This document shows, piece after piece, positions 1 through 56,017 of a stretch of DNA of 56,017 bases (position 1 is the stretch's first letter; each line of letters opens with the position of its first letter). The stretch is from Patescibacteria group bacterium. GTDB taxonomy: Bacteria; Patescibacteriota; Minisyncoccia; Phycocordibacterales; UBA12079. The stretch covers positions 1-56,017 of the forward strand of contig JAZDMO010000013.1 of the NCBI GenBank assembly GCA_043800905.1, written 5' to 3'. The translations under genes and the position numbers were made by a program. The notes beneath the pieces are model-generated. The model saw only the letters and a list, made by a program, of their open reading frames with translations. It searched no databases and was not told where the DNA came from.

Positions 1-134
1 GTACAGATTTTAATAGAATAACAGATAATGAAATCAAAACAGTTGAAAATATACTAAACAATCGTCCAAGAAAACGTCTTGGATACAAAACACCCTTAGA
101 AGTCTTTAATGAAAGTGTTGCGGTTAAAGGTTGA
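1..134 (+). mobile_element. IS30-family transposase, C-terminal fragment (cut by window edge)
   Basis: Frame from nt 3 reads TDFNRITDNEIKTVENILNNRPRKRLGYKTPLEVFNESVAVKG*; LNNRPRKRLGYKTP is the typical IS30 transposase C-terminal motif. Not in the ORF track. Confidence 0.9.
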
Positions 135-140
135 ATGTAC
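115..140 (+). mobile_element. IS30-type right terminal inverted repeat
   Basis: Reverse complement GTACATTCAACCTTTAACCGCAACAC resembles the IS30 terminal IR pattern (TGTAGATTCAA...CGCAACA) and overlaps the transposase stop. Confidence 0.65.
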
Positions 141-222
141 CAACTGCAGTATTGACATAATCCCCTATTTATTTTAGTCTAGCAGACAGAGTTTTAGAAT
201 AACATTTTTTTGGAAGGAGATT

Positions 223-417
223 TTGCAAATGAAAGTTGAAGAAATCGAGCTTTCCCCTGAATTTTCTCTTATGGCTATTATTGTTGAGTCAGGAGATATT
301 GTTTGTGATCATATCGAATACCATGAGATAGACAAAGATTGTGAGGATAGAAAACTTTTCCATTGTGATGAATGTGGTAGAATCATCGCTTTTGAAAGGG
401 AGGGATATCGGGGGTAG
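223..417 (+). CDS. hypothetical protein (orphan, CxxC motif)
   Basis: TTGACA(152)-17-TAGTCT promoter and GGAAGGAG RBS upstream; CDECG motif. Confidence 0.6.
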   Translation: MQMKVEEIELSPEFSLMAIIVESGDIVCDHIEYHEIDKDCEDRKLFHCDECGRIIAFEREGYRG

Positions 418-429
418 AAGTCCTTTATT

Positions 430-840
430 TTAAATCCCAGGGCAATTTGAGGCAGGAGTGTACCCTGCAGCCTCAGCTTCTTCTTTAGAGGAGAACCAAA
501 TTTGGTTCTCCTTTTTTATTCTTTGAGCTCCAGAACACCATGGAGCATGATATTTGGTACCATTTTTTGAGGCAACATACTTGCCTGTTGATAAGGTAGA
601 TTCCCCTGTCTTTGCGATATTTTCATTACTTAAATTAGGATTTTTTAAAGTTTGAGATATTTGGGCTGCATTATAGATATTTATAGGGAGATTATTTTTT
701 TCTTTTTGAGATAATTGACCTAAACCATAGGAAGAAAAGGCTACTAAAATTATTAAAATAGCATTAAAAATAGAGTTGTTTTCTAGAAGACTATCCCCTG
801 TTATCTTGATTTTATTTAAAATTTCCTTTATAATTCGCAT
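430..840 (-). CDS. membrane-anchored protein with Ada metal-binding-like domain
   Basis: N-terminal TM helix; C-terminal YVASKNGTKYHAPWCSGAQRIKKENQIWFSSKEEAEAAGYTPASNC. Confidence 0.8.
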   Translation of the reverse strand: MRIIKEILNKIKITGDSLLENNSIFNAILIILVAFSSYGLGQLSQKEKNNLPINIYNAAQISQTLKNPNLSNENIAKTGESTLSTGKYVASKNGTKYHAPWCSGAQRIKKENQIWFSSKEEAEAAGYTPASNCPGI

Positions 841-970
841 TAGTTTAAATTTTATTGATACCCATTATATCATTATCTTTTAAATTTTAAATAATACTAA
901 AGTTGGTTTGCTATAGATTAACATTTATTTCTATAAACTGAAAACCAACCTACTAATTTATTAAACAAAT

Positions 971-1243
971 ATGTCACATAAAAAAGCCGGAGGATCAGCA
1001 AAAAATCTTACCGATTCCAAGCCTAAATATCTTGGAACTAAATTATACGATGGACAAGTAGCCAAAGTAGGTTCCATTATTGTAAGACAAAGAGGAACTA
1101 AAATTTTAGCAGGAAAAAATGTTGCTATGGGTAAAGATCATACTCTTTTTTCAATTAAATCAGGAAAAGTTAAATTTAGCGAAATTAGAAAAGGTAAGTT
1201 TGATGGCTCAACCAAAAGAATAAAAGTAGCGAATATAGAATAA
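971..1243 (+). CDS. rpmA: 50S ribosomal protein L27
   Basis: [27 protein letters not shown] motifs. Confidence 0.98.
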
Positions 1244-1290
1244 AATAAAAAGAGCGACGGACTAATGTCCGTCGCTCTTTTTATTTTATT
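1239..1290. terminator. long perfect hairpin / bidirectional terminator after rpmA
   Basis: AATAAAATAAAAAGAGCGACGGAC-TAAT-GTCCGTCGCTCTTTTTATTTTATT. Confidence 0.8.
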
Positions 1291-1382
1291 ATCTCTCCTT
1301 TAGGAGCAAAACCCTCACCTTTAGGCGATTGTTTAAACATTTGTTGTTAGATGACTTCGTCATATAAGTTTAAATAGGTATA

Positions 1383-1483
1383 GTTAACGTACACCGATGA
1401 AGCGAAGTTTTCTTGAGCGAAGCGAAAGAAAATTTGGGAGAGGTTTTCGATAGGAGACCGAACCGCTTATCGCGTTGTTATCG
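1383..1483 (+). other. attC-like folded recombination site
   Basis: GTTAAC-GTACAC-CGAT(G)AAGCG ... CGCTTATCG-CGTT-GTTATCG, with one extrahelical base and internal hairpins; bounded by a GTTA direct repeat. Confidence 0.5.
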
Positions 1484-1627
1484 GATGTGGTAAAAAAATG
1501 AAATCGTATTTGACTTATTAGTTTAATATTGTAATATATACTAAACGTTATTTATAGTATCATAGTAGCATATCAATAAAGATTTCATAAATTATTTTGG
1601 AAATTTAAAACGTGAAAGGAGGGAGCC

Positions 1628-1978
1628 GTGGAATTAAAGTTTGAACTAATTAGGTGGGTGAGAAAGAATGGGATATGTCGTTATCGGGAAGCAATCGGTT
1701 TTCAGGTAACGCCAGTTTCGAACGACCAGGCAACGAGAAATTATTGCAAAGCATTGTTTGATAAATGTATGAGCGGTCATTTCCCGTTTAAAGTGGAAGA
1801 AACTCAAATCGTTTTTCATCTACCCGGACTTGGTGAGGTACGTGTTCCATGCATTCCGCCGGACACGGAAGAAATGATTCATAACATCAAAAAATGGAAA
1901 TCATGGCTTGGTTACATTGATCATCCCCGAAACAACCCTGAAAACGGTTTTAAGTACGAGGTAATGACGTGCTTTTAA
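1628..1978 (+). CDS. hypothetical protein (cassette passenger)
   Basis: GTG start after GAAAGGAGGG; TTGACT(1510)-16-TAATAT promoter; terminator at 1998-2030. Confidence 0.75.
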   Translation: MELKFELIRWVRKNGICRYREAIGFQVTPVSNDQATRNYCKALFDKCMSGHFPFKVEETQIVFHLPGLGEVRVPCIPPDTEEMIHNIKKWKSWLGYIDHPRNNPENGFKYEVMTCF

Positions 1979-2115
1979 TGCACATTGGAATTAATCTGGC
2001 CTTGGCGCAACAGTATGCCGAGGCCTTTTTTATTTTAAAATTTCCAAAATAATTTGTTTTCTGGTAAGAAAACATTTTTTACTATTTCCGATAACTGTAC
2101 CTATTTAAACTTATA

Positions 2116-2169
2116 CTCCTCGCAATGACGAACCTTCGGTTCGTCATTGCGAGCCTGCCTGCCGGCAGG
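2116..2169. repeat. REP-like palindrome cluster (CTCGCAATGAC/GTCATTGCGAG plus CCTGCCTGCCGGCAGG)
   Basis: Same units recur at 8941, 11486-11692, 22038-22186, 37001-37400, 43659 and 54639. Confidence 0.85.
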
Positions 2170-2352
2170 TCTAGAAATAAATAATTACAGCTTTTAAGCT
2201 GAACCAAAACTACCGCCTTTCAGGCGGTAGTGGTTTATTCTAGTATTAAGTTTGTCTGTTGGCAGGTATTATGTAGTATGTACTATGTATAAAAAATTTA
2301 CGAAGTGAATTTTTCCCTTAATACGTAATACTTGATACATAATACACCGTTC

Positions 2353-2796
2353 TTACTCCGCTTTAACAATTAGTTTAATCATTTCTTTTTTCTCTCCAAC
2401 CTTAATTTCTACTTCATGCTCCCCTATTTCTTTGATTGGAGTTTTTAAATCAAATAATTCTGGATCAATTTTAATTCCATTTTTTTCTGAAATAGCTTGA
2501 GTAATTTCTTCAGCCCCAATTCCTGCGAATAAAGTTCCTTCTTCATTAGCCTTGGCTGTAATTTCTAAAGGAGTTTCATTAATTTTTGCAATTGATTCTA
2601 TAATAGCGCTATTTTCTAATTGAATTTTTTCTTGGTGTTTTTCCTTTAGTAAAGCAATTTCTTTTTCAGTTTGTATTGTTGCCATCTTAGCTTTTTTTTG
2701 AGGTAATAAAAAATTCAAAGCATATCCGTTAGATACGTTTTTAATTTCAAATTTTTTTCCTATTTTAGCAATGTCTTGTAGTAATATTACTTTCAT
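2353..2796 (-). CDS. rplI: 50S ribosomal protein L9
   Basis: MKVILLQDI, VSNGYALNFLLP, GTLFAGI, PIKEIGEHEV. Confidence 0.97.
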   Translation of the reverse strand: MKVILLQDIAKIGKKFEIKNVSNGYALNFLLPQKKAKMATIQTEKEIALLKEKHQEKIQLENSAIIESIAKINETPLEITAKANEEGTLFAGIGAEEITQAISEKNGIKIDPELFDLKTPIKEIGEHEVEIKVGEKKEMIKLIVKAE

Positions 2797-2832
2797 ATTT
2801 TTCTTGTGAGTGAAGCGAATTAGAAAAATATG

Positions 2833-2910
2833 ACCCTGTTAAATTCAAATTTCGAAGAAATTTGAAACATTTTATTTTTTAATAAAAATTAAATGTTATT
2901 TAACTGGGGT
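2833..2910. repeat. short palindromic element ACCCTGTTAAAT...ATTTAACTGGGGT
   Basis: Imperfect terminal IR with an internal TTCAAATTTCGAAGAAATTTGAA hairpin; related half-site CCCCTGTTAGAAAT at about 7379. Confidence 0.55.
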
Positions 2911-3106
2911 AAATTTAATTCACCTTCTCTTTCTATTATTAATTTCCCTATAACTTTATTACAAAAATAACTTTTTTGCAACCAAAATGCTACTCCCCTT
3001 TCTAAACGGTCGTTTAAAAAAGGGAGTAATGAGGATAATTAAAAAAAATATTAATAAAAAAACCACCTCCGCCAGCTGGCGGAGGCGGACTAAAAACCTA
3101 GAATAT

Positions 3107-4333
3107 TTACATGTCCTGTAAAATCTCAATCGCTTTTTCTAATTGCGGGTCTTGGCCGTTTTTTGTATTTTCAGGAGTAAGTTCAACTTCATAATCAGGA
3201 GTTAAACCATTTTCTGAAATTGAATTACCTAAAGGGGTTAACCAGCGTGCAACGGTTATCTTTAAAGAAGTTTCTGGAGTGATTTTAACCAATTCTTGAA
3301 CAGAACCTTTTCCAAAACTGGTTGTTCCGACTAAAATAGCTTTTCCATATTCGTTCAAAGCGCCAGCTAAAATTTCAGAAGCAGAAGCTGAACCCCCGTT
3401 TATTAATATAGCTAGTTTTAAATTTTCATTGAAAATATCATAACCACGGCTAGCATGAATATTGTTGGCTTTTTTCCCACCGAAATCTTCCGTAACAACC
3501 ACCTTACCCATAGGTAAGAACCAGCTAGCGATATCGTTGGCTGCTTCTAAATAACCACCGGGGTTTCCCCTGAGATCAATTATAAGTTTATCGGTATTGC
3601 TTTCAATAAATTCTCTCAAAGCTTCTCTAAATAAATTTGGTGACGGAGCGGTAAAACTATAAAGATGAATAATAAAAACCCCATTTTTAATTTCTGTTTT
3701 AAGAGTTGGAATATTAATAATATCTCGGGTAATCGTAATTTCTAAATTTTCTTTCTCCCCTTCTCTTTCAATCAGTAAAACTACATTAGTTCCTCTTTTT
3801 CCTCTAATCAATTGAACCGCTTCAGTGGTGTCCATATTTAAAGCAGAAACACCATCGATTTTCAAAATTTTATCTTGAGGTTTAATTCCAGCTTTTTCAG
3901 CAGGCGTATCTTTAAGAGGAGCAACTACAATTAAATTATTGTCTTTAATTCCTATTTCCATTCCGACCCCTTCAAAATTTCCAGCAATATCACTTTCAAA
4001 AATAGCAGATTCAGAAGGCGGCATGAAAACCGTGTAAGGATCTTTATAGGAACTAGCTAAACCTTGGATTGCTCCCCAGACTTTTGCTTGATTGTCGATT
4101 TTTTCTTCTTCTCCGTGAGCAACAAATTTTTCATCTAGTATTTGCCAAGATTTCCAGAATGTTCCAAAATCCACATCTTTAACTAAAAGGTTATCTTTAT
4201 TAATAATGTTATTTAAAGCGATTTGGTTTTTCTGATAGTTTGTTCCTAAATAAAAAGAAATTCCCGTAAGCCCTACTAAGGCTAAGGCAATAGAAATATT
4301 TTTAAAATTAATTTTTTTAATTTTTATCATCAT
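3107..4333 (-). CDS. ctpA: C-terminal processing peptidase, S41 family (PDZ)
   Basis: DPYT, FEGVGMEI, DLRGNPGG, SASASEI, SFGKGSVQ motifs; N-terminal anchor. Confidence 0.95.
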   Translation of the reverse strand: MMIKIKKINFKNISIALALVGLTGISFYLGTNYQKNQIALNNIINKDNLLVKDVDFGTFWKSWQILDEKFVAHGEEEKIDNQAKVWGAIQGLASSYKDPYTVFMPPSESAIFESDIAGNFEGVGMEIGIKDNNLIVVAPLKDTPAEKAGIKPQDKILKIDGVSALNMDTTEAVQLIRGKRGTNVVLLIEREGEKENLEITITRDIINIPTLKTEIKNGVFIIHLYSFTAPSPNLFREALREFIESNTDKLIIDLRGNPGGYLEAANDIASWFLPMGKVVVTEDFGGKKANNIHASRGYDIFNENLKLAILINGGSASASEILAGALNEYGKAILVGTTSFGKGSVQELVKITPETSLKITVARWLTPLGNSISENGLTPDYEVELTPENTKNGQDPQLEKAIEILQDM

Positions 4334-4465
4334 TAAATTATCTCAAAAAAAGATGATTATATCAAATATAAATGTTATTAGTTAAATGTGCTTTTATTCT
4401 ATCTTTGGAATGTGTTATTATAAAAAGATAAAAATTTATAATTGTAATTGTAAACATTATTTCTT

Positions 4466-5392
4466 ATGTTAAAAAAATATACTTCTGGTAATATCACTTG
4501 GATTGATTTATTAAAGCCCACTCGTGAAGAAGTGCGTAATTTGATGATTCAATATAAACTTCACCCTTTGGTGGCCGAAGAACTACTTTTGCCTACTTTT
4601 AAACCTAAGGTAGATTTGCATAAAGATTTTATTTATCTTATTTTACACTTCCCTACTTTCAAAAGAAAAACGGACGGTGTTAATGAATGCATCAATCGAG
4701 AAGTTGATTTTATCATAGGCAAAGAATTTATAATTACTTCTCGTTATGATTCAGTAAGCCCTTTAGAACAATTTTCTAAAATTTTTGAAGTAGAAACTAT
4801 TTTAAATGCTGAGGGAAAGAGTGCTGATCATGCGGGTTATCTCTTTTATAGTTTGGCTCATAAATTATATGAATCTTTAGGGAATGAATTGGATTATATT
4901 GAAGATTTGCAAGAAAGAATAGAAGCTCAAATTTTTCAAGGTAAAGAAAAACAAATGGTGCGAGAAATTTCTTTAGTGGGTCATAATTTGCTTGATTTTA
5001 AACAATCTACAGGTCACCATAGAGAAGTTTTGGAATCTTTAGAGGTGGCAGGAGAAGATTTTTTTGGAAAAGATTTTGTCTATTATTTAAGAAATATTAA
5101 TGATAAATCTCGAAGAATTTCTCATGGAGTTAAGACTAGTCAAGAAAACTTAAAGGAATTAAGAGAAACCAATGATTCTCTTTTGACGACTAAACAAAAT
5201 GAATCTATGAAAATTTTTACTATTTTAGCTTTTGTCACCTTTCCTCTTTCATTGCTAGCATCTCTTTTTGGAATGAATACAATTCATACCCCAGTAGTGG
5301 GTTGGAACCAAGATTTTTGGTGGATTATTGCTGGAATGATATTATCAACCACTGTAATGTTTAGTTTTTTTAAATACAAAAAATGGTTTTAA
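4466..5392 (+). CDS. corA: CorA-family Mg2+/Co2+ transporter
   Basis: TWIDL at the N-terminus; FGMN signature between two C-terminal TM helices. Confidence 0.92.
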   Translation: MLKKYTSGNITWIDLLKPTREEVRNLMIQYKLHPLVAEELLLPTFKPKVDLHKDFIYLILHFPTFKRKTDGVNECINREVDFIIGKEFIITSRYDSVSPLEQFSKIFEVETILNAEGKSADHAGYLFYSLAHKLYESLGNELDYIEDLQERIEAQIFQGKEKQMVREISLVGHNLLDFKQSTGHHREVLESLEVAGEDFFGKDFVYYLRNINDKSRRISHGVKTSQENLKELRETNDSLLTTKQNESMKIFTILAFVTFPLSLLASLFGMNTIHTPVVGWNQDFWWIIAGMILSTTVMFSFFKYKKWF

Positions 5393-6801
5393 AAATATAC
5401 AATACATTAGGACGAGAAAAACAAGAATTCAAACCGCTTAAGGATGGGCAGGTTTCTTTTTATTATTGTGGGCCGACTGTTTACAAAGAACAACATATTG
5501 GAAATTTAAGAGGAAATTTAATGGCTGACTTGATTCGTCGTTCGTTAGGTTACCTTGGTTATGAAGTAAATTTTGTTTCTAATTATACTGATGTGGGACA
5601 TTTGACTTCTGATGCCGATGGAGGAGAAGACAAAGTAAGTAAGCAGGCTAAATTAGAACAAAAAACTCCTGAAGAAATCATAAGTAAGGCAATAGAAATC
5701 TATGAACAAGATTCGACTGAATTAAACATTCTTCCTCCAACTTTGCGTTGTCGGGCAACTGATTATATTTCAGAAATGATTGATATGATTCGGGTTTTGA
5801 CGGATAAGGGGTTTACCTACAAAACAGATTTAGCTATCTATTTTGATATTTCTAAGGCGAATAATTATACCCAATTGTCAGGTCAAAATTTAGATGAATT
5901 AAGATCAGGTGCTGGAACCGGAGATATTGAAGATCCTAACAAAAAGAATCCGAGTGATTTTGCTGTTTGGTTTTTTAAGGTAGGAGAACACGAAAATACT
6001 TTGCAAACATGGGATTCACCTTGGGGTGAAGGTTTCCCTGGGTGGCATATAGAATGTTCAGCAATGGCGAAGAAAAACTTAGGAGATACTATTGATATTC
6101 ATATGGGAGGAATTGAACATGTCCCAACTCATCACACGAATGAAATTGCTCAAAGTGAATCAGCTAATGAGGTTAAATTTACAAACTATTGGATGCACAA
6201 CGAGCATCTTGGAATGGACGGAACTAAGATGAGTAAATCCTTAGGAAATGTTGTTTTAGTTAAAGATGTTAAAGAAAAAGGCTTCAATCCTTTAGCTTTG
6301 AGATACTTTTTTTTACAAGCGCATTATCGATCAAAACAAAATTTTACTTGGGAAGCCTTAGAATCTGCTCAAAAAGGATATAAGAATTTACTTAATTCCC
6401 TATCTAGCTTGGGTGAAAATGTTGGAAAAATTTCAGAAGATTTTAAGACTCAATTGAAAGAAAGATTAGGTGACGATTTTAATATCCCCCAAGCTTTAGC
6501 TTTAGTGTCAGAAGTTTTAAAATCAGATTTATCTAATGAGGATAAATTAGCCACGATTTTAGATTTTGATAAAGTTCTAGGATTAGATTTGAAAAAGAAT
6601 TCATTGTCTCTGCAAGGCACGAAGCAGTTCAGTCTAAACATCGAAGAATTACCTCAAGAAATTCAAGATTTAATTTCACAAAGAAATCAAGCACGAGAAA
6701 ATAAAGATTGGGCTGAGTCTGATAGGTTAAGAGATGAAATAGAAGAGAAAGGTTACGAAATAAAAGATACAAACGAAGGAATTAGGGTTATTAAAAAATA
6801 A
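5383..6801 (+). CDS. cysS: cysteine--tRNA ligase
   Basis: CGPTVY, HIGN, PGWHIECSAM, KMSKS motifs. Confidence 0.98.
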   Translation: MVLKIYNTLGREKQEFKPLKDGQVSFYYCGPTVYKEQHIGNLRGNLMADLIRRSLGYLGYEVNFVSNYTDVGHLTSDADGGEDKVSKQAKLEQKTPEEIISKAIEIYEQDSTELNILPPTLRCRATDYISEMIDMIRVLTDKGFTYKTDLAIYFDISKANNYTQLSGQNLDELRSGAGTGDIEDPNKKNPSDFAVWFFKVGEHENTLQTWDSPWGEGFPGWHIECSAMAKKNLGDTIDIHMGGIEHVPTHHTNEIAQSESANEVKFTNYWMHNEHLGMDGTKMSKSLGNVVLVKDVKEKGFNPLALRYFFLQAHYRSKQNFTWEALESAQKGYKNLLNSLSSLGENVGKISEDFKTQLKERLGDDFNIPQALALVSEVLKSDLSNEDKLATILDFDKVLGLDLKKNSLSLQGTKQFSLNIEELPQEIQDLISQRNQARENKDWAESDRLRDEIEEKGYEIKDTNEGIRVIKK

Positions 6802-6852
6802 CCTTAATTCTTTCGAATTATAAATTCTAGATTGTAAGTTTTAAATTAAATT

Positions 6853-6889
6853 AATAATAGGCGACCGCAGAGTGGTCGCCTTTTTTATT
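6853..6889 (+). terminator. intrinsic terminator of corA-cysS
   Basis: AGGCGACCGC-AGA-GTGGTCGCCT followed by a T-run. Confidence 0.8.
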
Positions 6890-6896
6890 GTAAGAA

Positions 6897-7093
6897 AATA
6901 AAAGATCGCCGAAGGGAAAATAAAGTTCCCCCCGGCGATCGACCATTTCAAGTTAGAAACTTGAGTAGTATGGCCTGAGATTCTTTAGGACTAAGAAAGA
7001 GTCTCCGCAGGATTAACGAAATCAAAACTTCTTCGTTGTCGTGGTGTAAATAACGACTAGCCCATAGATCTAAAACATGATCAACCTACGTAT
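6897..7093 (-). ncRNA. candidate structured ncRNA, copy 1
   Basis: TTGACT at 7122-7127 (minus), multi-stem core and terminator hairpin 6904-6940; homologous to copy 2 with covarying helices; no ORF. Confidence 0.65.
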
Positions 7094-7128
7094 TTAAATA
7101 TATACCTTTTTTAGAATAAATAGTCAAT

Positions 7129-7307
7129 AAAAAACCCCTGCCATAATAAACAGCAGGGGGTGGGGTTTACAGGGTCAAGATTAAATCCCCCGAAAAATTA
7201 GCGAGATAAACCCGCTGTCGTAGTGGGGCAAAACCCCGACGGAATAAAATTCCGACAAACGACTGACCCAGAGATTTTCTGCAAATGCAGATAATCCACT
7301 TTCGTAT
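7129..7307 (-). ncRNA. candidate structured ncRNA, copy 2
   Basis: TTGACT(7336-7341)-17-TAGTAT promoter, same core as copy 1, terminator CCCCTGC...GCAGGGG-T6. Confidence 0.7.
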
Positions 7308-7427
7308 TTTTTATACTAACAACTTTAACACAAAAAGTCAATTAATTAACTTAAATCAAGAATTAGTCCACACTCTATCCCCTGTTAGAAATAATTTACA
7401 AATTTCTATTTATGTTAAAATAATCCT

Positions 7428-8831
7428 ATGCAAATTATTACAGACGATATCATTACCGGAAATGGATTGAGAATTCCTCCACAAAATATTGATTCTGAAA
7501 AAGCTCTGCTTGGTTCTATTATGCTTCGTCCTGAGGTTGCCTATGATATTTTAGATATTATTTCTTCAGAATGTTTTTATTCAGAAAGACATCGCATTAT
7601 TTTTAATGCCATGATGGATTTGTTCGGCAAAAAAGAACCTATCGACTTGTTGACTCTTTCAACAAAACTAAAAGAAAATAAACAATTAGATCAAGTGGGA
7701 GGAAATATTTTTTTGACAGAATTGGTAAATATAGTCCCCTCTTCTGCGAATGCTGAACATTATGCCAAAATTGTGCATAAAAAGTATATGATGCGTCGTT
7801 TGATTAAAGCCTCGGAAGAAATTTCAGATTTGGGTTATGGAGAATCAGAAAGTTTAGAACATTCTTTAGACAAAGCGGAAAAAAGTATTTTTGAAGTGAC
7901 TAGTTCTTTAGTTTCAAAATCTTACGTTAAAATGAAAGATATTTTGGGTGAAGCTTGGGAGCGTTTAAATAAGTTGCAAGAATCAGATGGAAAACTTCGA
8001 GGAGTACCAACTGGTTTTAAAGAATTGGATGCTAAACTTTCTGGTTTTCAAAATTCAGATTTAATTATTTTAGCCGCTCGTCCTTCTATGGGAAAAACTT
8101 CTTTAGCTTTGGATATTGCTCGTAAAGTAGCTGTGGATCATCAAAAAACTGTGGCGATTTTTTCTCTGGAAATGAGCTCTCAACAATTAGTAGATAGAAT
8201 GTTAGCGGCTGATTCTAATGTAGATGCTTGGAAATTAAGAACGGGTCGTTTGAATAAAGAAGAAGAATTTTCTTTAATTAGACAATCTTTGGATAATTTA
8301 TCAAAAGCTCCTATTTTTATTGATGATCACGCAGCTAATAACATTTTAAATATGCGTTCCGTGGCCCGTAAGTTAAAAAGACAACATGGTTTGGCTTTGA
8401 TAATAGTTGATTATTTGCAGTTAATGGCCCCAACTCAAACCCAAAAATCAGATTCAATGGTGCAACAGGTGACGGAAATATCCCGTTCTCTTAAACAGTT
8501 GGCTCGTGAATTAGATGTTCCTGTGCTTGCTCTTTCTCAACTGTCTCGTGCTGTGGAAAGCCGCGGAGGTCGTCCTCGCTTATCAGATTTGAGAGATTCA
8601 GGTTCCATTGAACAGGATGCTGATTTAGTAATGTTTATTCATCGAGAAAACAATGAGGATGGTTCGGGTAAATCAAATTTCACAGAAATCTTAATTGAAA
8701 AACATCGAAATGGGCCAACTGGAAAAGTTGATTTGAATTTCAATGATAAGAAGGCAACTTTTCAAAGTATTGATACAGCTGATTTTGATGATTTTGATCT
8801 TCCTTCCGAAGAGGAGGAAGATAATTTTTAA
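7428..8831 (+). CDS. dnaB: replicative DNA helicase
   Basis: PPQNIDSE, AARPSMGKT, IVDYLQLM, SDLRDSGSIEQDAD. Confidence 0.98.
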   Translation: MQIITDDIITGNGLRIPPQNIDSEKALLGSIMLRPEVAYDILDIISSECFYSERHRIIFNAMMDLFGKKEPIDLLTLSTKLKENKQLDQVGGNIFLTELVNIVPSSANAEHYAKIVHKKYMMRRLIKASEEISDLGYGESESLEHSLDKAEKSIFEVTSSLVSKSYVKMKDILGEAWERLNKLQESDGKLRGVPTGFKELDAKLSGFQNSDLIILAARPSMGKTSLALDIARKVAVDHQKTVAIFSLEMSSQQLVDRMLAADSNVDAWKLRTGRLNKEEEFSLIRQSLDNLSKAPIFIDDHAANNILNMRSVARKLKRQHGLALIIVDYLQLMAPTQTQKSDSMVQQVTEISRSLKQLARELDVPVLALSQLSRAVESRGGRPRLSDLRDSGSIEQDADLVMFIHRENNEDGSGKSNFTEILIEKHRNGPTGKVDLNFNDKKATFQSIDTADFDDFDLPSEEEEDNF

Positions 8832-8940
8832 TTTCGTTAAAATTCAATTTCTAATTTTAAATTTTAAATTTCAAAAAAATCCCCTAGAAATATATCGTAA
8901 AGACTGTTGCAAAAAAACCATTACAAAAAGCAAAGCTTTT

Positions 8941-9040
8941 CGTCTTTGCGAGGAATGGAACGAAGTGGAATAACGAAGCAATCCAGAAATGCAGGTTGCG
9001 AAGCAACCATACTTAATACATAATACTTGATACCTAATAC
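8941..9040. repeat. REP-like unit followed by TAATAC(A/T)-type heptamer repeats
   Basis: GTCTTTGCGAGG...CGAAGCAATCCAG, then ATACTTAATACATAATACTTGATACCTAATAC. Confidence 0.75.
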
Positions 9041-9046
9041 ATATTT

Positions 9047-9667
9047 ATGAACGAAATAGATAAATTAACTGAATACTTCACCAAATTCCCTGGGATTGGA
9101 CAAAGACAAGCTAAAAGATTTGTCTATTTTTTATTAACTCGCAATTCAAGTTTTTTAAAAGAATTTACAGATTTAATTCTTTCGTTAAAAAAGAGTACTA
9201 AAATTTGTAGTTCTTGTTTCCGTTTTTATTCAGCTAATTCCAATAATTCTCATTTGTGTAATTTATGTTTAGATAAAAATAGAGATTCTAGTATCTTAAT
9301 GGTAGTAGCCAAAGATGCTGATTTAAATAATATTGAAAGGATCGGCGATTATAATGGTTCGTATTTTGTGTTGGGCGGGCTTTTACCTATTTTAGAAAAA
9401 AATCCCGAAGAAAGAATAAGAATTAAGCCCTTAATCAATCTTATTAAAGAAAAAGCTGAGGCTGGGGTTTTAAAAGAAGTTATCTTAGCTCTAAGTTTAA
9501 ATCCTGAAGGAGAAAACACTACAGACTATATTCTGAGAAGCTTAAAACCGCTCGCTGAAGAATACAAAATTAAAATAGCAACATTGGGCCGAGGTCTTTC
9601 TACTGGAACAGAATTGGAGTATTTAGATGACGATACTTTTGAAAACGCATTTAAAAATAGAAGTTAA
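9047..9667 (+). CDS. recR: recombination mediator RecR
   Basis: FPGIGQRQAKR HhH, C4 zinc finger, TOPRIM (PEGENT), GTELEYLD. Confidence 0.96.
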   Translation: MNEIDKLTEYFTKFPGIGQRQAKRFVYFLLTRNSSFLKEFTDLILSLKKSTKICSSCFRFYSANSNNSHLCNLCLDKNRDSSILMVVAKDADLNNIERIGDYNGSYFVLGGLLPILEKNPEERIRIKPLINLIKEKAEAGVLKEVILALSLNPEGENTTDYILRSLKPLAEEYKIKIATLGRGLSTGTELEYLDDDTFENAFKNRS

Positions 9668-9762
9668 GCCATTGACATAATTGGTTACATTGTGTATAAA
9701 AAAAGCAGTTTATTTTAAAGTTTGTCATCCAAAAATGATTTTCAATGGATTGGAGGTTTCTT

Positions 9763-10035
9763 ATGAATGAAGAACACAATAAAGAAGTTCTAGAATTATC
9801 TGCAAAAGAAATAACTGAGTTTGAAGGATTGATTCAGAATGTCAACATTCTTGATTTCGAGATACTTCGACGTTACAGTGATTTGTGGATGGAAGCAACT
9901 ATCGAGGACGTAGAAGTTGAGGTACCATTAAAAGTGAGGCTTTTTGAAATTATAAGAAAGTACAGACCTCACATAGCAAAATATGCCAGAGATTCATTCA
10001 GAGAAGGAGTGGATAAAACAACGGGGATTCTTTAA
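9763..10035 (+). CDS. hypothetical protein (orphan)
   Basis: TTGACA(9672)-17-TATAAA; GGAGG RBS before ATG 9763; terminator at about 10082-10122. Confidence 0.7.
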   Translation: MNEEHNKEVLELSAKEITEFEGLIQNVNILDFEILRRYSDLWMEATIEDVEVEVPLKVRLFEIIRKYRPHIAKYARDSFREGVDKTTGIL

Positions 10036-10192
10036 ATTGGTTCCGAGAATTGCTCATTGTCCTGTTGGAGGATGAGCTTGGGGCGGAAGTCAATTTGGTT
10101 TGACTCTTCGCCTTTCTTTTTTATCAAAAAAACAACGCAAAGCGTTGTTTTTAATTTACCATTTATAATTTAAAATTTAGAATTCTTTAAAA

Positions 10193-10513
10193 TTAAATCT
10201 TTGAGATTTTAATTTTAAAGTAAGGTTGTCTATGCCCTATTCTTTTCAAGTAATTAGATTTAGATTTAAATTGCATAATTCGAATTTTTGGGTTTCTGCC
10301 AATTTCTATCAATTCAGCTTCTACTTTTTTTCCAGCTAAATAAGGAGTTCCGATTTCAGTAGTTTTCTCATTATCTAAAAGCAATACTTTATCAAAAGTA
10401 ATTTTATCTCCTTCGGCGTATTCTTTTTTATCTAAAAGCTTTTCAATTTTAATTGTATCTCCTTCTGATACTTTATATTGTTTAGCTCCTGTTTCTATTA
10501 CTGCAAATGTCAT
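10193..10513 (-). CDS. rplU: 50S ribosomal protein L21
   Basis: FAVIETGAKQYKV, IGTPYL, GHRQPY. Confidence 0.98.
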   Translation of the reverse strand: MTFAVIETGAKQYKVSEGDTIKIEKLLDKKEYAEGDKITFDKVLLLDNEKTTEIGTPYLAGKKVEAELIEIGRNPKIRIMQFKSKSNYLKRIGHRQPYFKIKISKI

Positions 10514-10593
10514 AATGAAAGATATATTATACTATTTTAAATAAAAAAACAAGGCGAAACACTATTTTCTTTAGTGTTCCGCCTACTGAGTTA

Positions 10594-10788
10594 CTACCAA
10601 CCAATTTTTTGACAAATTGACTCAAGTCTGAATTGCCAAACAAGGATGTCTGTAGCCTTTCCATTGGTATATTTAAACTTTTTTAACGGTAAATTTACTA
10701 AAATTTTAAGATTTTTTTGGGCTTCAGGAAGTCTTTCATTTAGTTTTTTAACAAGAGCTATTTTTTCAATTAAAAGATCATTGGCCAT
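10594..10788 (-). CDS. hypothetical protein (orphan)
   Basis: GGAGGT RBS before ATG 10788; TGGACA-17-TATTCT promoter; terminator at about 10545-10585. Confidence 0.65.
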   Translation of the reverse strand: MANDLLIEKIALVKKLNERLPEAQKNLKILVNLPLKKFKYTNGKATDILVWQFRLESICQKIGW

Positions 10789-10940
10789 TTTTACCTCCAT
10801 AAATTAATAGTACTATTCTAAAAAATAGAATATCAAAACATTAAAATCTTGTCCAGAGATTGACTTTATCTTCGTTTTAATCCATTATAAATTTTAGATG
10901 TAATCTAAATAACAATAATCATAATAATTTAGGAGGTTTT

Positions 10941-11258
10941 ATGTCAGGAATTGTATTAATAAAGATTTATGGTTTTTATCGTGAAAGAGGCCTCGAAATT
11001 TCTAAAAAAATTAAGGAAACCTCTTTGTTTGATACTAGAATTTTTATAATGGGTGATAGTATTTGGGATGAAGAAGGAGAACCTCATCAGTTCTTGGAGA
11101 TTCATTGTTCTGAAGATTCGGTTTTTTCTGCTAGAGAAATAATGGGTCATTTGTACAAAATCGGAGTGAAAGAAGAAACTTTCATTACCGATGGAGGTGG
11201 GCGTTTTTTTGCCTATGAAAAAATAAAATCTAGTTCTGAATCTTCTGAAAAATTTTAA
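10941..11258 (+). CDS. hypothetical protein (orphan)
   Basis: TAGGAGGT RBS; TTGACT at 10860; terminator at 11343-11377. Confidence 0.7.
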   Translation: MSGIVLIKIYGFYRERGLEISKKIKETSLFDTRIFIMGDSIWDEEGEPHQFLEIHCSEDSVFSAREIMGHLYKIGVKEETFITDGGGRFFAYEKIKSSSESSEKF

Positions 11259-11388
11259 AAAAATTTATTTTTTTCTTAAAAGACTTTTTAGAGACACTTC
11301 AATATTTCAGTAAAAAAGAATAAATAATCTAATTGTGGATTACAGCCTGTTGTGTAAATATGACAGGCTGTTTTTTTATTTATATTTT

Positions 11389-11725
11389 GACTTAATGGTA
11401 AATTAATTTAAAAATTGTTGGACCTCCACGATTAGATTTTTATTAAAAAATCTGATCTCGCAGAGACGCTTCGTTTTTCGCCTTCCGTCATTGCGAGCGA
11501 TATCATGGCAACCTGCCTGCCCCTGCACGCCGGCAGGCGGGGGCAGGCAGGTCCAACATCTCGTCATTGCGAGAATAAATTTTCGCAAAAATTTATTCGT
11601 GGCAATCCAGCATCCCGTCGTCATTGCGAACCGAGCACTAAAAACTTTAATTAAAGTTTTTAGTGCTCGGTGTGGCAATCCAGAAAAAATTTTATAAAAT
11701 AACCTGATTAATTTACTATTAAGCT
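11389..11725. mobile_element. MITE, degenerate copy, filled with REP-like palindromes
   Basis: Ends GACTTAATGGTAAATTAAT / CCTGATTAATTTACTATTAAGCT; flanks TATATTTT / TACATTTT (7 of 8 match); interior homologous to 37165-37440. Confidence 0.75.
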
Positions 11726-11882
11726 TACATTTTTAATTTGTGTTTTCTTAGAAAATAAGTTACTCTAGAAATTAGTAAAGAGCTACCTTAAATAATTAAA
11801 CAAAAACTTCTTAATGTATAAAAAGGAGGTTGATATTTTCATATCTATTTTTCTAGCTTAATTTTTTAATCAAGGAGAACCT

Positions 11883-12458
11883 ATGAAAAAATTCCAATTT
11901 CCTAGTGTGAGAAAAATTCCCAACCGAAGAGAAACTCCTTGCAAAAAACCCACATCAGCAAAAAAGATGGGTTGTCGTTCGGCTTCAATTCAAACGATTT
12001 TGGGAATACCGGTTCATTCTCAAGACAAAAAACAACAGCCGAAAAGAAATAAACACAAAAAAACCTTGGTTGTTTTTGATGTGCAATCTTTAGACATTAA
12101 TACTCAAGAAAATTTAGCATTAGATTCTAATTTAGAAGATGCCGGTCAGAGTCTAATTACTAAAAAGGAAAACCGAGAGCCTAAAATTACTTCGTGTCCT
12201 GAATTTGTAGATTCTATTACGGTAAATGAAGTGAATTTACCCCGAAATCAGACCTTTACTGTTTCAAGAAGAGTTCAAAAAATGCAGGTAGACGGTTGTT
12301 TTCCTGCTGGAGGTGGTTATATCGATGATATTTTCCTGTGTGAAAAACACTGCCGTAGAGCTGACGGAGGAATGGTTCGTTGTTTTAAAAGAGATTCTCC
12401 GCCTAAGTTTAGAATTTGTTTGAATGATTGGTGTTTGGTAAAAGGGTCACTTTGTTGA
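11883..12458 (+). CDS. hypothetical protein, basic N-terminus and Cys-rich C-terminus
   Basis: AAGGAG RBS; terminator at 12490-12525; several Cys at the C-terminus. Confidence 0.7.
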   Translation: MKKFQFPSVRKIPNRRETPCKKPTSAKKMGCRSASIQTILGIPVHSQDKKQQPKRNKHKKTLVVFDVQSLDINTQENLALDSNLEDAGQSLITKKENREPKITSCPEFVDSITVNEVNLPRNQTFTVSRRVQKMQVDGCFPAGGGYIDDIFLCEKHCRRADGGMVRCFKRDSPPKFRICLNDWCLVKGSLC

Positions 12459-12630
12459 CTTTAAATAAAAATTTTTGTTTTTTTATAACAGCCCACCGTT
12501 TGGAAAACGGTGGGCTGAATTTTTTTCTCCATTTTGTTACGAAAAAATATACTCATTCATTTCGAATCATTGTTCGGGCATCATAATACAACATTAAAAA
12601 CAGCACATTAGTGCTGTTTTTAATATTGTA

Positions 12631-12716
12631 TGGTGCGCCGGGCAGGATTCGAACCTGCGTAGCCATATGGCGCGAGTTTTACAGACTCGAGTATTTGACC
12701 GCTCTACCACCGACGC
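12631..12716 (-). tRNA. tRNA-Tyr(GTA), CCA encoded
   Basis: Cloverleaf GCGTCGG...CCGGCGC-A-CCA; anticodon arm CGAGT-CTGTAAA-ACTCG; long variable arm; GGTTCGAATCC. Confidence 0.95.
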
Positions 12717-12815
12717 ATTATTTAGATATATTTAGAATATTAGTTCTTTAGCTAATTAGGATACATTCGCGAAAAGAATGTATCCTCAAAAGCTAATTTT
12801 CTAAAAGCTAAACTT

Positions 12816-15488
12816 CTATTTTGTGAGAATTTTTTCCTCTATTGTTTCTAAACTTTTTTTTGATCTTCTTTTTTTTAAAGAAAAAGTTAATTTTTCATCT
12901 TTTACTCCTACCATAATAATTCCTCCGCTCATCATATTTTCAGAAATCATTAAAGAAGCTACTGGATTCAGAATTTCATTCTGAATGAGTCTCTTTAAAG
13001 GACGAGCACCGTACTGCGGATTATAACCTTTTTTACTTAAATATGAAAGAGTCGAACTGGAAACATTAAGGGTTATTTCCCTATCGGCTAAGCGTTTTTT
13101 AACTAAATTAATTTGGATATTTACGATATTTTCAATATCTTCTTGTTTTAGAGTGTCAAAAACAATAATATCATCTAATCGATTTAAAAATTCTGGCTTA
13201 AAATAATTTTTAAGAGAGTCTATAATTTTGTCTTTAGCTGAAGCATATTGTTCTTCATCAGTATTATTACTAAATCCAATATTTTCCATTTTATCTACAT
13301 ATTTAGAACCAATATTTGATGTCATAATAATAATAGTGTTTTTAAAATTAGCTACCTTACCCTTAGCATCAGTTAAAATACCGTCATCTAAAACTTGTAA
13401 AAGAATATTAAAAACCTCGGGATGAGCTTTTTCAATTTCATCAAACAAAACAATGGAATATGGTTTGTGGCGAATAGTTTCTGTTAAAGAACCGCCATCT
13501 TCATGACCTACATATCCAGGAGGAGCTCCAATTAATTTAGAAATACTATGTTTTTCCATAAATTCAGACATATCAACCCTAACTAATGATTTTTCATTAT
13601 CAAACATAAATTTAGCTAATTGTTTCGTTAGTTCTGTTTTTCCTACTCCTGTTGGGCCTAAGAAAATAAAAGAACCGATAGGTCTGTTAGGATCGGAAAT
13701 TCCAACACGTGATCTTTTTATTGCATTACTAATTTTAGTAATGACAGCGTCCTGTCCAATTACTTTTTTCTTCAAATCCTCTTCCATATGATTTAATTTT
13801 TCTGCTTCTTCTTCTAACATGCGAGTAATTGGAATTCCTGTCCAACGACTTACAACTTCAGCAATTTCACTTGAAGTAATTTCTTCATTTAAAAGTCTCC
13901 CGCCTCTTTTTAATTTTTTCAACTGGTTAGTTTTAAGAGTTAATTCTTTTTCAGCTAGCGGAATTTTAGAATAACGAGTTTCAGCAGTTTTGGCTAAATC
14001 TCCTTCAGCCTCACTTTGTTCTGCTTCTAAACGCATTTTTTCCAGACTTTTTTTAATTTCTTTAACCTCAGCTAAAAGATTTTTTTCATTATTCCATTTA
14101 ATAGAAAGTTCTGAGGTTTTCTCTTTCAAATTAGCGATATCTTCTTCAATTATTTTGACCCTATCTTTATTCTTTTTGCTGGATTCATTTTTTAAAGCTT
14201 CTTTTTCAATTTCTAAACGAGTGATTTCCCTATCGGTTTTTTCTAATAGTGGTGGTTTATTTTGTAAAGAAATTTTTAAAGAAGAGGCAGACTCGTCAAT
14301 TAAATCAATGGCTTTATCAGGTAAAAATCTGTCAGAAATATAACGACTTGATAAATTAACAGCAGCAACAATAGCCTCATCAGTTATTTTTACTCCATGA
14401 TAAAGTTCATATTTTTCTTTAAGTCCTCTTAAAATAGAAATGGCATCTTCTATGGTTGGTTCGCTAACAGAAACTGGTTGAAATCTTCTAGTTAAAGCTG
14501 GATCTTTTTCAATATATCTTTGATATTCTTTTAAGGTTGTTGCTCCAATTGCTTGTAGTTCCCCTCTTGCAAGAGCTGGTTTTAACATGTTGGAAGCGTC
14601 CATGGAGCCGTCAGAGGCTCCAGCTCCTACGATGGTATGAATTTCATCAATAAAAAGAATGATTTTTCCTTCAGCGTCTTTTATTTCTTTCATAATTGCT
14701 TTCAATCGTTCTTCAAATTCTCCACGATATTTAGTTCCAGCAATAAGTAAGCCTAAATCTAAAGAAACAATTTCTTTATTTTTTAATGATTCTGGAATAT
14801 CACCTTGAGCGATTCTTAAAGCTAAACCTTCGGCCACGGCGGTTTTCCCTACTCCTGCATCTCCAATTAAAATAGGATTATTTTTTGTTCGTCTAGATAA
14901 AATTTGAACAATTCTCCTAATTTCTTCTTCTCGCCCGATTACAGGATCTAATTTGTTTTCGTTAGCTAAGATTGTTAAATTACGGGTAAATTTATTTAAA
15001 GCCCTGTGTTTAGAAATTTTCTTTTCATTAGAATCCCCCTTATCTTCTTTCATTTCTTTTAAGGTAAGATAAATATCTTTTTTATCAATTTCAAATCTAT
15101 TTAATAGTTCAGAAATATCACCAGGAATTTCAATTAGAGCTAAAAATAAATGTTCAACAGAAATAAAAGAATCGTCCATACTTTGAGCAATAGTTGTTGC
15201 ATCTTTTAAGGCCTGAGTTAATTCAGGAGTAAAATATATTTGATAGGAAGGAGCTAAGGTATTAGATCTTTCTGGTTTTTCGATTAAATCTAAAAGAGAA
15301 TCTGCAAACAAAATAATATCGACATCTAATTTTTCTAAAATAGAAATAACCGAATTTTCTTCCTGCAACATTATAGCGGTAAGTAAGTGTAAATGTCCTA
15401 CATGATTTTGGCCACGTTCAATAGCCAGTTCGTGAGAACGGCGGATAGCTTCTTTGGCTTTAGTTGTAAAGTTATTAAATGGAGGCAT
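12816..15488 (-). CDS. clpB: ATP-dependent chaperone ClpB
   Basis: Clp N-domain, two AAA+ modules ([16 protein letters not shown]) and a long coiled-coil middle domain. Confidence 0.95.
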
Positions 15489-15629
15489 TTTGTTAGTAGA
15501 TTAGTTCGTCAGACAAACTTAGTTGATTAGGAGAAAAAATCACGAAGTGATTTTTTCTCCTAATCCTCTATAAACTATAAGCTAAGTTTACCTAAATTAG
15601 TATACTGATTTTATCCAATATGGTCAACC

Positions 15630-16553
15630 TTATTTATTAGAAATAGTCTTATCTACTGAAACCAATTTATCTTTAAAAGAATTAACTGGAATATAATAAT
15701 TTTCCTTTGATTTAAGACCAATCACTTCCCCATCTAAATTAATAAGAAGTTTCATTGAAGCTTGTGGATCTATATTAGTATCTATTTGTGTATTAATAAT
15801 TTTAGTCTTTTCTTCATCACTTTCTTTTGTTTTAGGAAGAATTATTTTATCTCTGGTTAGGTTAGAAATAATTCCTGTTAAAACTATATTTGTTTTTTCT
15901 CCTCCCAAAGCAACTACTGTTTGACCTAATTTTAAAGAATCTGAATCACCAAAAACAATTGGATCAAATTCTATTTTTTCAATCTTATCTTTCGGTGCTA
16001 ATAAAATTAGGTTATTATCTGTGTTCATCTCTAAAACCAAAATAATTTCTTGGTTGTTATATTGAAAATAATACGTTTCTGTAGATGTTAGGGGTTTATT
16101 ATCTTTATCATAAGAAATAAACTTATCTGAATCAGCAATCATTTTTCCATCACTAGAAATAATTAAACCAAAAGTTACAAATTTATTTTCAGTTGTTTCT
16201 TTAGGTAAAGGAGTTTTATTATCTTGAAAAAGGCTTACCTTTGGTTCTTCGGTTACTGGAATTTTCTTGTAAATTCTAACCAAAGACTGAGAATTTTTAT
16301 CAATAGCTTCCATAATAAAATCTTCATCACTTACAACCACAGTAGTATTGTTTTCAATCACGGTAGCTTTTTGTTCCCCTGGGACTACTCTTTCCACTGT
16401 TTTTTCTACTACCTTATGAATAGTATCTGTCACTACAGGTGGAGCTTGATTGACCAAAGAAACTGTCACAATTCCTGTAGCAATAGAAGTAACAAAGCTA
16501 GTTAAAAGAGTAAGTAAAATTATTTGTGTTTTGTTAAGTTCTTCTAAATTCAT
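15630..16553 (-). CDS. membrane-anchored HtrA/trypsin-like protein, catalytic motifs degenerate
   Basis: GLIISSDG, FGDSDSLKLGQTVVALG, TGIIS, LINLDGEVIG; lacks TNAHV and GNSGG. Confidence 0.8.
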   Translation of the reverse strand: MNLEELNKTQIILLTLLTSFVTSIATGIVTVSLVNQAPPVVTDTIHKVVEKTVERVVPGEQKATVIENNTTVVVSDEDFIMEAIDKNSQSLVRIYKKIPVTEEPKVSLFQDNKTPLPKETTENKFVTFGLIISSDGKMIADSDKFISYDKDNKPLTSTETYYFQYNNQEIILVLEMNTDNNLILLAPKDKIEKIEFDPIVFGDSDSLKLGQTVVALGGEKTNIVLTGIISNLTRDKIILPKTKESDEEKTKIINTQIDTNIDPQASMKLLINLDGEVIGLKSKENYYIPVNSFKDKLVSVDKTISNK

Positions 16554-16735
16554 AATTTAAATTATAAGGCTTTAGAAAATTTTAATCAAATTTTGTGGGT
16601 GTGAATAAAAATGCTTCAATCTTTTAAAAAAGATTGAAGCATTTTTGTATCATGTATTACGTATTAAGTATTAAGGAAAGGGCGAAGCTAAAGCTTCGCC
16701 CTTTAAAATAAAAATAACTAAAATACCAAATATCA

Positions 16736-16969
16736 TTAAAATACTGTTTTTTGAATTTTTTCAATCAAATTTTTCATTGCTTCAAGAGTCTTTTCAACGG
16801 AATCATACACAGCATTTGTTGAAAGTAGTATTGCGTGCGGGTGACCGTCTTTGTAATTGGTTACAGACCCTGCAAATAAACCACTTTTTTCGTCTTGAGA
16901 AAAAACTTCATAACGAATGTCATTGTTTGGATTTTGAATAGTTAGTGCTGTCAAACGACTAATTGTCAT
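16736..16969 (-). CDS. hypothetical protein (orphan)
   Basis: GGAAGGAG RBS; TAGACA...TATTCT promoter. Confidence 0.7.
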   Translation of the reverse strand: MTISRLTALTIQNPNNDIRYEVFSQDEKSGLFAGSVTNYKDGHPHAILLSTNAVYDSVEKTLEAMKNLIEKIQKTVF

Positions 16970-17052
16970 TTCATACTCCTTCCACTAAATAATTGTTTTT
17001 ATTAGAACTTTTTCTGTTCAAAAGAATACTTTAAAAAAATAAACTTGTCTAA

Positions 17053-18252
17053 CTAACTTTGATTAGCTATTTTTACAATTTCCTCAATTGCTTTAATGGC
17101 TCTATCTATCTCTTTTTTAGTGGTGGTTCGTCCCAAAGTAAAACGTAAAGAATTTTTGATTTCTTCATCAGACTTCCCTAGTGATTTTAAAACATAAGAA
17201 TATTTTTCTTTGGAACAAGCGCTTTTAGTTCCACAAGCAATTCCCATAGCGTCCAATTGGATAGTTGAAAATTCATTCCCGTTAGCCGGAATATATAGAT
17301 TTAAATTATTTGGCAAACGATTTTCTAAATTCCCGTTTAGTTTTACTTGAGGAATTTTTTTGATTATTTCTTCTAAAAAATAATTTCTTAATTTAATCAA
17401 TCTTTCTGTTTCAGCGTCTCTTTCTCGTGTGGCTAATTCCAAGGCTTTAGCAAAACCGACTATCAAAGGCACATTTTCTGTTCCTGAACGAAGAGAATTT
17501 TCTTGATTTCCTCCCGAAATGAGCGGATTAATTTTTATTCCTTTTCGAACATATAAAAGCCCCATTCCCTTAGGTCCATAAATTTTTTGTGAATCAAAAC
17601 TAATTAAATCAGCTCCTAACTTTCCTGCATCAATCGAAACATACAAAAGAGCTTGAGCTCCATCTGTATGGAAAAGTGGAAATTGAGCTTCAGAATTTTT
17701 TAACTCTTTCTTTTTGTAAGCCCGAATGATTTTAATAATTTCTTTAATAGGCTGAATAGTTCCAATTTCATTATTCACATACATCACAGAAACCAAAATA
17801 GTATTAGGACGAAGCAATTCTTTTAAAGAATTTAAATCTACTTGTCCGTTTTTATCAGTTTCTACTAAATCAAGCTTTGCTCCCCTTTTTTCAAAATGTT
17901 GAAAATAATTTAACACCGAAGGGTGCTCCATTTTAGAAGTAATGAAGTGCATATCTTTAATGTTAGTTCCCTCTTCTTCTAATTTACTGATGACACCCCA
18001 AATAGCCGCGTTGTTAGACTCGGTTCCGCCTGAATTAAAAATAATTTCATCATTTCTTGTCCCTAAAAGATCTGCAATTTTTTGGCGAGCATCACTCACA
18101 GCTTTTTTAGCAATTTGACCTTCTTGATGTAAACCCCCTGGATTTCCAAAATCCTTATCCCAATATTGATTCATGGCTTTCTTAACTTCCTTTCTCACAG
18201 GAGTAGCTGCTGCAAAATCTAAATATATTCTTTTATTACCTTTTTTAAACAT
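17053..18252 (-). CDS. iscS: cysteine desulfurase (IscS/NifS family)
   Basis: IYLDFAAATP, SGGTESNN, HTDGAQ, QKIYGPKG, RSGTENV, SACS. Confidence 0.93.
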   Translation of the reverse strand: MFKKGNKRIYLDFAAATPVRKEVKKAMNQYWDKDFGNPGGLHQEGQIAKKAVSDARQKIADLLGTRNDEIIFNSGGTESNNAAIWGVISKLEEEGTNIKDMHFITSKMEHPSVLNYFQHFEKRGAKLDLVETDKNGQVDLNSLKELLRPNTILVSVMYVNNEIGTIQPIKEIIKIIRAYKKKELKNSEAQFPLFHTDGAQALLYVSIDAGKLGADLISFDSQKIYGPKGMGLLYVRKGIKINPLISGGNQENSLRSGTENVPLIVGFAKALELATRERDAETERLIKLRNYFLEEIIKKIPQVKLNGNLENRLPNNLNLYIPANGNEFSTIQLDAMGIACGTKSACSKEKYSYVLKSLGKSDEEIKNSLRFTLGRTTTKKEIDRAIKAIEEIVKIANQS

Positions 18253-18321
18253 TCCTCAATATTATCATTTTTTAATTAAATTGTTTATAGAGTTAAAATA
18301 CTAAAAAAAACATCCGTATCC

Positions 18322-18363
18322 ATCTGTACACTTTTCAAACGACCGTTTGAAAAGTGTACAGAT
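18322..18363. repeat. palindrome with ACGACCGT core
   Basis: ATCTGTACACTTTTCAAACG-AC-CGTTTGAAAAGTGTACAGAT; relatives at 2991-3028 and 29570-29605. Confidence 0.75.
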
Positions 18364-18434
18364 TTTAAATATAGAAAAACTGCAGGAGCTCATTGTTTTG
18401 AGCTTCTGCAGTTGTTGTGTCGCGAAGAAAAAAC

Positions 18435-19082
18435 TTAGACCTCTGAAAGTTTTTGCTCTAATTTCGCAATTTTCTTTTCGTTTTCTTCAATTTCCGAATG
18501 CAGTTTTCCGATTTCTTCTGCGATCTCTTTTTCCGATTTTTCCCTTTCGGCAATCAGGAGTTGGTTTTTTCTGAGGTTCGTCAGAAGAACCACATCTTCG
18601 CCTTTTAATTGGCGGAAAATGCCATCAATAAATCCGTTAGAAAAAAATAAGCAATAATCATCATCTTTTTCGTCCATATATGGATAAGATTCAGCTGTTA
18701 TATAAAAACTTAAGATTTCAGAAAAATAAAATCTAAATTTCTTAAAAAAGAAAGAGTCGAGTATTTTTAAAATTTTTTCGTATGCTCTGTAGTCTTTATG
18801 ATCCTTGGGTCCTCCAACCTTGACACTGAAACACCTAAGACAGGCGTATATAGGAACCCTGAAGTGTTTATACATATGCACTCTCAGTTCGCAAACTTCT
18901 TTTGAAAGTGCTTCATAAAAACCATCTTCTATCATTGCTTTTTTATCTCCGTAACGGTTACAATTAAAATAATCATAAGTTAAATAAAAACGGTCATATT
19001 TATTACTTGTGCAATTACGGCGGGTTGAAATACAATAATCTTTCGCCACCCTTATCATTTTTTCTAATTTCTCTTCTTTCAT
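18435..19082 (-). CDS. hypothetical protein with C-terminal coiled coil (orphan)
   Basis: AAAGGAG RBS; TTGACA-17-TATCGT promoter; terminator at about 18375-18412. Confidence 0.75.
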   Translation of the reverse strand: MKEEKLEKMIRVAKDYCISTRRNCTSNKYDRFYLTYDYFNCNRYGDKKAMIEDGFYEALSKEVCELRVHMYKHFRVPIYACLRCFSVKVGGPKDHKDYRAYEKILKILDSFFFKKFRFYFSEILSFYITAESYPYMDEKDDDYCLFFSNGFIDGIFRQLKGEDVVLLTNLRKNQLLIAEREKSEKEIAEEIGKLHSEIEENEKKIAKLEQKLSEV

Positions 19083-19313
19083 TTTTTGTCTCCTTTTTAT
19101 TTTATTTTCAAATTACTTTCTTTTATTTACTAAAACGATATCAGATATTTATAATATTGTCAATAGATACAAATAATATAAAAATATACTGAAAAAAATA
19201 CAACCACCCTCAACTCTCCATTTCCCGTCTTCTACTTATTAAATTGCAAAAACTCACTTTTAATGTATAATTTTTACTTATAGTCTTAAGCGTAAAGCTT
19301 GTTTTTTTATATT

Positions 19314-19772
19314 ATGGAAATTTCTCAAGATATCATTATTTATATTCTTTTAGGTCTAAATATCATTTTGGTTCTTTGGATTAGCCGTCTAGAAATGAAA
19401 ACTCGAGATATTAAGATTCTCAAAAATACCAAAAGTATTGTAGATAATTTTAAAGAAATCGGAAAAGCTTTAGATGAAATAACTACTTTTGATGAAGAAA
19501 TCAAAAACAAGATTATTAAGATAGAAGAAAAAAATAAAGATAATATTCAAAATCTTGAAATTCTTCGTTTTAATCCCTTTAAAGATCAAGGAATTGGGGG
19601 TGACCAAAGTTTCGCTTTAACTCTTTTGGACAAAAAAGGAAACGGAGCAATTCTTTCTAGTTTATACGGAAGAGAGAAAGTAAGTGTTTTTGCCAAACCT
19701 ATAAAAGATTGGAAGTCAGAATACGAACTATCTGAGGAAGAAAAACATGTTTTAAATAAATTTAAAAAATAG
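19314..19772 (+). CDS. DUF4446-family membrane protein
   Basis: N-terminal TM; RFNPFKD..GGDQSFALTLLD, SEYELSEEE. Confidence 0.85.
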   Translation: MEISQDIIIYILLGLNIILVLWISRLEMKTRDIKILKNTKSIVDNFKEIGKALDEITTFDEEIKNKIIKIEEKNKDNIQNLEILRFNPFKDQGIGGDQSFALTLLDKKGNGAILSSLYGREKVSVFAKPIKDWKSEYELSEEEKHVLNKFKK

Positions 19773-19776
19773 AATT

Positions 19777-21270
19777 ATGAGTAATTTAATAGAAAGACCA
19801 CCTGTGATAGTTGTCATGGGACATATAGATCACGGAAAGTCCACATTGTTGGACTTTATTCGTCATTCTAATGTGGTAGCTGGTGAGGCTGGAAGTATTA
19901 CTCAACATATGTCCGCTTACGAAGTTGTAAGAAAAGACACAAAAGGTGTTGAGAAAAAAATTACCTTTATTGATACCCCCGGACACGCTGCTTTTTCTGC
20001 TATGCGTTTGCGCGGAGCTAACGTGGCTGACATTGCTATTTTGATTATTTCTGCTGAAGACGGAGTGAAGCCACAAACCCTAGAAGCTTATAAAAGTATT
20101 CAAGAAGCTAAAATTCCTTTCGTGGTAGCTATCAATAAAATTGACAAACCCAATGCAAATCCAGAAAGAGTAAAAAACGAATTAGTTGAAAATGGAATCT
20201 ATTTAGAAGGTTGGGGTGGAAACATTCCCTTTGTCCCTATTTCTGCTAAATCAGGAGAAGGGGTTCAAGAACTTTTAGATATGGTTTTATTGATGGCTGA
20301 ATTAGAAGAATATAAAGGAGATTCAGGTCTTCAGGCCGAAGGTTTTGTTTTAGAATCAAAAATGGAAGCTCATACTGGTGTAGAAACCGTTGTAATTATT
20401 AAAAACGGTACTTTGAAAAAAGGAGATTTTCTTGTGGTTAATAATAAAGCAAATACAGTAAGGCGACTAGAAGATTTTTTAGGAAATCCAATTGATGAAG
20501 CTACTTTTTCTAGCCCAGTTAAAATTATCGGCTGTTGTGATGTGCCTAACTCTGGGCAAATTTTTAAAACCTATAAAACTAAAAAAGAAGCCGAAAATAA
20601 TCTTGAAGCCGATGAAGTTTTTGCTCAAAAAAATATAAAACTAAATCAGGAAGTTTCCGATGATGCTACAGAAATTTTAATTATTGTTAAAGCTGATGTT
20701 TTTGGTAGTATTGAAGCGATTCAACAAGAAATTGCTAAAATTCAAAACGAAAGAGCTAAACTAAGAATTGTTTCCGCTTCTGTGGGAGATATTTCTGAAA
20801 ATGATATTAAATTAGCTGGACACAAAGACAATACTTTGATTGTTGGTTTTAATGTAAAAATTAATAATCGAATTAAAAATCTTGCTGATCAAAATAAAGT
20901 ACGCATAGAAAATTTTGATGTGATTTATAAACTAACTGAATGGTTAGAAGAAAACATTATTAGTTTAATTCCTAAAATTAAAGTTGAAGAATCTACAGGT
21001 AAGGCTAAAATTATTCGTGTGTTTAATAAAGCTAAAGATGAACAAATTATCGGAGGAAAGGTGAAAGAAGGTAAAATTGTTTTAGGTTCAACTGTAAAAA
21101 TCATTCGTCGTGATTGCGAAATTGGTAAAGGAACTATCACCACATTACAAAGCCAAAAATTAGCAACCAAAGAGGTCCATGAAGGAGATGAGTTTGGTAT
21201 GGGATTAAAATCAAAAAATGATATTGCTGAAGGAGATTATTTAGAAGCTTTTCAAATTGTAGAAAAATAG
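19777..21270 (+). CDS. infB: translation initiation factor IF-2 (short, no N-domain)
   Basis: [28 protein letters not shown]. Confidence 0.97.
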
Positions 21271-21407
21271 TTTCCGAATCAAAAATTTTGAATTATAAAT
21301 TGTAAATTTTAGATTATTAAATTAATGTAAGAAAAATCGCAAAGCAATTTTCCTTAAATAAATAAAACCTAATACCTAAATAACTAATTAACTAAACAAC
21401 TAAATCA

Positions 21408-21731
21408 ATGACCTTAAAACAAGACAAAGTAAAAGAAAATTTAAAAAAACTTTCTGCTCAATTTATTGAAAGAGAGTCTAATCATCTATCTCTAATTACC
21501 GTTATGGATGCGAATGTTTCCATCGATTTAAAAAGAGCTACTCTATTTGTATCTGTTTTACCAGAATCAAGTGAAGAATCAGCTTTAAATTTTTTAAAAA
21601 GACAAAGAAGCGAATTAAGGGAATATTTGAAGAAAAAAATGGATTCCCGCTCAATCCCTTTTTTGGATTTTGAAATTGATATGGGCGAAAAAAATCGTCA
21701 ACGAATTGACGAACTCTCTCATGATTTGTAA
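21408..21731 (+). CDS. rbfA: ribosome-binding factor A
   Basis: LITV..VSIDLKRA, IPFLDFEID, RIDEL; follows infB. Confidence 0.9.
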   Translation: MTLKQDKVKENLKKLSAQFIERESNHLSLITVMDANVSIDLKRATLFVSVLPESSEESALNFLKRQRSELREYLKKKMDSRSIPFLDFEIDMGEKNRQRIDELSHDL

Positions 21732-21757
21732 ACTGTAAAAGAGTTTAAATTTAAAAA

Positions 21758-21829
21758 GGCCTGGTGGCGAAGTAGAAACGCTTCGATCTGCAAAATCGAC
21801 ATGCGCGGGTGCGATTCCCGCCCAGGCCT
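21758..21829 (+). tRNA. tRNA-Cys(GCA)
   Basis: GGCCTGG...CCAGGCC-T73; anticodon loop CTGCAAA in stem TCGAT/ATCGA. Confidence 0.93.
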
Positions 21830-22015
21830 CAAAAATAATGAAATAAACATGTTAGTGTTTATGAAATATATTTTGTCGTCTGGAGGGAATCGCACGGTGA
21901 TAGGAAAAGTGCTAAACGCACTTTTCCGAGCCGCGACCAACAGCACTTAGTAGATTTCGAGCGAAGCGAAGAAATATACTTAGTGACTGTGGGTCGATTC
22001 CCGCCCAGGCCTCCA
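21830..22015 (+). mobile_element. tRNA-Cys-linked structured element (inverted plus direct copy of the tRNA 3' end)
   Basis: Inverted copy 21878-21895; direct copy CGATTCCCGCCCAGGCCTCCA 21995-22015; GAGCGAAGCGAA-looped hairpin between them. Confidence 0.7.
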
Positions 22016-22037
22016 CAAAGTATCAATTATTATGTAG

Positions 22038-22186
22038 CCTGCCTGCCGGTAGGCAGGTAAGTACCAAATATATACAATGGGCGACAGCTTCGCTGTCGCC
22101 CGTCATTGCGAGGAATAATTTTTTGTTTTCCACCATTCGCCAACTGGCGAAGACAGATTAAACAAAAAATTATGACATGGCAATCT
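22038..22186. repeat. REP-like palindrome cluster
   Basis: CCTGCCTGCCGGTAGGCAGG; GGCGACAGCTTCGCTGTCGCC; GTCATTGCGAGG...TGGCAATCT. Confidence 0.8.
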
Positions 22187-22251
22187 AAAAAAACTACTTT
22201 TTATTAGAGCTAAATAATAAAAAACACGGCTCAATTGAGCCGTATTTTTAA

Positions 22252-22410
22252 TTATTTCTTAGTTTCTTTGTGAACAGTATGTTTTTTACACCATTTACAA
22301 TATTTCTTGATTTCAATCTTATCAACTACCAACTTTTTATTTTTACTTGACCAGTAATTGATTCTTTTACAATCCTGACAGGCCAATTTTATTAAGCTAT
22401 CTTGTGACAT
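22252..22410 (-). CDS. rpmG: 50S ribosomal protein L33 (Zn-binding form); not in ORF track
   Basis: [52 protein letters not shown]. Confidence 0.96.
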
Positions 22411-22563
22411 AATATTTTTATATTTAAAGTATGCGTGGAATTATATATTAAAATTCAAATTAAATCAACAATTGGTAATAAGTCTTAGTATTTACATTAG
22501 CAAAAAAGTATAGTATAAACTGCCATAGTAAAGTTCACTTACATTCAATTTAAAGGAGGTTTT

Positions 22564-23502
22564 ATGCAAGAAAATCTAGAGGTAATTGTTTTAGAAGGAA
22601 AACATACTCGCCCTGTTCCAACAAATACCGAAAAAAATTTTAAAGAACTACTAAGGAAATCTGGAATAAATCAAGGATCTTTCAAATTTGTTTTAGGAAA
22701 ACAAATTAGAGGAGCCAGTGGCACCGATTCAATCGTTGTTCATAACATTGATACATCTACAGGGTCAATTTTGATTAAAACAAAAATTGACGGCAAAAAA
22801 GATCAAAGATTTGAGGCTTTTTTGACACTGCCTGAAAATTTCAAAAATAAAGGGTTTGTCTTTTTTGAAATGCTTAAGAAAGGAGCAGAAAATATGAATC
22901 ATCCACCGATAGATTTAAAGCAAGATACTGATAAAGAAAAAAGTTTGTTGACACCCCATAACGATCGGAGTTTATTTCCACCACCTCAGAAAAAGTCTCG
23001 AGGGATCGGATTTAAACATTTTATTGAAGACGATGAATCCATCTATATTTTTTGGCTCGAAATCAAGAAATTATTTGAAAAAGACAATCCTCCAACCAGA
23101 AATGATCTTATCGATAATTTTTTGATTGATTTTGGAAGTAAAGCTGGGTGTTATCGCTTTGTTTCTGATTTGATTAAAAAAAAGATATTATCAGAAAATG
23201 ATTCTACTAAACGAACTTCTTTTTTGAGTATTGGGGAAAAACTTTCAATTATCATCAATAAACAAGATGAAAAAAGAAAAACCGAGAGAGTTTTCTCAAA
23301 AGATTCTGATAGTGTGTTTGAAAAAATCAGAAATCTAAAAACTCTTTGTTCTCAAAAAGAATTACTTGAAAAAGAAATACAAGAACAAAATCTTTTAATA
23401 GAAAAGGCTCGAAAAAAAATAGAGGGTCTCCAAAAACAAATTACTCCGGAAATGATGGAATCCGAAGAAAAACTAAAAGCAATAGAAACGCTTTTAGCAT
23501 AA
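22564..23502 (+). CDS. hypothetical protein, possible central winged helix and C-terminal coiled coil (orphan)
   Basis: AAAGGAGGT RBS; terminator at 23507-23545. Confidence 0.8.
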   Translation: MQENLEVIVLEGKHTRPVPTNTEKNFKELLRKSGINQGSFKFVLGKQIRGASGTDSIVVHNIDTSTGSILIKTKIDGKKDQRFEAFLTLPENFKNKGFVFFEMLKKGAENMNHPPIDLKQDTDKEKSLLTPHNDRSLFPPPQKKSRGIGFKHFIEDDESIYIFWLEIKKLFEKDNPPTRNDLIDNFLIDFGSKAGCYRFVSDLIKKKILSENDSTKRTSFLSIGEKLSIIINKQDEKRKTERVFSKDSDSVFEKIRNLKTLCSQKELLEKEIQEQNLLIEKARKKIEGLQKQITPEMMESEEKLKAIETLLA

Positions 23503-23583
23503 AAACAACCTCTGTGTGGATTTTTAATTCGCACAGAGGTTTTTATTAATTTGATTTTGAAAAATTTTAATCAACTACACTTG

Positions 23584-23656
23584 TCCGCCCGGAAGGGATC
23601 GAACCTTCGACCTGCCGATTAAGAGTCGGATGCTCTACCAGCTGAGCTACGGGCGG
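23584..23656 (-). tRNA. tRNA-Lys(CTT)
   Basis: CCGCCCG-TAGCTCAGCTGGTAGAGC; anticodon loop CTCTTAA; GGTTCGATCCC; 3' CGGGCGG-A. Confidence 0.93.
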
Positions 23657-23750
23657 ATATACTGGTAAAATAAAAAAGAAAATATCCTTTTCTTTTCCAC
23701 TTCAAAAAAACATACTCCACAAATAATTCTTATTTGTTCTGTTGTTTTTG

Positions 23751-23833
23751 TGCCTAGGGCGGGAGTCGAACCCGCATCCGCATAACGGACAACATTTTAA
23801 GTGTTGCGTGTATACCTATTCCACCACCTAGGC
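23751..23833 (-). tRNA. tRNA-Leu(TAA)
   Basis: GCCTAGG...CCTAGGC-A; anticodon arm CAACA-CTTAAAA-TGTTG; long variable arm. Confidence 0.94.
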
Positions 23834-23873
23834 ATTTTTATTTTATTATCAAATTTGGTTCTTGACCCATCAG

Positions 23874-23922
23874 TGTGTGTACACCAACTTGCCTACCGGC
23901 AGGCAGGTTCCACCACCTAGGC
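23874..23922 (-). pseudogene. duplicated tRNA-Leu 5' end, interrupted by a CCTGCCTGCCGG repeat
   Basis: TTCCACCACCTAGGC repeated at 23908-23922; GTGTGTACACC continues the match on the other side of the inserted repeat. Confidence 0.7.
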
Positions 23923-23968
23923 ATTATTAATTAATATATTATCTTATTTTTCTAATAATTCAATCATC

Positions 23969-24136
23969 TTCCCTGCGGGTCCACGAGGACTTGTCTTGAC
24001 GGTTTCTAAATATAATTCTTCGCTATCGCTCGAATTATATGAAGAACCGCGTGACACAGCTCGTTGTTGCTCGTAAACTCGCAACATACTCCGCTGTTCA
24101 AGTCCACACAAAAGCTATCGCTTTCTGTGTTCCCTG
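23969..24136 (-). mobile_element. tRNA-Trp-linked structured element
   Basis: Direct repeat TTCCCTGCGGGTCCACGAGGACTTG at 23969-23993; inverted T-arm GTTCAAGTCC at 24096-24105; GAGCGATAGCGAA-looped hairpin. Confidence 0.7.
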
Positions 24137-24208
24137 CGGGTCCACGAGGACTTGAACCTCGGACGACGGTTTTGGAGACCGTTGTTTTACCAACTAAACT
24201 ATAGACCC
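24137..24208 (-). tRNA. tRNA-Trp(CCA)
   Basis: GGGTCTA...TGGACCC-G; anticodon arm ACGGT-CTCCAAA-ACCGT. Confidence 0.93.
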
Positions 24209-24260
24209 AATCTATAGAACTTCTGTATTTTAACAAATTTTTTACAAAAATTCTATAAAA

Positions 24261-25886
24261 TTATATAAACAATTTAACCAAACGGATATCTTCCCATGAA
24301 ATATTATCAGGTAAAACTTTTTTTATCGGGCTTAATTTATCCCCACCGATTTCTTTCCAAGCTTCTAAAATTCTTTCAAAATCATTTATATCCTGTTTTA
24401 AATAAGAAAAATTCACTCGCCCCTTTCCTCTTTCTTCATTCAATTTCTCTAAATGAGAAATAATTGTAGAAACCGCTAAATTTCTTTCACGAGCAATATC
24501 CTCAAGCATCATTTCTTGAGCAATCATTTCTTTGGTAATTTCATAAGTACTGACTCTTTCGTCATAATCTTCTTCGACTTTTGATACTTTTAAAAATTTG
24601 TCCTGAATTTCTTTTTTTTCTTTATCTTTTAATTTTGAAATTGATTCAACTACTTTTTCTGATTGAATTTGTAATTCATTATCAAATTCATAAATTTCAT
24701 CATTAATTCTTAAAGCCATGTCGTTTAAACCTTTCAAAAATAAACCTTCTAAAGACCTTACTCGAGAAAGGGCCACATAACCCATTCCTTCCACGAAAGA
24801 CTTAGAAAGGTCAATTTCAGCCAAATCAAGGCTCATTCCTTGACTCTTGTGAACTGTTATAGCCCAAGCCAAACGCAGTGGAATTTGAGTAATTTTAGCC
24901 TTTATAACCCCGTCTTCCTCAATATGCCATGGTTCTTCTTTTACCAAAATCCTTAATCCTTTGTAGGTTTCAACCACAGGTAACCCTCCTTCAAAAGAAA
25001 TAATTTTTCCTAGAGTTCCATTAACATAACCTTTTTCAAAATTATTTTTTACAAACATTACTGAAGCTCCTTCTTTTAGACGCAAAGTCTCTGGAGCCAA
25101 ACAAGATTTTTTTAAACTTTCTAATATTTTTTTATTTCCCATTTCTTTCATCCTAAAAATTTTAGAAGAAACTCCAATTTTATCTAATTCTTGTAAATTA
25201 AAACTATCCACATCTTGATTATGGGTAAATAATTTTGTAAATACAAAATCTTTATCATTTTTATTTTCTCGATTTTTTAATTTTTCTAAAATTTCTTGGT
25301 CTACTTCTTTTCTTCTTATTGCATTTAAAATTTCAATCAGACTATCATTATCTTCCTGACGATATTGCTCTTCTAAATAACAAACATGCAAATCCATATC
25401 TTGCCAAATATTAGAATGGTAAGCAAAACGAATTTTTTCATTGAAACGATTAATTGGTGGTAATTGAAAAAAATCACCACACAAAACAACCTGTAGACCT
25501 CCAAAAGGTAAATCTTCATCTAAAAAAGAACGACAAATATTATCGACTGCATCTAATTGGTGGGCGTGAAGCATTGAGATTTCATCTATAATTAAAACGC
25601 GTGCAAATTTAAATCTTTTTTTCAAATAGGCTTTTTTGAGTAATTTTTCTAAATCATGATGATTGATTTGATCTTTTATTCCTAAACCAGACCAAGAGTG
25701 AATTGTCACTCCATTCATATGAGTAGCAGCAATTCCCGTGGAAGCTGTTTTTCCTACCGGCACTCTATGGGAATTTAAAATATCAATATATTGATTGAGT
25801 AAATATGTTTTACCCGATCCGGCCGGACCAGTCAAAAAAACATTTTTTCCCATTTTTAAAATTTCTAAAGCTTCGGACTGTTTCAT
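24261..25886 (-). CDS. PIF1-family (SF1B) DNA helicase with C-terminal HTH
   Basis: GPAGSGKT, IIDEISM, GDFFQLPP, QIPLRLAWAITVHKSQGMSL, YVALSR; C-terminal IARERNLAVSTIISHL. Confidence 0.93.
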   Translation of the reverse strand: MKQSEALEILKMGKNVFLTGPAGSGKTYLLNQYIDILNSHRVPVGKTASTGIAATHMNGVTIHSWSGLGIKDQINHHDLEKLLKKAYLKKRFKFARVLIIDEISMLHAHQLDAVDNICRSFLDEDLPFGGLQVVLCGDFFQLPPINRFNEKIRFAYHSNIWQDMDLHVCYLEEQYRQEDNDSLIEILNAIRRKEVDQEILEKLKNRENKNDKDFVFTKLFTHNQDVDSFNLQELDKIGVSSKIFRMKEMGNKKILESLKKSCLAPETLRLKEGASVMFVKNNFEKGYVNGTLGKIISFEGGLPVVETYKGLRILVKEEPWHIEEDGVIKAKITQIPLRLAWAITVHKSQGMSLDLAEIDLSKSFVEGMGYVALSRVRSLEGLFLKGLNDMALRINDEIYEFDNELQIQSEKVVESISKLKDKEKKEIQDKFLKVSKVEEDYDERVSTYEITKEMIAQEMMLEDIARERNLAVSTIISHLEKLNEERGKGRVNFSYLKQDINDFERILEAWKEIGGDKLSPIKKVLPDNISWEDIRLVKLFI

Positions 25887-25975
25887 ATTCCAAATATTAT
25901 ATCATAAAAAAACCAGCCCTGAGCTTGTCTTAAGCTCAGGGCTATTTTCTGGTTAATCTAAAATTGTTGAGGTGT

Positions 25976-26176
25976 TTACCTCATAATTTTTTGGTTTGCG
26001 GAGACAAAATTATCTCCAAGTTTTCTTACCACTTCACGAAATTTGGTTTGAGCTTCTTTTTTGGAAGCCCCACAAGAACAGGTGTTATCCTTGGGTCTCA
26101 TCTGACGACCACAGTTCCCGCAAATTGTAATCTTTTTGAAACTTCGTTTCAAACTTCTTAACTGACTAGGCATCAA
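25976..26176 (-). CDS. small Zn-ribbon protein (orphan)
   Basis: CGNCG...CSCG; AAAGGAGGT RBS; terminator at 25914-25945. Confidence 0.7.
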   Translation of the reverse strand: MMPSQLRSLKRSFKKITICGNCGRQMRPKDNTCSCGASKKEAQTKFREVVRKLGDNFVSANQKIMR

Positions 26177-26265
26177 ACAAACCTCCTTTTTAAATTATAA
26201 AAAATCAAAACCCGAGTTAGTTAAAAAACTTCTCGGGTTTTCGAAACAATAATAAAATCAAAACG

Positions 26266-26469
26266 TTATATGGATAAGCGATGTCCATGAAAACCCATAT
26301 CATTCTCTATAGGGATACCTACAGAAAAGGTTTTATCTAAAATACCGTCATATACGGCTCCATGTTTACAAAGAGACATACCACAAACAGGGCATTTCTT
26401 TTTTTCTACAACGTCTTCATCGATTTCACTTGTTCCTAAAAACGTACAGCAACCAGTGCAGGTTATCAT
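26266..26469 (-). CDS. small Cys-rich protein (orphan)
   Basis: CTGCC...CPVCG; AAGGAAGGT RBS; TTGACG-16-TAATAT promoter; hairpin at 26207-26242. Confidence 0.7.
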   Translation of the reverse strand: MITCTGCCTFLGTSEIDEDVVEKKKCPVCGMSLCKHGAVYDGILDKTFSVGIPIENDMGFHGHRLSI

Positions 26470-26575
26470 GTTCCACCTTCCTTAAAATTTAAGTTATTCA
26501 AAATAACCAGATTACTTCTGAATATACATATTACATCTTTTTTAGATTTCGTCAAAGATAATTTGTTTATAAATA

Positions 26576-26732
26576 AAAACCACTGGAACTGAATTGTCCC
26601 AGTGGATAAAAAACGATTGTTAAGAGTCTTCCTCCTTTCTATCTACTCTACATTTAAAGAGATAGTTTCGATAGTGGCTGTCTTTTGTAGCCCTGCTTTG
26701 TTCTTCTGGACAGACAAAACACTCTTTCAATC
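26576..26732 (-). ncRNA. candidate stand-alone structured RNA
   Basis: TTGACA(26759-26764)-18-TATAAA; 5' GATTGAAAGAGT pairs with 3' ACTCTTAACAATC; terminator CCACTGGGA...TTCCAGTGG-T5; no ORF on this strand. Confidence 0.45.
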
Positions 26733-26856
26733 TTTTTATATTTTTATTATTTACTATTTGTCAATAGTTTTAAAAAGAATCGCCAATCGTAATCTCAACA
26801 GAGCTTACGATTGGCGATTCTATGTCTCTATAAATCAATCTATTAATCAACTAAAC

Positions 26857-28632
26857 CTACATTTTCTCAACAGTTTCAATTCCCAATAAACTCAAACCAT
26901 TTTTCAAAACCTGAGCAGTTCCCTGTGCCAAAGCTAACCTTAATTGTTTTTCTTCCTTTGAGGCCTCTAAAACAGGACAATTGGCATAAAAAGCATTAAA
27001 TCTTTGAGCTAACTCATATAGATAATTACACATCAAATGTGGAGCAATTTCAGTTCCCGCCCTAAAAGCATATTGAGGATATCTTGCCAACCATTTCAAT
27101 AATTTTTCTTCATATTCCCCTATCTCCAAACCATTTGGTAACCCCGTTACCAAATGGTTAGATTTTTGGAGAATGGCTTGAGCTCGCACATAGGCATATA
27201 AAATATAAGCTCCTGAATAGCCTTCAAAATCAGCAAACTTTTTCGGATCATAATTTACATTTTTACTAAAATCATAAGAAAGTACTAAAAATTTCAAACC
27301 AGCTAGAGCCACTACCCGAGTTATCTCTTCTTTATCTTTTTCCGAATAATCTTTTATTTCAGCAATTTTAGTTTTAGACACTTCCAAAGCCTCTTCTAAA
27401 ATATCAGTTCCTTTAATATTTTTTCCACTACGTGAACTAGTCTTTTTCCCGTCCATCAAAAGCCACCCAAAAGATTCATGAAAATATTTATTTTCAAATT
27501 TAGAATCCAGAGTTTCTAAAATTTTTACTACTGCTTTAAAATGATCGTCCTGTTCTACTCCAGTTAAAGTCAAATTTAAAAACAAATTAGGATAATCTCT
27601 AAGCTTCTGAAAACCCAAAGCTAAATCCTTAGCCAAATAAGTTGGATTATTTTCACTAGTTTCAACCACCCAAGTAGCCAAACCTTCTTTTTCTCCATCA
27701 TAAATAATTGCTCCTTGGCTTTTGGTGAAAAGATTTCCAGTATTTTTTTCTACAATTTCTTTAGCTTCTTTAAAGACTTCGGATTCTGGATATTGTTTAT
27801 CATAAATCACCCCCAATTCTTTAAATAACTTTTCTTGATGTATTAAGCTCCAAATCTTAATTTTTTTATAAAGCTGAGTCGCTTCATTATCAACTTTTTT
27901 ATAAATGTCAGTATTGATTTTTCGAATCGCTTCTTCATTATCATCAAAATTTTCTGTGGCAAAAACATAAGCATCTGCGATATATTCCATTCTTTTGTGA
28001 GCATCCCAATTTTCAAAATCTTTTGGAACACCTCTTTGCATCAATCCCCAAGTGCTTTTAGCTGTGTGCATTCCAATATCTCCATAATAATTTGTTTTAA
28101 CTACATCAAACCCGAGATTTTCTAAAAGATTACACACAGAAAGCCCAGAAATCGCTCCTTTAATATGCCCAACCGTAAAAGCCTTGTGAGTATTAGGTTG
28201 CCCAAATTCCACCATAATTTGTTTTTTATTTTTTAAATCTCTATTATATTTTCCATAATCATCTTTTTTTTCCAGAATTTTTTTTAGAGAATTAATATAA
28301 AATTCTTCTTTTAAAATAAAATTAATATATCCAGAGCTTAATGGTTTAATGTCTTTTATTTCTGGTAAATCAATTTTTTTAGCAATTTCCTCTCCAACTT
28401 CCAATTTATCTTTACTAAGTAATCCAGAAACAACAGATATATTCACAGCATAATTTCCATGTGATTCATCTTTTGGATAAATAATTAAAATAGGTTTAGT
28501 ATTTTGTATGTTATTTTCTTTTAAGTAATCATCACAAATTATCCGAATTTTATCTGTTAGTTTTACTTTAAATAAGTCTTCCTCAAGAAGACAATTATTT
28601 TCTAATATTCCTTTTAATTTTATATCTGACAT
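26857..28632 (-). CDS. argS: arginine--tRNA ligase
   Basis: VEFGQPNTHKAFTVGH, NYYGDIG, KTSSRSG, FEGYSGAYILYAYVR, FNAFY, LGIETVEKM. Confidence 0.96.
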   Translation of the reverse strand: MSDIKLKGILENNCLLEEDLFKVKLTDKIRIICDDYLKENNIQNTKPILIIYPKDESHGNYAVNISVVSGLLSKDKLEVGEEIAKKIDLPEIKDIKPLSSGYINFILKEEFYINSLKKILEKKDDYGKYNRDLKNKKQIMVEFGQPNTHKAFTVGHIKGAISGLSVCNLLENLGFDVVKTNYYGDIGMHTAKSTWGLMQRGVPKDFENWDAHKRMEYIADAYVFATENFDDNEEAIRKINTDIYKKVDNEATQLYKKIKIWSLIHQEKLFKELGVIYDKQYPESEVFKEAKEIVEKNTGNLFTKSQGAIIYDGEKEGLATWVVETSENNPTYLAKDLALGFQKLRDYPNLFLNLTLTGVEQDDHFKAVVKILETLDSKFENKYFHESFGWLLMDGKKTSSRSGKNIKGTDILEEALEVSKTKIAEIKDYSEKDKEEITRVVALAGLKFLVLSYDFSKNVNYDPKKFADFEGYSGAYILYAYVRAQAILQKSNHLVTGLPNGLEIGEYEEKLLKWLARYPQYAFRAGTEIAPHLMCNYLYELAQRFNAFYANCPVLEASKEEKQLRLALAQGTAQVLKNGLSLLGIETVEKM

Positions 28633-28722
28633 ATTGACTTTTTATTAATATATATATATCATATAATTATACATATGAAAAAGTACCTCTACTTGTTTTG
28701 TCCTGTAGCGGTACTTTTTCTT

Positions 28723-29208
28723 TTATATTCCTATTTTATTTTTTAAATTATTCATATAAACGATTTTATCTTTAGCAGTTTTCCTGAGCAAAAATGAGCA
28801 AGTTTTAACATGAGGGCTTAAAACTATTTTTAATTTTTTATTACTATATAAATAATCAACTAGTGAATAAAAATCGCCATCACTTGAAACAATCACTGCT
28901 TTATCATAATCATTATATTTTAAAATTGCTTTCAAAACCAAATCTGCATCTATATTTCCTTTTGGATTTCCAGACTTATCTAGTAAAACAGGTTTAAATT
29001 TTAAAACAAAACCAGCTTTTTCTAACATCTCATACAAATTTTTCTTTTCATTAATATAACCGATAAAAATATATGCTTTTTTAACTTTATATTTTTCTTT
29101 TAAATATATTCTAAATTTATTCCAATCTAAATCCCAACCTAAACTCTTTATTCCTCTGTATATATTTTGACTGTCAATAAAAGCAAAATTTTTTTCTTTT
29201 AAAAACAT
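28723..29208 (-). CDS. NYN (LabA/DUF88) PIN-like domain protein
   Basis: AFIDSQN, KGNIDADLV, IVSSDGDF. Confidence 0.92.
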   Translation of the reverse strand: MFLKEKNFAFIDSQNIYRGIKSLGWDLDWNKFRIYLKEKYKVKKAYIFIGYINEKKNLYEMLEKAGFVLKFKPVLLDKSGNPKGNIDADLVLKAILKYNDYDKAVIVSSDGDFYSLVDYLYSNKKLKIVLSPHVKTCSFLLRKTAKDKIVYMNNLKNKIGI

Positions 29209-29239
29209 ATAGAATATAATAACATATTAAATAAATATT

Positions 29240-29524
29240 ATGAAAAAATTTCAAAGAACCATAGAGGATTTTGTTTGCGAAAATTGCGGAAAAAAGGTTG
29301 AAGGTAACGGTTATACTAATCACTGCCCTAATTGTCTATGGAGTAAACATGTGGATGTCAACCCCGGAGATAGAGCTTCTGATTGTAATGGTCTAATGGA
29401 ACCAATTTCTCAAGAACTTAAAAATGGAGAACAAATCATTGTTCATCAATGTATTAAATGCGGACATCAAAAGAAAAACAAAATTGCCCAAGAAGATAAT
29501 TTTGAAAAAATCTTAGAACTTTAA
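29240..29524 (+). CDS. RNHCP-domain protein
   Basis: FVCENCG, YTNHCPNCLWSKHVD..PGDRA. Confidence 0.92.
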   Translation: MKKFQRTIEDFVCENCGKKVEGNGYTNHCPNCLWSKHVDVNPGDRASDCNGLMEPISQELKNGEQIIVHQCIKCGHQKKNKIAQEDNFEKILEL

Positions 29525-29724
29525 TTCTTTAACTGTTTAACTTAATCAAGTTTAAATAAAAAATACATTTGTACACTGAACTGACGACCGTTGAGTTAGT
29601 GTACATATTTTCTTTTTTATATTGACAAAATTTTCTCGGATGCTATTCTAAAACTTAGAATTAAATAGTTCGTTGCGAGGCAGTTTTTGATTAACTGTTT
29701 TTAACTTTTTAAAAGGAGGAAGCT

Positions 29725-29973
29725 GTGAACAACTCGATCTCTCAATTAAGAAGAAAGATTTTGAAAGAGACGAAAGCTCGGGCAACAAAGGAAGCAGATT
29801 TGGTTTCTTTTGTTAATAAAGTTGAAGAAACTTTCAAAAGAATGACTGAGGAAGCGCAAAAGCTTCAGGCTGGGGTTCTCCCAAACGATTTTCCCACAAA
29901 ATCATTGGCAGAAAATTTGACCGCCTCTTTGGCTAGAGGGGCCGACGATTTCCGCCGCAACTGTCTTCAATAA
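29725..29973 (+). CDS. hypothetical protein (orphan)
   Basis: GTG start after AAAGGAGG; TTGACA(29622)-16-TATTCT; hairpin at 30015-30045. Confidence 0.65.
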   Translation: MNNSISQLRRKILKETKARATKEADLVSFVNKVEETFKRMTEEAQKLQAGVLPNDFPTKSLAENLTASLARGADDFRRNCLQ

Positions 29974-30075
29974 ATAATTTTCTAAGGAATTTTAAAAATG
30001 AATTTTCATTTTAAAGGCCTCAAAATGCAAAGCGTTTTGGGGCCATTAATTTTTATGTTCAATGTCTAAAATTTT

Positions 30076-30822
30076 TTATTCAAAAAAAACAGTCAATTCC
30101 AAAGCGTTATCGTACTGAGGTAAACCAGAAGGGTTATCTTTTTTCAAAATTAAAGATCCTCTATTTTCTACTCCTTCAATTTTTTCAGGTTTTGTAAATT
30201 CTAAATTAGCTTTAAAAGGAACAAAGTCTTCTACCATCCAATCACCCTGAGATGTCGCATAACCTTCAGCGATAATCAAACCATCCCAATTAGTTAAAAT
30301 TACCGGAAAAGAACCCTCAAAATACCAATTTCCCCTAGCTTTTCCTTCTAAAATTAGAGGATTAGAAATTTTTTGTCCGTCTTTAATATTTTCTAAAATA
30401 ATTAAATCTTTTAAACTTTCTTGTGAATTTAAATTTTCTGTAAAGACTTGCTCACTTACTTTATCTCGACACTGTCTTGGATAAGATTCCATTACTGAAT
30501 TTCCTGCTTCTACACAAGAAATAAAATCTTTTACACTTGAATCACTCTCATTTTGTTGGGAAAAAGAACAAAAAGGAACACATTGTAAAGTGCACATAAC
30601 AGCCTCTTTTTCATGACGACAAGCAGAACCACATTCATTAAAAATTCCCCCATTGATATCACACCAATTTTGACTAATTCCTTCACATTCTTCTTGTTCA
30701 AAAATCCAAGTCCCATTATTTTGAATACAAGCAGAAACTATACTTTTACTGGAATTTTCTTTAAATAAATAAACCCCGCCTAAAATTAAAACAATAATGA
30801 TTAAATAGATTATTTTTTTCAT
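30076..30822 (-). CDS. secreted Cys-rich protein with Gmad2 Ig-like domain
   Basis: Signal anchor; FISCVEAGNSVMESYPRQC; GKARGNWYFEGSFPV...KDNPSGLP. Confidence 0.85.
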   Translation of the reverse strand: MKKIIYLIIIVLILGGVYLFKENSSKSIVSACIQNNGTWIFEQEECEGISQNWCDINGGIFNECGSACRHEKEAVMCTLQCVPFCSFSQQNESDSSVKDFISCVEAGNSVMESYPRQCRDKVSEQVFTENLNSQESLKDLIILENIKDGQKISNPLILEGKARGNWYFEGSFPVILTNWDGLIIAEGYATSQGDWMVEDFVPFKANLEFTKPEKIEGVENRGSLILKKDNPSGLPQYDNALELTVFFE

Positions 30823-30832
30823 AACAAATTAT

Positions 30833-31168
30833 TTAAATTATTAACGGTAAATTTTCTTTTTTCCAAGATAACAATCCCCCCTCCAAATCTTTTACATTCG
30901 TAAAACTTAAAGTTTTCAAAACACTATAAAGAATTTGGCTTCTAGAACCACTTCGACAATAAACAACAATTGGTTCATTTTTTTTATTTGAAATCCCAAT
31001 TTTATTTAAATCAGCTAAAAAATTTTCTGAAAGATTTAATAAAACAGCTCCTTTTATATACCCTCTTTTAAATTCATCTGGAGTCCTAACATCTAAAAGA
31101 ACAAAATTTTCTTTATTTTGTATTCTCTTATATAAATCTTTAGCTGAAATAAAATCGTTACTATCCAT
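30833..31168 (-). CDS. rhodanese-like domain protein
   Basis: LLDVRTPDEF, VYCRSGSRS, LEGGLLSW. Confidence 0.93.
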   Translation of the reverse strand: MDSNDFISAKDLYKRIQNKENFVLLDVRTPDEFKRGYIKGAVLLNLSENFLADLNKIGISNKKNEPIVVYCRSGSRSQILYSVLKTLSFTNVKDLEGGLLSWKKENLPLII

Positions 31169-31281
31169 AGAACAATTATAGCACATAATTTGTTTTTTAC
31201 TTGATATCCCTCAAAGTCCTTATAAAAGGTTTTTCTCATTTTTATTTTACCCATATAAAAATTAGTGTTATAATTAGTTTT

Positions 31282-32226
31282 ATGTTTAAACAAATCAAAA
31301 AAAGTATTTTAAATATTCCACCACTTTATTGGATAATAATAGGGTTTTTTGTATTATTTTTAATCTCAAATATTTTATTAGTTTTAGCTGGTAAAAATAA
31401 CCTAGACAAAATAAACCAAAAGCTTCAAAATCTTGATAATCAGGTTTTAAGTTTAAACGGAAATTTAGCTTCAACTACCGCAATTTTACAACAAAGCATT
31501 AATCAAACCCATCTAGATTTATCTTCAGCAATTGATATCGAAAAACAAAATGTGGGGAAAATCGAAAATCTTTTAGGAACTTACAAAGAAGAAGTTGGAA
31601 ATATTTCTGGAACTGTGAATGATTTAGAAAAACTGACAAAAACTGACCCTGAACTTCTTCAAAAATACTCAAAAGTATTTTTCTTAAATGAACATTATGC
31701 TCCCGCAAGACTAACTGAAATCCCTAACAGCTATGAATACAATGAAGATAAATATTCCAAAATTGATTCTCAAGTCTGGCCATATTTAGAAAATCTTTTA
31801 AAAGCTTCGATTGGTGATGGAGAAGAAATTTATATATATTCAGCCTATCGTTCTTTTGATGAACAAAGTGCTTTAAAAGATCAATATAAAGTAGTTTATG
31901 GGTCAGGAACAGCTAATCAGTTTTCTGCTGATCAAGGCTATTCAGAGCATCAATTAGGAACAACAGTTGATTTAATCACGACAGGCATAGGTGGAACTTT
32001 AGATGGTTTTGGCGAAACATCAGCTTATCAATGGCTTTTAAAAAATGCTTACAAGTATGGATTTGTGCTTTCTTATCCCGATAACAATAATTATTATATT
32101 TTTGAACCTTGGCATTGGCGTTTTGTGGGGGTTAAATTAGCTACTTATTTATACAATCAAGGTAAAAACTTTTATGATTTAGATCAACGCACTATTGATG
32201 AATACTTAGTTAATTTGTTTGATTAA
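31282..32226 (+). CDS. M15B (VanY-like) D-Ala-D-Ala carboxypeptidase
   Basis: SAYRS, SEHQLGTTVD, FEPWHWRFVG; TM plus coiled coil at the N-terminus; ATG 31282 follows TATAAT. Confidence 0.92.
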   Translation: MFKQIKKSILNIPPLYWIIIGFFVLFLISNILLVLAGKNNLDKINQKLQNLDNQVLSLNGNLASTTAILQQSINQTHLDLSSAIDIEKQNVGKIENLLGTYKEEVGNISGTVNDLEKLTKTDPELLQKYSKVFFLNEHYAPARLTEIPNSYEYNEDKYSKIDSQVWPYLENLLKASIGDGEEIYIYSAYRSFDEQSALKDQYKVVYGSGTANQFSADQGYSEHQLGTTVDLITTGIGGTLDGFGETSAYQWLLKNAYKYGFVLSYPDNNNYYIFEPWHWRFVGVKLATYLYNQGKNFYDLDQRTIDEYLVNLFD

Positions 32227-32286
32227 AAAAATATAAATAAAAAAACAGAGGTCAGCCTGTAAAACAGACTGACCTCTTTATCCTAA

Positions 32287-32538
32287 TCATAGAAGGTTTT
32301 GAGCTCTCTGGCGGAAAGCATCAAGTTCTCCTGACACTGATATAGAAGTAAATTGCTTTTGCTCTAGAAGTATTTGATTCCTTAAAGTCAAAAAATAAAC
32401 CTCCTCTTCTAAATTTTTTGCCCGATCTTCCAATTGATGGCATTTATTTCCAAGATTAGCGTTTATATTAACTACTTTCTGTAATAAAAGCTGTAAAGAG
32501 TAAACTTTCTCTTTTAACTTTTCTGTCATATCAGCCAT
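32287..32538 (-). CDS. hypothetical coiled-coil protein (orphan)
   Basis: GGGAGG RBS before ATG 32538; TTGACA near 32604; terminator at 32245-32278. Confidence 0.65.
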   Translation of the reverse strand: MADMTEKLKEKVYSLQLLLQKVVNINANLGNKCHQLEDRAKNLEEEVYFLTLRNQILLEQKQFTSISVSGELDAFRQRAQNLL

Positions 32539-32685
32539 AATCCTCCCAAGATTTAATTGTTTTATTTTTACGCTTCCGTTATTTAACCAAAATAATTCTG
32601 TATTGTCAATGCCAAAAGAAAATGGTATAATTGCCAATTAGAATTGTTCTCATAATTTTATAACTCTAATAAAGGAGAAAACACA

Positions 32686-33027
32686 ATGTTTTGCCCAAGA
32701 TGTGGTGGAGTTGCTAAAGAACTTTCTTCCGGGGGTTCTAACAAAAAGGCCTGTATTTATTGCGGAAAAGGCCTTTTTTGTAGAGATTCTTTTTCAGGAA
32801 AAATTGAAAAGAATAGTCTCCCCCACTTTAATCTTTTTAAAGCTTTATGGTTACGATTTCAATATAATCGTAATCCTAGAAACAAAAAACAAGGAAGAAT
32901 AAATCTGCAAGATTATAAAAGTTTTAGAAAGCAATTGGAAAAAAGTAACCGAAAAATAGCTAATGCTTTGAAAAACCGCAAAAAAATTCTTAAGGGATTT
33001 AAAAAAGAATTTCATCGTTACGCATAA
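32686..33027 (+). CDS. basic Zn-ribbon protein (orphan)
   Basis: CPRCG...CIYCG; AAAGGAG RBS; TTGTCA-17-TATAAT promoter; terminator at 33058-33083. Confidence 0.7.
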   Translation: MFCPRCGGVAKELSSGGSNKKACIYCGKGLFCRDSFSGKIEKNSLPHFNLFKALWLRFQYNRNPRNKKQGRINLQDYKSFRKQLEKSNRKIANALKNRKKILKGFKKEFHRYA

Positions 33028-33388
33028 ATACGTTTATTTTAATAGTTAGAAACAAAAACCACAGAAGCAATCCTGTGGTTTTATTATTTTGTTGCACTTA
33101 TTTTGTTTGCTATATGGAACGAAGTTGGAACTTTACTAAAAAACACAATTAAAGCATAGAGTAATATATCATACAGATTTGAACTTGCGATACTTGGCGA
33201 AGCAGAGATAAAATATCCTTATCTATAGGCTATTTTTTATAACCCCAACAAGACTTTTGGCTATGTCTGAATCTATTTACTTTATACAATATTTATTGTA
33301 TGTTAACTATTAGTTAAAGATAGATAATTTTAAATAAAGTACATTGAAATGAAAAAAACTTAATTAATTTCAAGAGGAGGAAACACAA

Positions 33389-34696
33389 ATGACTACCAGT
33401 AAAAAAAGTAGGCAGAAAGTTAAACCAGAAAAAGAAGATTTTTTTGAGCTTATTGTCAGTAATCCAAATCATGCATCACCTTTTTTGCAATTCAGCTGGT
33501 GTGTAAACAAAAAAGGTATCGAGTGTTTAAGAAAGGAGCAAGTACTTCATCCATTCCTATTGGTTGTTATTCTAAACAAAAAGGCTTATGGAGAAGAATG
33601 GGAGGACTATATTCGGCAACTCTATCCGCTTGACCGTGGTTTGGGCCATATCGAATTCAACCGCCCTGGTGAGTACAAAATACATGCTTCTGTCATCTGG
33701 ACTTTTAACTCGTCAAAAGGAAGACAACAAAAAGTCGAGGATGCTCGAAAAGAACTTTACAACAAGTACAAAGATATAAAAAGAGGAAAATATAGCTATA
33801 ACCTTCATGACGAAGAAACATATCGACCTGATTATCTGGAGCATAACACTCTTTCCTATCACGATAAAATTTCTGTGATTGTCGACAAAAATCTTTTTGC
33901 ACCTGAACCTTCAAATCGTATGAAGTGGTGGGTAAATATGCTTTGGGATTATAAGAAACCGAAAAATCAATGCGATTGGCGACGGCGTAAAATCATTGCT
34001 TTTTCTATTCAACCTTTGTTGGTTCTCATCTTTTTAATTATCAGAAGTATAATTGCGGTAGCTTGGGTAATTTTCCTGCTGTTTATCGGCTATTATCCAA
34101 ATAAAATCGGATGGAAAGCCGTTATTCACCCCTTTGATATGAATATCTGCGACATTGTTGACACCACGTACGATATCAAAAATGTTGATAACTACTGGTG
34201 GATTACTAATCCTGACCGAATCGAACGTTCAAAAGTTGAAAAAATACTTATGAGTCCAATTACGGGATATGGCTTGGTAATAGTTTTTTTAATTTTTGTT
34301 GAGTCCAACATTTTCCGTATGGCTACGCTTATCGGTTTTTTAGACTGGAATATCTTGCTCGCGTGCTTTATATTTGTAATTGTTGTGATGGCCACCAGTT
34401 TGCTTCTCTATAAAATATGTATACTCATCATTAACCGTTTCTTCAGTAAAAAACTGAAGCTACACGCCGAAGAACGCTTGAGGAGAAAACAGGAAGAGGA
34501 AACAAAAAGAAAAAGAAACGAACAAATGGCTTTTCAAAGCTCTCTTTCCTTTTTTTATGACCAGAGGTTAAAACCCTTGGCTTGTACCGAACGAACCCGC
34601 GAAGCTACTTTGACAAGTCTTCCTGAGACCCACCGCACCTTGCAACTACGGTTTATGGACTTGAAAGTTAAAGTTTGTAAACCATTTCGTGGATGA
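33389..34696 (+). CDS. hypothetical membrane protein (orphan)
   Basis: AGAGGAGG RBS; several hydrophobic segments; terminator at 34712-34740. Confidence 0.8.
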   Translation: MTTSKKSRQKVKPEKEDFFELIVSNPNHASPFLQFSWCVNKKGIECLRKEQVLHPFLLVVILNKKAYGEEWEDYIRQLYPLDRGLGHIEFNRPGEYKIHASVIWTFNSSKGRQQKVEDARKELYNKYKDIKRGKYSYNLHDEETYRPDYLEHNTLSYHDKISVIVDKNLFAPEPSNRMKWWVNMLWDYKKPKNQCDWRRRKIIAFSIQPLLVLIFLIIRSIIAVAWVIFLLFIGYYPNKIGWKAVIHPFDMNICDIVDTTYDIKNVDNYWWITNPDRIERSKVEKILMSPITGYGLVIVFLIFVESNIFRMATLIGFLDWNILLACFIFVIVVMATSLLLYKICILIINRFFSKKLKLHAEERLRRKQEEETKRKRNEQMAFQSSLSFFYDQRLKPLACTERTREATLTSLPETHRTLQLRFMDLKVKVCKPFRG

Positions 34697-34763
34697 ATTA
34701 TTTAAAACAAAAGGCTCAGTCGTTTTATGACTGAGCCTTTATTTTTTTTACTAAAAATTATAT

Positions 34764-34993
34764 AGGTTCGAATATCGTCTAATAGACAAACAAAATATAA
34801 ACACCAGAGCATTCACTCTGGTGTTTATATTTTGTATGTTGCCAGACTAGGATTCGAATCTTACAGATTCGGTGCAGCGTTTGGATATTTTGTTTCGTTA
34901 CACTCACAAAATATCTCAAACCGCTTTTCGAATCCTATCTGACAAAAGAAAAATAAAAAACCCAAGCTATAGCTCAGGTTTCTTTTTTCTTAG
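34764..34993 (-). mobile_element. tRNA-Gln-linked structured element (about 1.5 units)
   Basis: Inverted 3' end 34927-34945; direct copy GTTGCCAGACTAGGATTCGAA 34838-34858; second hairpin and degenerate inverted copy at about 34764-34787. Confidence 0.7.
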
Positions 34994-35064
34994 TTGCCAG
35001 ACTAGGATTCGAACCTAGATAACCAGCTCCAAAAGCTGATGTCCTACCATTAGACGATCTGGCA
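34994..35064 (-). tRNA. tRNA-Gln(TTG)
   Basis: TGCCAGA...TCTGGCA (U1-A72); anticodon loop TTTTGGA; GGTTCGAATCC. Confidence 0.93.
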
Positions 35065-35158
35065 ATAATTAATTCCTTACTATTCTACCTTTTTTTTAGT
35101 TTTTTTCAACAAATTTTATTTGACAAGTTTATTTATATATAATAATATAAAGATATTA

Positions 35159-35187
35159 AGCTACATATTTATATAATGTAGCTACAG
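35159..35187. promoter_or_regulatory. palindromic operator upstream of the hicAB-like pair
   Basis: AGCTACAT-ATTTATATA-ATGTAGCT and overlapping TGTAGCTACA, just before the ATG; TTGACA at 35120. Confidence 0.6.
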
Positions 35188-35191
35188 TAAT

Positions 35192-35428
35192 ATGGCTGGT
35201 ATTGATAAATTAAAATCAAAATTTAAAAATAATCCCGCTTCTCTTAAATACAAAGATATAGAAAGAATTTTAATTTATTTAGAATTTGAAAAAATACCAA
35301 CCAAAAGAAGCTATTTTAAATTTAAACATAATAAGTTAAAAATTGATTTAGTTATCCCCGTCCATAATAATGAGTGCAAAGAATTCTATAAAAAAGAAAT
35401 TAACAAAATAATCAAAAAAATAAAATGA
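35192..35428 (+). CDS. hicA: HicA-like toxin (canonical GSH motif altered)
   Basis: NNPASLKYKDIERILIYLEF..KRSYFKFKH..LVIPVH. Confidence 0.7.
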   Translation: MAGIDKLKSKFKNNPASLKYKDIERILIYLEFEKIPTKRSYFKFKHNKLKIDLVIPVHNNECKEFYKKEINKIIKKIK

Positions 35429-35730
35429 AAGGCTACATAACATTAAACAATAAAAAATATTTTTATACTCTAAAAGAGAAATCAAAAAAAGAGGTATTTT
35501 TTGAATGTCCTCAAGCAAAAATATCACAAATCTTTCTAAATGAGGATATCCCAAGTTTATTAATAGATTTACCTAATTTGATTATTGCTGAAAAAGAATA
35601 TCAAAATAATCAATCTGAAGTTGTCCGTTTTAGGATCTCTTCAGGAGATAAGAAAAAAATAGAAATAAAAGCTTCTAAAAATGGCTATAATTCTGTGTCT
35701 GATTATTTAAGAAAATTAGCTTTGAGTTAA
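35425..35730 (+). CDS. putative HicB-like antitoxin with ribbon-helix-helix C-terminus
   Basis: ATGA overlap with hicA; VVRFRISSGDKKKIEIKASKNGYNSVSDYLRKLAL. Confidence 0.65.
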   Translation: MKGYITLNNKKYFYTLKEKSKKEVFFECPQAKISQIFLNEDIPSLLIDLPNLIIAEKEYQNNQSEVVRFRISSGDKKKIEIKASKNGYNSVSDYLRKLALS

Positions 35731-36747
35731 TTCCATTAATAGTATTTCTAAAGGCAAATGAGGAATATAGGCTAATTTAATTTGTTCTGAAACTTCTATC
35801 ATTTTTTTAATTAATTCTGAATTTAGATTACCATCTTTTTTCTGACTCAATTCAAGTAAAAAAACAAAATCTGTTTCAGAAAAATCTGTTTCAATTTCTT
35901 TTTTTAGGTCTTTAGCAAATCGTAAAAGCAAAACCGCCCGTAATTTGTGTAAAATCAATTTCAAAAAAATAGACATATCTACTCCGTTTTCTACCGCTTG
36001 CTTTAAAGATTTTAAACCCAAATCTAAATTTTTATCATCCAAAGATAAAATAAAATTATTCACCAAAGCACTATTTGGAGCTCCGGTAATAATCTCTACT
36101 TCTTTCAAACTCAATTTATTGTCTTGAGAGATGGAAATAACTTTTTGCAAAATACCTAAGGTGTCTCTAAAAGATCCGTCCCCCATCAAAGCAATTAAAT
36201 CTTCCGCTCCTTTTTCTAAACTCACTTTTTCTTTTTTACAAATATCTAAAACAGCTTTTTTCAAAATATCCACTGATGGTTTTTTAAAAACAAAAGTCTG
36301 ACAACGAGAAAGAATCGTATCAGGAATTTTTTGAATTTCAGTCGTAGCCAAAACAAAAACCACATGACGAGGAGGCTCTTCTAAAGTTTTTAATAATGCA
36401 TTAAAAGCTTCTTTGGTAAGCATATGGACCTCATCAATAATATATACTTTATAGGGCGATTCAAAAGGCATTACGTTTACTCTTTCACGCAATTCACGGA
36501 TATCATCAATACCACGGTTAGAAGCCGCGTCAATCTCATTTAAATCGTTTAGGGAGCATTTTATTTCTTGGGCTAACAACCTAGCCACTGTAGTCTTGCC
36601 TGTTCCTCGCGTACCGGAAAATAAATAAGCATGGGAAAGATTCCCTAAAGCAATCGCTTTGGTTAGAGTTTCTGTAATATGTTCTTGCCCCAAAACTTCA
36701 GAAAATTTTGAGGGACGATATTTACGATATAGAACTAAATTATTCAT
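35716..36747 (-). CDS. dnaX: DNA polymerase III subunit gamma/tau (short)
   Basis: LYRKYRP, GTRGTGKT, EIDAASN, IIDEVHML, ILSRC. Confidence 0.96.
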   Translation of the reverse strand: MNNLVLYRKYRPSKFSEVLGQEHITETLTKAIALGNLSHAYLFSGTRGTGKTTVARLLAQEIKCSLNDLNEIDAASNRGIDDIRELRERVNVMPFESPYKVYIIDEVHMLTKEAFNALLKTLEEPPRHVVFVLATTEIQKIPDTILSRCQTFVFKKPSVDILKKAVLDICKKEKVSLEKGAEDLIALMGDGSFRDTLGILQKVISISQDNKLSLKEVEIITGAPNSALVNNFILSLDDKNLDLGLKSLKQAVENGVDMSIFLKLILHKLRAVLLLRFAKDLKKEIETDFSETDFVFLLELSQKKDGNLNSELIKKMIEVSEQIKLAYIPHLPLEILLMELTQS

Positions 36748-37025
36748 AGAAACCATTATAACAAAAAACTCTTAAATTGCGATAAAGTATGTAATTAAGT
36801 AGTATGTGTTAAGTCTGCTTGCTGGCAGACAAATATTAAGGGAAAATAACCTAAATGGTGCTTAATTACATAAGTTTTTTAGAGAATGAATCAACCAAAT
36901 TTGTGGATTAATTCCAACGAATTAAGCCGTTGAAAAATTAAGATGCAGAAAACGGACTTCTGAAATAGGTGTGGCCCGACCACTTCTATTTTAATTTTTA
37001 CTGGATTGCCACGATTAGATTTTTA

Positions 37026-37440
37026 GGCTTAATAGTAAATTAATCAGGCTGAAAATGATAAACTAGTCAGTCATTGCTAACTAGTTTTAATATTATTTAA
37101 AATAAATTTTAGTTAAAAGCTAAAATATTTAAATCATAAAGAACTAAATTAATTTAAAAATAGATGGACTGCCACGATTAGATTTTTAGTAAAAAATCTA
37201 ATCTCGCAGAGACGCTTCGCTTTTCGTTGCCCGTCATTGCGAGGAACAAGATGTAACGAAGCGGAATCTTATGACAAAGCAATCCAGCATCCCGTCATTG
37301 CGAGTTCACGAAGCAATCCAACACCCGTTCGTTCGTCATTGCGAACCGAGCACCAAAAACTTTAATTAAAGTTTTTGGTGCTCGGTGTGGCAATCCAGAA
37401 AAAATTTTATAAAATAACCTGATTAATTTACTATTAAGCC
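37026..37440. mobile_element. MITE with perfect 23-bp TIR and 8-bp TSD
   Basis: TIR GGCTTAATAGTAAATTAATCAGG (37026-37048 / 37418-37440); TSD GATTTTTA (37018-37025 / 37441-37448). Confidence 0.9.
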
Positions 37441-37612
37441 GATTTTTATTAAAAAATCTAATCTCGCAAAGACAGATGAGTCGAAGGCTCGTCTATCATA
37501 CTTGATACATGCTACCTGCCCGCCGGCAGGCAGGCTTAATACATAATACTGTAAAAAATAAAGAAAAGAGGCGGTGAGATTTAGCTCACCGCCTCTTTTT
37601 TTCATTTTTTAC

Positions 37613-38305
37613 TTATTTCCACATCTTAGCTTTTAGAGCTTCCTTTGCTGCCTGCTGTTCCGCTTCTTGTTTAGAAACTCCTTCTCCTTCAGCAATTAGT
37701 TTTTTTCCTAAGAAAACACCAATTTTAAATTTTTTATCATGATCTGGACCACTTTCTTTCAAAACTTCATAGGTTGGAGTAGTTCGTTCTTTTTCCTGTG
37801 CCTTTTCTTGAAAAGCACTTTTTGAATCTTGCCATAAATTATTTTCAACCACATCACCTGTCATATGTAAAAATTGATCTTCAATAAATTTAGCTGCAGC
37901 GTCATAACCCTGATCCAAATAAATTGCTCCAATAATAGCTTCAACCACATTGGCAATAATAAAAGCTCTGGCTCTTCCAGTATCTTTAGCTTCTCCTTTA
38001 GATAATAACAAATAATCGTTTAAACCTAGCCTTTCAGCAATATTTAAAAGTGAAGTAGTGTTTACTATAGCCGAACGATAAGAAGTCAAAACTCCTTCTG
38101 GCTCATCAGGAAATTCATTAAACAAATGACGCGTCACCGCCAATTCTAAAACAGCATCACCTAAAAATTCTAATCTTTCATTATGCTCTAACCCTTTTTC
38201 TTTATTTTCATTTAAATAAGATCTGTGAGTAAAAGCTGTTTTTAATAAATTAATATCATTAAATTTTACCCCTATCTTTTCTGCAAATTTTTGAAAATTA
38301 TCCAT
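37613..38305 (-). CDS. rnc: ribonuclease III
   Basis: HNERLEFLGDAVL signature plus dsRBD. Confidence 0.98.
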   Translation of the reverse strand: MDNFQKFAEKIGVKFNDINLLKTAFTHRSYLNENKEKGLEHNERLEFLGDAVLELAVTRHLFNEFPDEPEGVLTSYRSAIVNTTSLLNIAERLGLNDYLLLSKGEAKDTGRARAFIIANVVEAIIGAIYLDQGYDAAAKFIEDQFLHMTGDVVENNLWQDSKSAFQEKAQEKERTTPTYEVLKESGPDHDKKFKIGVFLGKKLIAEGEGVSKQEAEQQAAKEALKAKMWK

Positions 38306-39215
38306 TTTTTTGTTTTTCTTTAAGCATTTCTAATCCTTTTTTAATAATTTCTTTCATATCATCATATAAATCTAATTTTTCTATTTCATCTAAAGAAAAC
38401 CATTTAATTTCATCAATTCCTTTTTTTTCTTGTAAATCAACTTCCAAGATCAACTCTTGGAAATTACTCTTAGCCAAATAATAATTTATCTTTTTTCTTA
38501 TATGTCCATCTTCTATGTGAAAAGCAATATATTCATTTCCCCCAATCTCCTCTTGCAAAACAATATCTAAACCAGTTTTTCTTTTTGTTTTATTTATAAT
38601 ACTATCTTTTATCGTAAAGCCTTCCTCTTCTTGAGCCTTTAAAAGAGTCCAATATCCAAAAATATTATGAGCCATCATTACTTTATATTGATCTTTCTCA
38701 ATAGCATAAACCATCACTCCCGCTAAAAGATGAGTTGGTAAATTTTTTATATCAAGCTCTTTCTTTCGAGAATCACTGGTTTCGTATTTTTGTGGCTCTC
38801 CCAATTCTTTATAAATAGTTCCCATTACCCCACTAATAAATTTTCCGCTATTTTCTCCTCCAAAAGCTTTGGCTAATTCAATTGATTCATTAATGGCTAC
38901 CTTAGGAGGAACTTCATTTCTATCAGCAAAAAGTAATTCACAAATTCCAATTCTTAAAATATTTCTATCAATCGCAGGAATTTTATCAAGAGACCATTGA
39001 GGAGCTGCCTTGGAAATAATATTATCCAACTGATCTTGTTTTTCTAAAATACAACTCATCATCTTTTTAGCGAAAAGAGGAATTTCTTTAGATTCAGTAA
39101 ACTCTTTTACATTAAAAAGTAATATATCTTCTGGATTTACTTTTTTATCATCTCTAACATCCCACTCAAAAAGTGTTTGGAGTATTATGGATCTTAATAG
39201 ATGTCTATCTAACAT
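38298..39215 (-). CDS. nusB: transcription antitermination factor NusB fused to a Nudix-like domain
   Basis: IDRNILRIG, PPKVAINESIELAKAFG, KFISGVMG; C-terminal AGVMVY...FGYWTLLK...IKWFS. Confidence 0.9.
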   Translation of the reverse strand: MLDRHLLRSIILQTLFEWDVRDDKKVNPEDILLFNVKEFTESKEIPLFAKKMMSCILEKQDQLDNIISKAAPQWSLDKIPAIDRNILRIGICELLFADRNEVPPKVAINESIELAKAFGGENSGKFISGVMGTIYKELGEPQKYETSDSRKKELDIKNLPTHLLAGVMVYAIEKDQYKVMMAHNIFGYWTLLKAQEEEGFTIKDSIINKTKRKTGLDIVLQEEIGGNEYIAFHIEDGHIRKKINYYLAKSNFQELILEVDLQEKKGIDEIKWFSLDEIEKLDLYDDMKEIIKKGLEMLKEKQKNG

Positions 39216-39289
39216 ATATAAACAAAAATACAAACTGATTCATTAAAATTAGCCAGCCAGTCTAAATCAGATGTATTGAAAACAAAAAA

Positions 39290-39610
39290 CTACTTAGTTT
39301 TTTTAACCGTTTTAGTCGTTTTCTTTGTGTCAGAAGCCTTCTTCTCGTCTTTTTCTTTAGTCTTGTTATCCTTTTTTGGATCTAAGCCCATACCTTTCAT
39401 CTTAGCAATCTTTCTTTCAGCCTTTTTTGCTGTTTTAGTAGCCACGTCAATAATTTGTTTATCTCTGTAAGTACCACAGTTTTCACAAACTCTATGTCGT
39501 AAATGAAAAGCCTCACATTTAGGGCAACGTGATAATCTTGGGGCTGTTAAGCCATGATGTGAGCGTCTATTTTTAGTATGCCCACTTGTGTGTCTCATTC
39601 TTACTGTCAT
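39290..39610 (-). CDS. rpmF: 50S ribosomal protein L32 with Lys-rich tail
   Basis: RRSHH, CPKC..HRVCENCGTYR. Confidence 0.95.
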   Translation of the reverse strand: MTVRMRHTSGHTKNRRSHHGLTAPRLSRCPKCEAFHLRHRVCENCGTYRDKQIIDVATKTAKKAERKIAKMKGMGLDPKKDNKTKEKDEKKASDTKKTTKTVKKTK

Positions 39611-39663
39611 AATGTTCTAGATTATATACAATTTATTCAAAAAAGCAAAGTGGATTACTATTT

Positions 39664-40221
39664 TTAATAACTTTTTATTTTATTAATTAACTCTTGATAA
39701 TTTATTTTATCAAAATCTGTCATATCAAGATTTATAACAGAACCTTCTATATCTAACAAATCTACCCAACCTCGAATAAGCGATTCTTTAATTTCTTCAT
39801 AGATACAATCTTCACAGTGCCCAGGATGTCTTGTCCCTGCTTTATTTCGCGCAAAAAATCTTTTTTCCAAAACCCCTGCCTGAGCAAAACAATTTATTTG
39901 AATCGGTAAACAATTAAACCTATTTTTTAAATAACTTATTTTTTTAGATGCTAATTCTGGAATAAAATTAGCATCTAAAATTACAGAGTTTTTTGCTTTC
40001 AACAAATTAATTGCGGAATAATATAAGGTGACATAAGCCATCTTCCCAATTCTTCGGGAATGTGGAATATCTACCCAGCCTACAGTATCAAAAAATAACT
40101 CTTTTATAGTATCTTTACTAATTATAGATATACCTAACTCACCCGAAAGTCTTTTTCCAAGAGTCGTTTTTCCTACACAAACCGGTCCTATTAAAATTAT
40201 TAATAAGGGTTTCTTTGTCAT
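39664..40221 (-). CDS. P-loop kinase (AAA_33-like)
   Basis: LIILIGPVCVGKTT, ISKDTIKE, SVILDANF, RHPGH. Confidence 0.85.
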   Translation of the reverse strand: MTKKPLLIILIGPVCVGKTTLGKRLSGELGISIISKDTIKELFFDTVGWVDIPHSRRIGKMAYVTLYYSAINLLKAKNSVILDANFIPELASKKISYLKNRFNCLPIQINCFAQAGVLEKRFFARNKAGTRHPGHCEDCIYEEIKESLIRGWVDLLDIEGSVINLDMTDFDKINYQELINKIKSY

Positions 40222-40350
40222 AAATCTTAATTTTAAAAAAACAAACCCAATTATTCTAACAAACAAGATTTTTTATTTCAACTTTTTTATTCAAATTTTA
40301 TTTAAATAGGAATATTTTGATTATACCACTTTTATAGATATAATATCATC

Positions 40351-43300
40351 ATGTATAAATTTTCGCACCTCCATACCCATAGTCACTACAGTCTTTTAAA
40401 CGCTTTGCCAAAAATTAAAGATTTAGTGTCTCGTGCTAAAGAATTTGAAATGCCAGCCCTTGCGCTCACTGATAGTGGAAACATGTATGGAACTATCGAA
40501 TTTTATCAAGAATGTTTAAAACAAGAAATTAAACCTATTCTAGGGGTAGATTTTTATGTAGCTTTAAAAACTCGTCACGATAAAAGATCTGGAATTGATA
40601 ACCGCACCCATCGCTTAGTACTATTAGCTAAAAATGAAAAAGGTTATAAAAATCTTATTAAACTAGTCTCTATTTCCCATCTTGAAGGTTTTTATTATAA
40701 AGCCCGTATTGATCGTGAAATTATTGAACAATATAAAGAAGGTTTGATTTGTATCATGCCTCATTTTAGCGGTGAAATTCAAAAAGCTCTTCAGTATAAT
40801 GATCAAGAAAAAGCTAAAGAAGTCGGTGATTGGTATCGAAATATTTTCCCAGATTTTTATTTAGAAATTACGCATCATCCAGAATTAGAAGGCCAATTAG
40901 ATTTAAAGAAAAAAATAATTCATTTTGCAAAAAAAGAAAATTTAAATTTAGTAGCAGCTCAAGATGTTTATTATCTAAACCCTGAAGACAAAAAAGCTCG
41001 TGATATTTTAATGTCAGTTCAAGCTTCTGGTCGTAGCCCTTACAAAGATGAAAAAGATGATTTTTCTTTCATTAATCAAATTACGGCTAATGAATATTTT
41101 AAAGATACACCCGAAGCTTTAGAAAATATTCAAAAAATAACAGACTCTTGCAATCTTGAATTAGATATAGATAGATGGGATTTCCCAGATATTGAAATTC
41201 CAGATGGTGAAACATATGATTCTCAATTAAGAAAAAATACCTATGACGGTTTTGAAAAAAGAGGTATTGAAAAAACACCTGAATTGGAAGAACGAGTTGA
41301 ATATGAGTTAGATATTATCAAAAACAAAGGCTATTCTTCATATTTTTTAATTGTATCTGATTTAATCAACTATGCTAGAGGCGTTGGAATCTATACAAAT
41401 ACCAGAGGTTCAGCTGCGGGCTCTTTGGTTTCTTATTTAAATTTCATTACCAAAGTAAATCCAATTGAACTAAAACTCCCCTTTGAACGTTTTATGAACC
41501 CTCACCGCCCCGGAATTCCTGATATTGATGTAGATATCGCCGATATTCGCCGAGATGATGTAATCAATTATCTTCGTGAAAAATATGGGAAAAAAGCGGT
41601 TGCTCAAATTGGAACTTTTGGAACTATGGCAGCTCGGGGATCTGTCCGAGATGTAACTCGAGCCCTAGGATTTCCTTATGAACTTGGCGATAAAATTGCC
41701 AAATTGATTCCTATGGGTTCTCAAGGTTTTCCCATGACGATAGCAAGGGCTTTAGAAATGGAAAAGGATTTAGAAAAACTCCATAAAGAAAATAAAGATG
41801 TGCAAGAGATTATTAAATATGCCCAACAAATTGAAGGTTGTGCTCGACACATTTCCACTCATGCCGCTGGAGTTTTAATTTCCCCTACTCGAGTGGACGA
41901 TTACACTCCTGTTCAGTTTGATAAAGACAATCAAATCATCACCCAATATGATATGTACACAGGAGGAAGAGATGGAGTGGTTAATTTACCAAAATTTGAT
42001 ATTTTGGGAATTAAAAATCTTTCTATTTTAGCCAATACAGTTAAGCTAGCCGAAAAACTAAGAGGAATTAAAATTGATTTAGATAATGTTAATCTGAATG
42101 ATAAAAAAACATATGCCATGTTGGCCCGAGGTGAGACCCTAGGAACTTTTCAATTAAATGGACAGGGAATGACACAATATCTAAAAGAATTAAAACCCCA
42201 CGACATTTGGGATATCATGGCGATGGTAGCACTCTACCGCCCAGGACCTATGGCTTTTATTCCTGATTATATTAAAAGAAAAGAAAACCCCGCTTTGGTG
42301 ACCTATCTTCACCCCGAACTAAAAAATATTTTGGAACCAACCTATGGAATCATTATTTATCAAGATGACGTTATGATGATTGCGGTTAAATTAGCTGGCT
42401 ACACATGGGGAGAGGCTGATAAATTTAGAAAAGCCATGGGAAAGAAAATTCCTGAAATGATGCAAGAACAAAAAGATAAATTTTTTAAGGGATGCGGAGA
42501 ACATGGATTAGAGAAAAAAACTATACAAAAATTATGGGAGACCATTGAAACTTTTGCGGCCTATGGATTCAACAAGGCTCACTCAGCATCTTACGGACGA
42601 GTTGCCTACGAAACTTCCTACATGAAAGCTAATTTTCCGATTGAATATATGACAGCTCTTCTAATGGCAGACTCAGGAGATACAGAAAAAGTAGCTGAAA
42701 TAATTTCTGAGTGTAAACGATTAAATATTCCTGTTCTTCCGCCAGATATCAATGAATCTTTTAAAGATTTTACCATTGTAAAAGATGAAAATGGAAAAGA
42801 AGCCATTCGGTTTGGGCTGGAAACAATCAAAAATTTTGGAGAAGGTATTGCTAATTTTATTATTGCCGAGAGAAAAGAAAGCGGTCCTTTTAAATCACTA
42901 ACTAATTTTCTGGAAAGAATTCAAGATAGAAATTTGAATAAAAAATCTTTAGAAGCACTAGTAATGTGTGGAGCAATGGATAATCTTGGAGAACGAGGTC
43001 AGATGATTGGTAATATGCCAGAATTATTAAAATTCAATAAAGATTTTGGAGGGACCTCTAAAGACCAAGCTTCTTTATTTGGAACAAGTAATTCTGTTTC
43101 AGAAATTACTTTAAACCCAACCGAGCCAGCTTCTATGGAGCAAAAATTAACTTGGGAGAAAGAATTACTTGGTTTATATATTTCAGGGCATCCCTTAGAA
43201 AAATATCGTAAAAGATTAGAAAACAGCAAAACAAATTTAAGCAAAATCAAAAAAAATGGTCTTGAAGGAATGACTACTGTTGTAGCAGGAATTATTGAAG

Positions 43301-43515
43301 AAGTAAAACCAATTTTAACCAAAAAGGGAGACAAAATGGCTTTTGTACGTTTAGCTGATTTAAACGATACCTTAGAAGTGGTAGTCTTCCCCAAAATTTA
43401 TACTGAATTTGCAGAATTTTTAGTAGAGGATAAGTGTCTTTTAATTAAAGGAAAAATTTCTAAAAGAAATGGTGACACTTCACTACTGGTTGATAATATT
43501 AGAGAACTCAACTAA
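40351..43515 (+). CDS. dnaE: DNA polymerase III alpha subunit
   Basis: PHP HLHTHSHYS, RGSAAGS, PDIDVD, YGFNKAHS, C-terminal OB fold. Confidence 0.98.
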   Translation: MYKFSHLHTHSHYSLLNALPKIKDLVSRAKEFEMPALALTDSGNMYGTIEFYQECLKQEIKPILGVDFYVALKTRHDKRSGIDNRTHRLVLLAKNEKGYKNLIKLVSISHLEGFYYKARIDREIIEQYKEGLICIMPHFSGEIQKALQYNDQEKAKEVGDWYRNIFPDFYLEITHHPELEGQLDLKKKIIHFAKKENLNLVAAQDVYYLNPEDKKARDILMSVQASGRSPYKDEKDDFSFINQITANEYFKDTPEALENIQKITDSCNLELDIDRWDFPDIEIPDGETYDSQLRKNTYDGFEKRGIEKTPELEERVEYELDIIKNKGYSSYFLIVSDLINYARGVGIYTNTRGSAAGSLVSYLNFITKVNPIELKLPFERFMNPHRPGIPDIDVDIADIRRDDVINYLREKYGKKAVAQIGTFGTMAARGSVRDVTRALGFPYELGDKIAKLIPMGSQGFPMTIARALEMEKDLEKLHKENKDVQEIIKYAQQIEGCARHISTHAAGVLISPTRVDDYTPVQFDKDNQIITQYDMYTGGRDGVVNLPKFDILGIKNLSILANTVKLAEKLRGIKIDLDNVNLNDKKTYAMLARGETLGTFQLNGQGMTQYLKELKPHDIWDIMAMVALYRPGPMAFIPDYIKRKENPALVTYLHPELKNILEPTYGIIIYQDDVMMIAVKLAGYTWGEADKFRKAMGKKIPEMMQEQKDKFFKGCGEHGLEKKTIQKLWETIETFAAYGFNKAHSASYGRVAYETSYMKANFPIEYMTALLMADSGDTEKVAEIISECKRLNIPVLPPDINESFKDFTIVKDENGKEAIRFGLETIKNFGEGIANFIIAERKESGPFKSLTNFLERIQDRNLNKKSLEALVMCGAMDNLGERGQMIGNMPELLKFNKDFGGTSKDQASLFGTSNSVSEITLNPTEPASMEQKLTWEKELLGLYISGHPLEKYRKRLENSKTNLSKIKKNGLEGMTTVVAGIIEEVKPILTKKGDKMAFVRLADLNDTLEVVVFPKIYTEFAEFLVEDKCLLIKGKISKRNGDTSLLVDNIRELN

Positions 43516-43658
43516 ATAATTTCCAAATCAGAAAACTTCTTTATTGGCTTCAAAAAATACTTTTCACCGGATGCTCGATACAACTCAAAACATTTTTTCT
43601 TGCCTCTTCAAATTTCATCTGATTTTTAAATTATTTGTAAACTTCAATTATTATTTCT

Positions 43659-43745
43659 GGATTGCTTCACTATCGCTCGCAATGACAAACCGTATGTTCG
43701 TCATTGCGAAGTTTTTGTTAACCCAAACAAAAACTATGACAATCT
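43659..43745. repeat. REP-like doublet
   Basis: GGATTGCTTCACTATCGCTCGCAATGAC ... GTCATTGCGAAG...GACAATCT. Confidence 0.8.
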
Positions 43746-43817
43746 AACAAAAAAGAAAAAACCGCCGTGTTTCGAGATAAGAACCATCTCAAAATACGGC
43801 GGTATACTAAAACAGGT

Positions 43818-44711
43818 TTATGGAGAAATCCCTTTAGTTGAAATTTCTTTTCGAAAACTTACAATAAAACTTTTAATTAAAATTCCTATAGGAATAATAT
43901 TTACTACAAAAATTGAATAATAAAGGTTCGTGAAGCAGTCATAAATAATAAAAATTCCTCCTAAAAGAATCACAGCGAGAGTTACTGAGGAAATAATTCC
44001 CAAAAGGTCATCTTGGCAACAAGAAGAGAGTCCTTTTCCAGCTCGAAACAAAACAAAAAAAGAAACGAGTGTTGGAATCAACCACATTAGAGCAACTCCA
44101 TTTTGTTTTAAAGTGCGGAAAATGATAGATTTACATAAAAACATCCATGACAGGTAAAAAAACAAGTAAAAAACCTCCAAACGAAACAAACCAGCGTAAA
44201 TCCCTTCGATTTTCATTTCAAAATTAACTAAAATTCGAAAAACGAAAATACCTGAGATTAAAAGTAAAATCAAAGGCCAAAGCAAAAGCCAATAACTATT
44301 TTCAAAATCTACAACAACTTTCTTTTCTTTTGGCTCCCAAAACTTTCCTTTTCCATCTGCAAAATCAACATCAAAGGCATAGAAATTAGTTGTGGTTGTT
44401 GTTTCTATTTTGGGAATAAAGTATCCCCAAAAAAGAAAACGGACTTTTATTTCTTTTTTTTCATAAACAAACCCTTTCTCTAAAACCATTTTTTCAACTT
44501 CCTCTAGCGGAATTTCCCACTTTGTAGGAGATTGAAGAAAAGTTTTTTGAACTTCGCACAGTGCCAACTTCCCATTATATTCAATAACAATTTTTTCTTC
44601 TGCTCTACAACACACCGTCAGAAAAAATCCAACAATGAGAGTCGCAATGAAGATAAGAAAACAACGAGCCACAAACCTTTTACTTTTAGTTATTTTTGTC
44701 ACAGAAAACAT
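43818..44711 (-). CDS. hypothetical polytopic membrane protein (orphan)
   Basis: AAAGGAG RBS; TTGCCA-17-TATATT promoter; terminator at 43760-43803. Confidence 0.75.
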   Translation of the reverse strand: MFSVTKITKSKRFVARCFLIFIATLIVGFFLTVCCRAEEKIVIEYNGKLALCEVQKTFLQSPTKWEIPLEEVEKMVLEKGFVYEKKEIKVRFLFWGYFIPKIETTTTTNFYAFDVDFADGKGKFWEPKEKKVVVDFENSYWLLLWPLILLLISGIFVFRILVNFEMKIEGIYAGLFRLEVFYLFFYLSWMFLCKSIIFRTLKQNGVALMWLIPTLVSFFVLFRAGKGLSSCCQDDLLGIISSVTLAVILLGGIFIIYDCFTNLYYSIFVVNIIPIGILIKSFIVSFRKEISTKGISP

Positions 44712-44860
44712 AAAATTTCTCCTTTTTTATTCAGTTATAGTTTAAACTTCTGGTTAGAATATATATTAAATATAATGAAATGGCAATAAAAACCACGGCT
44801 CTATTAAGCCGTAGTTTTTTGTTTTTCAAAGAGTGCTATGCACACAAATTTTACGATTTG

Positions 44861-44932
44861 TGACCCTACAGAGAATCGAACTCTGATTTCCGCCTTGAGA
44901 AGGCGATGTCCTAACCGTTAGACGATAGGGCC
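44861..44932 (-). tRNA. tRNA-Glu(CTC)
   Basis: GGCCCTA...TAGGGTC-A; anticodon arm TCGCC-TTCTCAA-GGCGG. Confidence 0.93.
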
Positions 44933-45217
44933 AAATATGTATTATGTAATATGTATCAAGTATTATGTATTTTAAAAGAACGGTGTCCGCTATATTCTAA
45001 CTGGGTTAGACGATAGGACTGTTTTAAAATTTTTATTTTTTAATTTTGTAAATAAAAGCACTTCGTCTTATATAAACTCCTCGGCTCAAGAATATGAATT
45101 AGTTAAAAATTTATAAAGTAAAAAATTGCGAAACAATTTTTCCTAAATAACTAAAACCTAAACAACTAATAAACTAAATCATTATACTAATTTTAAATTT
45201 AAAATCAAAAGAAAAAT

Positions 45218-46849
45218 CTACCTAATCCTTTGTTTAATAGAAGCAAAAATTTCTTCTATCTCTTGATTTTTTAATACTTTTAAAGTAATTATCGCGACCA
45301 AAATACCGCTCAAACCAGACAAAAATCCTTGGCAAAAAATTCCAAACAAAGTATTAATATTAAAAAAGTTATTCCATAATTCCAAAGAAAAATAAGCCAC
45401 TCCCCCTAGAACTAAAGAAGCAAAACAAACTTGATAAAAGGATCTATTTAAATCTGCCGTCAAATATTTAAAATCTTTTTTAATAAAGAAAAATAATAAA
45501 AGCATATTAATAATATTAGCAAGACTGTAACTTAAAGGAAGAACAATTACATCAATATTTACAATATCACTAATTTTTAAGATTGACCCCAAAAAATCTA
45601 ATAATACTGGAAAGGATACAAAAATCCATTTAAACATAAATGCAAAAATAACAATTAAAATAGAAGAAAAAATATTTATAAGCACCGGTCTTTTAGTTAT
45701 TCCAGCAGCATAATAACCTTTAACAAAAAACAAAATCAAACTTTGGGCAGTAATTGAAATAGCAAAAAGAGCTAAACAAGCAGCAGTTAAACGAGTATCT
45801 ACCCAACTAAATTTCCCTGATCCTAAAACAACTCTAACTACTTGAGCTCTTAAAACAACAAACAAAACCGTTGCCATTAGCGTCCAAAAAATAATATACC
45901 GAGTAGTAATCCCTACCTGTCTTAAAAATTCATCTTTCTTTTCGTGGGTTAGTTTAGACAATACAGGAAAAGCCGCTACAGAATAACTTACCCCAATAAT
46001 ACTTAAGGGAACTGATTGCAAAGCAAAAGCAAAATTAAAAACAGCGATAGAACCCTTAGCCATATTAGAAGCCACCGCCAATAAAAACAAAACAGCTAAG
46101 TTCCCCGCAGACAAAGCTAAGGTCCTAGGTAAAGATAAAAACATTATTTTCTTTATTTTTCCAAAATTAGTGACTAAGGTTGCCTTAGGGATAAAACCTA
46201 ATCTATAAATAGACGGTAATTGAATAATTAAATGGAAAAGAGCCCCTAAAATTACACCCATGGCCAAACCCTTCATTCCCCAAACAGGATAAAACAAAAT
46301 AATTCCGATTATAATTCCAATATTATAAAGTAATGGGCTAAGAGCATAAACAAAAAATTTCTTTTTAATTTGGATAATACTCGTAAAAAAATTAGAAAAA
46401 CCTAATAATATCGGCGACAATAATAAAATTCTAGACAAAACGATTGTCTGCTCAACCATGTCGACACTAAAACCTCTAAAAATATAAAAAATCAATGTGG
46501 GCATCAAAAAAAAGGATCCTAAACAAACAATCAAAATAAGGACAAAAAATAAAGAAAAAATTTCGTCCATAAACTTTTTACTAATACCCTCTTCCCTTTC
46601 CTTACTTAAATAAGGAACCAATACTGATACTGAAACTAAAGAAGCGACAGAAATAAAAATAAAATCAGGAATTCTAAAAGAAGCATAGTAAATATCAAGA
46701 ATTTCGCCAGCTCCAAAACTATGAGCTAAAACCCTATCTCTAAGTAAGGCTAAAATTTGAGACAATAAAGAAGAAAAGGCTAAAATATAAGCGGCCTTAT
46801 GCAGCCCGCTTATATCTTTATTTACAAAGTTAAAAACTTTCTTAATCAT
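45218..46849 (-). CDS. murJ: lipid II flippase MurJ/MviN
   Basis: LLRDRVLAHSFGAG..DIYYASFRIPD; many TM helices. Confidence 0.95.
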   Translation of the reverse strand: MIKKVFNFVNKDISGLHKAAYILAFSSLLSQILALLRDRVLAHSFGAGEILDIYYASFRIPDFIFISVASLVSVSVLVPYLSKEREEGISKKFMDEIFSLFFVLILIVCLGSFFLMPTLIFYIFRGFSVDMVEQTIVLSRILLLSPILLGFSNFFTSIIQIKKKFFVYALSPLLYNIGIIIGIILFYPVWGMKGLAMGVILGALFHLIIQLPSIYRLGFIPKATLVTNFGKIKKIMFLSLPRTLALSAGNLAVLFLLAVASNMAKGSIAVFNFAFALQSVPLSIIGVSYSVAAFPVLSKLTHEKKDEFLRQVGITTRYIIFWTLMATVLFVVLRAQVVRVVLGSGKFSWVDTRLTAACLALFAISITAQSLILFFVKGYYAAGITKRPVLINIFSSILIVIFAFMFKWIFVSFPVLLDFLGSILKISDIVNIDVIVLPLSYSLANIINMLLLFFFIKKDFKYLTADLNRSFYQVCFASLVLGGVAYFSLELWNNFFNINTLFGIFCQGFLSGLSGILVAIITLKVLKNQEIEEIFASIKQRIR

Positions 46850-46855
46850 CTTTTA

Positions 46856-49192
46856 TTACTCAGCCTCTTCAACAGGAACCTCTTCTGTTGAAGTCTGGGT
46901 AGTTTCGGTTGCCTGTTCTAGCCCATAAAACAAATTGCGACCAGCTTTTGCATTTTCAATGATAGTGTCGATAGTTGTGTCTTGTGGATTCAATTCTTTA
47001 ACAATATTGAATTGAGCTAAAGCTTTTTCAGTCTCTTTGGCCACATAATAGTTAACTCCTAACAAATATCTAGCATCAATATAATAAGGACTTAAAATTA
47101 CAGCTTGTTCAAGAACAGCAACTGCCTCTTCGGTATTGTCTAAATTATAATCTAATAAACCTAATTGGAAGTAAGCTTGTGGATCAGTTTGGTTCGCCTT
47201 AACTAAGGCTCTTAAAATATTCAAGGCCTCATCATTATTTTTAGCATCTAATTCAATCTGAGCTAACATATAATAAGCATCTGAATAATTATTTTTAAAT
47301 TGAATGGCTCCAACAATATATTCCTTTGCCTTATCAATATTTTCATTTGCCAACTCTAAATTAGCTAAATTCAAAACCAAAGAAGGATTAGTTGGGTTTA
47401 ATTCCAAAGCCTTAAAATAACTCTGTGTAGCTGTATCATAAGCTCCTTCTGTTTTTAATGGAACAATATTTGCGTAAACCTTACCAATATTCGCCCAGTT
47501 AAGATAATTGTCTTTATCTGCCTTTATCGCCATTTGAGAATAAATTGTAGCATTACCAAAAATTCTCTGGAATTCTTCCTGTAAAGTTTTTTCATCAACA
47601 CCTTCTTGATTAAATAATGCTTGTAATTGTAATAAACTTAAATCACTTAAAGATCGATAATAAAAATCTGTCTCAAAGGTATTAGCTGCTTTATTCATCA
47701 ATTCAAATGACTTGTTTAAATCGCCATCAATATTTACAGCGGTTACTGCTTTTTGAAACTGTGATGAAGCTAAAACTTTTTCTCCTGAAACAAAAGATGT
47801 ATAGGCCGTAAAGATAACAAGCAAAGTAGCTCCAGTTAAAAAAGAAATAGATTTTCCTTTATTCGAAATAAAAGTTATTTTATTTTGTAAAATAATATTT
47901 TCTGAATAAATTAAAGAAAGTAACAATCCTAAGAACAAGAAAGTTAAACTTAACAAAACAACCCCTGGATTGTAAATAAACAAGAAAAGAACTAAATACA
48001 AGACCGCAAAATAAACAACAGCAGAAACAAAATGATTAATAGGATTTAAACGACTCGCCTTCAACAATCTTGCTCCAAAAAATAAAATAATTCCCAAGAA
48101 AAGCAACCACCCAAAAAATCCTAACACTCCAACCGTCACCAAAGAAGAAACTATAAAATTTGAACCCATAGGGAAACTAGCATTCCAAAATTCCGAACTA
48201 TTTACCTCTATCGGTTTTTTACTAATCCATTCTTTTTCAAAAGAATCAGGACCAGCTCCTAAAAATAATTTCTTTAAATTACTCATTTCAACCAAACCTA
48301 AAGTACTACTTACAGAAGGCCTTACCTCTAAATTTGAGATTTTCAAACGATTTGGAAGGAAATTGGCAACGGTACTTGAAAAAACAAAAACCAAAGAAAG
48401 AATTAGCACAACAATAGGAGTTACAGGAATTTTTTTATCCACGAAAACAAAAGAATAGATAGCGATCAATGCAGAAAATATAGCTAATGAAATCCAAAGA
48501 GCCCCAAAATTAACTAAAGCGATAAAAAATAAACTTAAAGCTAAAATTACGTAAGTAAGAGTTAAGCCTTTTTTATTGTTTCTCATAAATAAACCAGCAA
48601 CCAAAGACAAGACAGAAATTAAACCTAAGAAAATACCTAGCTCACTCCAAGACCCAATTAAATTATCTATAACGCCAGTTAATAAACCTAAAGACAAAAA
48701 ACTAGGACCAACAAATAATCTAATTAAATGGACAACCATCATAATTACCGAAGAAAAAATTAAAGCCCCAAAAATAGAAAGAATTTTATTTTTATTTATC
48801 TTTATTTTTGAAACCAATAGAAATAACAAAAATAAAGTAAAGACAAAAGCAAAGGTAGTAGTTTCAAAATCTTTCCCAATAAGGTTAATCATAATCGAAC
48901 CAGAAGATAAAGAAGAAATTAAATAAACTGCAGGAACAAGTACTAAAGAAAAAGATAGTAAAAAACGAGGAGTTTCTATTTCTTTAGTTTTAAATTTGCT
49001 TATCCACCAAAAAATCGTCAACACAAAAACGGTCAACATTAGTAAACCGAATTTACCAGTGATTCCAGCAAAAAAGACCGAAGGAATAAAAAATAAAGGC
49101 ATTAAAAAAGTAAAAGCCACTAAAATAAAGAAAAAGAAGTTATCAAAAAAACCATTTTTCTTTGTTTCGATTGCACTATCAAAATTTTCCAT
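46856..49192 (-). CDS. polytopic membrane protein with C-terminal TPR repeats (O-antigen ligase-like architecture)
   Basis: About 12 TM segments, LGAGPDSF loop, TPRs (KALELNPTNP, AYFQLG). Confidence 0.8.
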   Translation of the reverse strand: MENFDSAIETKKNGFFDNFFFFILVAFTFLMPLFFIPSVFFAGITGKFGLLMLTVFVLTIFWWISKFKTKEIETPRFLLSFSLVLVPAVYLISSLSSGSIMINLIGKDFETTTFAFVFTLFLLFLLVSKIKINKNKILSIFGALIFSSVIMMVVHLIRLFVGPSFLSLGLLTGVIDNLIGSWSELGIFLGLISVLSLVAGLFMRNNKKGLTLTYVILALSLFFIALVNFGALWISLAIFSALIAIYSFVFVDKKIPVTPIVVLILSLVFVFSSTVANFLPNRLKISNLEVRPSVSSTLGLVEMSNLKKLFLGAGPDSFEKEWISKKPIEVNSSEFWNASFPMGSNFIVSSLVTVGVLGFFGWLLFLGIILFFGARLLKASRLNPINHFVSAVVYFAVLYLVLFLFIYNPGVVLLSLTFLFLGLLLSLIYSENIILQNKITFISNKGKSISFLTGATLLVIFTAYTSFVSGEKVLASSQFQKAVTAVNIDGDLNKSFELMNKAANTFETDFYYRSLSDLSLLQLQALFNQEGVDEKTLQEEFQRIFGNATIYSQMAIKADKDNYLNWANIGKVYANIVPLKTEGAYDTATQSYFKALELNPTNPSLVLNLANLELANENIDKAKEYIVGAIQFKNNYSDAYYMLAQIELDAKNNDEALNILRALVKANQTDPQAYFQLGLLDYNLDNTEEAVAVLEQAVILSPYYIDARYLLGVNYYVAKETEKALAQFNIVKELNPQDTTIDTIIENAKAGRNLFYGLEQATETTQTSTEEVPVEEAE

Positions 49193-49295
49193 TGTAAATA
49201 AAAATTAGATTATTAATAATATATATTTATATGTAAAAATTATATCTCTTATACAAACAAAAACAAACCCCTAGTTGTTGATAAAAGAGAAAAAT

Positions 49296-50354
49296 TTAAC
49301 TTATTAAAGAAATTACCATTCCTAAAATAGCAAAAATAATTCCTAACACCCAATATCGCATTGTGACCTTATAGCTCGGCCAACCTAGAGCCTCAAAATG
49401 ATGATGAACAGGAGCCACTAAAAATATCTTTTTTCCTTTTCTTGTTTTTTTAGAAATAACTTGAAGAACATCAGAAACAACAGTAGCAAAAAGAGGAAAA
49501 GCAATCACCGGTAAAATTAAAACCTGACCTGTTAAAAAAGCAACTACCGTTAAAGTAATGGTTAAGCCTAAAATACCAGTTTCTGACATATAAAAACGTG
49601 CTGGCGGAATATTGAACCAAAGAAAAGCTAAGATCCCGCCGACAACCACCGCACAAAAAGCGGCTAAATCTATTTGATTTTGAAAAAAGGCAATTCCTGC
49701 ATAGGCTGAAAAAATTGTAGCCAATACCCCACCAGACAAACCATCAATTCCGTCGATCACTCCACTCGCGAACAAAGCCAACATGACCAACATAAAAAAA
49801 GGAATAAACAATAAACCTAATTCCCAACTCCCCCAAAAAGGAACGTGCACTGATGAAACTCCTAATTTAAAATAAAACCAAGCAGCTCCAATTAAACCAA
49901 TCCATAATACAATGGAAATTCTTGTCTTTAAAGAAAGACCGCCAGCAATATATTTTCCATTACCAGAAACTACCAAAATATCATCAAGCAAACCTACTAA
50001 AGAGCCCGCAATTAAAGTAAATAAAGGTAACCAAGTTTGATTTCGACTCATAAAATCCATTTTTTGAGAAAAATCAGTTGGAAATAAAATTGAAATAAAC
50101 CAAAAAACAAATATAGTAAACAGAACGCTCACCCAAATGACTACCCCTCCCATTCTCGGAGTATTGGTATCTTTTTCTTTATGTAATTCATTAAAAATAG
50201 GAGTACCCCCTCCTCCCAAACCGGCAGCTTTCCCAGACTTTTTTTTCCACATTTTATATTTATATAAATAATGAGTTAAAAAAGGAGCAAAAGCTAAACC
50301 CGCAAAAAAAGAAATTACCCAAGGTATAAAAATTTTAACAACATTCATTATCAT
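49296..50354 (-). CDS. mraY: phospho-N-acetylmuramoyl-pentapeptide transferase
   Basis: TPRMGG, GLLDD, DGIDGL, WFNIPPARFYM, APVHHHFE. Confidence 0.96.
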   Translation of the reverse strand: MIMNVVKIFIPWVISFFAGLAFAPFLTHYLYKYKMWKKKSGKAAGLGGGGTPIFNELHKEKDTNTPRMGGVVIWVSVLFTIFVFWFISILFPTDFSQKMDFMSRNQTWLPLFTLIAGSLVGLLDDILVVSGNGKYIAGGLSLKTRISIVLWIGLIGAAWFYFKLGVSSVHVPFWGSWELGLLFIPFFMLVMLALFASGVIDGIDGLSGGVLATIFSAYAGIAFFQNQIDLAAFCAVVVGGILAFLWFNIPPARFYMSETGILGLTITLTVVAFLTGQVLILPVIAFPLFATVVSDVLQVISKKTRKGKKIFLVAPVHHHFEALGWPSYKVTMRYWVLGIIFAILGMVISLIS

Positions 50355-51340
50355 ATAAGTTTTTGAACATCTCGATTAAACTCATTTTTTAAACTAGCCC
50401 AAATAAGTTTTTCTACGTCGCTAAAACGCTCTTCTTTTGTAGAACCTAAAACAGAAATAATTATTTTATGATTCATTCCTAGATCAAAAGCCATTACTAA
50501 ATTTCCGCCAGCTAAATCGGTATAACCAGTTTTTGAAGCTACCACCCCCGGAAGTCTGTCCACAATAATATTTGTATTAGAAATTTCATGTGTTGCTATG
50601 TCGGAATTAAGAACTAAATTTCCATAAGAACTCGCCTCTAATAAACTAGGATATTCCCTTAAAATTGTTTCCATTAAAATAGCCATATCTTTTGCTGAAC
50701 CATAACCGCCACTAATATTAGCATTAACATCCAAGCCTGATTCGTTTAAAAAATAAGACTGTCTCATTCCTAAATTCTTCGATTCAGTATTCATTTTATC
50801 AATAAAAGAACTCGCCAAATCTAAATTAAAATTTTCATCGTCCACAGCGAAAGCACTCTGAACAGAAGCTAAGGCTCGAGCCCCATCATTAGAAGATGTC
50901 ACCAAAACAAAATCCAAAAAATCTTTTAAGTTCCACCTTTCTCCTAAAACTAAACCGCTGTCGCCTTCATTAGCTAAGTCATTTTCATCAATTTCTACTA
51001 AAGTTTTTTCTGGATTTATTTTAGAAGCAACTAAACTAGTCATTAACTTAGTTAAAGAAGCAAGTGGAAGTTGAATCTCTCCATTCAACTCAGCGATAGT
51101 TTCTCCAGTTTGAAGATCTAAAATATAATAAGACTTAGCTGATAAAGCTAAATCCTTAAAAAGGTTTTCCTTGGAAGGATTCTCCATACTAACCAAAGCG
51201 GTTTTATCCAGCATTGATTTTTCGTATTCTAATTGAAAATATAAAACCGTTTGTAAGGCTAAGAAAACCACCCCTGAAAAAACTAACATTAAAACTGTTA
51301 CTACTATCTCTTTTTTTGTTATTTTCAATTCAATATCCAT
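50351..51340 (-). CDS. D-Ala-D-Ala carboxypeptidase, S11 family
   Basis: ASLTKLMT, SSND, KTGYT motifs; N-terminal anchor. Confidence 0.93.
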   Translation of the reverse strand: MDIELKITKKEIVVTVLMLVFSGVVFLALQTVLYFQLEYEKSMLDKTALVSMENPSKENLFKDLALSAKSYYILDLQTGETIAELNGEIQLPLASLTKLMTSLVASKINPEKTLVEIDENDLANEGDSGLVLGERWNLKDFLDFVLVTSSNDGARALASVQSAFAVDDENFNLDLASSFIDKMNTESKNLGMRQSYFLNESGLDVNANISGGYGSAKDMAILMETILREYPSLLEASSYGNLVLNSDIATHEISNTNIIVDRLPGVVASKTGYTDLAGGNLVMAFDLGMNHKIIISVLGSTKEERFSDVEKLIWASLKNEFNRDVQKLI

Positions 51341-51343
51341 TTT

Positions 51344-51511
51344 TTAAATAATTATTTTAAATTCAAAAGAAGCTGTTTTTAAAAGATTCCTTTCATACTG
51401 TAATTCGTAAAATAAAATAGTCTGAACAAACAAAAAAAATAGAACGGAAATAATCATTAAATAACCAGCTAATCTCAATTCTTTCTTTTTCATTTTTAAT
51501 TGAAAATTCAT
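51344..51511 (-). CDS. 55-aa membrane microprotein paralogous to the N-terminus of the downstream carboxypeptidase; not in ORF track
   Basis: MNFQLKMKKKELRLAGYLMIISVLFFLFVQTILFYELQYERNLLKTASFEFKIII. Confidence 0.7.
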   Translation of the reverse strand: MNFQLKMKKKELRLAGYLMIISVLFFLFVQTILFYELQYERNLLKTASFEFKIII

Positions 51512-51545
51512 TTTTTTATTTATATTTAATTATAATCAAAAAAGA

Positions 51546-52136
51546 TTATTCAATATTGTTATTAATCATTTCTATCTTTTCATATTCTTTTTTAACTTCA
51601 TCATATTCTGGAAGTTCTTCAATTTTTGAAATTCCCAAATAAGATAATAAATTAAAAGAAGGGGCATACAAATAACTTCGTGAATCTTGTGGATTATCTT
51701 TTTTTTCTATCAACCCTCGAATGTATAAATTCCTTAAAATAAAATTAGAATTTACTCCTCGAATATAATCAATATTGGCTCTAGTTATGGGTCCTTTATA
51801 TAATACTATGGATAAAGTTTCCAGACCAGCCGAGCCTAAATCCTTTACCAATTCTTCTTTTCTTAAAAATTCTATTTTTTCTGACATTTCAGGAGATGTT
51901 CCTAAAGATAAAGAATCATCATTTTTTAACAAAACAAGGCCTCTATCTTCTAACTTATTTTCTAAAACCAAAACAGCGTCTTCTATTTCTTCAAGACTTG
52001 TTTCTAAAATTTTAGCTAATTCATTTTTTTTAATTGGTTCTGCTTTAAAAAAAAGAATTGATTCAATTTGTGCTCCTAAACTTAACATGATTTTAATTGA
52101 TAGTTTTTGGTTTATAGAAGAAAATATTTTTTCCAT
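51546..52136 (-). CDS. scpB: SMC-Scp complex subunit ScpB (start may be 52088)
   Basis: IESILF, LETLSIVLYKGPITRANIDYIRGVNS. Confidence 0.95.
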   Translation of the reverse strand: MEKIFSSINQKLSIKIMLSLGAQIESILFFKAEPIKKNELAKILETSLEEIEDAVLVLENKLEDRGLVLLKNDDSLSLGTSPEMSEKIEFLRKEELVKDLGSAGLETLSIVLYKGPITRANIDYIRGVNSNFILRNLYIRGLIEKKDNPQDSRSYLYAPSFNLLSYLGISKIEELPEYDEVKKEYEKIEMINNNIE

Positions 52137-52187
52137 AAAAATTATTCCTTCTTAAATCTTAATTCCTAAATTTTTTCTCTTTATTTA

Positions 52188-52946
52188 TTAATTGTAATCG
52201 GGAGTTTCTATTCGCTGGTTTTCCATTTTAATTTCTCCAAAACAGGCTTCTTGCTTTACAATCAACATTCCCTGCTTAACTAATTCCAACATCGCTAAAA
52301 AACTAACTACCGCATTTATTTTTTCTTCCTTAGATAAAACTTTTTTTTCAGCGGTTCCTGAAAATTGTCCAAAAGTAAGAGAAAAAGAGTTTTTTATTCT
52401 TTCACTTAAATTTTCAATAACCTCTTCTAAAGAAATTATTTTATCCACCAAAGCTTTCGGAGGAACGATTTCCTGAGGAATATTTTTTAATAAATTCTTA
52501 ATAGAAAATAACAAACTATTCTTCTTAATACTTTTATCTGGAGAAAAAATTACTTCCTTCTTATTATTGGGTTCTCGAAAAAAAATAATATTTTTAGCAA
52601 ATCTTTTTTGTACGTGTTGACTGAGATGTTTAATTCTCTGATACTCTTTTAAACGATTTTCTAAATCTTCAATACTTTGTTCTTCTTCCCTGCTCAAATC
52701 TAATGTAGGCAAAAGAGATTTTGATTTGATTAACATTAAAATAGAAGCGGTTAAAACAAAATCGGCTGAAGACTCAAGAGAATATTCTTTAATTTTTTCT
52801 AAATAACGCATATAATCATCAGTTATTTCTCCTAAAGAAATATCAGATATATGCATTTTCCTATCCTCTATCAAACGCAACAATAAATCCAGAGGCCCCG
52901 AAAAGGCTTCCAAATTCACCTTGTATTTTCCGTCCGAAAGCGGCAT
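52188..52946 (-). CDS. scpA: segregation/condensation protein A
   Basis: FSGPLDLLLRLI, IKSKSLLP, FLAMLELVK. Confidence 0.95.
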   Translation of the reverse strand: MPLSDGKYKVNLEAFSGPLDLLLRLIEDRKMHISDISLGEITDDYMRYLEKIKEYSLESSADFVLTASILMLIKSKSLLPTLDLSREEEQSIEDLENRLKEYQRIKHLSQHVQKRFAKNIIFFREPNNKKEVIFSPDKSIKKNSLLFSIKNLLKNIPQEIVPPKALVDKIISLEEVIENLSERIKNSFSLTFGQFSGTAEKKVLSKEEKINAVVSFLAMLELVKQGMLIVKQEACFGEIKMENQRIETPDYN

Positions 52947-53065
52947 TTAAATATTATACACTGTTTTTTAATTTAAAAAATAAAAACTGTTTAAAACTTA
53001 AAACTCTCCGAACATAAAAACGGGGAGGTCGAACCTCCCCATTTTTATATTAAAAAATAGAAATG

Positions 53066-53145
53066 AAAAAAGCCAGAATTCCCGAAGGAAAACTGACTCT
53101 TTTCATAGTACCTAAGTAATGGCAAGCCATAACTCAAGTACTTCC
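53066..53145 (-). ncRNA. candidate small two-hairpin RNA
   Basis: TTGACT(53171-53176)-16-TAATAT; hairpin AGTACTTGAGT-TATGGC-TT-GCCATT-ACTTAGGTACT followed by a terminator-like hairpin. Confidence 0.4.
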
Positions 53146-53184
53146 TATATATTAGCAGAAACTTTTTCAAAGTCAAGCTTTTTT

Positions 53185-53652
53185 CTATGAGTTATCCACA
53201 GTTCCTTTTCTGTTACCAAAACCATTTCCTCTTCCTTCACCCATTCCTCTACTATATCCATCCATAAGTCCAAAGCTTCTGTTAATCCCTAATTCATCAA
53301 AAATTGCTTTGGCTCCATCAAAATCACCGTTCATCATCAACAAATGCGCTTCTGCAAATTGACCATAATTCTCTTCTGTAATTTGACCTAACATTTCTTG
53401 ATGTCTAGTTTGCATTCTTGCCACCTGTTCATTAAAATTCTGATTTTCTTGCGCTACCCATTCTCCATAAGTCCCATTTTCAAAAATAGATCTCATTTGA
53501 GCTTGTCTCGCTTCACGAATTTGTTCCATTTCTGCTTTACGAGTTTCTGAATTAAAATTAGAAACCTCGTTTCCAGCTAAAGCTGTACTAATACCAGCCG
53601 TTAATAATAAAGTTAGCACTGCTAAACCTATAATTTTGTTTTTATTTTGCAT
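53185..53652 (-). CDS. secreted helical protein with Gly-rich tail
   Basis: Signal peptide (ALA-G); GDFDGAKAIFDELG; GRGNG tail. Confidence 0.8.
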   Translation of the reverse strand: MQNKNKIIGLAVLTLLLTAGISTALAGNEVSNFNSETRKAEMEQIREARQAQMRSIFENGTYGEWVAQENQNFNEQVARMQTRHQEMLGQITEENYGQFAEAHLLMMNGDFDGAKAIFDELGINRSFGLMDGYSRGMGEGRGNGFGNRKGTVDNS

Positions 53653-53773
53653 ATAATTTAAATCCTTTAATTTATAATCTATAATTACAATAAACTGTAA
53701 TTTATTGTTGCAGGTGTCCTACATCTATTATTACGAGATAAAAGATTTTTTCTTTCAAAAAATAAAAATCAAT

Positions 53774-54604
53774 TTAATATTCTATCGTTCGATGCATTCT
53801 TCCTTCCATCATTCTCGGCATCATCCCTCTCATATGTTGATTCATTTCATCAAAAATTTCTTTGTTAAAAAATTCCATGTCTTCCATTATACGTCTCATC
53901 CCCTCAAAAGGTCTTAACATATCTGCATTGAAACAGTTTTTTTCACATTCAAATTCTTCTCCCACAATTTTTATTCTAGAGCCTTTTCGCAAAATATTTT
54001 TAGGAACAAGTCTTAAAATATCATCGGATAAAGAAATTTCCCAAATAACCCCATTTTCATCTTCTAAAACCATTTGATTTTCATCGACACTTAAAATTTC
54101 TCCTGCCAAAAAACCACTTTCTGGTTTTTGCCAGATTCCCACTCGCGGATCCATTATTTGATGATAAGGAGCAGGGATTTTTTTGAAAACTTTTTCATCA
54201 AAAAAACCAGCCAAACCAATATTATAAAAAGTTAAACCCAACAAAAAACTTGCCACTAGAGTTCCCCCTAAAATTACAGAAAGATGATATTTATAAGCCT
54301 TTTGAGTTTTTTGAATATTCAAATAAGCCACTAGCATAAACAAAATTAAAAAAATTATCCAAAAATAAGGCAACGTCAAAACCACAAACTTAGTCATACC
54401 GTCACTTAAACGCATATATAAATCCCAATCATTATTTAAAAGAGTATTTAAAATAACCGCCACTGAAATTCCTCCAATTAAAATTGATAAAACAAAAGCT
54501 CCCCAAAAAAAAGAATCTTTCAAAACAAACTCCCATTTGGGGGTCGGAGAAATTTTTTCCTGTTGAATTTTGTTTATTATTTTTTCTGCTAAGTTATTTT
54601 TCAT
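53774..54604 (-). CDS. 3-TM membrane protein with C-terminal OB-like domain, possible anti-sigma factor
   Basis: Follows the ECF sigma gene; three TM segments; GFLAGEI...GSRIKIVGE. Confidence 0.7.
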   Translation of the reverse strand: MKNNLAEKIINKIQQEKISPTPKWEFVLKDSFFWGAFVLSILIGGISVAVILNTLLNNDWDLYMRLSDGMTKFVVLTLPYFWIIFLILFMLVAYLNIQKTQKAYKYHLSVILGGTLVASFLLGLTFYNIGLAGFFDEKVFKKIPAPYHQIMDPRVGIWQKPESGFLAGEILSVDENQMVLEDENGVIWEISLSDDILRLVPKNILRKGSRIKIVGEEFECEKNCFNADMLRPFEGMRRIMEDMEFFNKEIFDEMNQHMRGMMPRMMEGRMHRTIEY

Positions 54605-54638
54605 ATAAATTAATTTGTAAAGTTATAAAGTTTTCTCT

Positions 54639-54770
54639 AGATCGCTTCGTTAGAAGATTTTTTAAATTTTTTCAAAAATTTAAAAAATCTTCTACCTCGC
54701 GAAGACGAACCAGAGGTTCGTCATTGCGAGATTTTTGTCCGCCTCAGGCGGACAAAAATCGTGGCAATCC
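54639..54770. repeat. REP-like doublet with nested hairpins
   Basis: GATCGCTTCG...CCTCGCGAAGAC-GAACCAGAGGTTC-GTCATTGCGAG...TCCGCCTCAGGCGGA...CGTGGCAATCC. Confidence 0.8.
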
Positions 54771-54795
54771 ATTTTTTAATTTTTAATTAATTTTC

Positions 54796-55374
54796 TCATA
54801 TTTTTATATTAGATTTATTTAATCTATCTAAAAATTGTTTTTTTGCTCTATTCAACAAAGTCGCAATAGTTCCTTCCGGTTTTTTTAAAATATCTGAAAT
54901 TTCAGCATAACTTTTTTCTTCCAAAAATCTTAAAATTAAAACTTCTCTGTATTTTAAATCCATTTTTTCTAAAATTAAAAAAACGTCTTTTTTTAAATCT
55001 TTCAAATTTAAATCTTTTTCTAAATCCCAATCATCAGCTAAATTTTTAATGAATTCTTCTCCCTCGTTATCAAAACGAACAGCGGTTGTTTTATTTTTAA
55101 ATTTACGATAATTAGAAATCACCTCATTATGAGTAATACGATAAATCCATGAAGAAAATTTCAATGAAGTGTCAAAACCATTTAAATTTTTATAAACCTT
55201 AATGAAAACATCCTGCAAAACATCTTCCATACTGTCTTTGTCTAAATTAGAAATTCTAGCTATATAACGAGAAAGCTTTTCTTCATATCTTCTTACTAAA
55301 TATAAAAAAGCATCTTGGTCTGTTAAAACCAAGCCAACCAATTCTTCATCTGTTTTTTGTTCTATATCTTCCAT
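54796..55374 (-). CDS. ECF RNA polymerase sigma factor
   Basis: EDVLQDVFIKVY, FSSWIYRITHN, SYAEISDIL..PEGTIATLLNRAK. Confidence 0.95.
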   Translation of the reverse strand: MEDIEQKTDEELVGLVLTDQDAFLYLVRRYEEKLSRYIARISNLDKDSMEDVLQDVFIKVYKNLNGFDTSLKFSSWIYRITHNEVISNYRKFKNKTTAVRFDNEGEEFIKNLADDWDLEKDLNLKDLKKDVFLILEKMDLKYREVLILRFLEEKSYAEISDILKKPEGTIATLLNRAKKQFLDRLNKSNIKI

Positions 55375-55391
55375 AAATAAAAATTATAACA

Positions 55392-55883
55392 TTACTCATA
55401 CCTTAAAGCAGTAATTGGATTTAAAGAAGCAGCCCTTTTGGCTGGATAATAACCAAATACAATCCCAATAAAAGCCGAAACACCAAAAGATAAAAAAATA
55501 GACCAAGCAGTTACCAAGGTGGTAGTTCCGCTTAATTTAGTAATAAGTATCGCTGCTAGCCATCCTAAAATAATTCCAATAATTCCACCAACAAAAGTCA
55601 AAACAACAGATTCTGATAAAAATTGAATAATAATGTCTTTGTTTTGAGCGCCTAAAGATTTTCTTAGACCAATTTCTCTTGTTCTCTCTGTGACAGTAGT
55701 TAACATCATATTCATAATTCCTATTCCTCCTACAAGCAAAGAAATTCCAGCGATCGCTCCTAATAAAAGAGTTAATGTAGTCGAAACATCCGACATAGTG
55801 TCTAGAATGTCAGCTTGATTCATAATCGAAAAATCTGCTTTATCAAGATCACTAATTCCATGTCTAGTCAAAAGTAACGTTTT
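55392..55883 (-). pseudogene. MacB/FtsX-type ABC permease, C-terminal fragment cut by an IS
   Basis: IAGISLLVGGIGIMNMMLTTVTERTREIGLRKSLGA...NPITALRYE; the N-terminal part is replaced by a transposase tail. Confidence 0.88.
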
Positions 55884-56017
55884 CTAACCAATAGCTTGGA
55901 AACACTCTGTTAATAATTGGCTCGGTGTTTTTAAATCAATTCCCATATGTAATCTATGTTCGTTGTAGTATTTTAAATATTTTGGCATTTCTTTATTAAC
56001 AATATTAACATTTCTTT
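55884..56017 (-). mobile_element. IS481/IS3-type (rve integrase core) transposase C-terminal fragment
   Basis: Minus frame RNVNIVNKEMPKYLKYYNEHRLHMGIDLKTPSQLLTECFQAIG*; YNxxRxHxxxxxxTP motif. Confidence 0.85.

What the first reader, a model, noticed from the sequence alone, without database searches (positions are those of the whole stretch)
6897..7341. Tandem pair of homologous, pseudoknotted, stand-alone ncRNA candidates between cysS and dnaB
Seen: two minus-strand units. Each has TTGACT at exactly the same distance from a shared 5' AUACG, a multi-stem core and its own intrinsic terminator, and neither has an ORF. Shared order, copy 1 / copy 2: leader CGUAGG / CGAAAG; hairpin GAUC..GAUC / GAUU..AAUC; closing helix UAUGGGCU..AGGCCAUA / GGGUC..GACCC; invariant A-GUCGU..ACGAC helix (short loop in copy 1, two extra hairpins in copy 2); AACGA..UCGUU / AGCGG..UCGCU; then AAU-CCUGCG-G / AAU-UUUUCG-G; GAGA..UCUC / GGGA..UCUU. 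The leader pairs with the junction strand in both copies (CGUAGG:CCUGCG and CGAAAG:UUUUCG), giving a pseudoknot kept by compensatory changes while loops diverge in sequence and length. Knowledge: I see none of the hallmark motifs of RNase P, tmRNA, SRP, 6S, hammerhead or SAM-I. The P1/P2 crossing recalls HDV-like ribozymes, but L3/P1.1 and the catalytic J4/2 C are missing. Inference: a possibly undescribed structured RNA class (ribozyme, protein scaffold or guide with swappable loops).
Basis: partly seen in the sequence, partly recalled or inferred. Interest (0 to 1): 0.88.

Follow-up and report, generated by a model that had tools for sequence, protein, structure and literature searches.

The report
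Orphan pair of structured small RNAs
Between the cysS and dnaB genes of a tiny-genome bacterium lie two related small RNA genes that keep the same folded shape but match no known RNA family, and no relative was found in any other genome searched, so their function remains open.

Summary
The 626-nt cysS/dnaB spacer carries two minus-strand units, each with TTGACT placed 34 nt before a shared AUACG, a multi-stem core and its own intrinsic terminator. No credible ORF is present.

The units are homologous mainly through structure. A covariance model of copy 1 finds copy 2 at 31.0 bits, against 17.7 for the best chance hit. A sequence-only model gives 11.4 against 11.0. All 22 nested pairs are kept in both copies, five through changes on both sides.

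Rfam 15 gives nothing.

Against a new RNA class:
- No homologue turned up in 18 family, 150 order, 400 class or 150 phylum genomes, in the syntenic spacers of relatives, or in pattern scans of three large collections.
- The copy 1 core folds no better than shuffled sequence (z -0.17).
- The pseudoknot has only weak statistical support.
- Expression could not be tested.

Verdict: probably a genuine, lineage-restricted pair of paralogous structured sRNA genes of unknown function. The ribozyme and guide readings are unsupported. Interest is moderate.

The parts
7313..7341 (-). Promoter-like site of copy 2: -35 TTGACT (7341-7336), 17-nt spacer, TG-extended -10 TAGTAT (7318-7313)
   Evidence: Listed by the consensus scan; read. 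The same geometry with ATACG occurs only twice in the genome.
7169..7307 (-). Copy 2 core (139 nt). P1 is 7304-7299 with 7196-7191. P2 is 7296-7293 with 7276-7273, and its loop holds an extra hairpin. J2/3 is 7272-7264. P3 is 7263-7259 with 7221-7217, and its loop holds two extra hairpins. P4 is 7216-7211 with 7205-7200. AAU is 7199-7197. The 3' strand of the long-range helix is 7176-7172.
   Evidence: R1 match of 31.0 bits, E 1.3e-6; alignment A4; pair counts; positions; fold z -3.53.
7129..7159 (-). Intrinsic terminator of copy 2: 10-bp stem at 7159-7135, followed by a U run that overlaps the -35 of copy 1
   Evidence: Terminator scan; fold.
7099..7127 (-). Promoter-like site of copy 1: -35 TTGACT (7127-7122), 17-nt spacer, TATATA (7104-7099)
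   Evidence: Read; regex. The scan does not list it, because position 6 of the -10 is not T.
6969..7093 (-). Copy 1 core (125 nt). P1 is 7090-7085 with 7011-7006. P2 is 7082-7079 with 7070-7067. J2/3 is 7066-7058. P3 is 7057-7053 with 7042-7038. P4 is 7037-7031 with 7021-7015. AAU is 7014-7012. The P5 hairpin is 7005-6977. The 3' strand of the long-range helix is 6976-6969.
   Evidence: The full-length MFE contains P1-P5. The proposed nested structure scores -24.7 against an MFE of -24.9 kcal/mol. The core alone gives z -0.17.
6897..6968 (-). 3' part of copy 1: an extra hairpin (about 6966-6944), then an intrinsic terminator (15-bp stem at 6940-6904) with a U run
   Evidence: Terminator scan; fold.
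6859..6881 (+). cysS terminator: a palindromic stem, U run on the + strand only. It bounds the RNA locus and is not part of the units.
   Evidence: Terminator scan.

Best explanation
These are two paralogous, independently transcribed small RNA genes of about 180 nt (7307 to about 7128) and about 197 nt (7093 to about 6897), read on the strand opposite to cysS and dnaB. Each unit starts at a sigma-70-type promoter and ends at its own intrinsic terminator.

Each RNA folds into a four-way junction. Helix P1 closes hairpins P2, P3 and P4. The junction strand J2/3 is probably also able to pair with the 3' tail, either as a pseudoknot or as an alternative to P1. The paralogues share the helices and a few junction nucleotides: U after P1, UGGG..A before P3, A between P3 and P4, and UAAU before the P1 3' strand. 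The hairpin loops have diverged freely.

Inferred mechanism, not shown: a compact fold that presents conserved junction nucleotides to a protein or a small ligand, as a sequestering, scaffold or sensor RNA. It is less likely to be a base-pairing antisense regulator, because the longest invariant unpaired run is only 4-5 nt.

The family looks restricted to this lineage and sits in a spacer whose content varies between related genomes.
For: Shown:
- Promoter geometry is identical in both units and unique in the genome.
- There are two strong minus-strand terminators; the region has 5 terminator-like sites against 0.5 +/- 0.7 expected.
- The spacer GC is 0.365-0.42 over 6900-7399, against a genome mean of 0.317 and 0.15-0.23 in neighbouring spacers.
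- The structure model finds copy 2 at 31.0 bits (E 1.3e-6 over 56 kb, filters off), with the next hit at 17.7 bits. The sequence-only model gives 11.4 bits against 11.0 for the best chance hit, so pairing adds about 20 bits.
- 43 of 43 cells are paired, with 5 double and 2 single compensatory changes in P1, P2 and P4. Slid controls give 37-51% paired.
- The G-U and U-G pairs in P1 and P4 fit the minus strand only.
- There is no credible ORF and no Pfam hit.
- No protein-level or DNA-level relation links these units to the spacer contents of relatives.

Inferred: the binding function, from the fold type and from the absence of a conserved single-stranded seed in A4.
Against: - No homologue was found: BLAST in 40 relatives; R2 in 0 of 18 family and 0 of 150 order genomes, with only 2 weak, unconvincing hits among 150 phylum genomes; patterns in 0 of 400 class genomes; chance-level pattern hits in GTDB, JGI and IMG/VR contigs; syntenic spacers at best 10.3 bits. 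Conservation therefore rests on a single duplication.
- The copy 1 core folds no better than shuffles (z -0.17; 85 of 200 shuffles fold at least as well). The + strand z-scores are as good or better (-1.84 and -4.45). The strong z-scores of the full transcripts (-4.88 and -4.23) probably come largely from the terminators and inserted hairpins.
- The alignment used for pair counting was fitted to the structure, which biases the counts. With 2 sequences the shuffle control cannot fall below about 1 in 32 (observed 15 of 500).
- There is no transcript evidence.
Confidence: 0.5

Rival explanations
1. Functionless relic. The spacer is a variable insertion hot spot, and the two units are a decaying duplicated insert, for example the remains of a mobile or foreign element. 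On this reading the hairpins, promoter-like words and terminators no longer serve any role.
For: The cysS-dnaB adjacency is kept in 12 of 19 relatives' loci, yet the spacer runs from about 75 nt to more than 1 kb with unrelated contents. The units are absent from all 5 same-genus genomes searched. The copy 1 core has no thermodynamic excess.
Against: After a divergence that leaves sequence-only similarity at chance level (11.4 against 11.0 bits), all 22 nested pairs, both promoters at identical spacing and both terminators are intact. Neutral decay would be expected to break some of them. There are no other copies in the genome and no phage or plasmid similarity.
Confidence: 0.2
2. Riboswitch-like sensors. 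Each unit would be an aptamer followed by a terminator, and ligand-dependent read-through would extend transcription antisense into the 3' end of cysS.
For: The architecture is a compact junction followed by a terminator. Transcription converges on cysS. In copy 2 the strand ACAGCGGG (the end of P3 plus the P4 5' strand) is complementary to the 5' half of the terminator stem, as read, which could act as an antiterminator.
Against: No Rfam riboswitch class matches. Each unit has its own promoter and no downstream ORF. In copy 1 no comparable antiterminator is seen, only a 5-bp match read. A second stem-loop at 6881-6859 lies between copy 1 and cysS.
Confidence: 0.08
3. Self-cleaving or other small ribozyme with an HDV-like crossing of two long-range helices.
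For: The strand order P1 5', PK 5', hairpins, P1 3', hairpin, PK 3' resembles the HDV fold.
Against: No HDV-type or other ribozyme family appears among the 28 Rfam matches at E up to 10. There is no spacer for P1.1 and no C between P5 and the PK 3' strand. Two extra hairpins sit where HDV has none. The pseudoknot is only weakly supported.
Confidence: 0.05
4. Very divergent copy of a universal RNA (SRP RNA, 6S, RNase P, tmRNA or tRNA-like), or a DNA-level element of a replication origin next to the DnaA boxes.
For: No SRP RNA or 6S RNA was detected anywhere in the genome. DnaA-box-like words lie about 20 nt upstream of copy 2's -35.
Against: RNase P RNA and tmRNA are found elsewhere, on C11 and C21. 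ARAGORN finds nothing here. A universal RNA would be present in same-genus genomes, yet 0 of 5 have a match. The genome also lacks SRP54-type GTPases and the RNA-binding M domain, so no SRP RNA is expected. The fold is branched, not the rod of 6S or SRP RNA. GC skew shows no turning point at 7 kb. The G-U pairs argue for RNA.
Confidence: 0.04

Closest known systems
HDV-like self-cleaving ribozymes (Rfam HDV-type families; features recalled)
   Same: The order of strands gives two crossing long-range helices, with hairpins between and after them.
   Different: No P1.1 or L3 arrangement and no J4/2 cytosine. There is an extra hairpin before and an extra hairpin after the inner helix. No covariance-model match at E up to 10.
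Orphan stand-alone structured ncRNAs with their own promoter and terminator, such as the raiA motif RNA and other candidates found by GC-rich intergenic-region searches in AT-rich genomes (recalled, not read here)
   Same: A GC-enriched spacer in an AT-rich genome, a multi-stem pseudoknot-capable fold, no ORF and unknown function.
   Different: Those families are defined by many homologues with statistically supported covariation. Here only two paralogues exist in one genome, and no Rfam match was found.
Tandem or paralogous bacterial sRNA genes (for example Qrr, OmrA/B, 6S-1/6S-2; recalled)
   Same: Adjacent duplicated sRNA genes, each with its own promoter and terminator.
   Different: Those keep a conserved single-stranded seed, or a rod-like 6S shape. 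Here the conserved parts are helices and junction nucleotides, and the longest invariant unpaired run is 4-5 nt.
Four-way-junction riboswitch aptamers with a pseudoknot, such as SAM-I (recalled)
   Same: P1 closes three hairpins, and a further long-range pairing is possible.
   Different: There is no SAM-I hit or hit to any other riboswitch family. The pairing partners differ: J2/3 with the 3' tail here, a loop with a junction there. There is no regulated downstream gene.

Membership tests
Any Rfam 15 family | Covariance-model score at or above the family's gathering score | tested here: not met
   In the window, 7 tRNA matches were found elsewhere and none in 6802-7427. In E-value mode on 6780-7450, 28 matches had E up to 10, all below gathering. 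The best was isrD at 24.5 bits (gathering 37), on the + strand terminator.
HDV-like ribozyme | Nested double pseudoknot with P1.1 formed from L3 and J1/4 | tested here: not met
   P5 follows the P1 3' strand with 0 nt between them in both copies (read; positions).
HDV-like ribozyme | Catalytic cytosine in J4/2, just before the P2 3' strand | tested here: not met
   Between P5 and the 3' strand of the long-range helix there are 0-1 nt and no C.
Bacterial SRP RNA | Match to RF00169 or RF01854 (domain IV hairpin), with the partner protein Ffh present | tested here: not met
   No match in the genome at E up to 1. No SRP_SPB or SRP54 domain. No DT[AS]GR word in the six frames.
6S RNA | Rod-like fold with a central bubble; match to RF00013 | tested here: not met
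   No RF00013 match in the genome. The predicted folds are multi-branched.
tRNA / tmRNA / RNase P RNA | Detection by ARAGORN or by the Rfam models at this place | tested here: not met
   ARAGORN finds 0 genes in 6700-7500. tmRNA is on C21 and RNase P RNA on C11.
Riboswitch (cis-regulatory) | Aptamer upstream of a regulated ORF on the same strand | tested here: not met
   Downstream on the minus strand lies only the 3' end of the convergent cysS gene. There is no ORF with a Pfam match.
Stand-alone bacterial sRNA gene | Own promoter and own intrinsic terminator, with no ORF | tested here: met
   These are consensus matches only.
Stand-alone bacterial sRNA gene | A discrete transcript of the predicted size and strand | not testable with these tools
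   No sequencing run was listed for this stretch.
Conserved structured RNA class | Homologues in several lineages with covariation beyond phylogenetic expectation | tested here: not met
   No homologue was found outside this genome. The covariation comes from two paralogues only.

The most novel reading that the evidence does not exclude
The two units are the first sampled members of an undescribed class of pseudoknotted four-way-junction RNA, either a ligand sensor or a small ribozyme. In this reading P1 and the J2/3-tail helix form together, and the family's other members lie in unsampled Patescibacteria or their mobile elements.
Probability: 0.15. Interest if true: 0.7.

Novelty: new member of a known kind. 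Interest (0 to 1): 0.36.

Why it matters
Ultra-small Patescibacteria genomes (this one is about 0.65 Mb) keep little non-coding DNA. Two well-signalled, structure-conserving RNA genes in one spacer therefore suggest a maintained function.

If they are expressed, they would be among the few stand-alone regulatory or structural RNAs proposed for this phylum, and a candidate new fold.

As it stands, the pair is an orphan. Without homologues or transcripts it cannot yet define a class. Its main value is as a concrete target for transcriptomics and for covariance searches of deeper metagenomes.

Tried and rejected
- Known families: Rfam gathering and E-value modes, ARAGORN, and whole-genome placement of RNase P RNA, tmRNA, SRP RNA and 6S. 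None explains the units.
- Sequence homologues: BLAST in the own genome and in 40 relatives gave only short AT-rich matches of at most 63 nt, the strongest of them to the promoter stretch. Phage and plasmid collections gave no match.
- Structure homologues: R2 found 0 of 18 in the family, 0 of 150 in the order and 2 weak hits among 150 in the phylum (19.1 and 18.9 bits; one lacks P3, the other covers only P3-P4). R1 on the family gave 2 hits at 15.6 and 11.9 bits. That call also missed copy 2 in G000, so the tool's first look loses true matches near 31 bits and these negatives are not proof of absence.
- Syntenic search: R2 with filters off over 14 loci (43,053 bases) gave at best 10.3 bits, E 0.52.
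- Patterns:
  - Genome contigs gave 2 hits and metagenome contigs gave 4; none matched R2 at the pattern site.
  - Viral contigs gave 39 and 2 hits, with 0 matching R2.
  - The class sample gave 0 of 400.
  - The family sample gave 1 hit in G013, with an equal control hit and no R2 match.
- Pseudogene idea: tblastn of 274 ORFs from relatives' spacers against this spacer gave a best E of 0.011 over 24 aa. Rejected.
- Origin-of-replication idea: there is no skew turning point.
- MAFFT alignments A1 and A5 were not in structural register and were not used for pair counts.
- Expression: the look-up of sequencing runs listed no run and no RNA holder.
- Literature: three full-text searches (listings and abstract starts only, no paper read) showed nothing describing such an RNA in Patescibacteria. 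Supplements were not seen.

Full report
**Setting.** The window's 626-nt spacer (6802-7427) lies between cysS (5383-6801, +; tRNA-synt_1e, E 5.8e-97) and dnaB (7428-8831, +; DnaB_C, E 6.7e-101). The genome (G000) has 646,679 bases in 22 contigs, GC 0.317 and 96.85% completeness.

**Observation.**
- Read on the minus strand, TTGACT lies at 7341-7336 and again at 7127-7122. In both cases it is 34 nt before an AUACG (7307 and 7093).
- A regex for this geometry finds only these two places in the genome.
- The consensus scan lists TTGACT-17-TAGTAT, with TG, for the upstream unit. It does not list the downstream unit, whose -10 reads TATATA.
- The scan finds two strong minus-strand terminators, at 7159-7135 and 6940-6904, plus the cysS terminator at 6859-6881. 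That makes 5 terminator-like sites, against 0.5 +/- 0.7 in shuffles.
- The U run of the first terminator runs into the -35 of the second unit.
- ORFs of 20 aa or more are 23-61 aa long, mostly start with TTG, and include one that begins inside the -35 hexamer. The four tested have no Pfam match.
- GC is 0.365-0.42 across 6900-7399. Nearby spacers have 0.15-0.23.

**Are the two units related, and is the relation structural?**
It finds copy 2 at 31.0 bits (E 1.3e-6); the next hit scores 17.7 bits.
- A sequence-only model of the same copy (R3) gives copy 2 only 11.4 bits (E 0.012), level with the best chance hit at 11.0 bits. Pairing therefore contributes about 20 bits, and primary sequence alone is at chance level.
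- On the model-fitted alignment A4, all 43 cells of 22 pairs are standard pairs. Five pairs changed on both sides (two in P1, one in P2, two in P4) and two changed on one side. P3 (GUCGU/ACGAC) is invariant. Sliding the partners by 1-3 columns gives 37-51% pairing and 0-2 double changes.
- Two caveats apply. The alignment was fitted to the structure. With two sequences, the shuffle control bottoms out near 1 in 32 (observed 15 of 500).
- The U-G and G-U pairs in P1 and P4 favour the minus strand.

**Thermodynamics are less kind.**
- The full transcripts fold well (z -4.88 and -4.23).
- The 125-nt core of copy 1 alone has z -0.17 (85 of 200 shuffles fold as well). Copy 2's core has z -3.53, helped by its inserted hairpins.
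- The + strands score -1.84 and -4.45. Folding energy therefore proves neither the core nor the strand.

**The second long-range helix.**
- J2/3 (UAUGGGCU in copy 1, UCUGGGUC in copy 2) can pair with the tail that follows the P5 region (AGGCCAUA in copy 1, GACCCUGU in copy 2).
- Read in register, positions 7 and 8 and position 2 covary. Copy 1 has a G-G mismatch and copy 2 has two U-U mismatches.
- Duplex energies are -7.1 and -8.3 kcal/mol.
- When the cores are folded alone, the MFE of both copies uses this helix rather than P1. In copy 1 the P1-containing nested structure is only 0.2 kcal/mol worse, at -24.7 against -24.9.
- Equally stable duplexes arise in 318 of 2000 (copy 1) and 93 of 2000 (copy 2) shuffles of the tail.
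- Each 3' strand has a rival local partner.
- The pseudoknot, or a P1/PK alternation, is therefore plausible but not established.

**Known families.**
- Rfam 15 at gathering thresholds reports only 7 tRNAs elsewhere in the window.
- In E-value mode, all 28 matches in 6780-7450 are below gathering and mostly sit on terminators.
- ARAGORN finds nothing.
- RNase P RNA (C11, 61.2 bits, below the 100-bit cut-off) and tmRNA (C21, 89.2 bits) are elsewhere.
- SRP RNA and 6S RNA are not detected anywhere in the genome. The units cannot be SRP RNA: the genome lacks Ffh and FtsY domains altogether, and same-genus genomes lack the units.
- The HDV-like hallmarks (P1.1, J4/2 C) are absent, as read from the sequence.

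**Homologues.** None was found.
- BLAST in 40 relatives gives only short AT-rich matches, the strongest of them to the promoter stretch.
- R2, built from both copies, finds 0 of 18 family genomes and 0 of 150 order genomes.
- Among 150 phylum genomes R2 gives 2 weak hits (19.1 and 18.9 bits; per-genome E 0.065 and 0.08). Their alignments lack P3 or cover only P3-P4.
- Exact-pattern scans of the conserved blocks give 2 (GTDB contigs), 4 (JGI metagenomes), and 39 and 2 (IMG/VR) hits. None matches R2 at the pattern site.
- Further patterns find 0 of 400 class genomes, and one control-level hit among 18 family genomes.
- Phage and plasmid collections give no match.
- The genome-search tool's first look missed copy 2 when queried with R1. 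Weak homologues could therefore escape, and these results mean 'not found in those searched'.

**Synteny.**
- dnaB was located in 20 relatives.
- cysS lies within 1.5 kb upstream of dnaB in 12 of 19 loci.
- The spacer varies from about 75 nt to more than 1 kb. It holds unrelated contents: small ORFs, other hairpin-rich stretches, or almost nothing, as in same-genus G003 with 207 nt.
- R2 with filters off over 14 of these loci peaks at 10.3 bits.
- The units thus occupy a variable spacer and are a lineage-specific gain, or were lost elsewhere.

**Interpretation.**
- The best reading (about 0.5) is a genuine pair of paralogous structured sRNA genes. Their conserved features are helices and junction nucleotides rather than a single-stranded seed, which points to protein or ligand binding. 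That step is inferred.
- Rivals are a functionless relic of an insertion (0.2), a terminator-coupled sensor giving antisense read-through into cysS (0.08), an HDV-topology ribozyme (0.05), and a divergent universal RNA or origin element (0.04).

**Not done or closed.** No sequencing run was listed, so expression is untested. Paper searches were seen as listings only.

Noticed in passing
whole genome G000 and relatives (no window coordinates): No trace of the SRP pathway. G000 shows no small or large SRP RNA, no SRP_SPB M domain, no SRP54-type GTPase domain, hence neither Ffh nor FtsY, and no DT[AS]GR word in any frame. RF00169 is found in 0 of 21 genomes, and PF00448 has no match in 29 of 31 genomes of the order sample; the 2 matches are short P-loop pieces. 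Controls ring in 12-14 of 14 genomes. One literature search (listing only) showed no paper stating this.
   Followed up: partly
window about 7364-7381 (minus-strand reading), just upstream of dnaB: Two tandem DnaA-box-like words (GGGGATAGA and GTGTGGAC) lie between copy 2's promoter and dnaB. Similar paired words (GGGGATAGA..GTGGATAA) sit at the same place in most of the relatives' dnaB upstream regions that were printed. GC skew gives no sign of an origin here.
   Followed up: partly
L034 (G008), L035 (G010), L038 (G012): spacer upstream of dnaB, strand opposite to dnaB: Genus g4 carries a different unit of about 330 nt at the same spot, with a TTGACA promoter-like word and, in L034 and L035, a terminator (L038's stretch ends before its 3' end). 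L034 and L035 share invariant 27-nt and 20-nt blocks; L038 shares a 17-nt block with L035. It has no Rfam match at gathering or at E up to 0.001, and no counterpart beyond short matches of 24-59 nt (E 0.001-0.006) in G000. It is a second unclassified ncRNA candidate.
   Followed up: partly
L036 (G006): spacer upstream of dnaB: Another unit of about 290 nt on the opposite strand, with a TTGACA promoter-like word and a terminator. It is unrelated by blastn to the g4 unit and to G000's units.
   Followed up: no
L033 (G003, same genus): 207-nt cysS-dnaB spacer: The short spacer contains AAAATACGAAA, identical to the 11 bases around the start of copy 2. This may be chance in AT-rich DNA, or a remnant of a lost unit.
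   Followed up: no
G000:C11:5054-5507 (-): The genome's RNase P RNA is 454 nt long and scores only 61.2 bits against RF00010 (cut-off 100), so annotation at gathering thresholds would miss it.
   Followed up: no
window 6859-6881: A palindromic GC-rich stem after cysS was called as a terminator on both strands, but only the + strand has a proper U run.
   Followed up: no

Follow-up and report, generated by a model that had tools for sequence, protein, structure and literature searches.

Structured, protein-less modules behind tRNA genes of a Patescibacteria genome as candidate miniature insertion elements

Three unrelated tRNA genes in a 56,017-nucleotide contig of a Patescibacteria genome (the window, i.e., the whole stretch of DNA that was analyzed) each precede a segment that lacks genes and spans 183 (tRNA-Cys), 162 (tRNA-Trp) or 155 nt (tRNA-Gln), measured to the end of a displaced copy of the tRNA 3′ end. 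Mobile DNA classically lands in tRNA genes, for which the accepted view requires an element-borne integrase. What, then, are these segments, and what brought them there? An earlier note on the window had read the same layout at all three genes (a hairpin, the tRNA end in inverted form, a long hairpin with a characteristic loop and a direct copy of the 3′ end) and had proposed a non-autonomous element acted on in trans. The layout and the quoted loop strings were recovered at all three sites, and tRNA calls and Rfam agree on the positions of the three genes.

The tRNA-Cys(GCA) gene lies at 21758..21830 on the forward strand, with its last ~18 nt (from C56) forming the element-proximal repeat copy. 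It is followed on the same strand by a spacer hairpin (21843..21862, read from the sequence), a left, inverted arm (21880..21895) that complements tRNA positions ~53-69 except for a single irregularity where T-stem and acceptor meet, and a scaffold termed A (21896..21994) that consists of a junction stem, hairpin 1 and a long hairpin 2 with a GAGCGAAGCGAA loop. The end of this scaffold, GGGT, mimics the T-stem 5′ strand. A 19-nt exact copy of the tRNA-Cys 3′ end (21995..22013) closes the module. The other two loci are on the reverse strand. Behind tRNA-Trp(CCA) (24136..24208) come a spacer hairpin (24106..24129, again read from the sequence), the arm GGACTTGAAC (24096..24105), which is the complement of positions 53-62, scaffold B (23994..24095), which recurs in two modules of contig C19 (Val-1 and Lys-ttt), and a 19-nt exact displaced copy (23975..23993) with an identity that extends a few nucleotides beyond the tRNA. 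Between tRNA-Gln(TTG) (34993..35064) and its module there is a terminator-like hairpin with a T run (34955..34984); the arm (34927..34941) is 15 nt long and skips one nucleotide, position 65. The Gln scaffold is short, a single long hairpin with the loop GAGTGTAACGAA (34862..34926), and was not matched by model R1 at E<=0.001. The displaced copy (34838..34858) is exact over 21 nt, and the sequence past it (34790-34835) looks like the original terminator of tRNA-Gln. In all three modules the inverted copy comprises the T-loop and the T-stem 3′ strand, with exact runs of 11 (Cys), 10 (Trp) and 11 nt (Gln). The hairpin next to the tRNA calls for a refinement of the first description: it is terminator-like at tRNA-Gln, and in other copies a hairpin splits the inverted copy itself, at the acceptor/T-stem boundary.

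The layout exceeds chance. It recurs at six more tRNAs of this 647-kb genome, which carries 10 modules at nine of its 33 tRNA genes, and at many tRNAs of its relatives. A covariance model places the family in 55 of the 151 genomes of the order, with between zero and 20 modules per genome, the extreme being 20 copies at different tRNAs of one 0.8-Mb genome; a strict motif search also finds it in records labelled Saccharibacteria. We found no published description of it. The modules combine a spacer hairpin and an inverted T-loop-region copy with a conserved scaffold of two hairpins and the displaced direct copy. One scaffold serves many tRNAs, to each of which the arms are re-matched: scaffold A is found at Cys, Ala, Ser, Trp (four times), Pro, Asn and Arg-tcg sites and scaffold B at Trp, Val, Lys-ttt, Arg-tct, Lys-ctt, Gln, Gly-gcc and Phe sites. 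Within one genome, the A scaffolds behind tRNA-Cys and tRNA-Ala share 96% identity over 99 nt, and hairpin modules are mixed and matched among copies. The cognate tRNA is located upstream within the locus for 45 of 50 model hits, covering 25 anticodon types. After correction for the one extra 3′ nucleotide reported by ARAGORN, C56 is the most frequent start of the repeat (21/45, with six more starting one nucleotide earlier), while the arm reaches G53; a T-arm-like dyad is kept by the scaffold end, GGGT or GGGA. At 57 sites the displaced copy and the tRNA differ, and the arm follows the tRNA at 54 of them. In genome G063, modules are found on both strands within 4 kb, so that they are not strictly bound to one replication strand. 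We should note that the genome under study also contains repeats starting at the anticodon loop and copies of 5′ tRNA halves, which look like ordinary scars.

Presence varies among relatives, a point on which the earlier note had staked its case. We compared the orthologous tRNA-Cys site in this genome and 11 relatives, and it is filled, doubly filled or empty: scaffold A is present in two genomes (G000, G008), a different scaffold C in two (G005, G003), a C+A tandem in one (G002) and other repeats in one (G006), while five sites are empty (G004, G012, G010, G014, G017) and one contig ends there (G001). The sequence past the displaced copy in G005 matches the sequence directly behind tRNA-Cys in the empty G012, and the insert is therefore exact. 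Empty sites could also have arisen by deletion between the direct repeats, instead of reflecting a lack of insertion.

Gene-carrying versions, for which the earlier note had proposed to look, do exist. Two copies in this genome enclose cargo, namely 0.9 kb with an NT5C-like gene behind tRNA-Ala and 4.1 kb with four genes behind tRNA-Ser-tga, and two tRNA-Ser islands of G063 hold 4.9 and 2.2 kb. No recombinase was found in six annotated or partly annotated cargo regions (no PF00589 match in the Ala, Ser and G063 cargo). The window itself had been said to encode no recombinase, which holds for the families searched (PF00589, PF01548, PF07282, PF01797 and PF00239).

The scaffold is conserved as a fold. 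Across 54 copies 92.7% of the cells pair, compared with 67.7% in shuffles and at most 43.5% when the partners are slid, and compensatory changes occur at 46 of 48 pairs in an alignment that had been fitted to the model. In hairpin 2 a quasi-palindrome is conserved that includes a mismatch and a bulge, and nucleotides 53-55 of the arm are unpaired in the module's own fold. On the tRNA-sense strand there are 136 G.U cells versus 43 A.C cells; since the fold covaries and G.U is tolerated far more than A.C, one strand folds, although strand-biased deamination could contribute part of the G.U excess. The suggestion of a folded single strand thus gains indirect support from the covariation and the G.U count, and we infer that this strand is DNA instead of RNA.

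We consider it somewhat better than an even bet (roughly 55%) that the segments are copies of a miniature, protein-less insertion element that is mobilized in trans and targets the tRNA T-loop. A substantial chance, a little short of even, falls to copies that are no longer mobile or to an element of another kind. The mobile unit would run from about tRNA position 56 through the scaffold end and would comprise a replacement tRNA 3′ end, a spacer hairpin that serves some copies as terminator, cargo genes where present, an arm of 10-17 nt that complements the T-loop and the T-stem 3′ strand, and the conserved ~100-nt scaffold of a junction stem and two hairpins. Insertion would rebuild the tRNA and displace the old 3′ end downstream, where it would decay. 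The active form would most likely be a folded single strand of tRNA-sense polarity, presumably derived from a circle, in which the arm, reaching over the joined ends, would pair with the tRNA end that the element itself carries; a three-way junction would thereby form, with a continuous strand resembling the target's T-arm. An enzyme supplied in trans would perform the exchange with the tRNA gene at about position 55/56.

No enzyme could be linked to the modules among the families compared (tyrosine recombinases, Y1 transposases and large serine recombinases). Most of the 151 genomes, module-rich ones included, have only one tyrosine recombinase. This Xer-type gene is present in every genome examined and has a conserved housekeeping neighborhood at all four loci inspected. 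The module-rich genomes have no IntI and a single Xer-like gene, and against the IntI profile TIGR02249 (cut-off 265) the recombinase of this genome (275 aa) reaches 215 bits in two stretches. Y1 genes are commoner in module-bearing than in module-free genomes (41/55 versus 50/96, Fisher p=0.009), but Y1 matches are absent from G019, G067 and G134 despite their 10, 8 and 6 modules. The two Y1 genes of this genome have flanking hairpins that are unrelated to the modules, and neither adjoins a module. Large serine recombinases are not associated (34/55 versus 60/96), and a DEDD/IS110 recombinase (PF01548) gave no match in this genome. A single IS110 element was seen (L174), inserted into a module that served as its target. 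Tentatively, the enzyme may be a tyrosine recombinase, either the lone Xer-type protein or an integrase brought in transiently by a phage or plasmid; a single-strand transposase of the Y1/HUH (RAYT-like) kind seems unlikely, and homology-driven strand exchange resolved by host junction enzymes less likely still. The proposal of a non-autonomous, tRNA-targeting element acted on in trans is thus supported by recurrence, variation and cargo without a recombinase, while its acting enzyme is left to these candidates.

A bolder version, to which we give a rather low probability, is that the inverted arm is a guide and the family a form of nucleic-acid-guided, re-targetable insertion without a dedicated site-specific recombinase. 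The excised folded strand would hold the arm on the element's own copy of the tRNA end, leaving the three nucleotides complementary to G53-T54-T55 free as a toehold on the T-loop of a target. The arm would then swap onto the tRNA gene and produce a four-way junction, with the crossover fixed at 55/56 where homology stops, and insertion would be finished by host junction-resolving or Xer-type enzymes and replication.

Of the rival explanations, the one that survives best, unlikely as we hold it, sees passive scars: remnant attachment-site arms of integrase-bearing prophages or islands left after internal deletion, with the scaffold as a former P arm that is inactive today. Tyrosine-integrase islands are classically recognized by direct repeats of tRNA 3′ ends and a T-stem-region crossover, and the scar-like anticodon-loop repeats and 5′-half copies occur in this very genome. 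Islander lists 1836 islands with a site in the T-stem region and 3760 with a 3′ fragment (PMC4383910). Against this reading, the covarying fold of the scaffold is conserved over 54 copies and from class to class, the scaffold occurs at up to 20 tRNAs per genome, and its copies at two tRNAs of a single genome share 96% identity. An integrase-bearing parent was not found either: motif scans of viral contigs gave 68 hits without a real module and, with the strict motif, no hit at all; blastn against phages and plasmids gave no match to the modules, and these motif and blastn searches, which were not exhaustive, revealed no cognate autonomous element with the same att sites.

A structured RNA gene, transcribed with or after the tRNA and acting as RNA with the DNA variability as a secondary matter, is a less likely reading again. 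The strand-specific fold in the tRNA sense with its many G.U pairs would suit it, as would G063, which has no terminator between tRNA and module, the apparent original tRNA terminator retained behind the displaced copy, and a promoter-like match that ends 8 nt before the Cys arm. The closing helix mimics the acceptor/T-arm helix, so tRNA-processing enzymes could trim such an RNA, and its anti-T-loop arm might bind tRNA. Yet promoter-like matches are no commoner than in shuffles (61 versus 54.5), and a terminator-like hairpin with a T run separates tRNA-Gln from its arm, with similar ones readable behind several other tRNAs of this genome. A search with Rfam 15 brought only tRNAs to the gathering score; even at E<=1 the modules of the window had no match, and only weak sub-threshold matches to unrelated families overlapped or adjoined the module of locus L018. 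Tandem copies, cargo and empty sites in close relatives are unaccounted for by an RNA gene, and the arm tracks the tRNA instead of its presumed downstream pairing partner.

Quasi-palindrome correction templated by a neighboring tRNA would yield an exact inverted arm such as the one seen here, including nucleotides 53-55 that are unpaired in the module fold. Nevertheless, replication errors without dedicated mobility, in which template switching at the near-palindromic T-loop (TTCGAA) makes the copies and gene conversion spreads the scaffolds, are improbable, for they would explain the mixing of hairpin modules but not the conserved covarying scaffold, its spread across classes, the exact insertion at one position (C56) or the cargo versions.

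On the reading as a mobile element, elements of 130-190 nt occupy tRNA genes, up to almost half of them, in genomes where a housekeeping Xer-type recombinase is mostly the only one present, and a conserved folded core is combined with two short segments that are re-matched to each tRNA, with gene carriage possible. Should the arm indeed choose its target through base pairing, the family would represent a natural insertion module of very small size that can be re-targeted, and a channel for gene flow among Candidate Phyla Radiation bacteria, in which, to our knowledge, few mobile elements are known. Even on a conservative reading, the modules account for many features annotated as ‘tRNA fragment’ and point to small islands that vary.

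How, finally, does such an element compare with known systems? Islands in tRNA genes, as described in PMC4383910, leave an intact tRNA and a displaced 3′ fragment after a crossover in the T-loop, with the gene restored by the element. The modules resemble them in the regenerated tRNA with a cognate fragment in the same orientation, the T-loop crossover, the tandem arrays and the possible cargo, and the likeness extends to integrase-less, cis-mobilizable derivatives of tyrosine-integrase islands (CIMEs). They differ in that no integrase occurs in six cargo regions and the genomes mostly have a housekeeping Xer only, in a size as small as ~130 nt, in the added inverted target copy with a conserved, covarying three-way-junction scaffold, and in up to 20 copies at different tRNAs of one 0.8-Mb genome.

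Elements of the CTX type (IMEX) have a folded single-stranded attP that is used by XerCD, with dif as the target. Like them, the modules have no recombinase of their own and an inverted repeat that may fold one strand into a target-like duplex, and host Xer is present. The comparison, which the earlier note had drawn, fails on one defining point, the target being the tRNA T-loop and not dif; moreover, of the T-arm dyad only the right half is contained in the stem, and there are no phage genes. With integron attC sites and cassettes the modules share a structured, variable center closed off by an imperfect inverted repeat, a strand-specific fold, a unit of gene plus site, and tandem units behind a fixed entry site, but their genomes have no IntI, their arms copy the target instead of bearing R/L boxes, and the conserved part is the center, not the arms. 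IS200/IS605 elements and REP/RAYT systems are similar in their strand-specific hairpins near the module end, the conserved quasi-palindrome (hairpin 2) and a short target-pairing sequence beside the hairpins, and Y1 genes are common in module-bearing genomes; the modules, however, bring a replacement gene end, their pairing segment measures 10-17 nt and not 4, no Y1 gene adjoins them, and Y1 is absent from some module-rich genomes. The bridge or seek RNAs of IS110/IS1111, in turn, recall the ~130-nt structured non-coding modules, some parts of which correspond to the target on both strands, whereas this genome has no DEDD recombinase and the sole IS110 element seen uses a module as its target.

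Behind tRNA-Cys (21758-21830, forward strand), tRNA-Trp (24136-24208, reverse strand) and tRNA-Gln (34993-35064, reverse strand), for whose positions ARAGORN and Rfam agree with the earlier note, the common layout it had described was borne out by reading the sequence and by comparing the k-mers of each tRNA with its flanks. Past the tRNA comes a hairpin, next an inverted copy of its T-loop and T-stem 3' strand, then one or two more hairpins, and finally the terminal 19-21 nt of the tRNA again in direct orientation. The inverted copy (the arm) has exact runs of 11, 10 and 11 nt for Cys, Trp and Gln, respectively, and the inner hairpins include a long one (hairpin 2) with a GAGCGAAGCGAA-type loop. 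This gene-less segment is called a module here, and its conserved hairpin core the scaffold (type A behind tRNA-Cys, type B behind tRNA-Trp). A conserved 170-nt block at 22244-22424 was considered as an RNA element and rejected; it is rpmG, the ribosomal protein L33 gene (22252-22410, reverse strand; 52 aa, four cysteines), with 75-90% identity across the family.

The window comprises all of contig C18 in a genome (G000) of 646,679 bases on 22 contigs with 31% G+C and 96.85% completeness. Over the whole genome, ten modules are found at nine of the 33 tRNAs, the layout recurring on other contigs at Leu-tag, Lys-ttt, Arg-gcg and Val-tac, the last with two modules in tandem. Some copies carry cargo. 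At 915 nt behind tRNA-Ala there is a scaffold 96% identical to that of tRNA-Cys with arms matching tRNA-Ala, and the interval contains an NT5C-like gene of 185 aa. For tRNA-Ser-tga, another scaffold copy with fitting arms is found 4.1 kb downstream, and the four genes in between encode a protein weakly resembling DUF5677, a sodium:solute symporter, a membrane protein and a methyltransferase. In these copies the cargo is placed between the tRNA and the scaffold block, which adjoins the displaced tRNA end. In the tRNA-Ser island (C19, 24300-28900), short repeats, consisting of the palindrome GTGCTAGCAC followed by GAAG, separate all cargo genes, as do tRNA-end-like strings ending in CCCGCA, which hints that the island was put together from several units.

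Among 40 relatives, a DNA search recovered the tRNA-Cys locus in 11. The comparison of orthologous loci that the earlier note had suggested revealed a site that varies between relatives: G000 and G008 have scaffold A, G005 and G003 an unrelated scaffold C, and G002 C followed by A, while the site is empty in G004, G012, G010, G014 and G017, holds other repeats in G006 and meets the contig end in G001. The sequence past the displaced copy in G005 matches the one directly following tRNA-Cys in the empty G012, so the insert is exact. In G003 the T-arm of tRNA-Cys deviates and the module arms deviate along with it. A conserved gene beginning with MDKKKKWTEKDL lies downstream of tRNA-Cys in G004, G012 and G005, with or without an intervening module.

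Scaffolds A, B and C are each found behind many tRNA species among the fetched loci, with matched arms every time. Of 151 genomes drawn from across the order, 55 have modules, 1 to 20 each, according to a covariance model made from nine scaffold A copies. A strict hairpin-2 motif matched 37 loci in species-representative genomes (14 labeled Saccharibacteria, 20 with other Patescibacteria group labels, one on a 4-kb contig labeled Elusimicrobiaceae and two unlabeled), 27 of which have a tRNA inside the 300-nt flank. In metagenomes, the same motif gave 60 modules on 58 loci, 39 with the cognate tRNA.

Junctions were counted after correction for the ARAGORN 3' end, which lies one nucleotide beyond that of Rfam. 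The direct repeat starts at C56 in 21 of 45 cases, the largest class, and one nucleotide earlier in six. The arm extends to the complement of G53 in 26 of 45 and to position 54 or beyond in 37 of 45, and the right junction reads GGTC, GGAC, GAAC or GACC, compared with GTTC in the tRNA. The arm also copies T-loop nucleotides that have no partner within the fold of the module: its sequence is GCAC in each of the six tRNA-Cys modules with the T-loop TGCGATT and GGAC at one tRNA-Gly-ccc having GTCC, with one counter-example (locus L148). Of 57 sites within positions 56-65 at which tRNA and displaced copy are not identical, the arm sides with the tRNA in 54, with the displaced copy in one and with neither in two, a split that takes in some rows offset by 1-nt indels. 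The real partner of the arm is therefore the tRNA-proximal copy, as would be expected if the unit takes up its functional fold once excised, with joined ends. Where the arm deviates from the tRNA, it does so mainly at positions 63-65, by a skipped nucleotide or an interrupting hairpin.

All single-sequence folds have a closing stem, formed by the arm and the direct copy, that encloses two hairpins. RNAalifold predicted 48 pairs from nine copies, 20 of them with compensatory changes. When 54 copies were aligned to the model, 92.7% of the cells pair; shuffling lowers this to 67.7%, and sliding the partners to 43.5% or less. Both-sided changes are seen in 46 of 48 pairs, in an alignment that is fitted to the model and thus biased toward the structure. 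On the tRNA-sense strand, the non-Watson-Crick cells comprise 136 G.U and 43 A.C (74 and 25 for the scaffold alone). This excess indicates a fold favored on one strand, as RNA or single-stranded DNA. A strict replication-strand bias is argued against by G063, a module-rich genome with modules in mixed orientations within 4 kb. In the imitated T-arm, T-loop positions 56/57 face the branch of the junction. Hairpin 2 carries a near-invariant quasi-palindrome (ACTTA ... TTAGTAAC), including a mismatch and one bulged A, that resembles a protein-binding site.

Among the co-occurring genes that the earlier note had proposed to look for, Y1 genes, of the HUH-type transposase family, are more common with modules (41 of 55 module-bearing and 50 of 96 module-free genomes; p=0.009), but three module-rich genomes lack them. 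The two Y1 genes of G000 each have their own flanking hairpins, unrelated to modules. G000 also encodes two Xer-like tyrosine recombinases (303 aa and 275 aa, the latter gene adjoining fmt). In the module-rich G063, G009, G072 and G079, as in most of the 151 genomes, there is a single tyrosine recombinase. This gene was near modules in G130, G122, G036 and G063, a proximity rejected as a sign of linkage; its neighborhood is conserved in all four loci inspected, and this neighborhood beside tRNA-Arg-tcg explains the proximity. Large serine recombinases were dismissed for want of association across genomes (34 of 55 module-bearing, 60 of 96 module-free). No match to the IS110 or TnpB families was found in G000, and no reverse transcriptase in G000 or in three of four module-rich genomes.

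The single large serine recombinase gene of G000 runs up to the 3' end of tRNA-Asn (C14, 18843-22463), and the two genes after it resemble, by eye, those for a restriction enzyme and a Dam-type methyltransferase. Within 13 kb, the tRNA-Asn end has no second copy, and the region probably represents a small mobile restriction-modification island without a tRNA-end repeat. Two metagenome contigs, L187 (1090-1630) and L190, have a gene pair that looks RelB-like and YafQ/RelE-like by eye, together with a large serine recombinase, upstream of a module, and a second tRNA-end-like fragment immediately before the module.

Searches for a parent element gave 68 viral-contig loci matching two scaffold motifs. 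All of them lack a T-loop-like arm and a tRNA, as well as a match to the covariance model, so these are chance matches. The strict hairpin-2 motif is absent from viral contigs, and blastn against phage and plasmid collections returned no match to modules.

Other insertions and repeats lie in modules or near tRNA genes. In the 1857-nt metagenome contig L174, an IS110-family insertion sequence (41-1400; a 371-aa ORF with PF01548 and PF02371) interrupts a module precisely where the arm (...GGATTCGA) meets the scaffold start (ACGGCGGAG). The 3' non-coding part of the insertion sequence holds a GGATTCGA-like segment, as a seek/bridge-RNA guide would. The module junction is thus a target of IS110 elements. 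A 20-bp palindrome, CCTGCCTGCCGGCAGGCAGG, with about 50 copies genome-wide, is present within the Lys-ttt and Leu-tag modules. It also splits partial tRNA copies adjoining tRNA genes, in the D-loop or T-loop of the copy (window 23888-23922; C14 47873-47930 and 51756-51815), the pieces being 5' parts of Leu-taa and Leu-caa and the 3' half of Ile-gat. A second class of tRNA-linked repeats occurs in the window at 44933-45020, upstream of tRNA-Glu-ctc, and elsewhere in G000 at C4 29625-29720, C8 17655-17835, C21 9540-9761, C22 11671-11765 and C19 23741-23845. It includes decayed tRNA 5'-half copies, which precede eight tRNAs at a distance of 70-220 nt and are tandemly arranged at Glu-ttc and Ile-tat. 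It also includes 3' tRNA copies starting at the anticodon loop (Ile-gat) or position 11 (Gly-gcc), and Ile-tat has a 40-bp insert without scaffold whose repeat likewise starts at C56.

The findings are in keeping with a miniature, trans-mobilised element, which would insert in the T-loop and restore the tRNA, and whose conserved end would be a strand-specific three-way junction. A full-text literature search found no description of modules. CTX-type elements, integron attC sites and IS200/IS605-REP systems share single features with the module, which has the defining features of none of them. The element resembles classical tRNA-integrating islands (PMC4383910). Their integrase is missing from the module, and an inverted arm matched to the target and a conserved scaffold are added.
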